Translations under genes and position numbers: made by a program
Source of the DNA: Eledone cirrhosa
Taxonomy: Eukaryota
Reading direction: 5' to 3'
Assembly: GCA_964016885.1 (NCBI GenBank)
Contig: OZ024750.1
Coordinates: 8,122,001 to 8,186,000 of the forward strand
Length of the DNA: 64,000 nt
The notes under the pieces: model-generated
Database searches by the model: none
What the model was told of the DNA's origin: nothing
Seen by the model: only the letters and a program-made list of their open reading frames with translations
Shown: in pieces, positions 1 through 64,000 of the stretch
How the letters are laid out: each line of letters begins with the position of its first letter
Numbering within the stretch: position 1 is the stretch's first letter

Positions 1-52
1 ATATATATAAATACATACATATATATATACTGAGTGTTTATGTGTGTGTGTG

Positions 53-84
<32 letters not shown>

Positions 85-257
85 TGTATGTATGTATGTA
101 TGTATGTATGTATGTATGTATGTATGTGTGTGAAAGAAAGGTGATGCAACTATGCTATATTATTTATGAAATCAACAAATTAACGGAGTTGATTGCACCA
201 AAGAGATGTCAATTTGTTTCTGTACAATAGCATTTTGAAGCAAATACAAATATTCAT

Positions 258-567
258 AATTGTTTCTACTTTTGGCACAAGGCCAGCAATTACCCAGTGC
301 ATTACTGGTACTTTATTTTATCGACCCCGTAAGGATGAAAGGCAAAGTTAACCTCGGCGGGATTAATACAAATATTCATAATTGTTTCTACTTTAGGCAC
401 AAGGCCAGCAATTACCCAGTGCATTACTGGTACTTTATTTTATCGGCCTCGTAAGGATGAAAGGCAAAGTCAACCTCGGCGGGATTTGAACTCAGATCGT
501 AAAGGGACGAAACTATGCTGGAAAGCATGGCGTCCGACCCTCCACCGATACTGCCAATCTACCGCCT
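258..567 (-). mobile_element. tRNA-derived SINE (family S1): partial copy 258-364 plus full copy ~380-567 with TSD
   Basis: Head ggcggtagattggcagtatcggt...gagttcaaatccc (A/B-box-like). Body tttgcctttcatccttacgaggccgataaaataaagtaccag. TSD tacaaatattcataat at 367-382 / 568-583. Confidence 0.9.
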
Positions 568-733
568 TACAAATATTCATAATGAAAGCAAATTACTTTT
601 TAAAAATTTCTTCCTGAAAAATCATTTCATTTATCAATATTCAATAACAATCCCTTCTAAAAATCATTAGTTTCTTTCCCCAGAGCCTTCTCAAAATACA
701 AATGTCTTACCCACTTCATAGTTACGCAGCTCT

Positions 734-1357
734 GGTTTGGTAGTATCGGTAGAGTGTATGGCACCATACCTCGTACTATAGTTACGTGCTTTTACATTGT
801 GTTCAAATCCCATTGAGGCTAGCTTTGCCTTTCATCTTTACGGGGTCGATAAAATAAAGCACCAGCAATGCAGTGAGGGCCATTTAATCGACATTCCCCT
901 CCCCCCAAAAAAATTGTTGGCTTTGTACCTAATCAGAAACCATTATTTAATGGCAGTATCGGTAGAGGGTCGGACGCCATGCTTTGACGCATAGAGTTAC
1001 GGTCCTTGCCATTCTGAGTCAAATCCCGTAGAGGTTAACTTTGCCTTTCATCCTTACGGGGTTGATAAAATATAGTACCAGTAATGCAATGGGTAATTGC
1101 TGGCCTTGTGCCACAACTAGAAACAATTATTTATTTAACACATAAAGTACCAGTGATGCACTGGGTAATTGCTGGCCTTGTGCCAAAAGTAGAAACAATT
1201 ATTTATTTAACACATAAAGTACCAGTGATGCACTGGGTAATTGCTGGCCTTGTGCCAAAAGTAGAAACAATTATTTATTTAACACATAAAGTACCAGTAA
1301 TGTACTGAGTAATTGCTGGCCTGGTGCCAAAAGTAGAAACAATTATTTACTTCACAC
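734..1357 (+). mobile_element. Two S1 SINEs head-to-tail, followed by tandem amplification of the 3' tail (72-bp period)
   Basis: Copies at ~734-948 and ~951-1135. cataaagtaccag recurs at 1141, 1213 and 1285. Confidence 0.9.
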
Positions 1358-3327
1358 ATTGCATCTTGGTACTCAGTGATTCGTATGTAGTTTTGTAAAA
1401 ACTACTTCTAGAAGCTTAACATTTCCGTTAACTCTGTTCTAAACATTTATTCAGTCTCTGACAACCTCTCATTTACAGCAAACGTCTTTTCACTCCACTC
1501 TCTGAATATTCAATCTATATCTGGTGTAATTTCCTGTATATTTTTTTCGAGAACATAATCAGAACATTCATAAACTAGAATTCATATCTAGCTAACTGGT
1601 TCGTTTCCTATGGTTTTATAGATATCATGACTTCAGCTTTTTCCTCAGTCAATCAGTCAGATGCAATTAAGTAAAGTAGATTGCTACTGAAGACATTCAT
1701 ATACATTTTGATATCAGTTGTCTGTAACCGCTGTGGTATTAGAAGTTTCATAGCATATATTTTAGGGAATATATATATATAATCATAACTTTGATTATCT
1801 ATTTAATGTGGAATCTAAGTAAGTATTCATAATTCTTAGCTATCGTATGAGGCTAATGAAACGGATATGGTTCATGAGTAGCTTAATTTTTTAAAGATTG
1901 ATCGCTATAGAAAAGGTATGCAGCCGTGAGTCTCAGAACATTGTAAAGGAGTAACTATACTCTTAGTCCTATATTATGTTAGTAAACATAATTATGTCCG
2001 TACTCATTCTATCGATTGTCTGTACAAGTGAACTCATTATATATCCTACACTTGTATTTATTGCATAAGAATGTTAAGTTATATTAGTCGACATTAATTT
2101 GTGGATACCGGAAATGGAATGATCCATCAAACACCATTAAGGGCATGCATATCATATAACCACACAATGACTGATGTGATTGAATGGGGGGGGGGTCTTC
2201 CAATTCTGGATGAGTGAAGTGATTAGGCTCATTGCTGGTACTTCTGAATTACTAAACTATTTGGTTTTGTGAGTCAATGTTAATAATATTGGAGAAGTGT
2301 CCTCTTCCAATTGAGTTACCTGAAGCCTCTTCGCATTTCATTAACAGATCGCAAACGTTATGGGCCATAGCCAGCTCCAAACATGCTTTCATTGTTTCAT
2401 TCGGTAGAGTGAGAAATTCATATCCTAGCATCAGATAGAGCCGAATAAGGCTTCGTAGCAGTTTTTACGCATCCTTGTAGCAGTAATTGTAGCATTCATC
2501 GTGACCTGTCATATCACCAGTGTGTCTAGACATTTGTGTGATTATAGCATTTACAGTCTTAAATTACAAAAGTTGGTAAGTGATGTAGTTTTCGATTGAT
2601 GCTTTCACACTGACCTTTTATAGCTACTAATTCCCCCAAACCCGTATTTTGTATTCCCTGTAATCCTTATGTCAGCACGTGGAAAAGCTTTTACTAAAAT
2701 TTGATAATTCTATTTAGGCTTCTGAAAGCAGAGTAATTAAAGCAAGTTTTAATCAATATAAATGAAATTTAAAAGAAAATGAAGAACTAAAGGAAATAAA
2801 CAACAAATGCCAACATTTAAACTAAATATAAAACAGAAGACAAATCAAATTGAAATATAAAACTAATTAATTTCTATTTCCTAGTACAATTTTAGTTTTC
2901 ATCAATCTAATGACATTCAGATTATAAAATCTAGAATCCCGATTTCAATGCTTCAGAGAACAGAACGGATATAAGACATTTTACACAATCTTTAAAAGGA
3001 AGCAAGCAACCATATTTCAAAGAAATCACGTCATATTCTCCTAATATATCTGGTAACAAATTAAGAGAAATTCCTAACACGCAGCAACTAAAACTCATTT
3101 GAATAATTGTTTTCTTTATTATGATAATTATATCTGAAACAACAGTTCAATATGTCTTTGCTTTAGCGATTGTAGTTGGTATTATTCGAATTAAAATAGA
3201 CTAAGACGTTAATTTATATCGATAGACAATCGCTTCTCCAAATTTGGTTCATGTGTTCATTGAAATCATATATGATACATAAGGCTGGAATTAAGAGTCC
3301 AATATCCTGTCATATTATTGCATACCA

Positions 3328-3516
3328 AGGGCGGTGGTTTGGCAGTATCGGTAGAGGGTCGGATGCCATGCTTTCCAGCATAGTTACGTCCCTTTGCGGT
3401 CTGAGTTCAAATCCCGCCGAGGTTAACTTTGCCTGTCATCCTTACGGGGTCGATAAAATAAAGTACCAGTAATACACTGGGATAATTGCTGGCTTTGTGC
3501 CAAAAGTAGAAAAAAT
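3328..3516 (+). mobile_element. S1 SINE, full length
   Basis: Matches consensus. TSD attattgcatacca at 3314-3327 / 3515-3528. Confidence 0.92.
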
Positions 3517-4846
3517 TATTGCATACCATTATTGTCTTAGATGACGAATGCTTATAGAACGAATGATCCGAGTTTCAAAACACGGTATCAGTGTTGGACT
3601 AAATTTGAACCACAATCTTTCACATATACAAGCCTAGTTTCCACAAATGAACATGTTTTTGCTGAAATTTTACTGTGATAATTTCTTTTCCCTCGACTTA
3701 ACGGGTTGAATGTGCGAGAGATAGCAGTCAAATATCCCCCATTCAAGTTACCATCTTAACAATAAAGGACATATTGGATAACATAATGCCTGATGCACTT
3801 TCCTGAAAACAAAAAAGTCGTGATGCATTTGAGCAGATGTCTAGGCATTCAAGTCTGACATAAGTATAAAGTATAACTAAAATAACAACCTGAATAATTA
3901 CAACAAGAACATTGATTGTTAAATGATATCAGTTACTGAGATATGTAATCACTAAACAGGGTCGAAAGAAATGTGAACTTACACCCACGAAGAGTTTATT
4001 ATTACTTTTTTTAATCAAATATGAATATTACACCTAAAGTGATTATCTTAAATTGGAAACTACAGCTGATGGGGATAGTTGTGATTATACTCCCACAAGA
4101 GAAGAAACTGTTCTAGATTGCTCCGGTATGGAATATTACTTTCTTAGTTGAATTAATATGATCCCACGGAGTCCACATCAATATATCTTCTCCTACACTT
4201 ATTTGCGTATCTGAAGACTGCATAACGTTATACAAAAGCAAGCCACTTTAAAGTGTATTGTTTCCATAGTCAATAGTCCTATTACTTACTCTTCCGGAAT
4301 CTGCTCACAACTTAATCTATTGAGTTGATAAGATCTTGTGATAAGAATTTTCTCTGAAACCTTTACATTACCTACTTGAATATGTCCACACAGTAATTTA
4401 TTTTCAAATCTTCAAACTTTATATGGTATAACAGTCTATCTCCAGCTATTGAAACACATTTTATTAATGCTATTAGTTTTCTTGTTGAAAATATTGATTT
4501 GAACTCGGACCATAAAGGGCCGTAACTCTTTGCTGCAGAGCATGGTGTCTGACCCTTTCGAAGTTAATGTCATGTGTTAAAGCTACAATGGTTAATATTA
4601 AATACTTCTACATGTATAGAGCGACTCCATTCTGATTCATTCACACATATCGAATCCGCATAAGAATACTTAGATCAGAAATGGCACAGAGCTGCAGTTT
4701 AAGAACTTATACGAAAAGATTATATCTTTAATTCACAAGATATAGAATACGAGTGATCTAGGATTAATATAAAACTTGTAAATTCATACTGAGTCCTTGT
4801 TGTTTACACCAGTTATTTTTATTTAACATATGCTACTTATCTCCGT

Positions 4847-5128
4847 ATGGAGGCGCATGGATTAGTGGTAAACGTGTTGAACTTATGATCATAATGTCAT
4901 AGATTCAATTCCTGGTCTGGGATGTGTTGTTTTCTTGAGTAAAATATTTCATTTCACGTTGCCTCAGTAAACTCAGCTTAAAATGAGTACCAGCAATAGC
5001 TGGGATTTAACCCTGTAATAGACTGGCATCCTCTCCATGGGTGGGTGGGTGGAGGCTTGTACTCTCAGTAGCTTCATGCCACGAAACCGGAATAAACACC
5101 GGCCTGATGAACCTATTGGCTTGAGACT
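4847..5128 (+). mobile_element. Second tRNA-derived SINE family (S2, CORE-like central domain)
   Basis: Head ggaggcgcatggattagtggta...gattcaattcctgg, then gttttcttgagtaaaatatttcatttcac (CORE-like) and aaaatgagtaccagc. Homologues at ~31170-31345(-), ~43565-43790(+) and ~47618-47740(-). Confidence 0.7.
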
Positions 5129-5923
5129 AATTCATTTATCTACAATAACAGAGACAATATCTACACACGTTCACTTAATACAGACACGAGTTGTAGTTAT
5201 TAATAATATGTATTACCGTTGCAAATAAATCTAGATTCATAATATATGGGCCCTGACTTAATGACACAGATAAGTTTACTTAACTAACGTTATACCCTCA
5301 ATATACCAGAAAAGGTTGCTAAATGAATGATTTAGGGAAGGCAACCTCAGAATTTAAATTGAGATAAATTCGAACTGAAACGAGAATTGACGTCGACCTG
5401 TAGTTACAGCTCAATGGGAATGTTACCTTATTTATATCTAATTGCATATACTTGATATACTTTTCATATTACGATAGTTCAATATTGATTTTATTATTAC
5501 AATGCTACTTTGTCTTGTCTAGACATATCTTAGTATTTGTAAATTATATCGAATATTTGATTATCTTCTATGTTATCTTTTATTTAAATTCTATAAAGAC
5601 TGCATAGTAAATATATTGTTGATTACCTCTAAAATATATATTTTTTTTCAAAATATCAAATATATAGACAGACAACCTAATACGGCTATGGTTGTGTTCT
5701 ATTGCAACACTTAAATACAAGTTATTAATATGTTATAAGGCTGCGAATTGACAGAATCGTTAGAGCTTCGGATAAAGTAACTTGCAGTATTTGTTCCGGT
5801 ATGTTGAAACATGAGTTCAAATTCCACCATGATCAAGTTTCTCTTTCATGTGGAAATTGAGGAAGACATTCCCAATCAAGCACTAGCGTCCATTCTTGTA
5901 CCCCCTCCAGGCCCTCCCTGCCC

Positions 5924-6359
5924 CCTCTCTCTCTCTCTCGCTCTCTCTCTCTCGCTCTCTCTCTCTCGCTCTCTCTCGCTCTCTCTCTCTCGCTCTCTCT
6001 CTCTCGCTCTCTCTCGCTCTCTCTCTCGCTCTCTCTCGTTCTCTCGCTCTCGCTCGCTCTCGCTCTCTCTCGATCTCTCTCGCTCTCTCGCTCGCTCTCG
6101 CTCGCTCTCGCTCTCTCACTCTCTCTCGCTCTCTCTCTCTCTCGCTCTCTCTCGCACTCTCTCTCGCACTCTCTCTCCCTCTCTCTCGCACTCTCTCTCG
6201 CTCTCTCTCGCTCTCTCTCGCCCTCTCTCGCTCTCTCTCTCGCCCTCTCTCTCGCCCTCTCTCGCCCTCTCTCGCTTTCTCTCTCGTTCTCTCTCTCGCG
6301 CTCTCTCTCTCTCTCTCTCGCTCTCTCTCGCTCTCTCTCTCTCGCTCTCTCTCTCTCGC

Positions 6360-6403
<44 letters not shown>

Positions 6404-6434
6404 GCTCTCTCTCTCGCCCTCTCTATCTCTCTCT
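5924..6434. repeat. Compound (CT)n/CTCG polypyrimidine microsatellite, ~510 bp
   Basis: Direct reading. Explains the LS/RE-rich ORFs. Confidence 0.97.
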
Positions 6435-6608
6435 CTATATATATACAGATCAAACATTGCGGTGGCGAAACGCGCATCACTAACCACCCGTCCTTGTTTT
6501 ATTTTATTATACTACACTCTGTCTAGCTCTACACCTCAACACAGAAGTGAACCTAAACATCGAGTGCTCCCCCGGGTGAACCTACAGTAACTCCACGTTA
6601 CGCTCCCT

Positions 6609-6648
<40 letters not shown>

Positions 6649-7179
6649 GTGTATATGTGTGTACATGCTTATATACTTTATATACATTGTATTGTAATAG
6701 AACATAGCATGTGATATTTACAAATATTACAACCTTTAGTTAGTGTCTATTCTCAATATGAAATACCTTCTATACTTCAGAAAAAGAAACTACCCAACCG
6801 ATTCAATAAATCATTTTTCATGTCTGTGTAAGTTTGTATAATATCGTTTGGAGTATATTTATCAAACAGCATATTGTGCCTTGTAAATATATGTGCTGTT
6901 ATGAAAGGAAACATCTTTTAGTTATATCATCAGAGCTACGTTATAAAGCATTGTATTATTTGAATGATTGATATTGAGGTCAGCAAAATTTATGAAATGG
7001 CATGCCAACATTTAATTCACCTGAATATATGGCGTCTTGTGTTTCAAGAATAGATTTCCATATAACATACAGCTTTAGTAATTTCTTATACACACACGCA
7101 CATAGACACACATACATATATACATGCATAAACAATTACACACACACACATAGGCACATATATAGTAATAATAAATAAA

Positions 7180-7392
7180 AAGACCAAAATCCAAAGAGGA
7201 CTCGATAAGTATTGTATATATATATATATATATATATAAACTTGTCGAGCGGATTTTAATACTGTATTTTTAGTGCAGATTAAATGTTTAAGAAAACGTT
7301 TCTAAGGGGGGTCATTTGAAATAGAAACAGTATCAGATGACCCCGTTTAGGGTTAAGCAGAAATATTTTTCTTAAATCTTTAATCTGTACTT
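7180..7392. mobile_element. Family C fold-back element, diverged
   Basis: cagattaaatgtttaagaaaa...ggggtcatttga is inverted to tcagatgacccc...ttttcttaaatctttaatctg. Flanked by (TA)n and homologous to the 35.6 kb copy. Confidence 0.6.
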
Positions 7393-7869
7393 ATATATAT
7401 ATATATATGTTTGTTCTTACTCTTTGTCGTTTCTCGTTCTTTTTCCTCTTTTCTTGGTCTTCATTCTTCTTCTTCCGTGTTCTTTCGTTATTTCTTGAAC
7501 TTTCTACATCTTTCTTTCACTTCCTCTACTTTAAATTATTTCAGTGCTATATACGTTCCACGTCAAATTTTAAAAACATCAATAATGCTTTATAGATTAG
7601 TCATTTTATCAATAAATGCTATCTTATAACATACATACATATATACATTTATCATTTATTTTGTTTTGACCTGTTTAGCTTGATTTGGTTTTGGGGTTGG
7701 GTGGTTAATGCTTTCTTGACCACCTTTTCAGTTTTGTATGGCTTCTTAACACATTGTTTAGATCTGGTTTTTAACTATTGAGCACTTTGTCAGTATCATT
7801 TCTGATTTTTCCGTTTCGCTTCGCTTTTCCTGCCCGCCGAAAATACGATTCTTGCTGAATCTTTATTTG

Positions 7870-7910
<41 letters not shown>

Positions 7911-8355
7911 ATACATTTATATATACATGCTTATATGCAAGACGTATATACCTATATTCATGTATATAGTATATATATTATAAAACCCAATACAATTATG
8001 TATTCAGGTAAATTCGTAATATAATACTCTAATTAAGATTATATTTTTATATAGGAAAATATGTTTCTGTTTTCGTGAGACATGTGAGACTATATTGTTG
8101 GATGGCTGCCATATTTTATGATGTTTAATAAATCTATAATATTGAATTCATTTTTTTAAGCCAAAAAGAAAAGAATAAAATATATTATGGGTTCTCGGTA
8201 CAGATTATGTCAAAGATCCATGACAAGTAAAAGTAATTGGCATTGAATATGTTCAGCAGTGAAATTAATGTCTAAAAGAAAAAATGAAATCTTTTCAGGA
8301 CGATAATCAATTTTGCCTCGCATAATGCGATACATGAAATGATAGTTCAACATGC

Positions 8356-8409
<54 letters not shown>

Positions 8410-9622
8410 TTTGTTGGTTCACCACTGGATAGAACTGGTCATTCCGTGTGGTCAACCTCGATGTAATACTATGGGGAGCACTCAACGTAATGCAACTCAC
8501 CCGTCTTCGTTTGTGTAGTTGGTGGTGCGAGTACGGAGTTAATTATTATAAAATAACAGGAAGCTGGACTGGTGTAAATCCTTGAAAGGTTTATTATACT
8601 ATGATCATTTCAATGACTGGGTTCAGTATGAATCCGGTGACATCAATGTACTATTACCATCCCGTAAGATAGAAATGTCAGCGCTGAGGTCACGCGTCAG
8701 TCAGGCATGCTAGAAATTGCCGCGAAAAATGTTTTTTCCAAGAACAAATATCTTCAACAAAGACACACATAGAGATTAAAAAGGGAGAGAGTGTGTGTGA
8801 ATGAGAGAGAGAGATAGTGACAGAGAGAGTAAAACAGAGAGAGAGAGAGTGTGTGGGAGAATGAAAAAGAGAGAGATTGACAGAGAGAGTGAGAAAGAGA
8901 GTATGTGTGTAATTGATATAGAGAGAAGGCGACAATTCACAGAAGGATGCTTTTATGAGAAAGTTTAAGTGTACTATATATAGTCACGATACATTTTCAG
9001 GGCAATATATAGAGTAAAAATTACGCCCTTACTAGCGGTCAATAACCAGCGACGACTGCGACCCCGCGTCAGCTACCCCCTCCCACGTGCCAGCTGTCCG
9101 ATTAATATTATCTAGCGAAAGAAATGGAAATAAATTTTTCTGAGCACTCCAGGAATGTAACTGTCTTAGGCGTCGGGTGTGCTAGCATGAAATCCCCCAG
9201 GCCGACTGGCCATCGTATATACCAAACGGTTGCTATTATATCACACGGGGTGGGGATTTAGTTAAGTGCTAGTAGGAAGAGGCATGATACAGCTAAAGGT
9301 TATGACTAAGCCTAGAAATTAAAGTTACTATTTCGCGGTCTATGCCGGCGGCGCGGCGAGTCCCAAGGCCGACCTGGCCCCGGGTCGAAGCAATCGTTCC
9401 GAGTAATTTCTTTTATCGAAAGAAGGGGAAATTTATTTTTCCAAGCACTCAATATATATAAGGGGTAACAAGTTATTGTTGTAGGTAATCCAGTTAGAGG
9501 TTGTGAGTGTTCTGTACTATGGATAGTTTTAACGTACGGCATTGTTTGACTCAACAAGAGGTTTCCTTAGTTAGGTGGCGAGTTTGCGAGAATTCCCATG
9601 CAGGAGATTCTTTGAGTAATAG

Positions 9623-9898
9623 TAGTGAAAGAGTGAAGAATAACATGATCGGCTGTACAAAAAGGGTTTCATTTACAGTATTAACAATTGTTTCATTGAT
9701 CAGGTGAGTCTAAATGCCACTGATCATTCGAAGTTGCGTCACTCGACCTTAAATACAGTGTGAGTCTCTGATCAAATCATAGGAATATCCGAACTTCGAG
9801 TGATCAGCGGCCTTTAAACTCACCTGATCAATGAAACAATTGTTAATACTGTAAATAAAACCCTTTTTGTACAGCCGACTATGTTATTCTTCACTCTT

Positions 9899-9904
<6 letters not shown>
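9623..9904. repeat. Long inverted repeat (113-bp arms, 56-bp spacer) ending at (TA)n
   Basis: 9623-9735 is the reverse complement of 9792-9904 with few mismatches. Confidence 0.9.
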
Positions 9905-9939
<35 letters not shown>

Positions 9940-9957
9940 TTTTTTTTATATAGATAA

Positions 9958-10146
9958 TTTTCTCTGTAGTGCTCCACTTCCCAATCTTTAACTAAACATT
10001 CCCAATAATCTTTTCTGCTACCAGGCTTTCATCACTCTAAATCTTATTTACCTCAGCATAAGGAAATATATATATATATATATTAGCAGAAAAGATTATT
10101 GGGAATGTTTAGTTAAAGATTGGGAAGTGGAGCACTACAGAGAAAT
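9958..10146. repeat. Inverted repeat (~62-bp arms) around a short (TA)n
   Basis: tttctctgtagtgctccacttcc...ttttctgcta vs tagcagaaaag...gcactacagagaaa. Confidence 0.85.
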
Positions 10147-11352
10147 TTCAAGAGCTTGAACAATAGTAGTGGAAATCATGAAACATAGATCAGACGAAAA
10201 GAAACAATTATTGTAATAGTAGAAAACAGAGAAATACTAGACAATCATGTTTATACTAGCAACATCCAGAAGCGGATTTAACAACAACTTCTCAAGAGAT
10301 ACATAAATAAGATAACTAAATATCTAATGAAAGTGTATAGATCATAGATCAGACATCTAAATTTATTGTACTTCAGCAGAGATACAGGATTACTGTCAAT
10401 ACTCTTGCAAAATATATCGTACTACACCCTTTAGTTATTATACTGATCTTTTTTGTTTTCATAATAAAACTCTTTCTGTCTAAACATGTAAATACTTATT
10501 TTGCTTATATCGTAGCAATCGTTTGGGAAATGAAGACATGAATGTCGAAAATCTGACTGTTTACTTATTTTAGACTGGAGATGGATCTAATAGAGGTTTA
10601 GCTTTAATTGATTTCCATAATGTAACAAGTAGTATCAGGTTTTTTTATATCTATTTGATATCACCACCTACCCTTAAACACATGACTCTGGTATAAATAT
10701 TTTGTGTAAACAATAGGGTTAGCTTTTTCTATGTAAATACTCGAATCATCAGAAATTGTGACTCATCTGATACAGAAGGCGTTTTGATTTATGCATAGTG
10801 CAAAATAATAATAATAATAATAATAATAAACCCCTAATAAGTATTCTGAAATATTTCAACTCCAGTATTGATGTTTGATATTGTTTTTTATTCATTCCCT
10901 TATTTTCCCGTCAATATTTGTTTTGGATAAAAGGAAATGAATAAAGAAGAAATTAATCATAATATATTATATATTTTAGTGCTTGCTCTTGATGCTAGAT
11001 ACAATGGCTGCGAATAAAACGATTACATTTCTTTCCTTTTAAATCTGAGTAGGTTCCACAGAGGTTGCTATTAAAGTTGGTTTATCAATTTGCTGTTCTT
11101 ACAAAAATATACTTCCGGTCCGTGTACACAACGAACTCTCTCAATGGAAATCTGCCAAAATCATATTCGTCCATTAAAGAAAAATTCATTTCCCGGATTT
11201 TTTTTATTTCTGAAGTAGCTTTCCTAAAAGTGTATTGTGGCTTATTTGTCAACAAATAGAATAGTATATGAAGATCAACATGGTTTACTATGAAAATGAA
11301 CTACAATAATTCTATTTTGTTTTAACTAATGGTTAAACACGTTAGATACCAT

Positions 11353-11487
11353 AATAGTTTCTACGTTAGACACAAGGCCAGCAATTACACATTGTATTAC
11401 CGGTACTTTATTTTATCGACCCCGTAAGGATGAAAGGCAAAGTTAACCTCGGCGGGATTTGAACTCAGAATGGCAAGGGCCGTAACC
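11353..11487 (-). mobile_element. S1 SINE, 5'-truncated
   Basis: Matches the S1 body and tail. Confidence 0.85.
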
Positions 11488-12844
11488 AATCCAGCCATTG
11501 TATAAAGTTATTTCTGCTTCCTGAGAGGGTCGTGGTAGCAGAGTTCTCAAATTGTATATTTCAATGTTATTCAGTAAACGAGTGACAGTGGTGTTGTTAG
11601 ATAAGATGCCTTCATGCTATAGTTCGATTTCTAACTTTGTTGGATGTTGGACACATAAAGAAAATGTAATTATTGAATTGGTGGGGTAGAATTAGTAACA
11701 GCTCTTTATCGTCAAACAAAATACATTACGTTATATATCCAGCATACTTGCGTTGTGACTTCAAATCCGACAGAAGTCAACTTTAGTTTTAAAACCTCGT
11801 GAGTCGGCTAGGCGTCGGTCAGAATGTCTTGTGGTTTTTGTTCTGGTATTTGCTTTTATGGGGTCAAATTCCACCTTAACCTACTTGAAAGGGTGTGAAA
11901 ATTGGCCGGTTGATTAAACCCCATCACATGTCTGTTCTGTTGTAAAATTTCTAGAAGAAGCTATAAAAGGCTCGATCGAGCACTGCCATTTCCTACTGAT
12001 CAAGTTATAAAACAAACAAGAAATACTCAAATAAGCTCGGGTTTAAACTTGACTATAATATTGACCGGTGTCTGTAGTTCTTGTTTAGCACCAGATCAGC
12101 TACGACCTGTTAGTCTATATCAATTTCATGACTTAGAAAAACAAGACTAAATTTATAAAAGAATACAATCACTTTGTAATTCCGGCTTCGATGACTCGTC
12201 CATAGAAGTCTTAATTTTCAGTTATGATGCTGTTTATTTCTTATTTCAAAAGTCAGTTTATCAAAAGTCAGTTAATATTCTATTCATAGCTATTAAACTT
12301 TCATTTCTTGAATCTAAATCAAAATATCATATAATACTATCTTATGAAGTATGAATAGAATTATTCTTAAAACAAGCAGTTCCCTCACATAGATTGCGGC
12401 TTCAGTATTTGTACCAATCCTTTCATTTATGACGTAAATCATGTAATAATATTCGTATTATAAAATGACTTTAAAAAATATGGTCTCTTGGGTCATATTC
12501 AAGTAATACGGTTTAATGTTTTTTTGCCGATTAATTCCATAGTTGATATGTAGCTAAACCTTGCAGCAGTTAAAACTAAAAACAAAATAACATTAAGAGT
12601 AGAAACTTGTGCGTGTGTTTATATGTGTATGTATATATATATATATGTGTATGTATATATATAACTATATATATGGGTATATGTATATTATGTATAGAGT
12701 TTTATACTTTTATTTATTTATATTCTTTATAAAACGATTCGACTTTACTTCCAAGTGACCTGCTTACTCATGTATTTACTAAAGGACTGGTCCCTCTGCA
12801 GTTTCGGGGGATGGCTAGCTGAGTGAATGGGCTTTTCCGAGGAT

Positions 12845-13030
12845 AATTGTTTCTACTTTTGGCACCAGGCCAGCAATTATCCCAGTGCATTACTGGTACT
12901 TTATTTTATCGACCCCGTAAGGATGAAAGGCAAAGTTAACCTCGGCGGAATTTGAACTCAGATCATAAAGGGAGGTAACTCTATGCTTCAAAGCATGGCG
13001 CCCGACCCTCTACCGATAGTGCCAATCCAG
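12845..13030 (-). mobile_element. S1 SINE
   Basis: Near-full consensus match. Confidence 0.9.
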
Positions 13031-14241
13031 ATAATGTCATGGCGTTGTATGACTTCCAATGATTCGTCTATACATTGATAATTTTGCTCTCAAACTTTCT
13101 TCAATTAATGTATTTAATAATATCTATCTATCTAGGGTGGGTAAAATTCCCGAGATCCATGGACGAGTTCTCTCCAGCGGTTTCTGTCCCCCCTTTATTC
13201 TGTCAAATTTATTATTAATTCTAGTGAAGTGAAAAGAACTGATAAATGCCTTATGGTCTTGCTTGGTATATCTCTTTACGTTCTGATTCCCGATTCCACC
13301 AGATTAGACATTGTTTAAAGCTTTAGAGTTGATAAAATGACAAATATCTCGTCACTTCCTGAGATTTAAATGCATTAATAGTTTTAGTAACAGTCACAAT
13401 AATGGTCCTTTGTGTAAGGTGATAGGTAGAGAGGAATTTATTCTCTGATCATAGATGTTGCTTGAATGTATACATTATATGTGGTTGTACTAACCAGGGG
13501 TTGGAGTATGTTTACACACTAGCTCCTGCAGTCATAGGTTTGTGCTGGTATGATTACTTCCAGATATCAATTCAGAACTGATGTAACAATTTCTCTATAA
13601 TGTTAATGTTTCCGTTTTACAAACCAAATCCTATTCCACACCATTGAGTTAATAGTTTGAAACTAATAACACATACACTATCCATTCGCAAATTGAGCTT
13701 AGCACTCGCGGCTAAAGAAATACGTGTCTATTATATAATAACTAATAACTCTTCAGCATCTAGCGTGGTACTATTACATTTTTCATGTACGGATCATTAA
13801 CATATAACATCAGTAACAAATTCTTTGATCATTCTGCCTAGAGATAAGTGGCTCAACTTTTGGTTCTTTTATAATCCTACACATATAATGTGAAATTAGG
13901 ATTCTCATACAATTGGGGGCGGTCACGGTCGATTAAACGTACTCCAAAATATTCTCTTGCATGTTGTATTGAATCCAGATTGAGAAAAACAAAGTTGAAC
14001 TTTACAAGATTTGAACTCAGATCAAAGAACAAAGCATTTAGAAAGTTAAATAATGATAGCTTACATCAACGCAACACCACATGTGTTGTGGGGGTTTATC
14101 TAATTGACCCTACTGATGGGCTGAGACCCTAGAAGACCCATCAGAATCCCAAATCAGAGCTTAAAAAGACATAACTTACAAATTGAAATATTAATTTAGT
14201 TTGCAGTTGAGAAATTAATACTTTTTACTGGGAAGATCTAA

Positions 14242-14430
14242 ATAACTATTTCTACTTTTGGCACAAGGCCAGCAATTACCCAGTACATTACTGGTACTTT
14301 ATTTTATCGACCCCGTAAGGATGAAAGCCAAAGTTAACCTCGGCGGGATTTGAACTCTGAATGGCAAGGGCCGTAACTATGCTGGAAAGCATGGCGTCCG
14401 ACCATCTACTGATACTGCCAATCCACCGCC
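14242..14430 (-). mobile_element. S1 SINE
   Basis: Full consensus match. Confidence 0.9.
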
Positions 14431-16764
14431 ATTAACCCTAAAATAACGAAAGGTATGCATCTATGATATACCGTGACACAATCCTCCGATTTCTATAACT
14501 TATGCTCTTGAGAAAATAACCAGCATTATAGTTGTATCATGTTCTTACAGAAATGAACCGAATCTGTTTCTGTGATTTGGTAACCATTAATAAATGGAGG
14601 TGATTCAGGGGTTTGGATATGTTACCTGATTGTGACCATTTCATGTTACTTTAGTCTCTAATATTCTTGATTTTTGCCAAGTTGATAAATCCCAAAATGT
14701 CTCCTTTATTTCATATATATATGAATCCTTATGGTTATTTAAACATTATTAACGTTATAATGCACTGGATTCCTGCAAGGTTTGATCTCATTTATGCAAT
14801 TTAAATAAATTCTCGTCAATTATGCTGCAGTTTAATCTGCAGCCTCATAAATCCAGTTAAATATATTGTAATTTCGTTCAACGTAATAACATTGAGTTGA
14901 ATTACAAAATCTAATCAATATGGTATAAAAATAATTTTCGCTGCCTGTTATTATCTGTCAAGGATCGGATGATAAATCATTGACCAAACATTTAGTTAGA
15001 AATCACAAATTTCCTAACAGAACGCATCGTTATTTGGTGAGGGTATGCTTAAAGAGATGACTTCGCTGTATAAAGAGTAGTAAATTGTAATTAAGAATAA
15101 AACACAAATTGATATAATTTCCAAAGCACTAGATTGAATACGTTATGATGAAAAATTACAAAGCTGAGGTCATACTGAAATCATCTAACGCATTATGGAG
15201 TCTCAATAAAAGAGAAAAAAATGGTTTGAGAACATTCCAGAATAACGTAAAATATATCAAATAATAAAATATAATCTAAATAGTTAAATAAATAAATAAG
15301 TGTACATAATTTATAGTCGAAGGAAGTGCGATCATTCGTATGCGATTTAAATTCTGAAACATGATACAATAAACCAGTGCTTCACAATGGTTTTAATCTA
15401 AACAATAAACTATATTTTACAGTTAAGATTTTAGAAAATTGTTTATAGAAAACTATTGCTTACGTTGTTCTATTAATCATATTTCTGTACAACAAAATAA
15501 TGAATAACACGTATTGCCTGACGTTCGGGCATAAATATGGATTTTCAAATCAGCATATGTCTCCTCAAATTTATTATATTTGACTACTATGGTTGAATAT
15601 TATTGATTAGGAATAGTCAATGAGAGGCTGGAGATGTTTCTTGATCGGTTATTCATTTCATCTCTATGTGAAATAAAGTTTTCCAGTAAAGAAAACTCAG
15701 TGTAAACTCAGATAATTGTTATTAGTTTGCTTCATGTCAACCCTGATCGAGTATGCCAACACCGCATCACCACGACTCCCTCGGGAGTTACGTATTCATA
15801 CCATACCATGTGCTATTTCTAGCACATTTAGTGACCAGATAGGGACTTTCTTTTTGGCACCTCGGCGCAGGACGAAGAATATTTGCTTTTGTCGATAATT
15901 CCATTGTCACTGTTTACGTAACGGCAATTGCATGGAAAACCATGTACGTTAATCAGTTCGACTCCTTTGGTTCAAGTATGGTGTTAGTAAGGATGAAGTA
16001 AAATGGACAGAATGAAAGCTAATTGTTGTATCAATCTAACGAATCTAGGATAGCAAGTTGACAGCCGTTAAATCGCTGGGCTAAATATCCAATAATATTT
16101 AGATTTACCAATAACGATGACAGAATACAAATTCCAAATGATGCAGTCAATTTGCCAGCACTATATCTGTCCACTCATTACATATATTATCGATACAGCA
16201 ATGCTAATCTATTATATAACTCGTTCGATCATTATTTAGCCTCTTCCATTTATATCTTAACTATACTAAAGGAAGGTCTGCGGGATTGCGTCCAGAATAT
16301 ATTTGTTTACCCCTTTTGTAAAATAAGTTGGATTACTTTGAATAAATAATGAATGAATATTACATAATTTATGTGCTATATTTCGTGGCTGTTGATTGAA
16401 TATATCTTATAGCTTATTTAAATATCTTTAAAATTCAATTCTTTAAAATTATTAAATGTCAAAACTTCCGGTTAGCGGCCGTTATATTATGTCACTTATA
16501 ATCGCATATATTTCCGTCGCTAATTTTCTCTTAATGCAGTTTATATATAATGTCGTCTTTTTTTTTAATATATCATGGATTGCTGATTACAGAAGACAGT
16601 GTAACATAGGCTTTGTTCAATTTCTGTGTATATTGCCAATTACGATTTTATTTGATGTATCATATTTACATGCATATATATTTGTGTATAATATCAACAT
16701 ACACACTACACCTGCTAGCAGAAAACCACTCGTTGGGTGGTTTTTCTGCTAGTTTATTTAATAC

Positions 16765-17110
16765 AGCATGGCCGAATGGTTAATTACTTTGCTTTGTAAT
16801 CATTAGGAAACGAGTCATAACCTCTTGCGTAGTGTGTTGGGCGAGTGTGTTTTTTTTTATACTCGCTATTCTACACCTACCTTGTGAGTGAAGCTATGTA
16901 GACAGAAACTATTTCGAAGCCCGTTTGATGGATTGTACATGTTATTCAAAGAGCCAACCTTTTCACACAATATCTCAGGATGAATTTCCTTCAGAATTAT
17001 GTTAAAGGTACACGTGCTTATGGAAATTCTCGATCACTTTAAGCGCTAATTTCACGAACAGGCTCTTCTATTGATTAAACAGTAGCAATACACATCATTG
17101 AAACTGACGG
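16765..17110 (+). mobile_element. Degenerate tRNA-headed SINE (other family)
   Basis: gcatggccgaatggtta A-box-like head with a diverged body. Boundaries approximate. Confidence 0.4.
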
Positions 17111-17676
17111 AGGTCCTTTCAATTACATTCTATACTCAACATTGAAATCCCACTGGAGTTCACTTTGACATTCATACTCATGAGATCAATTAAACAAGAT
17201 TCAATTCTATAATGTGTGCGGGCTCAATTGACTAAGCATTCTGCTACAAACATTTGCCTTGAACATAGTCAAAACGAAATCGTATTAATCTAAACCAAAA
17301 ACCAAAAACAAAATACATCCAAGTTTAAAGACATATAAAGCAAAGAACAAAACTAGAAAATGAATTACATTCTCTACTAATTTAAAGGGAAAATAATAGA
17401 AAGAATGGAAAACAATACTGTCAGAACACATGAATAGACTAATTACTTTCAGCAATCGCATCTATGGCAACAGGCATTTAATTATATTGCTTTGTTTCTG
17501 ATCCAGCAGGAGCTTAAATGCGTAATTTGGGATGCTGAGCTGACTGGTGTTGTAGCAAGAGGGATTATACGCTGATAGGTGCTATAGAATTCTCCTTAAA
17601 CTCAGACTACACAGATTTCAATTTTCAACACAGGTCGTTGCATTTAAATCACATTGATTTTGTCATTGAGGAAAAA

Positions 17677-17958
17677 TAATGATTTCTGCTATAGGCACAA
17701 GGCCATTAATTTGGGGGCGAAGGGAAAGTCGAACCCATTTCATGACTGGTACTTTATTTTATCGACCTCCGTAAGGAGGAAAAATGATTTCTACTGTAGG
17801 CACAGGGCCATTAATTTTGGGGGAGGGGAAAGTCGATTAAATCGACCCCAGTTCGTGACTGGTACTTTATTTTATCGACCCCCATAAGGATGAAAGGCAA
17901 AGTTAACCACGGCGGGATTTGCACTCAGACCGTAAAGGGCCGTAACTCTGTGTTGTGA
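17677..17958 (-). mobile_element. Two truncated S1 SINEs (long-tail variant)
   Basis: aggcacaaggccattaattt...gactggtactttattttatcgacc occurs twice. Confidence 0.85.
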
Positions 17959-18028
17959 TAGGAAATATTTTGTTTTGTACTTGTCTCCTGTGTTTTCCTT
18001 TCTTTACATACATACATACATACATACA

Positions 18029-18632
18029 TGGTGGATGCAAACTCGTTTTCGAGTACGGCCACTACTTTATATCCATGTAGGAGAACCCCTACCGATGCGC
18101 TGAACAAGTGTGACTTTTTAGTCCAGCCAGCGACTTGAAAACTCTGGTAGAAACACTACACCTGTGACAATTATTGACACATAGTGCTGGGCCCATGGCA
18201 CCATGTGACGACAAGTGCAGAGAGATACAAAGCAATGCCTGTGCCGTGAAGCTTTTATAGTGAGCAAAGGTACTGCACAAAGCCAGTCCCACTCTCTTAA
18301 CCAAGATGATATTTACCAAAAAGAACGACAAGTCAACATCATTGGATACCATCAGGGTTGCATGTGTTATATCAGAGTTTTCCTTCTCCTAGAATTCTGC
18401 CTTGACAAAGGCTAAGGGGTCATCTCTCCCGGATACATACATACATACATACATACATACATACATACATACATACATACACATATATATACATGGCGGC
18501 TGCCAACTCGTTTTCGAGTACGGCCACCACTTTATATCCATGTAGGAGAACCCCTACCGATGCGCTGAACGAGGGGGACTTTTTAGTCCAGCCAGCGACT
18601 TGAAAACTCTGGTACAAACACTACACTTGTGA
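18029..18632 (-). mobile_element. Two tandem 5'-truncated copies of a non-autonomous RTE-like element (18029-18428, 18494-18632) with (ATGT)n tails
   Basis: Reverse-complement homologues of 39526-39931. They contain ggagaaggaaaactctga (RTE-type 5' motif) and a remnant C-terminal zinc-finger-like frame, CSVSTRVFKSLAGLKSH. Confidence 0.75.
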
Positions 18633-18690
18633 CATCCATCCATCCATCCCTCCCTCCCTCCCTCCCTCCCTCCCTCCTTCCCTATAAATA

Positions 18691-18874
18691 ACGAGGGAAG
18701 TGAGGTAAGGAACCAGGTGGACGATAACGCACCAGAGTACTCGATACTTTGGGTAGTAGAATGGGTAATAGGAAAAGAGTCAGGACCCCGGCTGTATCTG
18801 GAAAGATATATATGAGTCCAGATATAACCGTCGAAACGGCTTGATCTCTGCCATCAGGGTCCTGAACCTTTTCC

Positions 18875-18876
<2 letters not shown>
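18691..18876. mobile_element. Family B (TA)n-anchored fold-back element, diverged
   Basis: acgagggaagtgaggtaaggaaccaggtgg...gtcgaaacggcttgatctctgccatcagggtc...ttccta(TA)n. Homologous to the 31.7, 33.6, 44.6 and 45.3 kb copies. Confidence 0.7.
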
Positions 18877-18905
<29 letters not shown>

Positions 18906-19220
18906 CATTCCGGAAACAGCTAAACCTGTGACTCGTGTAAGGTAGGGATGTCATATTCAATAATAGAGGGTGACGTCACTATCCACTACTTTAATGTGAT
19001 AATATAGTGGTAATTTGTCAAAGATGTGTGTGTCAACAATTCCTGCTAGCGTGAATATTTGAAAGAATATCAATACTAGACAAATGAAGAGAAGCAGTAA
19101 ATAGCTTAATAGGGATTTAGGTAAGCCAATATTGGTTTTATAGTATATTTCTATATTCCAAATTAAATAAAAGTCCCTGAAGGTAGCACTTAAACATAAT
19201 GTTTTTCTGTTGAATCATTA

Positions 19221-19406
19221 GTGGATTGGCAGTATCGGTAGAGGGTCGGATGCCATGCTTTTTAGCATAGTTATGTCCCTTTGCGGTCTGAGTTTAAGTC
19301 CTGCCGAGGTTAACTTTGCCTTTCATCCTTACGGGGTCGATAAAATAAAGTACCAGTAATGTACTAGGTAATTGATGGCCTTGTGCCAAAAGTAGAAAGA
19401 ATTATT
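19221..19406 (+). mobile_element. S1 SINE
   Basis: Consensus match. Confidence 0.9.
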
Positions 19407-19746
19407 TTTCTGTATAGAGTATATATTCATGTTTCTATCAGAAGCTAAATGAAGCTGGAACAAACATGCATACACAAGCAAACATACAGACACACACGAG
19501 TTATGGATAATCAGTTACAACAGTGACATATCAAGGATTTCTACAGGACTAGAACTGTTTCGCTGGATTTACCACGAAATAAAGCAGTTTGCGATACTGC
19601 GACTGAATGAGATGGTATTAAATTCAACTAAATTGAAATATCTGCATATGCCACTGTGGTAACTGATATATATATATATATCGGTGATAACCACAGTAAG
19701 TAAGGTCCCCAATACAAAGCATGGTATAAATATTTAATATAGAAAA

Positions 19747-19797
19747 GTCTTCTACAGGATTAGAACTGTTTCATTCGGGAGAAATCATCAGGAAGCC
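19747..19797 (-). ncRNA. Minimal type I hammerhead ribozyme motif (family A)
   Basis: Minus strand: GGCUUC CUGAUGA UUUC-UCCC-GAAU GAAA CAG-UUCUAAUC-CUG UA^ GAAGAC. Full core, GUA triplet, stem I 5/6 paired. Confidence 0.75.
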
Positions 19798-19954
19798 GAC
19801 TGTCCAAGTAATACGGTGGTATTTATATATTTTCTGGTGGTAACAGGGGCACAGTGAGTGCTAAAAGATAAGTTTATCCCGGGTTCAATCGGGGGTAACC
19901 ACAGTAAGTAAGGTACTCAATACATAGCATAGTATAAATGTTTAACATAGAAAA

Positions 19955-19999
19955 GGCTTCTATAGGACTAGAACTGTTTCATTCGGGAGAAATCATCAG

Positions 20000-20002
<3 letters not shown>
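19955..20002 (-). ncRNA. Hammerhead motif (family A), 5'-truncated at (TA)n
   Basis: UUC CUGAUGA UUUC-UCCC-GAAU GAAA CAG-UUCUAGUC-CUA UA^ GAAGCC. Lies 208 nt from the previous copy; one stem III mismatch. Confidence 0.65.
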
Positions 20003-20038
<36 letters not shown>

Positions 20039-20825
20039 CATACATGATACACGTGTGCGTGTCATCGTCTATTTTCCCTTTTTAGAAGGGCTAGAAGTGT
20101 TGTCACAAACTAACTCAGTACTTAATCAGAACTACTGACCTCTCAGACACGACTGGAGCTCGTATCTCGCTTACATATGTTTACACACACTCATACGTAC
20201 ACATATATATATATCAACTACATTGGCTTTTGGCTAAAGGTCTGTATTAAAGAGAGTTGGCACGGGATTAGCAACCGTTTAATTGGGATTTCAAATCCTA
20301 TTAGATGATTATCCTTCCCGATATACTTATATCTTTTCCCCACATTCTCCATTTCCATTCCCCATATTCTCTATTTCCATTCCCCATTTTACATCCCTTC
20401 TGCATAATTCACTTCCCACTTTCTCTCCCTTCCTCTGTCTTGATGATGTAAACATCTTATAGAAATCTGACGGAATAAACATAGCGATGTTCTCCTGTAT
20501 ATAAAGGAGTAAGATTAATGTAGGAATAATTACATAGCATAATCAATAGACAGATGTATTGCATGTGAATATATTTGCTTCCCTATCTGAGAGAGATAGA
20601 TATCGATCGCCAGATAATATATAACTATAAATATTCCCTTTAATTAATTGAGATTGTTTACTGTAATAGACAGCGGTCAACTATTATTTTATTAACCCAT
20701 TGCCTATTTTGAAAATAACGAAAACTTGGGGGCGATTTATTAATATATTTAATAAAAATGTACTCAGTAAATATTTTATGAGGGTGGCCAACCGAATGGT
20801 AAGAATGTCGGGAGAGAGGTTTTAA

Positions 20826-21045
20826 CCCTTTAGCATTTACATTACTCGATATATACTATTGTATTTTCACAGTAAAGGTTTTATCACTCATAGTATATCT
20901 CATAATATAGAATCTATAAGATTTAGATATTATTTATTTTGAGAACTATACCTTAACATCAGTATGAGTGGCCAGTTACAGGCAGTTTGAACAGAAAGAG
21001 GTGAGGGAATTCTGGCCGGATACGGCTGGTTTAAATGCTAAAGGA
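20826..21045. mobile_element. piggyBac-like MITE inserted into an old SINE
   Basis: TTAA|CCCTTTAGCATTTA...TAAATGCTAAAGGA|TTAA. The flanks (~20780-20825 and 21050-21160) rejoin into a degenerate S1-related SINE. Confidence 0.8.
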
Positions 21046-21338
21046 TTAAGGTATTTCTTCTGGTGTTTACATTCTGAGTTCAAATTCAACCGAAGTCAAC
21101 TTCAACTTTGTCTTTGACCCTTCCAAGTGCTATAAAGTAAAATACTTGTCAAGTATTGGGAAGAAGTGGGGAGAGGCAATGTGATAAGCTTTCCCGAATC
21201 TTTACGTTGTGAGTTCAAATCTTACCGTTGTCAACTTGCCTTTCAACATTCCTGTGTTTATAGAATAAATAAGACAGAGCTAAGCAGTCACGAAAAGGCA
21301 TAGAAACGTAATTTAGATCGATGCATATCGATAGGTGA

Positions 21339-21429
21339 AAATGTTGTAGGGTACTTTTAAGCACACGTAATCTTTCAAGAAAAATAAATTCAATTTATTA
21401 TGTGTGCTTAAAAGTACCCTACAACATTT
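21339..21429. repeat. Small MITE-like hairpin (~32-bp arms)
   Basis: aaatgttgtagggtacttttaagcacacgtaat / attatgtgtgcttaaaagtaccctacaacattt. Confidence 0.8.
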
Positions 21430-22619
21430 GATCATAATGTAGTTTTGATTAGTGACAAGCCCCCGTCCGATTATATAATATAACAAAGGCATTTCTCTCC
21501 ACTTGTTATTTATTTGTGCGATTTACGTTAGTTATCATTAGTTTTAGAGAAGAATGTTAACCAACCTCCACACTTACGTGACCTCAACATATCACACAAG
21601 AACAGAATCTTTATTTTTACTTTTGATATATGCTTTAAATATTTTCAATACATTTCTGTCTGTGTTGTTAAAATTGTGTTGTAGAATGCAATATCCAGAG
21701 ACATTAAAGGGTTTTTGTCAAATGAAATCGTTGAAAATAATCTAGAAACATGTCTTTGCTATTTATATTTATTTCCTAAACAGTATCAGTTCGTTTTGTC
21801 TTTCACAATGACAATTAAAAAGAAGAATTAGTATAAGATTATAGAGTTATTAGAAATCAATAAAACGTGAATGATCAAATACAAACCAAAAGCAAAGTTG
21901 TTTAATTACGTTTTGAAATTTATGTTTATAGTATTTTCTATTTCTAGATTCCCGAAGCTAAGTAAATATCGATTTGCCATTATTTCATCATTTGAGGGTT
22001 TGCTGTGGAAAATACTCCACAGCTGTGCTTAACTCCCGAGGGAAAAAAATGTAAAATATAAAATACATAGTATCGATTCCTATTTAAAGGATCTTTTACT
22101 TATATCACTTTGAAAAAATAACAAACATACAAGAAAACATGAATCACATAATTTCCCGTTTCTTTTTGTTGTATAAAAATTATCTGTTTTATATCTTGGT
22201 ACGATATCACTGTTTGTATTGCATCTTAATATACCACAATGATTACCAACAATGTATGAAAATATGTTCGAGTCCCTTTGCCAGGCATTGCAACTCTGAA
22301 ATATGCTAGCTGTCTATGAATTCATAAGGTTGTTGTGTTTTTTTTTCAGAACTACTTATAACTTAAGAACGTTAACATGTTCCTAATCATTCAAAATGGA
22401 ATATATACATTTTTCTTCTGACTTGAAATTTGATATTAAGAATTTGTTGAAGGCATTTCTGGAAAGAGGCATCTGAAATTATCCATACGGTTAATGTGAA
22501 TAATGTCAGATTAATTATGTGGAATAATTCACGTGTCTTATCTTTTAAACAGAACAAATATTTCCTATGATATGGGTAAAATTCTTTATGTCTCTCTTTA
22601 TTTCTCCTTTTTATTAAAG

Positions 22620-23318
22620 ACATGCTGTGAACAACTGGAAGGCGCCCAATCCAACGATGAAAAACATTCTCTGTTCCTGGAATTAACTAAATTGTTAGGA
22701 ATTGGTTTTGATCTCCTGCGAGGGAAGCAATCTTTACATTTTACGGCTTTAAGTACAGTTAACCGGATCCTTGATTTATGCATTTATCATAGAAATTATG
22801 AAATCGGCTCTTTAACAGACAGTATAGAAAACATTGCTGCCTGTCCTAATACAACCGTTGATAATAACACTAACCGTGGATTATCAATGCGTAAAGAACC
22901 CATTACTCAAAAGACCTCACTCGATGAAACATCGAACCTTAGTCGTAAACCATCATCAAGCTCAAAGAAATTTGTCCTCAAGGAACAAAGTTATAATGAT
23001 CGCCTGCAAGAAGAGGATGATTTACGCACACCCATAATGCCGTTAAATCGAACTCCATTAGAAATTTTGACCAATTCTGATCCCAGTCAGATATTAAGTG
23101 TATTACACAATAATATCACAATGCATAAACGTATAATTGGAACACGGCAAAAATGCTCACCTAGTACGCGGCGACGTCAATGTACACATCACTGCCTACA
23201 AATTTTAAGTGCGCGAATTCTTGTTGTTATGTGTCATGGAGCTAACGTCCAACATAGAGTTGTTGCTGATGGCCATGTAAAAACCTTGGTCGAAGCCTTG
23301 GATCCTAACAATGATCCG
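22620..23318 (+). CDS. Internal coding exon A (233 codons, phase 0/0) of a large ARM-like + RasGEF-N(REM)-like protein gene
   Basis: Polypyrimidine tract + AG (tctccttttTATTAAAG|ACA). Open frame TCCEQLEG...LDPNNDP. Donor CCG|GTAAGA. Joins exon B in frame (NNDP|HLLCLLLQ). Confidence 0.9.
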
Positions 23319-24029
23319 GTAAGATATACATTTCTTTTACAGTTTTATTTACTTATTTACGTGAATATTAATTTGTAATAACCTTGTTTTTCATTATTGA
23401 ACACCGAAATAATTAACACAGTCAATACACCGTAGTGATATATAGATCTCGAAATAAAATTTGCATTCTAATCAATCCTTTATCTTATCTCTATTATGAT
23501 TTTGGAATAAGTAACGTATATACACGAATATCAGTTGAGGAATATGTGAACCAAACATTAGATGGTAAAAAGGAATGGGTAGACTTGTATACGCCATCTA
23601 AACATTGTGTTCATTAGCTGCCTAGGCTTATAAATTAGTTTGGGATTTTTTCCAATTTCCCTGACATAAGATAGTGTCGACTTATATTAGAGTATATACG
23701 GTAGTTTCTTTTCAGATTTTTATTGCTAATCATATTGAACATTGTGGGATAAAGTTGTCCCAAATTATAATAGTCTTAGGACAAAATGTCCCATGGGAAT
23801 ATTCTGGAAAGATGCACAAAATATTAGTACTCAGAAAAATGAGAAAACTCATCGTTAGAACAGCTTTTAAAACAGCCACATGTTGTCAATGACAGCTATG
23901 GTCAACAATGCCCCAGAGAATAAGAGATGAGCTACCAGGGGTCAGCAAAATCCACGGTCCATTGGTCTCTATCCTCTGAGGCATTTTTTTCCCTCGGATG
24001 TCATTGACAGCATTTCAGTTAATCCACTC

Positions 24030-24540
24030 TGAAAAAGAGGATGCGCATAAGTTACCATATCTCCTTTCCCAGGCGAAGTCCTTGTGGCATCCAACAACGC
24101 CAGAGGCCTTGCAATAATTGTCGATAACTTTAGCTTGAGTGGCCAAATAATCAACAACGTTGACATGGCCTGCACGATGTATTCATGGGTCCTCAGAACT
24201 TTCCGGTCTAGACATATTCACATTATGTTTCTCTTGTCTAACTTTGCTCAGCCCTACCTTGAATACTGTTGCCCACCGTGGCCTCCCTACACGAATCAAA
24301 GTATCGTTAAATTTGTACCACCCACAATTACAAATGAAAAAAAATATAAGGCATGGTAAGACTTGACTATTTGGGTCAACTAGGATAAATCAAACTCTAC
24401 TCTCTCCAACTAGGTTGAGAGCGCCATATCATTTATATGACGTTGAAAATATTCCATCAATATTGGCACCAATTTATAACTCACCCACGTCTTGGTTTCT
24501 GTGCTAATCGCCAAAACTAAATATTGGTCTCACATCTCGT
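24030..24540 (+). pseudogene. Decayed CR1/L2-group LINE reverse transcriptase C-terminal fragment
   Basis: GLAIIVDN...SWVLRTFRSR...QPYLEYCCPPWPPY, and in shifted frames DLDY...KLYSLQ...ER. These match the CR1-group pattern RPHLEYCxxxWSP / YxxRLxxLxLxSLxxRR. Confidence 0.8.
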
Positions 24541-24967
24541 GAATTCTCAAACTATATTTGCTGTCTCTTGGATAGATTCTCTGAAGGAAGGACGAAAATT
24601 GTAATCACTAAAATATAACAATCATAAATAAAGAATTCACATTTCATTATTCCATCTAATAATATATCCTATACTGCTGGGCACATAATGAACAAAGATA
24701 TCAGTTTTCTAGGCGGAGATGAGGGGAAACTATGATGTTGCTAACGAGGTATTAATAATGAGAATCAACGCTCAAGATAGATATCTTAATTAGGTCGAGG
24801 TCTCGGCCTTCCAGAAGATTACTTGTTGATCTACAGTGTTTCTATAATGAAATAAAACATTAATGCAAGTAGGTAATAAAACATCAATCCCAGCCGGCAT
24901 TTTATGTGTTTGCATTTATATGTGTTTGTAAATGTATATATGATATATATTATATATGTGAATGGAA

Positions 24968-24970
<3 letters not shown>

Positions 24971-25028
<58 letters not shown>

Positions 25029-25057
25029 TATATATACACATATATATATATATATAT

Positions 25058-25097
<40 letters not shown>

Positions 25098-25109
25098 TTA
25101 TATATATAT

Positions 25110-25148
<39 letters not shown>

Positions 25149-25198
25149 TATATATACACATATATATATATATATATACACTTATATATATATACACT

Positions 25199-25291
<93 letters not shown>

Positions 25292-25368
25292 TTATTTATA
25301 CTTATATAAACACATATATATACTTCTATACGCTTATATATACTTATATATATATATATATATATACA

Positions 25369-25407
<39 letters not shown>

Positions 25408-25480
25408 TTATTTATACTTATATAAACACATATATATACTTCTATACGCTTATATATACTTATATATATATATAATATAT
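24971..25480. repeat. (TA)n-derived array with CA/CTT interruptions
   Basis: Direct reading. Confidence 0.97.
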
Positions 25481-25739
25481 ATGTGTGTTTGTGTACGTAT
25501 AGATATATACTCTTCTCATTTTATTATTATATAAATGTTCACTAATAGAGAAAGAAATCCGGTTTCTAACAGAAACAAAACCCTTTCATTTGAATTCAGA
25601 CAACAACTAGGTGTGTGTGTGGGTGTGGGTGTGCAGGTATGGGTATTATTCCATGGATGGATCTCTCTGCTTTGAGTTATATGTTTGTATATCTATACAT
25701 ATGTATAAGCAATTATTACATACTGGATTTCTGAAATGT

Positions 25740-26480
25740 TTTATATATTTTACAGTTCCATTAATGGGCTGTACTTGTAACTGCGTAACTAGCCGTGCCC
25801 TCTCTGGTTCTGTGAAACCAATCTTCTTAATATATGCACTGATACAATTAGTAACATATCTCACAGTTCCAATGATCACAGGTTCAGATCTGTAGGTAGA
25901 ATTATAGTTAATTATCTGCAGATTCTTCATTTGTTTAGCATATAATTTCTCCTTTTCGCTAATCTTTGATATTATATTGACATCTGCTGCATGTCTTCTT
26001 TTCGCTGTCCCATATCACTATGTCTAGTTTGTTATTTTTGCATTTTATTGGAGATTTGACTAGAAAATTTCACCATCACTCTTTCATATTATGTATCCAT
26101 ATATCCTCCACATCACTGTAATGTTTTCTATATTAATCTCCAGACTATGCTTTCAACAGATTGAATTGTATAGTGTTTAGGCCGCTACATTATGTCTCAA
26201 AGGTAGATAATATCGTGATGACAGCTGTCCAAAGATGTCATCCTCTATATTTATTCCACAGAGTCTGCGTCTGCCTCTGTTGTCACATCTAGGTGTTTTG
26301 CTTGTCTACCTATCACTTCTTTGCATCAGCTATTTCCTTTTCCTAGATTCCAAAAGCATATCCTTTAAAGTGAGAGCTAATATACAGAGTGTTGGTCTTA
26401 TTTACTCTTATTTTGCTTTCTCTCTCTCAATACCCTTTAGACTTATTAGCACGGCAATCTAACCCACTTGCTTTGCACAG
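25740..26480 (-). pseudogene. Decayed RLE-type (R4/Dong/NeSL-like) non-LTR retrotransposon 3' region
   Basis: Minus-strand fragments RLCGINIEDDI, LSSRYYLPLRHNVAA (CCHC knuckle/RHN), KCKNNKLDIVIWD (PD-type endonuclease) and EKEKLY...PVIIGTVRYV. Confidence 0.75.
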
Positions 26481-27389
26481 CTTTCTAAACTAACGAACGG
26501 TCTATATATCATACATACATAATATATAATTCATATATTATATATAATATAATGTGTGTGTTTATATAAATATATATGTACATATGCTTCCTTATTTGCA
26601 TTTTTTTTCCTTCATTATTTCTCTGAGTCCAGAATTAGATATTGATTATTTCCTCCAATATCAGAATCCTTGCTGAGTTGAGCAACAAACAAAATTCACC
26701 GTTACGCAATAAAATATATTTATAACCAGAAACTGTCCAACACAAAATAGCTGCTTTATTGTTAAACATATTGTTTGTGAACACTGTGGGTGGTTGTGCT
26801 AAATGATGATCTATAGATCCAAGCGATAAATGGTGGGGTTTTTTTGTCATCATTGAAACATCAGCTATTGAATGTTTACTTAAACTGAGATAATATTGTT
26901 ATCGAGACTAGTTGTCTTTTAAAGCGAATAATAGGGGGTTGTGTGTGATTGTGTGTGTGTATTTATGTATATCTTTGTAAGAATATATATATATTTGTAT
27001 GTGTTTGTGTGTATGTATGTATATGAATATCTTTTGTAAGAATATATATTTATATATGTATGTGTGTGTATGTCTCCCATCCTCTCTTTCTCTATCTATC
27101 TATATACGTACATATGCACACACACACACACACCTACACCTACACCTACACATACACATACACACACACACTAATCTATTTATATAATTACGGAAGCCAT
27201 TTTCTTTATATATATATATATATATTATATATATATATATAAAGTTCTGTTTGTGTAATGATACAGGGTACAATATATCAAATACTTAATAGCATATAAC
27301 TCACAACAAAAAGGAAAACCTACCCCAACGAGAAAAATACGATCATATCACAAAATGAATAACGCTTGGTACCATATGGAATAAATAAT

Positions 27390-27575
27390 TGTTTCTACTT
27401 TAGGCACAAGGCCAGCAATCACCCAGTGCATTACTGGTACTTTATTTTATCGACCCAGTAAGGATGAAAGGCAAAGTCAACCTCGGCGGGATTTGAACTC
27501 AGATCGTAAAGGGACGTAACTATGCTGGAAAGCATGGCGTCCGACCCTCTACCGATACTGCCAATCCACCGCCCT
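27390..27575 (-). mobile_element. S1 SINE, full length, young
   Basis: Perfect 18-bp TSD ccatatggaataaataat at 27372-27389 / 27576-27593. Confidence 0.95.
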
Positions 27576-28521
27576 CCATATGGAATAAATAATACCGATG
27601 TAGTATATTCCTTATCCTTTATAAATAGTCCCTCATAATTATTGAACTATTTTAAACAATTTGTGTAGGTTTCATGTAAAGATGTTATTAACTATTTTCT
27701 ACTCGTGCTTACATGTTACCTTTCTTAAATGATATATTTTAAATATACGTATTTCTGCAATATATGTGTAGTAATATAACAGCTGAACATTTTATAGTTA
27801 TTAAAAAGGAATAAATTTATTATTTATTGAACAAAACATGGCACATGTCTAAGTTTCCATCTTCGTGAAGAATTACTGAATTACGTGAGCTACCTTATGT
27901 GTGTAATTATGTAAACTACATTATATATATAGATAGATAGATGCATATATAATTATTTGCAAACTGATACAATCTACCATATTTAAATATTGATACAATA
28001 CGCTCTATTCTATATAATTATACAAACTTATCACTCAGAAGCTACCCTTTCCTATAATGTCTCATGCTGCTGTATTTATCTAATTATAAAAGCGACCCTC
28101 TTATAATATTTTACGAGTTTTCATATTTACTTAATTAAACAAGCTACACTATTTATAATATATGATATCTATTAATCGATCGATGAAACAACTTTCTACT
28201 ATATTGATTTCCTGATTTATGGGTCGACGCTTTCATTTAAGATGTTTAAACTATGTAGATATGGTTATGCTGGTTGTTTTATGATCAACGTTGTTATTAA
28301 GTATCTCCATGTTAGCGCTGAATCAGCAGGTTTATAATGAAAATGTTCTAAGTGTATCTATCCGATTTGTTTTGTATATCAGGAAGATTTTTGCGTTCTT
28401 TTTTAAGACGATGCGATGTGACATACTCTTCATTTCCTCCACCTCAACGTTTTCTCTCTCTCCTTATTCCTCTTTCTTCCACTTCCTTGCCCCTTGAACT
28501 TTTCTGTCAGGTCACTCTTGA

Positions 28522-28760
28522 GTTCTACTAGTAGCATGTAATCCAGTACAAACTATCACCTCGTCGGGTCGTCGGCGACTAAACCGGCAACCCCACCAAG
28601 TTTACTTGGTGAGGAGGGTGATTTTGGACACTCTACAGGACAAATAATAAAACCTGACAAAGGGCGGAAGAACTCATAAGAGTCAATGGCCATCTCAAGT
28701 TAGAAGAGCACTATTGTATTGAGCAACCGAAACAAATATGAAGTACACCAAATCCAATGC
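28522..28760 (+). mobile_element. 5' part of an RTE-like element
   Basis: Homologous to 39339-39515 (ccagtaca...gtcgggtcgtcggcgactaaaccggcaaccccaccaag...gaggagggtg). A diverged minus-strand copy lies at ~34515-34610. Confidence 0.7.
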
Positions 28761-29700
28761 GCCTAAGGGCGGCCCTGTTTCTTCTTATTTGCGAGTGTAA
28801 ACTCGGCCAGATTAGATTAGATTGACCCTAGACTACTTTGACGTGCCTCCAGCGCATTCTGTGGATCTACCTGTCACCACTCACACTCTATTCGAAGAAT
28901 GCAAACTTACGCTTCTTTCGTTTTCCACTATTATATTCGATGAGATTCGTCTCGAATTTTTTTAATACTTTGACGTAATCTCTGCTAAATATATGTTTTG
29001 TTGAACGATAAATATATCGCCAGTGAGAGTCACACATATTTGACAGCCTCACATATCTGAAACCCAACTTTATTTAATCGTACTGGCGTTATTTCCTTTC
29101 CTTGCTTATATATAATGTACTACTAATTGCTTGCATAATCTCAGTTGATTGAAGTTTTTCAACTTGCTATATTATATATGCAAGACTTTAGAGTATTTGT
29201 ACTGCGAATTCATAAGAGTCATTTGCGGTATTTTCCCCAGTCATATGATCGATATTCATAATCAGCACTACTGTTCTCCATTTATTTCTATAATATACTG
29301 ATCATATCTATATCTTGTTAATTGAGATGAATATGCTTAGCTGCACTGATCTAACAATTTCATAAAGCATCTGCTTGCTTTTACAGATTACTTTTAAATA
29401 TGAGATCTGTTCCAATCTGCATTGTATATACTGTCCAAATATTATGGTCAACTAATCATATTCAGCTCATCTCTCCTGATTGTTTTTTTTTTTTGTTTTT
29501 TTTTTAGAGTTATATACACTCGGAAAATATATTTTTCACATATTGCGTACATGATCTCAATTGATCAAATTTTTATCAACTCGTATTATTAAATACATGA
29601 AGCACCGCTTCATCAATGTCTGGCTGAACACAATGTTTTCCCATCCTACTACTGGGCCATTGTCCTCTCTACAAGCCATGGCATCTATTCACAAAAAATA

Positions 29701-29889
29701 TAACTCTTTCTATTTTTTTACACAAGGCCAGCATTTATCCCAGTGCATTACTGGCACTTTATTTTATCGACCCCGTAAGGATGAAAGGCAAAGTTAACCT
29801 CGGTGGGATTTGAACTCAGACCGAAAAGAGGCGTAACTCTATGTTGCAAAGCATGGCGTCCGACCCTCTACCGATACTGGCAATCCACC
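29701..29889 (-). mobile_element. S1 SINE
   Basis: Consensus match. Confidence 0.88.
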
Positions 29890-31586
29890 ATTTATTAGTA
29901 TACATGGGGCCGAAAAAGATAAGGATTGTAACAGTCAAAATACATTTGGTTGAAAGCCGTTTAGACTAAGGCCAACCTGGGGCAGAAAAAAAAACAAAAA
30001 AAAAAACAACAGGCATGATTATTTATTCATTTATTTATTTTTGTAAGAGTGTTCCGCAGGTGATGCTGGAAAACGTTAGGTTATTTCACCCTAGATATAC
30101 TAATGGGAAATCTTATAGTTCAACCATTCAATGAGCTATGGAACTCACACTAACATTTTTAATCTATTTTTATGTATCAACAAAATATATTTATGAGGTT
30201 CTCACAAAACCCATGAAACAAAATATCTATATCTATAATGCGGAAATTGCAATGAAGCCAGGGAAATATAAGAGTTATGTTATATAAATGGTTTAATGTC
30301 TAAAATATATAATGATATTGATATTTATTATTGATATATAAATTTTGAAGGTAATGTTATTGTAAATTCAAAACGCAGGACGGCAATATTGTCCAGGCTT
30401 TAATATACACATACGCGCGCGGACACACGTACAAGTATGTATGTATGTATGTATGTATGTATGTATGTATGTATGTATGTATGTATGTATGTATGTATGT
30501 ATATAGGGGCGCATTCATTATATTATATTACATAGAGAGAGAGAACAGAAGAGAAAGAATGAGGTAGATATATAAGGTATATATATATATATATATGTAA
30601 ACATATATATATATGTGTGTGTCTATGTATAAATATATGTAAACATATATATAAACATTTATATAAACATATATATATATATAAGCATATATATATATAA
30701 TTATATATATATATAATTATATATATATATATTTATAAGCATATATATATATAATTATATATATATATAATTATTCATAAACTCGCGCATATATATACGT
30801 TTTATGTATGCGTGTATGCATGTATGTGTATTAAATTGTATAGCTTTATTGATCTATTAATTATTGCACTTCCATAATATTTATAGATTATTGCAAAATG
30901 TTTCCTGTGGTGTATCATCAAAAATATCCATCTTACTCTCTACATTAAATTCTAATCGAATTTTTATGGATTCTTCATTTCTTTAACTTTAACTATTCAT
31001 AGCTAATGGATATATTCAATGGTTCGGAATAAGGCACGAATTTGTTGTTGTGGGAGTGCAGTGTTCGTTTGAATAACGTTTATCCTGTTCTCTGCCCATC
31101 TCTGCTGACACCATTTTGAAACGTCTCTAGGCGGTCAAGCTTTGTAATACATATATCTAAAGACTGCCTCGAGTCCAAAGGGTCAAACGACAGGGGCTTA
31201 TACCGGTTTCCTTGGCACATAAAGTAACCGAGAGAAGTAGACTTTCCACTGGAGATGACGGTAGACCATCGGAGAGTTAAGCCCCACTTATTGCTGGTAC
31301 TCATTTTTAGTTGAGTGACGTGAAATGCAGCTTATTGTTATGCACAATGTATAGAAACTCTGACAAAGTTAAACTTGTCCATGTAATTGATATAAACATA
31401 CTTGATCAATTAATTAATGAATAAAGTGCATTTTTTGATAATTGAAAATGTAATGTAGCGTATACTATTTTGATAAGCATCTAATTTTAACCTTGCTTTG
31501 AAACTTGATCGCTTTAGTTACACTATATCTTGTTAGTACTATGATAATTAATATATCTATATAAATTATATATATATATATGAATA

Positions 31587-31644
31587 TAGGAAAAAGTATG
31601 ACTCCGACGGCAGAGCTCAAGCCGTTTCGACGGCTATTTCTGGA

Positions 31645-31689
<45 letters not shown>

Positions 31690-31888
31690 CGAAGGAAATG
31701 TGGTGGTAAGGAACCAGGTGGACCATAACGCACCAAAGTACTCAATACTTAGGGTAGTAGAGTGGCTAATAGGAACAAGTAAGACCCCGACGGCTGAGCT
31801 CAAGCCGTTTCGACGGCTAATTCAGGACGGCTAATCCAGAAATAGCCGTCGAAACGGCTTGAGCTCAGCCGTCGGGGTCTTACTTGTT

Positions 31889-31892
<4 letters not shown>
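31587..31892. mobile_element. Family B elements: half copy 31587-31647 and fold-back copy 31689-31892, separated and flanked by (TA)n
   Basis: taggaacaagtaagaccccgacggctgagctcaagccgtttcgacggcta is inverted against tagccgtcgaaacggcttgagctcagccgtcggggtcttacttgttccta. Confidence 0.8.
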
Positions 31893-31966
<74 letters not shown>

Positions 31967-32401
31967 CATATATATATATACATATATATATATATTTTTA
32001 TACTTGGGGAGGGTCATATTTGTGTAATAATATTGCCAGAATTAATAACGGAACAGACTCACTGTTTGGTTGGTTTTCGATTCTGTCTCTTTTATATCGG
32101 TTAATTTAATTTATTCGGTCCTCACTGTAACATACACAAGCACAATAACAACAAACACATATAAACACACACTAGTAAACTAAGATAGAATACAATAACA
32201 AATACACAGTCACCGAAACACGAACACACATCAAACAAAACACTATACACACACGCAAACGCATGCGCAGAGAAGACAAATAAATAAACAAATAAATAAA
32301 CAAACTAAATAAAGATGGCGTAAGCATACAATACAACGGGAGGAAACATAATAGTACCACTGACGATGTTGCAGATGTGTAACGAAAGAACTTTATTAGA
32401 C

Positions 32402-34463
<2,062 letters not shown>

Positions 34464-35545
34464 AAATAAGTGGAACCCCATCAGCACAAATAAACAAGAG
34501 CTTTTATATAAACATATCCCCTTCACCTGTCTGGTGAGGTAGCCGCTTTTGTTTCCGACATCTCGACCATGAAAAGCCGGTTGTACTGGGTTACATGGTA
34601 CCTGTAGCAGGCAGAAGCCAGGCCTGACATAACTGTACTTTTAAATAAAACAAAAACTACCATATACAACCTTTCAGTTACAGTTTAGTCGAAATAGTGT
34701 GTAACCCCGTATCCCAGACGGCAAGCTGCCAAATTGAAACAACAACAACTCCAAAAATGATCATGTAATTGCATATATGTTCGTAGTTGTTATCATTCAA
34801 TTCAAATGATTGTGAACTTAATGTATTTGAAAAAACAAACTATGGCAAGTACAGGAAAATAACCCTTTTATCTATAGCAGAAAGGATAACCTGCGGTGTT
34901 TAGAAGAAAATCAATAAAAATCCTCTTAGATTCATTCTAGATCAGGGTATGGCATAATGGATGTAGTTCATAGTCGGCAATATATTTTGGAAAAAGCCAG
35001 AATGCGATCGATATATGACAGATATCGATCTAACTATATCTGTTTACATCATGTCATTGGATGACTTGGAAAGATCTTTCCATGCTGCTTCTTCCTGCCA
35101 GAATAGTCGGAATATTTAATTCCATTGAACAAAGAGTGGTGTGGTTTTGCACCTACAGATGTCATGACGGTGTGATTAGTTAAACATCAACATTCAAATA
35201 ATGACACACACGGGGCGAGAGTTCATATAACACTTTGAAATTTACAGTTAGTATAGTATTTATATATTTGCTTTGTTTGGTTTTTGTGAAAAGATTTTAT
35301 TCTAACATATGTCAAACTAACCAGCTGCAAAGTGAATGACGTTAGAAATTTAACATATAGAACATGCACACACTCAAATACGCACGCATGTATGTATGTC
35401 CGTATATATGTATACATGTATGTATGCATCTATCTATACATGTCTTTCCATCAATCTATCTATATTCTGTATGCATTTATATGTGGATATATATATATAT
35501 AGAGAGAGAGAAAGATATATATATATAGTAATAATAATAAATATG

Positions 35546-35800
35546 AAGACTAAAATCGAAAGAGGACTCGATAAGGATTAATATATATCAAATATATAAG
35601 AACCCTAGATCAAATATTTATTAAAATAACAGATTAAAGTTTAAGCAAAGAATCGCTGCTTTCACCCTTAACGGGATGTTCTGAAACTAAAACAAATCTT
35701 TACTTCTGCGTTCACAGATTGATTATTTTAGTTTCAGAAGATCCCGTTAAAGGTGAAAGCAGCGATTCTTTGCTTAAACTTTAATCTGTTATTTTAATAT
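35546..35800. mobile_element. Family C (TA)n-anchored fold-back element
   Basis: Inverted arms ~35620-35692 / 35726-35799. Upstream piece aagactaaaatcgaaagaggactcgataag is shared with 7180-7210. Confidence 0.7.
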
Positions 35801-37617
35801 ATATATATATATCACATAAGAAACGGAGAATCAGTGGTGCGACGAACTAGAATTTATTAGACATATTACAATAATTTCTCTGGCGACCAGCTCCAGGCAC
35901 GATCGATGCGATGATCGAACCTGACTCTGAAATCGCAAGTTCCTCGCACTGCTGTGACAGGTTCTCGCGTTAATGTTGTAAGACAGAACATTCGTTGCCT
36001 TTTTTTCTCCCTCTTCCTGGTATATCTGGAGAATTGTTTAGGACAGGGATTCGTATCGCAATACATTTCCATACCAAACGTACCATAGTTTTGTTTCCTT
36101 TTTACTGTTAATAGGAGTGATACACTATTGCTAGGACGGTTCTTGTTCATGTCGAATCTATCCGTCCTCTACTGTGTTTATACCATTTATTACTTGTCAA
36201 AAATAGCGTTTGGATATTCAATAATTACTACAATGTTTCTAACTAAGATAAGTTACAAATAACTGAATTATCTCTTCCAAAAATACATAGTAATTATTCA
36301 TCTTGCAATAGAAACAATAATAAGTCGTAGATTGATAGCAGACAAATAATATTTGCTTTTTGCTTTTGGGAGTAATCATTTTAATATATTTTATTTTATT
36401 TTCTACACTAACTCAAAATAGTTTAGAATAATTTGCTCTTTCTATTTAAATATGTTTCCTATCTGCTCAAATCGCTAAACTGGTAATCTAGTTGCCAAAG
36501 CTTTTCAGTTCAATAAAATAAAGTACTATTTCAGGGACGGTGGATTGTCAGAATTATGATAGCGTGAGACTAGAAAGATTGTCAAGTCTTTTCCTGCTCT
36601 ATTCATTCTGAGTATTCAAATTACATAGACGCCCAGGGCTGACCACAACACAGACAACTACGTTATGAAAATGACAATGGGGGTAATCGGTTGTAACCTC
36701 TGCCACCGCAATCTGACGATGATGATGATGGTAATGTATGTTGGAGGTAAAAATGTATAAAGGGATACATCTGAATAGAAAAGTTCAAGCAATTATTTTT
36801 CCATATTTGCCCGAAAAATATAAGAACTGATCGTTTAATATCTGCTTTATATCTTTATTATACAACTATTATGTCCCAACCATTGACGACTCTTTATTCG
36901 TGCAAGCTGAAGATTAAATTGTTGTTCAAATAACAAACAATAATTCCAAAATGTGAGTTGTTTATTTACGTATAAACCATTTATATAAGCTATTCAGTGG
37001 CAACTGCAATTTCCAGTTATGTATTATTAAATGGAGTTCCTTAATCCGTTTTATTTCCATTACTTTGCGATTACCTAGAAAAGTTGTTGCAATACTCAAT
37101 TTATTTGCTGCTAAAACATTATTGATTTAATGATTCAAGAAATATCATTCGTTCAACTGACACAATATTTACATTAAACATATTCCAAAGAAATACGACA
37201 CTTACACCGATCAATAGAAGGTCTGAGAATATGTCTCTGAATTAAATCGGTTCTTCATCATGAAAATGACCAAAAGTTATCTCTTCTGTTTCATGTAGTT
37301 GCCAGTGATGATATGTTTCAGCAAATGACTGCATGTGCTTCTGTGTAGTTGGTAAATATGTGTCGTTTAGGGTGGAAGTAATAGGTCTTGTCTGATTATT
37401 AAAGGTTGCAAATGATGTGTTTTAACATGGAATGGGCTTTAGAGAACTTAGGAAATTTCTTCTTTGTGACGAGATTTAATAGGTCTGATCAAAGTCCTCT
37501 AATATTTTGATTTTTTGTTGGAATGTTCGGGATTTAATGACACGCGCTTGTTCAATATTCAAAGCCTGTTCAAAATAAACTCTGCGTTTCTGGAAATAGA
37601 AATCAGAATATGTTCTT

Positions 37618-37733
<116 letters not shown>

Positions 37734-39049
37734 CCACACACATACACACATCTGTATATATTTACTCCTAGTAATAATTCTAGTAGAGTTCTTAGATTGA
37801 AAACGCGAGTGAATTACTTCCCATGGTTGATTTCCGCCCCTTTTGGGCCACACAGCAGGAGTAGAGGTAATTGTTTTCAAGTTAGTGGCGGATACACTAA
37901 AGCTGAGTCGATACATTCCATTCCAGCATGATGAATACCTGAGAAAATGTCTTGTTTTGTTTTTTTCGTGTTGTTTACTGGACAATACCCAATGAGAAGT
38001 CTTATGCCGATTCCGGGTTGATGACGCACCAGACTGCTAGAATCTCCACTTATTTACGTAACCGTTATTAGCAGTTCGGCTTTTGGTAAAACTGGCTCTG
38101 GTTTGGGTATATATCAATATTTTTGGATATTTTTAATAATTGATTCGATTCTCGTTTGTTTGATATTATTGATATTAATTGTATTAATTTTGTTGATAAT
38201 CCTAATTAATTTGTGGTATATATTAATAATTTTCATATTTTTATTAATTTATTTGATTATCGATTACTTGTTTGTCATATTAATGTTTGTTGATAGTTCT
38301 AATTAATTTGTTCAATATTGCCTCTACACCATTGATTCTGTAAGTGAAGTATTCATCCTGGATTCCAGTTAGCATTGAGTAACATGGGGTGTGATACGAT
38401 GTTACAATGCTTTATCGAAAAAATGATGACAAAAATTAATAATTATAGCTATATCATGTAACAAAGCAATGTGATTGAAATCTCTTCTGGAAAGAGTTGA
38501 TGACAATATGTGATATTAGGGATAGATAATTTAATACTTGATTATGGGAAGAAAAAGAATGTCGTACAAAAAATATATTTTGGTTGTTTATTAACTTTGT
38601 CGATTCAATGTTTGTTTTGTTGATTCAATTTCTTTGAGGTATTATTTATACGAAATAAGAAGGGATAGAAAGAAAAGATAGAACAGAGGAAAACTATAGA
38701 CCTGAATAATTGTAATATTGTGTTAAGATGATATAATGAGGATGTATGTATCAAATACAGAAAAATAATTTAAATCTCAGATGCAATATTTTCATTATCT
38801 AAGGCATTTACAATTTCAATAGAATGCAGGAATGCTTCATATTATATTTACAAAAGATTTATAAATAAAGAAACGGTTATATAGCAAGCATGTGATCAGC
38901 ATATTAAGACTCCTATATTTAAATTACTTAAATGTTCAAATTCCGAAATTTAATGTTCTTTGTAATATCAAGATTAAGAATAAATGAAATATCTTCCTTT
39001 CAAAATTGGAATATAACATTAGTACTAGCAATTAGCGATTGGCAAATGC

Positions 39050-39111
<62 letters not shown>

Positions 39112-39338
39112 GTATATATATATATATATATATTGTGTGTATATATATATATATATATATATTGTGTATATATATATATATATATTGTGTATATATATAT
39201 ATATATATATATTGTGTATATATATATATTGTGTATATATATATATATATATTGTGTATATATATATATATATATTGTGTATATATATATATATTGTGTA
39301 TATATATATATATTGTGTATATATATATATATATATTG

Positions 39339-39931
39339 TGGTGCTACTGGTAACATGTATCCCAGTACAACCTGTCTCATGGTCGGGTCGTTGGCGACTA
39401 AACTGGCAACCCCACCAAGTTTTCTTGGTGAGGAGGGTGACTTTGGACATCCTGCAGGACTAAAAACAAAACCTGTCAAAGGGCAAAGGAGCTCTTGAGA
39501 GTCAATGGCCATCCAAAATCACCGGGAGAGATGACCCCTTAGCCTTTGTCAAGGCAGAATTCTAGGAGAAGGAAAACTCTGATATAACACCTGCAACCCT
39601 GATGGTATCCAATGATGTTGACTTGTTCTTCTTTTTGGTAAATATCATCTTGGTTAAGAGAGTGGGACTGGCGTTGTGCAGTGCCTTTGCTCACTATAAA
39701 AGCTTCACGGCACAGGCATTGCTTTATATCTGGAGATCTCTCTGCACTTGTCGTCACATGGTACCATGGGCCCAGCACTGTGTGTCAATCATTGTCACAA
39801 GTGTAGTGTTTGTACTAGAGTTTTCAAGTCGCTGGCTGGACTGAAAAGTCACACTCGTTCAGCGCATCGGTAGGGGTTCTCCTACATGGATATAAAGTAG
39901 TGGCCGTACTCGAAAACGAGTTGGCAGCCAC
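39339..39931 (+). mobile_element. ~590-bp bipartite non-autonomous RTE-like element inside a TA/TTGTG array
   Basis: 5' region shared with the 28.5 kb copy and 3' region shared with the 18.0-18.6 kb copies. The same (TATATTGTG)-type array lies on both sides. Confidence 0.75.
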
Positions 39932-39999
39932 CATATATATATTGTATATATATATATATATATTGTATATATATATATATTGTGTATATATATATATAT

Positions 40000-40056
<57 letters not shown>

Positions 40057-40630
40057 TATAGGAGGGTGTGTACATTGATACCTCTGAAAAAAAATCCGGT
40101 GAAATGTTTCAAGTATTATTCATATTGTAATAAGACAAAATAGTTTTATTGTTTCCACCCCAGTATTGACCTTCAATATGTATCAGCCAAATCTGGGCTG
40201 ATATTAGTCTTAGGTGTGTTCCACTTAAGATTAGACAACAATGAATATATAAAACTGTTCTTATTCATACTATTTTTAATATAAAAAAATATATCTACAT
40301 TTGTATAAGTCTCAAAATTTGAGGTATATTTTTAAATCAATTACTTCTATATATGATATATATGACTTCCTTTCTGAATCAATGTGCATCACTTCAAATC
40401 TAACTTATTTGTTCTTGCATACACCGCATCATACATATATGAGTAACCTGAATAATTTAAGTATCTATTAACCCACCTGAACTACATACAATAATACATC
40501 ACCTTTAATTCAGCTACCCTGCTAATGGCCTTCTTTAAAGACGTTGCAAGTCTAAGGATAACTCTCACTTTCTGTTAATTTCTATGCAGCCTTCCACCAT
40601 AAAACACACTCAATAAAAAGCTATGGTGGT

Positions 40631-40942
40631 CAGGACCGGATTTAATGGATGGCAAAGGGGGCAATTGCCCGAGCCTCCTGCATGAGTGCCCCCACCTGTA
40701 GCAATTTTTTTGTGCCCTCAGCTGGGCTTTTTAATTTTTAGGATGGTTAGAATTTTTGAATTTCATACCTGTATGTATGACTTTTCATTTCCAATTACTT
40801 GAGCCAAGCTAACGTTGATATGTAAAATTGGGTGAGGGTGCTCTGTCATCTAATTTTTTTGTGTAGGAATGACCGCCCCACCACCACCCCCTCAACCAAG
40901 CCTCAAGTGCCCCGGACCCGCCAATGTCTAAATCCAACCTTG
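40631..40942. mobile_element. hAT-like non-autonomous DNA transposon
   Basis: Termini CAGGACCGGATTTA / TAAATCCAACCTTG. 8-bp TSD atggtggt / gtggtggt (7/8). Confidence 0.75.
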
Positions 40943-41664
40943 GTGGTGGTTGGAATTCTTCATTTGATTAAGCCATATAAAAGACATACCATTGCCTGTA
41001 ACGATACAGAATGATATGTAAATAACAACCCCGACATGTTCATATCGCTATCTACTACTGCATGTAAATATTTCTGTGAAACAAACAACAATAAACAAGT
41101 ACTACTAAATGCTACTTCAATAATGTTTTGTTAAACAAAATAACGGAATCTAAAATAGGTCTTAGATTAAATATGCTGCAAGAATAATATGCAGGCTCAC
41201 AAAACTATACATGGTTGTTGTTTTCTTTAAACAATCGTTTCTAACTCTTGAGTATTCGATTCAGTAAATTCGATTCTTTTATTTCTTCTATAATTTGAAA
41301 TAAGTCAACATTGCTAATTGCTTCTTTCCTTACATAAATCACCCAATAGTTTTAAATTGAAAAAAAAAAGTATTGCAAACAAATGTTTTAATGTTGTATG
41401 TTTGATTTGTTTTATCTGTTATTTCATTTTATTTGTTAATAATTTTTTTGTGTCTGTATTGGCAATATTTTGGTTAATTTTGTCCATTAGTGTCTTGCAG
41501 TTATTGAAATCATGCAATATAATTTAGCTTCATTTCTTGTTTCTAATATTTTTTCACTGAAAACAATTTTGTAGTTCAGTTTTCAATATTTCTCTCGATT
41601 TTTTTTTTTTTTTGATTCCTCACGAGAAAAGTACTTTACATTGTCATTATTATTGTTGCTAGTG

Positions 41665-42002
41665 AGGGGGGTGGATTGGTAGTATCGGTAGAGGGTCGGA
41701 CGCCATGCTTTGCACCATAGAGTTACGGCCCTTTACAATCTGAATTCAAATCCCGCCGAGGTTAACTTTGCCTTCCATCCTTACGGGGTCGATAAAATAA
41801 AGCACCAGTAACGTGCTGGGGTCGATTTAATCGATTTTCCCCCTCCCCCAAAATTGCTGGCCTTGTGCCTATATAAGAAACCATTATTATTTTTGCTAGT
41901 TAAGGTTAACTTTGCCTTTCATCCTTACGGGGTCGATAAAATAAAGTACCAGTAATACACTGGATAATTGCTAGCCTTGTGCCAAAAGTAGAAACAATTA
42001 TT
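41665..42002 (+). mobile_element. S1 SINE (long variant) plus a tandem truncated S1
   Basis: Target-like sequence attattat(t/g)ttgctagt occurs three times (~41646, 41883, 41998). Confidence 0.9.
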
Positions 42003-43194
42003 ATTTTTGCTAGTATTATTTTTTTTTTAAAGCTGTTTGGATTTTTTCTCCATTTATTACACGAGTAGTATAAAAATATTAAGTCCAATCAATTTACAAA
42101 ATAGAGTTTCATGAACAATAGAGCTATAATGGAATGTTTGCTAAGCAGTTTGAAAGAAATAAGAAAAGTCTATAGAGCTTTCTTTCTACAAACCATCCAG
42201 TATAATTACAAAATGATCGGATTAAGAAAACTTATTACATTGTATTAGTTTAAATAACGCAAGCTTCCTGTCTGTATTTATATGTAGTTGCACATGCGCA
42301 TATATATTGTTGATAAAATTGATTTAGAGCAACAGTACAATATATTTTGTAAATAAGTTTGAAGAGCGTCTATCTTTCTCGTTACTATCCACCATTTCCC
42401 TCGAAAAGGGGGAATGTAACACCGAAATATTGAAATAAAAGTTAAACATCGATTTCTGTCATACTGCTACTCTTTTTCACCCTCAATGGTTTCTATCATG
42501 TATGGTACAGGCTTTCTATAACGCTTTTAACTGCTTTAAGACTATTTTTAAATGATTCATACTAACTTCACTGCTTTAATAGTACTAGTATACTTTAGTA
42601 AACCAGGGAAGGAAAGTCACCCTCGTAATTTTGGTATTGGTTACCAGATTATTTGGTAATTGTGTGAAATGTTTGGAAAGAATACAGTAAGTTGGGAGTG
42701 TAGAAAACCTTGCAGAGTGTTTAAATGGGGTTCCGTTCAGAGAAGGATGTTTGTGAGAGGCGGTTTACTCTTGGTTTGGTGATCAGATTATGTATGTATG
42801 TTAGGAATGAGGTGTTCGTTAGATTGTTTATGCCTTAATCACAGAGCAAGGTAGCGTCTATGAATGTTTTCGGGGCCTACATGAATGGTGAGCGGGAGGG
42901 AGAGAATTACCCTCAATCTTTTACATGTTCAGCCATCCGGCTGAGATCATGCTGGGGCACCATATACTTATATCTATATTTTTAACCGTTCGTCACTCAA
43001 TGATAAAAATTGATTAAATTAACTATGGGGATATAGCATATACTGAAGCAAAAACCAATCCAAACCAAACCAAACAGTGAGTGTATTTTATTATTATTTC
43101 TGGCAATATTATAACAATATGACCCTCCCCAAATATATCAATATTTGTTTCAACACACGATTTCATATCACCTTGCAGAACAAATTCATCGCCG

Positions 43195-43230
<36 letters not shown>

Positions 43231-44134
43231 ATGTCGAGAAATACGAATTACTCTGTAAATTGAAAAGAATATATGATTTGCAAAAATATATATTAGATCA
43301 AAAATCGATTAGATATGTTTATTGGGTTTTCAATTTACAGGGAAAATATGCGTATATATAAATAGACGTTGGTGCTGTCTCGGTTACGCACTATGTATTT
43401 ATACACATATAACTTCATCATACACTTCTGCTGTTAGCAGCCCTCTTGCTATATTTCTTAAAAAATTACGAACACGGGCGCTAATTATATTCACATCAGA
43501 ACGTCCAATTCAGAATAATACTAAGAGCAAAAGGATATATATAAGCATAAACTACATATTTACTTAGGTGTTGGACATCATATAATAGTGTTGGAATGTT
43601 TATTCTTGGACTGGCTTTTGTGTTGTTCTTGAGCAAAACACTTCATGTCATGCTGCACCAGAATACTCAGTTGAAAATTAATATTATCAGTGGCAAGTAG
43701 TTTAAGCCTGCGATGATCTGGTGTTCTGTCCAAGCATAGGGCTTGATACTCAACATCTGGTTGACGGTTAAACCGCAACATTAACAGATAACACCAGACT
43801 GTATAATTAAAGACTCTAAACTAATATAACAGTCTTGTCATTGCACTAAACATCTGCGGGGGTCTTATATAAATCTACCAAATTTTTCCGATCCTCAGTG
43901 TTTCAACCCTCGTTAAATAAATTTAAAAAAACCTGCACCAATATATATTCTGCACACGTGATATATTTTCCTATGATATAATCGTCCGCAATAGCATCTG
44001 CGCGTTCTTGCATGGATGTGTATAAATATATATATACGTGTGTATGTATGTATATATATATATATTCATATACACACACACATACATATGTGTGTGTATA
44101 TATATATATATATTCATATACACACACATACATA

Positions 44135-44180
<46 letters not shown>

Positions 44181-44197
44181 TATACACACACGTATAC

Positions 44198-44253
<56 letters not shown>

Positions 44254-44337
44254 GTGTTATATGTACGTGCGTACGTACATCTGTCTGAATGTATGTATAA
44301 ATATGCTTATATGTGTATGTATATATGTATGTGTATT

Positions 44338-44389
<52 letters not shown>

Positions 44390-44573
44390 TGTATGGATAT
44401 TTATACGCAATATGGGGATACTTATAGAGGTGTTGTGTTATTACAGCCAGAGGCAAGACTAAATGAGAAACTGATTATAGCTGAAGCGATTACATGATTT
44501 TCACTCCGTTACCCGCAACATGAAGTATTGAAGGAGTTGCCATATTTCCTTCAAGTATATATATATATATATA

Positions 44574-44754
44574 TAGGAACCAGTAAGACCCCGACGGCTG
44601 AGCTCAAGCCGTTTCGACGGCTAATTCTGGACGTCGAAACGGCTTGAGCTCAGCCGTCGGGGTCTTACTGGTTCCTATTACCCACTCTACTACCCCAAGT
44701 ATTGAGTACTTTGGTGCGTTATGGTCCACCTGGTTCCTTACCACATTTCCTTCG

Positions 44755-44755
<1 letters not shown>
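44574..44755. mobile_element. Family B fold-back element in (TA)n
   Basis: Inverted arms 44574-44618 / 44633-44677. Ends ...acatttccttcgt(TA)n. Confidence 0.8.
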
Positions 44756-44801
<46 letters not shown>

Positions 44802-44805
44802 AAGG

Positions 44806-44856
44806 AGCTTCTACAGGACTAGTACTGTTTCATTCAGATGAAATCTTCAGGAAGCT
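44806..44856 (-). ncRNA. Minimal type I hammerhead ribozyme motif (family A)
   Basis: AGCUUC CUGAAGA UUUC-AUCU-GAAU GAAA CAG-UACUAGUC-CUG UA^ GAAGCU. Perfect 6-bp stem I and near-palindromic stem/loop III. Confidence 0.8.
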
Positions 44857-45141
44857 GGGTGTCATATTAAGTTCTGGTATTTATACATTTAGGTAGTGGT
44901 AAGGGAGGGGTGGTGGATCGGGGGGTGGGGGGGATGGTATTTAGATACATAGGACCACTTCATGGCACAGGCCGTTTTTTCTTTGGGGAGTGGTCAATTA
45001 GCCAGAGTGCTTTTTGAAATAAATAAATAAAGTGGTCCTATGTATCTAAATACCATTCCCCCCCAACCCCCAACCCCCAATCCACCACCCCTCCCTTACC
45101 ACTACCTAAATGTATAAATACCAGAACTTAATATGACACCC

Positions 45142-45192
45142 AGTTTCCTGAAGATTTCATCTGAATGAAACAGTACTAGTCCTGTAGAAGCT
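45142..45192 (+). ncRNA. Minimal type I hammerhead ribozyme motif (family A)
   Basis: AGUUUC CUGAAGA UUUCAUCUGAAU GAAA CAGUACUAGUCCUG UA^ GAAGCU. Stem I retained through a U-G wobble. Confidence 0.8.
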
Positions 45193-45278
45193 CCTTCTAT
45201 AAAATAAAAAAATTTTACTCTGCCATGTATTGAGTACCTTACTTACTGTGGTTATCCCCGACTCAACCCGGGACCTAC

Positions 45279-45313
<35 letters not shown>

Positions 45314-45317
45314 TAGA

Positions 45318-45502
45318 TAGGAACGAGTAGGACCCCGACGGCTGAGCTCAAGCCGTTTCGACGGCTAGTTCTGTACTAGCCGTCGAAATGGGTTGAGCTC
45401 AGCCGCCGGAGTCCTACTCGTTCCTATTACCCACTCTACTACCCTAAGTTTGAGTACTTTGGTGCGTTATGGTCCGCCTGGTTCCTTACCACATTTCCTT
45501 CG

Positions 45503-45503
<1 letters not shown>
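45318..45503. mobile_element. Family B fold-back element in (TA)n
   Basis: Inverted arms pivoting at gacggctag-ttctgta-ctagccgtc. Same 3' end as the 44.6 kb copy. Confidence 0.8.
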
Positions 45504-45545
<42 letters not shown>

Positions 45546-45680
45546 TACTGTTCCGAAACAGTGGACTCAATACAAAAGTAGAGTGTGTATTTGTATTGAT
45601 TTTAGAGGAGATATAGTGTCTCACAGACAGCCTAGTCATATTCTCTTCTATATTTTAAAAATAAATTATGTAATAGTCTA

Positions 45681-45733
<53 letters not shown>

Positions 45734-46081
45734 AATGGAACGAATTTGTAACATCGAGCCCTCTACTCACTAACAATAGGCGGTGATATCTAAACCTTCA
45801 CCAACCCACACTACTATATGTGCCGTATCCTATCTTCATTGGCATTCTAGCAAAACTGTTCTCACTCAAACTACAGGAACCTATGCTTTTTTCATATCTT
45901 ACCTTGAAACCTTAGGAACATAAATGTCGTTTTTAACATCATTTATCTGTCATTTCTACCCAGTCCAACTGGTCTAAAACATCCTAAAGGCTAAAATTAA
46001 TAAAGACCCTTTGGATTCAATCTTTATTTTCTCCCTTCTTTTCTTTAGCCATTTTCTGTTTCTCATGTTTATATATATGTG

Positions 46082-46131
<50 letters not shown>

Positions 46132-48927
46132 CAACAATAATAATATAGATAAACTAATAATATATTTGATATTTTATCTTCCTTAATTTGATTTAACTCT
46201 CCATTTTCTTTAACTCTCCATTTTCTTTATTTGTCTCTTTACCTTTATATATTCCTCCTCTTCCATCTTCCACTTCTATCTTCTTTCTATCTCTCTGTTC
46301 CTTTTTCTTCCTCTCTATGACATCCCCTCACATATCAGTGATTTACTCTCATTTCTTTTTACTTCTATTATTGTGTTCTCGTTTGGCGTGGATTTCTCAT
46401 TTATCCCACACATAAACAGCAATATAACGCCCTTTAAATTCGAATCTAAGCCATTAATTCACTATTTAAGACTCAGTAGAAGAATATAATGGCTGTATTG
46501 CACGGATAACTACATTATAGGAGATAGTATTTCTAGGAAAAGCCAAGAAATTATTGCAGGTAGCTCAAGAGCAACTCATAGGAGACATACTGTACAGTGT
46601 TGTGCTTCACGTAGGTTTCAAAGCAGTGTTTTTTCCACTATTTTATGATCTACATTTCTTTTTACTATCTGGATAAGCAAATTGATCCACAAATTACAAT
46701 CTTTTAGTACCTCATATAATAAGCAAATTTACTAAATATTTATTGTATTATACAACCAGTTTATAGTTTGAGAAATCAGCTTCGTTGTTAGCGTTCCGTT
46801 ATATAAGGGCAGCGCAGTATTTCTAAATATGTACACTTCTATTCAATTGCTGATCGCAAGTAACAGATCTCCAGGAAGATTAACTACAATAGACTTCCAT
46901 GTAGATTGGTTCTCAAAATTTTAACACATCCCTTTGAGACTATTGTTGGTGTGGGAGTTAATTTTATTTTTTCACTACAGTGACTCCTAAAGAGAAAGAT
47001 ATATCACAAACTGGTTCTGATACGAAAATCGTTATCAGTTTGACTTAAAGAAATATTTGAATAGATTTCCTTATACTGCTATTTCACTGCAACCTGCGCC
47101 TAATTCTCTCAATATGCCAAACTCAACACTGGTCGAAATCTCGTCACATTTACTTTAACTCATTTATCGCATCCACGTTCTTCTTTAACTCGATACTCAG
47201 TTATTTATCTTCCGATATTCTATATTTAAACTCACCCTTTCCCACCCAGTATAAATAAACCTACTTTCATGAATTTTTTACGTATTAATCATGTTCCAGG
47301 GAACTTAATGAAGCACTCCATTTAAATGAAGATACACCGACATTTAAATGAAGATACACCAACGTGATGCCTTTCATAAAAAAAACCTTACCCAAACTTT
47401 CGACCTTGACATGATATTTCGAAGGTTATATGTGTTTTACAACACCCGCCCCACACTACGGAATTAGAGCAAAATTAAGTGAACCAACTAACGTTGTCAC
47501 ATGAGAAACTGCGAAACCAGTAATACAATACGACCTCTCGGTCAATAACTTAGCGGGTCTGTCATCTGTGACTTTCTCTACAGAGTTAAAAGTGTAAAAT
47601 ATTTCTTGTGTATACAAACCCATCAGACGAGAACTTATTGTGATTTCGTTGGCATTAAGCGACTAAATGTATTTGGACGTGATGTCGGTCTCACACACGG
47701 TTAAATTCCAGTTGCAGTTGGTACTCATTTTCAACTATCAGGACGATCTTTTAAAGATAATGCCTATAATTTACTAGGATTGGGGGAATTAACTATATAA
47801 CACTTCTGTTTACTGATAAAGTAGTTTAGTGAATATTTACCAACACGTTCCAGCACGAAATTAAATATTTGAGATTTGGGGATTCAAAAACGCGTAAACT
47901 GTATGATAATTGATATGTTATTGTAGAAGATTAATGGATATTAGGTGTGTTCAAGATAAATAATTAATGTGCTGGAACAATTGGCGAAATGTTCATCAGT
48001 GATACGCCTTACTAACAAAGGAATATTTTATTTTCAGCGAATATTTGGGAAACGTGTAACTACGCAAATATGAAGCTTGTTCAATATACATTGAAAATCA
48101 CTTTCTATAATACTACATGTTGTAAAATTAAACACTTCGTGGAGAAAGTGTCTGGGATGGTATCATTCGATCGAAAGCAAATAACGTATACTACAGGTAC
48201 GCTCAAATATCTCATAGAAGAAAGCTCTTAGATAGTGCATTAGTCTGTTTTAAAAAAACGATGCCATCAGCAGTACCAAATACCTTTGTTGATAAGAAAG
48301 CTTGATTAAGGCTGATATTCCACTACACAAAAGAAAACAAAGTAGAAGAAACAGTGGCTACTTAAATGTGTATATAAATGTACATATTTTTAGTATTTAG
48401 ATGTAAAAACATTGCAGATATATACATTTTCCTTTTTCAATAGACCAAACACACGGACAAAAACATTAGCTACCCGATAACACAAACACTTAACACAAGC
48501 AACTCGTAAAACACAATTTTGATTAATGTCTAGGTAAAATAAACCAAATGTTTTATCTCCCGTCCTTGCTTCCATAAAAATAGCTTTTAACAATACCAAC
48601 TTTATGACAGTCTTATAGTCATATTGACCAATAGAACTTCTCAATTTTTTTTTTTTGCTGCTTTTAATTGTATTTTTTTTTTACTTTCATTTCACTATCT
48701 CATTCTTCTACCATTCATACAATACACACCCTACATGTCAATCAACGTATAACTCTGCCCCTGATGAGATGGTCTTGGCAGATAAATTTCCCATCTTGCC
48801 AATCTAAACATAAGTTTGATCATGGTATTCCTATCTTAAAATAATATTTACACTCTACCTTCCTTAAATATGGAGTATTAGTTGAATAATGGTACGATTA
48901 CTCTTAATAATTAACATTATATATAGC

Positions 48928-49097
48928 GTAGAGGGTCGGACACAATGCTTTGACGTATAGAGTTACGGCCCTTGTCATTCTGAGTTCAAATCCCGCCGAG
49001 GTTAACTTTACCTTTCATTCTTACGTGGTCGATAAAATAAAGTACCAGTAATACACTGGGTAGTTGCTGGCCGTGTGCCAAAAGTAGAAACAATTAT
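48928..49097 (+). mobile_element. S1 SINE
   Basis: Consensus match. Confidence 0.88.
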
Positions 49098-49212
49098 ATA
49101 TATATATCAAGTAAAGGTCTCGCGTATAACCCAGTAATTTAATGAGCTTCTATGTTCTTCACGCTAGTGGTCTTATAGCTCCTGTAAATGAAAACACTCT
49201 CCAGTGTTTTTC

Positions 49213-49276
<64 letters not shown>

Positions 49277-49925
49277 CTTGGTTTTCTTCATTTTAGATAT
49301 ATATGCTTTGGTACCCTCTCTGCCCTCAACAGCAAGAACTTTAACCTTCGAAGAATATTTCGTTTGTTTTGGATCGATCCCCAATGTGCTCGGCACATTT
49401 AGCATGCATAGCGATTTTCTCACCTTACCAAAAGTAATAGTGCAATAATCCATTATAATCCCACACATACACGCGTACATACATACATACATATATAAAT
49501 TTTAGTACAGCATTGACGAAGCTTTAGAATACGGCCAAGCTAGCGTATATGTATAATCGGTCTGTAGCTTGAGCACTCAGATGAGGAAAGACCCCAGAGT
49601 AATAACATTACGTTCAGACAGCTTAGCAAATCAGATATAGCGGTCGGCAGTCCAGCCGCATCACTAGAGTAACGAAAATACAGGACCCAGGAAAAGATTT
49701 TATACTGACCCGGACATAGCGGTGAGGCTGAGTGCAAAATATATAACTTAGATATACAGCATCCAACATCAGCGCTAAGTTTCTGCAAATCCAAGATCGA
49801 CAAATTCCTATTGCAGGAGTCTGCAATATAATGGTTGTTGACGACAGAACATAGGATTTACTTCTTCAGCAAGTCTTTCGTTCTTAGCCTGAGCGAGAAT
49901 GTTATAGCTTTAAATGTCGCCACAG

Positions 49926-49994
<69 letters not shown>

Positions 49995-50435
49995 TATAAT
50001 TAACCGCCTCTGATATTGGTTAACTCTTGCTACCACCAATAATACAGAGGTAGAAAATCGAATACAACATTAATTTAGTATAGCAGACTGTTCCACTACC
50101 TCGTTTCTATTCGGAGACATGTATTAATTTTCAGAACTACAGTTAGTTCTCCAATCATTTTTCAGACTGCATTTTTGAAGGGGAATGTACATTTACGTAG
50201 GCGTTGCCTGGTTTTAGTGAACGGTATTTAATTAGGATGTACCGGGATTAAAATATAATCACATCTCTTACTTTTTTGCTTTCTTTTATTGATTGTAATA
50301 ATCATTGTGCTTCAATTAAATTATGATTTTACACACTATTAATTAATTCTAAGTATTTCCATATTTCCATTTTTAATACTAAAATTACTAAAAGCATCGT
50401 CGTTATCACCATCATTATCATTACCATCACCATCA

Positions 50436-50670
50436 AGGGGCGATGGATTGGCAGTATCGGTAGAGGGTCGGACGCCATGTTAGGGTGGTGGATTGGTAGT
50501 GTCGGTAGAGGGTCGGACGCCATGCTTTCCAGCGAAGAGTTGCGGCTCTTTATGATCTGAGTTCAAATCCCGCCGAGGTTAATTTTGCCTTTCATCCTTA
50601 CGAGGTCGATAAAATAAAGTACCAGTAATACACTGGGATAATTGTATGGCCTTGTGCCAAAAGTAGAACA
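50436..50670 (+). mobile_element. S1 SINE with duplicated 5' head
   Basis: Head repeated (50437-50479, ~50483 onward). 22-bp TSD attatcattaccatcaccatca at 50414-50435 / 50671-50692. Confidence 0.92.
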
Positions 50671-51095
50671 ATTATCATTACCATCACCATCACTGCTATC
50701 AATATATAAATTTAAGCGATTTCCGTACGTCCGTTCGTACGTCACACAATGTGTGTGTAAAAGGAAGGAAGGGGATGGTGAAAAAAATATAGTAAAACAG
50801 GGACAGACGTTCCATTTGCTACGCTGTGTGTGAGTGTGTTTGTGTAAATGTTTGTGTGAATCTGTGTAATTTTGTGAATGTATGTCTAAGTGTGTATTTT
50901 TGTAAGTGTGTCTGTGTTTGCTCGTTTATATGTTTATACTCATAAATTATAAATGTATGTATACATCACACACCCACACATTTATACACATACGCGTCAG
51001 CGTGTTGAAAAAAAAAATTCTAATTTAGTATATAAACAGTTGCATTTATGTGTTGTTGTTTTTTATTATTTCTCTTTCTATTTCCCAATATCTAG

Positions 51096-51342
51096 CATTT
51101 GCTGTGTCTGTTGTTGCAAGCTCTGGCATGTATTGCCATGAACCCAAACTATCACCCAGTTCTCAGCGAAGCCGATATCGCAGACATGTTAATGCAGCTA
51201 CTTTTGCCTTCCGATGAATGGTACTATACCAACCACAGCACCAAATATGCCAAATACGTCAAGTACAACGCTGCAAGAATTTTAGTTTATATGGGTCTTC
51301 TACATAAACTTGGAGGAAGAGTCGATCTGTTCGACCGGAAAC
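51096..51342 (+). CDS. Internal coding exon B (247 nt, phase 0/1), armadillo-like helical repeats
   Basis: Acceptor tttcccaatatctAG|CAT. Frame HLLCLLLQALACIAMNPNYH...YVKYNAARILVYMG...DLFDRK. Donor AAAC|GTAAGT. Phases match both neighbours. Confidence 0.92.
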
Positions 51343-51633
51343 GTAAGTATATATTTGATTTATTTATTTATTTCATGTTTCAAACGATAAAAATAAAAAA
51401 CCACATGTTGTTTATTTAATTATTTGTGTAACTACATGCTTTTAATAATCTTAATTGATAAAATGTGAAACGTTTACAGTCCTATAAAAGGTGTTACTCT
51501 CTCTCTCTCTCTTTCTTTCCTTCACTCGTTGTCTCTCTCTTCTCTGTTGTACTCTTACTCACTTTCTTTCACTCTCTCTTTCTCTTTCTCTCCTCCCTCT
51601 CTCTCTCTTATATATATATATATAATTTATATA

Positions 51634-51733
51634 CACAGGGTTTCCCAAAAAATATATACACACTTTGATTACCTGTACAGGGAATATTTATCAGTGCAGT
51701 TGAAGTGTGTATACATTTTTGGGACAGCCTGTG
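51634..51733. mobile_element. Tc1/mariner-like MITE (~100 bp)
   Basis: TA|CACAGGGTTTCCCAAAAA...TTTTTGGGACAGCCTGTG|TA. The inverted similarity extends to tatacacactt / aagtgtgtata. Confidence 0.75.
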
Positions 51734-52307
51734 TATGTATATATATATATAAACTTTACCTGATTCTCGTAACTATTATAGTGATTAACTATTATTATGT
51801 TCACTTGTGTTGGGACGCATATATTTCAAATTTTCACAATGATTTACAAGTCAAATACTTTGCTTACATCTCTAGCCAAAATCTCTATCTGTCTCTCTCT
51901 AACCATTGTAGATATGTCACACAACAAGAATAAAACTCCAAGCAGCTTCAGGGGACTCTGAAAAAGAGAGGCATGCGCACTGCTTTTCCTACTTTTACTA
52001 AATAGTGAAACATTGTTTTAGTAGCACTGGTAACAATCTTGTTAGTATGACAAAATATCTCATCACTTTAGCCGAAATATAGTGGCAAGAAGGTAGGCGC
52101 AAAATAATCGATCATGTTTAAATACAATGATTGTTAAGATGGCTGGGTTAGTAAAGAGTGCATTGGTTATTTTCCTGCTCTGAATTCCAATGAGGTCGGT
52201 TGGAATTGACTTTGCAATCCATCCTTCTGTAATCGATAAAAGAAATATCAGTTAAGTACTATGAACTCAGGAATCTAATACTAACACACACACGCACACG
52301 CACATGC

Positions 52308-52364
<57 letters not shown>

Positions 52365-53371
52365 GTATGTATATGTCGGTGTATTCATATGCGTGTGTAG
52401 ATATATTTATGTGTGCGTTTGGATGCATGTATATACCAATTCTTAATTGCACCAAGCTCCATTTCTTTAGCTTTCTAGCAAAAACGTCCTATCGATCGCT
52501 AACTTGAATCAGATTGTGCTGTGGACATGTTAAAGTGGAAATTGTATCGAAAATCATTTTAAGTTGGCGTGTGTGTATGATTTGTTTTCTTCTCTACAGG
52601 GAAATGTTTGAACATCGCATCGAGGTAGATGTAATTTAGTTTTGACGATATCTATTTTTCTTTTAACCAGTAAGTCACTTCTCGTTGCTCTGACTTTCGG
52701 AATGTTATCCATGTTATTTCCTGTCTATTTAATAGAGATAGGATTCCCTTAAAGCTGTGATTTCTAACCAATTATAAGACTTATAATGATAAGAGCTCTT
52801 AATATTCCTTAAATGCTCTCGCGTTTTCTCTGACAGCAATCCAATGAGAAACCTTTTCAAGCCAAAGAAATAACTTCAAATGTAGTCACTCGATCAGTTA
52901 GAAATTGCAGCTAAATATCCCTCATACTCGCTTATGAGGGAAATAACCAATTGGATAATGCGGTCATAGATTCTATCTGCGTAAACATATAGTTTCTGTT
53001 GTAATGCCTCTAGTCATAATATATAAACGATGGAAGCTGAGTTGAAATTGAACAAACATGAAGGATATATTAGACAATTTAGCTCATGGTATATAAAACC
53101 ACAGTGTGGCTACACTAAGAAACTATTTGATCATAGGTATGCCTCATTAGGGAATACTAGAAACTAAGCAAGAACTATAATGTATTACATAAAACAATGT
53201 TTCAAAGCTTAGTTACCACTGCCAGCTTATATTTGTGGTGAATATTACTAGTATTTTTCATTTAGAATTTCAGCAGTATTTTTAACAATAATCTTATATA
53301 AATTATATTTGGGCTGCGTCACTTTGTCCTAATATTGTCAGAAAAAAAAATAGTAACACTCTTTGATTTAG

Positions 53372-53493
53372 CTGGTCACGCTTGGGGATCGAGCCGGATC
53401 AGTTGGAGGTGGTTGCCTCTGATAGGACCCTCTGGAAGGAGTGTTTGAGGACTCTGCCCCACGACCCTTTCAGGAATAAGTGGGCGAAGAAGC
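53372..53493 (+). pseudogene. 3' end fragment of an RTE-like LINE
   Basis: Frame RLGIEPDQLEVVASDRTLWKECLRTLPHDP resembles the RTE C-terminal A-x-DR-xx-W motif. Confidence 0.5.
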
Positions 53494-54379
53494 AAATATA
53501 AATCAGTACCTTTAACAATGCACGGTGTGTTGCATTAACCATATGGAAGCCCACTACATGTCCAATGATGTGAGATACATTAAACAAACGACTAAAAGAA
53601 TCCATATTATTTAATACACGCACCATTCTTTAAACAGGTTTAACGAAGGTCTTATGAACAGCATCCTAATTAAATGAGTCATTGCTTCAGCCAAGGTCAT
53701 TATGAAGAGGCGAAAGTAATTAGAATATTTTCCATGTAACACACTAAAGTGGTGCCCAATAAAGCATTTGTCAATTCCTAAACGAATAAACTGGAACAAT
53801 CAAGGAATGGAATTAACACATGTCTAATTTCTTTTAAACAATTACTTTCGTGGCCAGTCAAGCTTAGAGTCAGCGATACAATAAACGATTTGAAGGAATC
53901 GTAAACATTGTTAAAAGATACTTGAATTCGTTTAACTATTTTAAACAAATCAAGTGCGCTTACTATTCTAGTTATTTATTGAGTTACTGGTGTGGCTACT
54001 ATTTAAAACCCAGGTTAAACTTAATAGAGGAGTCAGACTTATAATTAAAGACTATTACATATATAACCGTCACTATAACTTCTACAGTAGGCGGCGAATA
54101 AGAAGAGCTGTTAAAACGTTGTATAGAATGCTTTGCTGTATTCGTTCCGTCTCTTTGCTCTTTAAGGTCAAATCCTACAGAGGACAACTTTGCCTTTCAT
54201 CCATTCAAGTTCGATAGTAAAGTATCCGTCAAGTACTGGGATCGATTCTTACTTTATATTTCTATCTCACTTCTTTTCTCTCACTCTCTAACCTTCTCTG
54301 AAAAAGATCTGCTGATCTCAGACCCGGATAAGAGATGGGCTCCGTCAGCTTTAAAAATTACCCTAGAAGCGCCTTGTAT

Positions 54380-54520
54380 CTCAGTCCTTTCCTGATGATT
54401 TCTTCTGAATGAAACAGTTCTAGTCCTGTAGAAGCCATTTTTATATTAAACTTGATGTTTACACTCTACTAATATATTGAGTACCTTACTAACTCTGGTT
54501 ACCCACGACTCAACCCGGGA
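54380..54520 (+). mobile_element. Family A hammerhead element, single copy
   Basis: Hammerhead followed by the family tail attgagtaccttactaactctggttacccacgactcaacccggga, then a microsatellite. Confidence 0.7.
54386..54436 (+). ncRNA. Minimal type I hammerhead ribozyme motif (family A)
   Basis: CCUUUC CUGAUGA UUUC-UUCU-GAAU GAAA CAG-UUCUAGUC-CUG UA^ GAAGCC. 4-bp stem I. Confidence 0.7.
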
Positions 54521-54564
54521 CTCTCTCTCTCTCTCACATATGTAAATACAAACACACGCATATA

Positions 54565-54581
54565 TGTGTGTGTGTGTGTGT

Positions 54582-54663
<82 letters not shown>
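54565..54663. repeat. (GT)n microsatellite
   Basis: Direct reading. Confidence 0.97.
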
Positions 54664-54664
<1 letters not shown>

Positions 54665-55115
54665 ATAACATTTAATCTACTAAAAGCTATGTAGAACAGA
54701 ATATACTAATTTATTTTCTAGTACTATCTGTAAGTCGATTTTTAAATTTTCCTTATAAATATATAAGAATGAACGTAATATTTTATTTTCGAGAAAAGAA
54801 AATATACACATAATTGTATTTATATAGAATAGGCTTTTCTTTCTTTTTAAGTTGTTTTTATTTTGCTTCCTCTAAGTGTCTTTGTTTTAATCAAGACACT
54901 CAAATACCTTTCTCTAAATCTATTTCTGTAATTTGGTTTTCATTCTTTTCCTGAATAATTTTCGTCCTTATAAATATTTTATTGTACTTGTAAATAAGGT
55001 GTTATAAATAGATATCGTATAATATTATGTTTGACTTATTTTTCTATATTGTTGTTGTTATTGTTTTCTTATTGCTGTTAGTACAATATTATAAAGTCAT
55101 AATTACTTTTCTCAG

Positions 55116-55233
55116 TTCTGAGTTCAAATACCGCCGAGGTTAACTTTGTCTTTCATCCTTACGAGGTCGATAAAATAAAGTACCAGTAATGCACTGGGTA
55201 TTTGCTGGCCGTGTGCCAATAGTAGAAACAATT
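55116..55233 (+). mobile_element. S1 SINE, 5'-truncated
   Basis: TSD attacttttctcag on both sides. Confidence 0.9.
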
Positions 55234-56884
55234 ATTACTTTTCTCAGATTAAAAAAAACTTCAGTGCAAACACCTTACGTTTACTATTTGATCATTGTTA
55301 TGTTTGGGTAGTTTGCTATAACAGATCACTATCACCAATCTTGGAAATTGGCAATAAGCCCATAAACGCCTTCTCCATTCTGTCCGCCGGGGCTGTGGGT
55401 GGGCCCCATCGCGTACAGTTGTAGTTGTTGTAGAACAAACAGGAAGTCAACAACTGGAATGCTATATATTATTGACAAGCCGATTGTAATTACTACATAT
55501 GTTCCAAGTACATGATTGTTTATCTTATTGGATACTTCCTCTTTATTCTTTTCCTTGATGTACTCTCTGTTTATCTTTCATAAGAGATTCATTCCCTTGT
55601 GCAGTTGTTACTGCATACACGCACGCGCGCGCGCGCATATATATATATATAATGTGTGTGTACAATTTTATAGAATTCACATACTTCTAGTGCAATCGTT
55701 CTATGATAATATCAATGTCGCACGTATTTTTTATATCTATTTAAACGAAGATATTTTTAAAAAAATTTTCATTTTATTTTTAAATTCATGTTTTGTCTTA
55801 GTTGCTTGAATATGGAAATACACTAAGAATTTTATGTAGGAGTATTTTGCTGTATCTGCAGATATATTTTCTTCATTCTATTTTCCTTGTATATATCAAT
55901 TTGACTTCTCCTTAATGAACACTTGAGCATTTGTTGCTCCAGTAGTCCATTGATTTCTCTACAATGAACAGTTTTGCTCTATTTTAATAACCGATACTAT
56001 ATGGTCTTTCTACTTGGAATATATTTGTAAATTATCCATATGAAGCAAATTCTTGCTTAACGAGACTATCGGTTCAGTGTTCACCTCTATTTTATAAAGG
56101 GTCAGATAGCAACAAAGATTTAGTAAATACTGTGTGATCGATGCAATACTTTTGTCTTAAGACATTTAAATAGGAATTATGAAGAAAAACGTATTAGACT
56201 TGTAGCTTTATAGGAGATTATGGCACTTCAGAATAATTTATCGAGTAAAGAAATGAAAGATATAGGGCTTGTTTGAGGTGTATAGAGAATGAGAAATGTT
56301 TTCCATGCAAAGCTTCGTTGAATGTAGACGCCAATGTCTGGTTAGTTTCATAATTGCCTTTATAGAAACATTATTGTGCAGTTTTTCTCTGTCTAGCTTA
56401 TATTATAACCGAGTTTTATCGTTCTCTTCTTGTATTTTATGAATAATTATATCTGTCAACTTATTTTCATATACAACGCTCTATAATATAAGCAATAATA
56501 ATATGCAGAAATCTAGTCGCACACCTTTAACGTCAACTAAAATATATTGTTGTAGTATGCTAGTACTATACTGTTACTAATTGTTAACATATTTGTTATT
56601 GCTTCTGTTTTAATTGTCAGTACAACTATTATTATAATCAACTGTCGTAAAGAAAATGGATCGGTGAGAATATGTCAGGAGAATTATGTATAATAGCGGT
56701 TATCTGTCCCTGGTGGTCAGTTATTCGGGATATATGGTCTTTATTTTGGTTGATGTAACGTCTTGATTCTGTTATTTTATTTTTACACATTTTAACCTAT
56801 ACCTCCCCTCCTTCTTGAATCCTTTCCTTCGTAGTATCTCCAAAGCATCTGAGCTGATGTGTCTAATAAAACATCGTTATTATT

Positions 56885-57531
56885 TGATTGGCAGTAGACT
56901 GGCAGTATCGGTAGAGGGTCGGATGCCATGCTTCCATGCATAGTTACGTCCCTTTACGCCCTGAGTTCAAATCCATCCCGCCGAGGTTAACTTCGCCTTT
57001 CATCCTTACGGAGTCGATTAAAGTACCAGTAATACACTGGGGTAATTGCTGGCCTTGTACCAAAAGTAGAAACAACTATTATTTGATTGGTAGTATTGGT
57101 AGAGGTTTGGATCACATGCTTTCCAGCATAGAGTTACGTCCCTCTACGGTCTGAGTTCAAATCCATCCCGCTGAGGTTAACTTTGCCTTTCATCCTTACG
57201 GAGTCGATAAAATAAAGTACCAGTAATGCACTGCGGTAATTGCTGGCCTTGTGACAAAAGTAGAAACAAGTATTATTTATATTATTTATTATCTTTATAG
57301 TTAAAAATAATAGGACGAAGAAATAAAGATAATAATAATAAATTGTTTCTACTTTTGGCACAAGGCCAGCAATTATAATCAGTGCATTACTGGTATTTTA
57401 TTTTATCGACCCTGTAAGGTTGAGAACGAATTTAACCTCGGCGGGATTTGAACTTAGACCGTAAAGGGCCGTAACTCTATGCCTCAAACCATAGCGTCCG
57501 ACCCTCTACCGATATTGCCAATCCACCACCC
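56885..57531. mobile_element. S1 SINE cluster: two tandem + copies (56885-57080, 57085-57275) and one - copy (57340-57531)
   Basis: Consensus matches. The two + copies share a diagnostic 'ccat' insertion (aaatccatcccg). Confidence 0.9.
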
Positions 57532-57709
57532 AATAATAATAATAAATACCACGTAACAAACTTATTTGTAGTCTTCATTTTACCGTCCATTTCCCATTGT
57601 CTTAGCCTTCTCAAGCATATCATTTTTTACATTATATACTATACACAATGCTTCAAGCAAACTACAACATTTTGTTAAAAAGTAATGTTGTGATATTTAT
57701 ATATTTCAG

Positions 57710-57864
57710 CTTTTCAAGAAACAGTAAGTAATGCTGTACTTCAGGTTCACTCTCCAGAAGATAGTTTCATCGGATTAATGGCAATGGGACGCATTGTCGT
57801 CATCAACAAAAGCAATCGCCTCGAAGCAGCGTCTCTGGAAGGTCTTGTTGCAGAACTCATTGAG
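57710..57864 (+). CDS. Internal coding exon C (155 nt, phase 1/0), start of REM-like motif
   Basis: Acceptor atatttCAG|CT. Split codon C|CT (Pro), then FQETVSNAVLQVHSPEDSFIGLMAMGRIVVINKSNRLEAASLEGLVAELIE. Donor GAG|GTTAGG. ASLEGLVAEL resembles REM 'GTLEKLVEHL'. Confidence 0.85.
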
Positions 57865-57907
57865 GTTAGGAAATTAGATGAAATCTTTATTATATTGTTT
57901 GTTTTAA

Positions 57908-58133
57908 GGTGGTGGATTAGCAGAATCGGTAGAGCATCGGACAAAATGCTTAGCGGCATAGAGTTACGGCCTTTTACGTTTTCAGTTCAAATCCTACCGA
58001 AGTTAGCTTTTCATTTCATCCTTACAGAATTGATCAGATAAGATAAAGTACCAGTAATACACTGGGGTCGATTTAATCGACTTTCCCCTCTCCCCAAATA
58101 TTGCTGGCCTTGTGCCTATAGTAGAAATCATTA
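57908..58133 (+). mobile_element. S1 SINE (long variant), 43 bp downstream of exon C
   Basis: Consensus match with the ggggtcgatttaatcgac insert. Confidence 0.88.
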
Positions 58134-59006
58134 CATTGTTTGTTTTGATTTTCAAAAACATCAAACAGGGATTTTCACCTATGTCAAAATAGTAAAGCAA
58201 TTTCGTTTGGTGACCTGCACTTGAGTAAATTATATGTAGAAAATACAATATCTATAAATATTAAATTGAATAAATCTATACCCCAGGATGATTGTAATTA
58301 ACTATACTGTATATATTTATAGTCCATATAATCTATAGCATTTAGCTAGTGGGTATATTTACCAATACATCTGTTCATTGAGAATATAGTCCATATATTA
58401 TATACTATTTAACTAGTGGATATATTTACCAATTAATTTGTTCATATCTTAAACGCTATTTAGCTAGTGAGGATATTATGTATTATTTAACTAGTGGGTA
58501 TATTTACCAATACATTTGTTTATTGGGAATATGAGAGCAAATCATTAGAATAGATTCTCTGTATTATCAGTAAATGAAATCAGCTTATGGTCAGAATTAT
58601 ATCTTTGATTTTATAAATCATAGCCACGCTTACATCAAAATATGTCGAGACATTTTGTCGACAGTTGCTAATGGTTTGGACTAAGTTCAATAATTATTTG
58701 GATAGCAATTATAATAAAGGTTCAAGGCAAAACTATAAATAAAATGAAAATCAGTCTAATAGAGAATATTGTGTGCATGAAATAGCTGCCTTACAACATT
58801 TACCAGCTCTGTTCAAATGCTAGCAACACTAATAAAATAAAAACCAGTTATATACTGCCAGAATTCAAACTATTCTCCCCTCACTCCATAACTATTAACT
58901 TTGTGGGGAATTAATATTTTATAATGTTGATTATTTCATCTTTCATTGGATTATATCTTCATATTTTTCTATTTTCATCTTTCATTTTTTTATCTTTTTG
59001 TTCTAG

Positions 59007-60617
59007 GAAGCTGTAAAAGAAGAAAATGAGTGTATGCAGCCTCCAGCAATTCATCTCTCCAGTTCAGTTCAAAGCTTGTGTGATGTTATTGAACCAGCTG
59101 TTGATTCATCCTCACCTTACAAAGTCTCTCCACTTATTTCTCCAGCAAGTTCCGTGTCTTTTCTTGCAGATAATAATACAAAAACATTCCGGGAATTTTT
59201 ACTCAGTGCTCTCCCAATGCTTGTCCATCCAGTTATCATATTACGCCTTTTAGCTCATAAACTATTTGGAAATATGGTGAAACGAAAAACCCTTTCATCA
59301 GATTGTAAATTAAAGCCACCGAAAGTTCTCCCAATGGAAATTTGCCCACCAAGAGACAACTTAAGAGAAAATATTGGAGAGACAAATGGAGATGGTAACA
59401 AAGAATCTTTGCCAAAACGGCGGAAGATTAATCTTCATGTACAAATAACAAATTCACAAGAAGAGAACAACATCGCCAATAACTCACTCAAGGTATGTGA
59501 AAGGGACTTAGCACGACCAAATACATTGCAAATAAAAAATGGTACAACCAAGTCTGCCTTGAGAGTGATTAGCGAGAGTTTGGTCACTCCTTTGGATCTG
59601 AATATAACTGCCTCTCCATGTAGTTTAGATAGCAATCATGGCACTCCCGATGGTGACGCGTCAAAGACCTCCAGAAAGCTATTTCGTTGGCCGAGTAAAA
59701 AACGTCTTTCAAAATCAAATGTTAATGTTTCAGTGACTCACAGAGATAGTGTGTGTAGTCAATTAAGCCAAGTTAGTTCTAAACCATCTTCAATTTCTTC
59801 CACACCAGATATAGATATTGCTGCATTCCAACGAGAGCTTATCAACTTACCTACATTTGTAATGGATACTGCAATGTCAGATATTTCCCCAGTGTTTTCT
59901 CGATCAAGTTCTGTCCCCGAAAATCTCTCATGCCGTGTAGTTAGCAGCTCATCAGTAGAAGACACTCTGTATTCAATTACTACTGATAATTTTGCTTCGG
60001 ATAATGCTTTATGTAACAAAGCCATTTTACCCAGTGGCCAAATGCTTGATTCACTTTGTAAATCTACTTCAGCTGTGACCATAACTGCAACAAATATGGG
60101 ATCCGGTATGATAACAAATACAGATGAAGACTTTGCAGACACGTCCCTTACAAATATTGTAGTTCGATTCGAGCCTCCATCATCACCCTTGGGTTCAAGT
60201 TCAAGCCAAAGTCCCCATACATTTTGTGACTTATTTACTCCTAGAAATTCCGTTGCAAATAGGGATGAAAAAGTGAATTTACCAAACCAGATGACCACGG
60301 ATACTAATTCAGCAGTAATCGAGAAATTCATTGGTCAGTCAAGTAACAGTCCTGAATCAGATATCATTCCATCTTTCATGAATATCAACGGCAATATACA
60401 GATGTCTACACCTATGAGAAATTTATTAAATGAAATTCCTTATGATCATCGAGGTGTTCTGAAAGTCATGAACACTTGGGTTAGCGTGTGCAAGACTGAT
60501 CTTGAGAGTGGTTCTCTTGTGATCCACGAAATGCGCGATTTTCTTAATAAGCTGTCAGTGTTAGGACATGATTACAAAGCATGGTGCCATCAAATAAGCA
60601 ATTTACTACAACTTGAG
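59007..60617 (+). CDS. Internal coding exon D (1611 nt, 537 codons, phase 0/0), REM-like helices with a long Ser/Thr-rich insert
   Basis: Acceptor tttttgttctAG|GAA, 537 open codons, donor GAG|GTAAGA. FREFLLSALPMLVHPVIILRLL and RGVLKVMNTWVSVCKTDL match REM helices (FLLTYRSFxxPxELLxLL; RVLNVLRxWVxxxxxDF). A CDC25 GEF domain is expected downstream. A PLC-epsilon-like or other RasGEF identity is a guess only. Confidence 0.92.
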
Positions 60618-61924
60618 GTAAGATCTTTCATCAATTTTTAAACATTCTATTTTAGTTTTATTTTCAGAAATCCGTCATGTTTTTTGAAACACTACATATG
60701 TCACATATATCTATATATCTAATTACAGCTAAACTTTTCTTCATTTTCTACCATTTTCTACCATTTTTTATTACAGTTGATATCATATTAAATACTACCA
60801 TTCACCATTAGGTCATATGAACTACAACAAAAGCTTTGTATTTCTAGGCAATCACAGGACTTGTTAGAAATAGCAGTCATGTATCCCTCATATGACACTC
60901 TGCTATTTAATTTTTTTTTTAAAGAAACATTAATACACCAAAAAATACCGGATGCTTAAGGCTGGGGGACCTTTAATGGAAGGTGTGATTAATCATGTCA
61001 TGACCAGCTTGGGACTATCAACGACAATCATATAGCAGTGTTTCTGAGGCTCATTAGGTTAGAAGAGTTTATCCTATATCAATTTACATGAATAGATATA
61101 TTTTAAAGATGGTAATTGTGAAGGTGGAAAATGTCAGATTCATGCTTTTCCAAAGTAAATTAGTGGTGTAAGTAAAATGAAAGACTTTCAACGGAACACA
61201 TAAATATTCAGCTGATGAAGCTGACTTGATAAAATGTTAGCAGTTATTCGTTGGTCTAAAACTTGGAAAGTCTACAGTAATTTGCCTAGCAGATTATTAT
61301 CGTTTACTGAAGTCAGCTTAGAAAATACTGTAAGATGTTTAATTAAAAAGATGCAAACAGAGCCAACTAGAGAAACCCCAAATATATACTTCCATATCTG
61401 TCTCTTCTATTTAATTCAGAGTAAAACACCCTATTAAATCAGTAGAACAGATCAATAATCTAGTACAGCATACGTTGGAAGAGACATTTTCGGCAACATA
61501 TAATCGAATCGTGCTCATACATAAGAAAACTATATTCAAAGAATATCCTAGTCTTTCAAGTACCAGATATTTACACATAATACTCCATTGAAATTTAGTT
61601 GTAAATGTTCTAGCTTTGGAATTTTCTGTCTCACACTCGTTTGTCTAAGTGGCGCCTGAAGTGTCATTGATTTGCATCAGCTTGTCATGGGTTAGTGGGT
61701 TGTTTAACTAAATATTCTCAGCACTAAACAAAATTACTGATGTTTTTGACTTGGGGAATAATACTGATATATGTATGTTTACATAATTATAGAACAAACT
61801 AAGATATCAATATAGGTGAAAACAATTGTGAACGTGATTGGACACAACCGTAAGATTAATGCTTCTAGATCATAATACATTTCCAATTTAACATTATAGC
61901 TTATGTACATACGTAGGTATAATG

Positions 61925-62932
<1,008 letters not shown>

Positions 62933-63133
62933 GCAGAGGTTATATTTAATTTGTTGGGATTCAACAACCTTAACAATTTTTTATAACTGATATAAAGCAC
63001 TCAGCAATGAGATGTATCTATGTATGTGGATGTGTGTGCACACATATACAGGTATATATGTATAATATATATATATATCCACACACACTGAGATGTATCT
63101 ATGTATGTGGATGTGCGTTCACACATATACAGG

Positions 63134-63199
<66 letters not shown>

Positions 63200-63915
63200 G
63201 TGTGTGTGTGTTTGTAGTGCCATCTTCAACTCAAATCTGACCGAAACCCCTTTCTTGTCGTAGCCAGACATTTTAATTTTCTACCATGGGCTCTTAGATG
63301 ACTACTGAACCCTATCATTGTCTTGAATATTTCTTGGTATGAGTGCCATGGAATTTTGACCACATACACCAACAGTGACTGCATCATTGTGAAATCAACT
63401 AACATGAATTTTCATATAGAAGTTTATACTTTTTGACATGGAAAACAGCACTGCTGAATCGCTCATGGAAAGCTGTGCAACTGAAAGTCTTGTATTATTC
63501 TTTTCTCGTGTATTTTCTCATGAGATCTGATGATAGAAGTTCCCAATGTTTTTGGCATTATCTAGCAGACACCGTTTTTAACAAATAACGAATTTTTTCT
63601 GTATTAATTTGATCGAGAGAATGCCATAAATTAGTTATATAGGTCGATACATTTCTAGATATGTAGACAGACAGATGCATAGTAAAGCTAGATGTTTCTA
63701 TCAGCACAACCCCATTAGTGAGTTCAGTTTACAGTTATGATAACAAATACATACCAAACTGGTACCTGAAACCTTAGGCATGAAGTTACTCTACATATTC
63801 CCAAATATATATACGTTGACTATTTCTTAGATACAAATATAATAAGCTTCAGACAAAATAGTATATATGTAAAGTAACCACACACACACATACACACAAA
63901 TACGCACACTCACCT

Positions 63916-63951
<36 letters not shown>

Positions 63952-64000
63952 ATTATATTGTGTATAAGGAATTAATTGATTATTTGTCTGTAAAAGTTGC

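What the first reader, a model, noticed from the sequence alone, without database searches (positions are those of the whole stretch)
44797..45279. Hammerhead-ribozyme-carrying small element family (A) with covarying stems, five motifs in 64 kb
Seen: five motifs (19747-19797 -, 19955-20002 -, 44806-44856 -, 45142-45192 +, 54386-54436 +) read stem I-CUGANGA-UUUC(N4)GAAU-GAAA-CAG(N8)CUG-UA^-stem I'. Much of the variation falls where a hammerhead tolerates it: N7 is U or A, and loop II is UCCC, AUCU or UUCU. The outer stem I pair covaries between subfamilies (GGCUUC/GAAGCC vs AGCUUC/GAAGCU), and one change keeps a U-G wobble. Known: minimal type I hammerheads with short stem II and palindromic stem III occur in Penelope-like element pseudo-LTRs and in metazoan non-LTR retrozymes, and can cleave as dimers. 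Inference: this is a high-copy, non-coding, self-cleaving retroelement family, possibly uncharacterised in this lineage. The U-U apposition at the base of stem II is non-canonical.
Basis: partly seen in the sequence, partly recalled or inferred. Interest (0 to 1): 0.85.

Follow-up and report, generated by a model that had tools for sequence, protein, structure and literature searches.

The report
Hammerhead-capped Penelope-like retrotransposon fragments
The five hammerhead motifs are ends of broken copies of a protein-coding Penelope-like jumping gene of the known Hydra group, and its thousands of short palindromic copies stop exactly at the ribozyme's first base, often with an extra G, which likely marks the capped start of an uncut RNA that was likely copied twice during each insertion.

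Summary
The five motifs are real (0 in shuffles). They are not a non-coding element. They are pseudo-LTR ends of truncated copies of autonomous Penelope-like retrotransposons: a 710-aa ORF, TERT-like fold, Hydra-clade motifs, (TA)n targets, 26,985 exact core matches genome-wide. The U-U apposition is already listed for Hydra hammerheads. The U-G 'wobble' is a private mutation. The interesting part is mechanistic. In 90 tail-anchored copies, 46 end at the ribozyme's 5' edge, 29-30 nt below a TATA box. An extra G sits there in 55 of 100 AT-joined junctions, against 1 of 100 at a control junction. Ends do not pile up at the cleavage site. Fifty-nine of 90 carry an inverted arm that starts from a second, nearer site. 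Best reading: the mRNA starts, capped, at the first base of stem I and is mostly uncut. Two cDNAs primed from the two target strands are joined head to head, giving ~150-bp MITE-like palindromes. The window element is a longer version of the same product. Cleavage and transcription were not measured. New member of a known clade, with a testable handle on an open question.

The parts
44792..45030 (-). Inverted arm: element positions about -218 to +20 from the cleavage site, ending at the near start site of reverse transcription
   Evidence: alignment to natural copy L031; 95% complementary arms
44806..44856 (-). Hammerhead of the inverted arm (6-bp stem I, 3-bp stem II after U-U, 4-bp palindromic stem III); predicted cut 3' of 44812
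44878..44885 (-). TATA box, 29 nt upstream of the first base of stem I
   Evidence: sequence; spacing
45027..45279 (+). Distal arm: 3' end of the pseudo-LTR, hammerhead and tail, ending at +93, the far start site
45113..45120 (+). TATA box, 29 nt upstream of the first base of stem I (45142), the inferred transcription start
45142..45192 (+). Hammerhead of the distal arm; predicted cut after 45186; carries a private C-to-T change in stem I
45207..45279 (+). Tail present on one arm only; it is the 5' leader of the ORF in full-length copies and holds a 27-nt box (45227-45253) shared by subfamilies
44756..44796 (.). (TA)n target, left side
45280..45311 (.). (TA)n target, right side
19688..20002 (-). 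Older subfamily, partial tandem: hammerhead cut at stem I (19955-20002), leader to about +120, jump back to about -87, second hammerhead (19747-19797), part of the tail
54388..54521 (+). Third subfamily: copy that starts in stem I, with hammerhead (54386-54436) and full tail

Best explanation
The element at 44792-45279 is one truncated, inverted-repeat insertion of an autonomous Hydra-clade Penelope-like retrotransposon into a TA microsatellite, likely made by two cDNAs primed from the two cut target strands and joined head to head. Shown: ORF linkage, two fixed 3' ends (+11 to +28 and about +90), an inverted arm in most copies, a sharp 5' edge at the first base of stem I, an extra G there, TATA spacing of 29-30 nt, no pile-up at the cleavage site. 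Inferred: RNA polymerase II starts at the first base of stem I, so the hammerhead is the first 51 nt of a capped mRNA and recurs in the downstream pseudo-LTR. The protein starts reverse transcription inside the RNA at two sites below the ribozyme, one per target strand. On the 5' copy both cDNAs run off at the cap after 60-140 nt and give ~150-bp palindromes. On the 3' copy they run further and give the window element and long copies. The ribozyme is kept by selection but is mostly uncut in templates that insert; it most likely acts as a slow, dimer-dependent cutter, which would decap the mRNA or free a unit-length RNA.
For: ORF with RT motifs 1.7 kb upstream of the same hammerhead (L031) and AUG 137-141 nt downstream of the cut in copies that run on. 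Model pLDDT 90.5, best fold match TERT, E 1e-9. Hydra motifs present (against PMC8557442 section 11). 46 of 90 distal arms end at -49 to -36, 14 run past -130, 1 lies between; 46 of 59 inverted arms end at -46 to -35. G at -46 (template C) in 55 of 100 listed junctions against 1 of 100 at a control junction; non-templated rows 55/78 against 1/20, Fisher p 7e-8 (hand counts; test). TATA-to-stem I distance 29 nt in subfamily A1 and mostly 30 nt in A2 and A3. Only 49 AT-joined copies start at the cut, against about 510 at the 5' edge for the same subfamily. The inverted arm reaches more than 8 nt further upstream than the distal arm in 13 of 59 pairs and by about 67 nt in the window, so it is not a copy of the distal cDNA. 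Subfamilies A1 and A2 share 108 of 216 four-fold sites but 44-45 of 51 hammerhead bases, with changes only at N7, loops and one compensated pair. A purified PLE protein cuts and extends both strands and starts at two internal sites (PMC11167929).
Against: No RNA 5' end, cap or cleavage was measured. An extra G can also come from untemplated C addition at any run-off end. Seven of 90 distal arms end within -5 to +3 of the cut (about 3 expected from the neighbouring rate; several have stem I or TA microhomology). The 90 copies are the first on one contig and one pair is a single locus. The pattern comparison 49 versus ~510 uses patterns of unequal stringency. Hammerhead conservation may partly reflect promoter or protein-binding constraint: the tail box is as conserved. 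The count of pairs with two-sided change (2) does not beat shuffles (307/500). Both arms always belong to one subfamily (47 of 47), so two RNA molecules are not shown. In the sister family the extra G is weak (6-7 of 100 rows).
Confidence: 0.75

Rival explanations
1. The short palindromes are a non-autonomous element (retrozyme or MITE) that copies itself as a unit.
For: Very high copy number; MITE-like shape; animal retrozymes derive from PLE pseudo-LTRs (10.64898/2026.07.22.740005, abstract to methods read).
Against: Each palindrome has its own junction; they lack the TATA box; they come in every subfamily of the autonomous element; no array of equal units was seen, and the one 208-nt tandem is a partial tandem.
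Confidence: 0.07
2. One cDNA is made and the inverted arm comes from fold-back copying of that cDNA, closed by microhomology to the TA target.
For: Arms share subfamily in 47 of 47 pairs; junctions often use short microhomology; the near end lies in an AT-rich stretch.
Against: In 13 of 59 pairs, and in the window, the arm without the tail holds upstream sequence that the tailed arm lacks; in the sister family the near end is one fixed base, +20, in 15 of 30 loci.
Confidence: 0.12
3. The stop at -45 is a pause of reverse transcriptase at RNA structure or a splice junction, not the transcript start.
For: In D. virilis Penelope an intron ends at the 5' end of helix I (PMC4209133); A1 and A2 have a pyrimidine run and CAG there.
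Against: Copies keep the A and G that splicing would remove and gain a G, not an exon; A3 has no AG there; stem I is already unwound when the enzyme reaches its 5' strand (inference); spacing from TATA is constant.
Confidence: 0.1
4. The ribozyme cuts efficiently in vivo and a circular unit RNA is the main template for long copies.
For: Purifying selection on the core; full ORFs usually carry an upstream pseudo-LTR, which a circle would restore; proposed in PMC4209133.
Against: Most short copies read through the cut and stop at the 5' edge; no pile-up at the cut. Short copies do not test the template of long ones, so this can hold alongside the best reading.
Confidence: 0.2

Closest known systems
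Hydra clade of C-terminal EN+ Penelope-like elements (Craig et al. 2021, PMC8557442; includes Hydra-1_Obim)
   Same: RW[RK], DKT, CxCX5C linker, CxxC and CxH around E and N of the nuclease, no CCHH, (TA)n targets, hammerhead with U on both sides of stem II and A at the cut as in several listed members.
   Different: Different family: the hammerhead and tail words are absent from the paper's supplement. Unit of about 4-5 kb rather than under 3 kb; stem II only 3 bp; stem III loop 8 nt rather than 1-3; tens of thousands of copies.
Poseidon PAc of Anolis (Frangieh et al. 2024, PMC11167929)
   Same: Two internal start sites that define the tail, both target strands used, uncut RNA the main template, AT-rich targets.
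   Different: Other clade; there the ORF starts inside the hammerhead. The passages read do not map the transcript start or explain inverted arms and run-off palindromes.
Minimal hammerheads of PLE pseudo-LTRs (Cervera and de la Pena 2014, PMC4209133)
   Same: Type I, palindromic stem III, extra base after A9, opposite-strand pairs 100-700 bp apart, low activity, dimer model.
   Different: No G10.1-C11.1 pair; short stem II; position tied here to the inferred cap site.
Non-LTR retrozymes of animals
   Same: Type I hammerhead, PLE ancestry.
   Different: Not head-to-tail arrays of a non-coding unit; directly continuous with the ORF.

Membership tests
Penelope-like element, EN+ | Single ORF with telomerase-like RT | tested here: met
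   710-713 aa ORFs in L088 and L097 with YRDD; best fold match TERT. Pfam alone gave no RT hit; a relative hits RVT_1 at 9e-6.
Penelope-like element, EN+ | C-terminal GIY-YIG nuclease | tested here: met
   Motif at 587-604; weak Pfam hit E 0.012 in L097; relative P0060 passes the cut-off.
Penelope-like element, EN+ | Pseudo-LTR partial tandem, inverted 5' copy, tail at one end | tested here: met
   L097 has hammerheads at 3041 and 8113 around the ORF; inverted arms in 59 of 90. The tail is about 70 nt, longer than the usual 30-40.
Hydra clade | RWK motif, DKT, CxCX5C linker, no CCHH, CxxC/CxH around E and N | tested here: met
   RIRWR, PSDKT (A1; the pattern missed A2), CNCPDKTTC, CDLC..E, N..CMH.
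Hydra clade | (TA)n insertion | tested here: met
   74 of 90 tail ends have a TA run within 45 nt of the box.
Hydra clade | Generally under 3 kb | tested here: not met
   5,072 nt between hammerheads in L097. A tendency in the paper, not a diagnostic.
Hydra clade | Groups with Hydra RTs in a tree | not tested
   Reference sequences were seen only in a supplement and compared by eye.
Type I hammerhead ribozyme | Core CUGANGA, GAAA, UH and three helices | tested here: met
   not the lowest-energy monomer fold.
Type I hammerhead ribozyme | Self-cleavage | not testable with these tools
   Only indirect: no pile-up of ends at the cut.
Non-LTR retrozyme | Non-coding head-to-tail units, each with a hammerhead | tested here: not met
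   Copies are nested truncations of a coding element.

The most novel reading that the evidence does not exclude
The Penelope inverted-repeat-plus-tail signature is the product of twin target-primed reverse transcription, and the hammerhead is a 5' switch: it is the first 51 nt of the capped mRNA, dimerises through its palindromic stem III, and cuts off the cap or brings two RNAs into one complex. Tens of thousands of MITE-like palindromes in this genome are then paired 'strong-stop' cDNAs. The sister family has moved its promoter inside loop II of a U3-A8 hammerhead, so that only the downstream copy is a whole ribozyme.
Probability: 0.45. Interest if true: 0.75.

Novelty: new member of a known kind. 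Interest (0 to 1): 0.55.

Why it matters
What the hammerhead does in endonuclease-bearing Penelope-like elements is called unclear, and how their inverted and tailed ends form is open (PMC8557442). This genome holds a young, very abundant family whose insertion ends record the template: where it started, that it was mostly uncut, and where copying began on each strand. That turns both questions into single-base predictions for CAGE and for an in vitro assay. It also warns that some short palindromic repeats annotated as MITEs or retrozymes in TA-rich animal genomes may be abortive retrotransposition products.

Tried and rejected
Rfam: no hammerhead among the listed rows, only microsatellite-driven miRNA matches. 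Monomer folding: no support for the hammerhead as the preferred fold. Pfam on the element's own proteins and a profile search of PDB sequences: nothing significant. First end-mapping by BLAST failed because the reference panel held fold-back junk; redone with short curated natural references. Sequencing runs: no RNA holder listed; the four runs laid were contigs and cannot show ends. Neptune/Nematis: dropped, the linker and nuclease motifs are Hydra-type. A seeming core-mutant subfamily (43 of 100 control rows) is one hammerhead fragment carried inside another repeat, with shared flanks in 8 of 8 fetched; it was dropped from the 1/20 control count. Mixed-subfamily arms as proof of two RNAs: 0 of 47. 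Lunse et al. on dimeric PLE hammerheads was not held; I saw only a review's passages. Earlier scan notes: none for this genome, none that bear.

Full report
Observation. The five motifs are present as described and absent from 100 shuffles. A sequence-blind type I descriptor recovers 4 of 5, against 0.08 per shuffle. The hammerhead is not the lowest-energy monomer fold of any of them (for 44806: -6.7 against -9.8 kcal/mol), whereas stem III of the 44806/45142 type pairs with a second copy at -15.2 kcal/mol against -1.4 as a hairpin; 36 of 2000 shuffles reach that. This fits the dimer model of PMC4209133 (parts 1-2 of 4 read). The U-G wobble is private to 45142.

What it belongs to. The 40 scored of 1,521 candidates for 45090-45279 are 98-100% identical. 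The core pattern has 26,985 exact matches and the tail box 15,295, with 0 for the reversed controls. Followed upstream, copies pass through a microsatellite-rich region into an ORF (L031, L034, L036). A protein search then gave full-length copies in which hammerhead and tail lead straight into the AUG, 137-141 nt below the cut; L097 has hammerheads on both sides of a 713-aa ORF. The protein has 1,401 relatives at E<=1e-10 among 8,000 scored, models at pLDDT 90.5 and matches TERT best. Its motifs are those given for the Hydra clade (PMC8557442 section 11). That paper's hammerhead table lists U on both sides of stem II for many Hydra members, and lists an octopus member with a different ribozyme (supplement parts 1-2 read); three DNA words of these families are absent from the supplement.

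Selection on the ribozyme. Subfamilies A1 and A2, linked through the protein search, are 528/707 identical in protein and 108/216 at four-fold sites but share 44-45 of 51 hammerhead bases, differing at N7, loop II, loop III and one compensated stem I pair (counted by eye). Neighbouring stretches are 60-70% alike, but the tail box and leader are 80-86% alike, so the ribozyme is not the only constrained part. On ten chosen variants, two stem I pairs change on both sides and stems II and III barely vary; most rows were found with a pattern that fixes the core, and the two-pair count does not exceed shuffles.

The ends. I took the first 90 of the 100 listed tail-box places on contig C1, a sample not selected on the ribozyme. 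Downstream, 74 of 90 meet a TA run within 45 nt of the box, 50 of them at 25-26 nt, and 5 run on into the leader. Upstream, numbering from the cut, 46 end at -49 to -36 (one more ends where its reference ended, at -46), 14 pass -130, one ends at -65, 10 end inside the ribozyme, 7 at -5 to +3 and 11 in the tail. Position -45 is the first base of stem I. Inverted arms were found in 59 of 90 (58 of the 75 short copies; long copies were not fully examined); they end at +11 to +28 and 46 of 59 start at -46 to -35. In 42 pairs the two arms stop within 8 nt of each other, in 13 the inverted arm goes further upstream, in 4 the distal arm. The window element has arms -218 to +20 and -151 to +93: both pass the TATA box, so both came from the downstream pseudo-LTR. 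The copies at 19955 and 54386 start within stem I.

Why -45. A TATA box lies 29 nt (A1) or mostly 30 nt (A2, A3) above it, the usual distance to a polymerase II start (established knowledge). Among copies joined at this point to AT-only flanks, the base at -46, C in the template, is G in 55, C in 22, A in 13 and T in 10 of the first 100 of 871 (hand count). At a control junction seven bases inside, G occurs in 1 of the first 100 of 2,186; dropping 37 templated rows and 43 rows of a passenger repeat leaves 1 of 20, against 55 of 78 (p 7e-8). An extra G is the accepted mark of a copied cap in L1 insertions (PMC11702581, passages). One long copy, L103, begins with this G and runs into the ORF. 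At the cut itself only 49 A2 copies join AT-only flanks, against about 510 at -45 (59 of 100 rows times 871); the patterns differ in stringency, so this is a rough ratio.

Mechanism. Shown: the ends, the G, the spacing, the ORF linkage. Inferred: a capped mRNA that starts with the ribozyme; two internal start sites, as measured for Anolis Poseidon, whose protein also extends both strands and prefers uncut RNA (PMC11167929, parts 1-2 of 4 and passages); one cDNA per target strand; joining of their 3' ends, often by short microhomology. Fold-back copying cannot give an untailed arm that is longer upstream than the tailed one. Both arms always come from one subfamily (47 of 47, 40 with identical loop II, 16% expected at random), which fits one RNA or sibling RNAs. 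How the upstream promoter is restored in full copies (template jump, read-through or circle) is not settled; the 19690-20002 tandem shows that jumps from the leader back into the pseudo-LTR occur. The ribozyme's role is the weakest step: a slow, dimer-dependent cut that would decap the mRNA or release a unit RNA.

Neighbour family B (44578-44757, 45322-45505) is a sister family with 33,828 matches whose tail also leads into an ORF with the same N-terminal motifs (L088). Its hammerhead has a U3-A8 core, a covariation known from Schistosoma, wholly different but paired stems, and a 54-nt stem II region holding a TATA-like box. Its copies end at +20 (15 of 30) or +105 (14 of 30), and 23 of 30 start inside loop II, around 29 nt below that box (some loci are two arms of one insertion). 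The extra G is weak there (6-7 of 100 rows).

Novelty. The element type, its ribozyme, inverted arms, tail and TA preference are known. I found no paper that places the transcript start at the hammerhead's first base, reports a cap-type G or explains the short palindromes as twin run-off cDNAs, in searches (listings only) and in the passages read of PMC8557442, PMC11167929, PMC4209133, PMC2377424 (a TATA-less internal promoter in D. virilis), PMC6765202 and PMC13282606. Subscription papers, Lunse et al. among them, Repbase entries and preprint supplements were not visible and may bear on this. Verdict: new family of a known clade, interest 0.55 for the mechanism its copies expose.

Noticed in passing
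window 44578-44757, 45322-45505, 31687-31888, 33566-33709, 18689-18861: Sister Hydra-like family B as fold-back palindromes holding only the 3' half of a hammerhead; full copies have a U3-A8 core and a TATA-like box inside loop II, so transcription may start inside the ribozyme.
   Followed up: partly
L243-L250 (G000:C1, e.g. 348302): A 55-nt hammerhead fragment captured inside another, young repeat of unknown type; about 43% of 2,186 control-pattern matches.
   Followed up: partly
window 45227-45253: The first 10 nt of the tail box are shared by families A and B despite different ribozymes; a candidate protein-binding site between the two start sites.
   Followed up: no
window 35645-35773: Long perfect hairpin repeat that also flanks L021 and L022; possibly the fold-back end of another TA-targeting element.
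   Followed up: no
window 9968-10137: Another long inverted repeat (about 170 nt) picked up by Rfam as a miRNA-like hairpin.
   Followed up: no
window 19526-19561: A 23-36 nt fragment of stem III of the same hammerhead, 190 nt from the tandem; perhaps a decayed arm.
   Followed up: no
L023, L032, L033: Further, more distant ORFs of the same clade inserted next to family A copies; at least four related families share TA targets.
   Followed up: no
L027, L033, L034: Fragments of a different GIY-YIG ORF (CxxC linker, YIGET motif), likely another Penelope clade.
   Followed up: no
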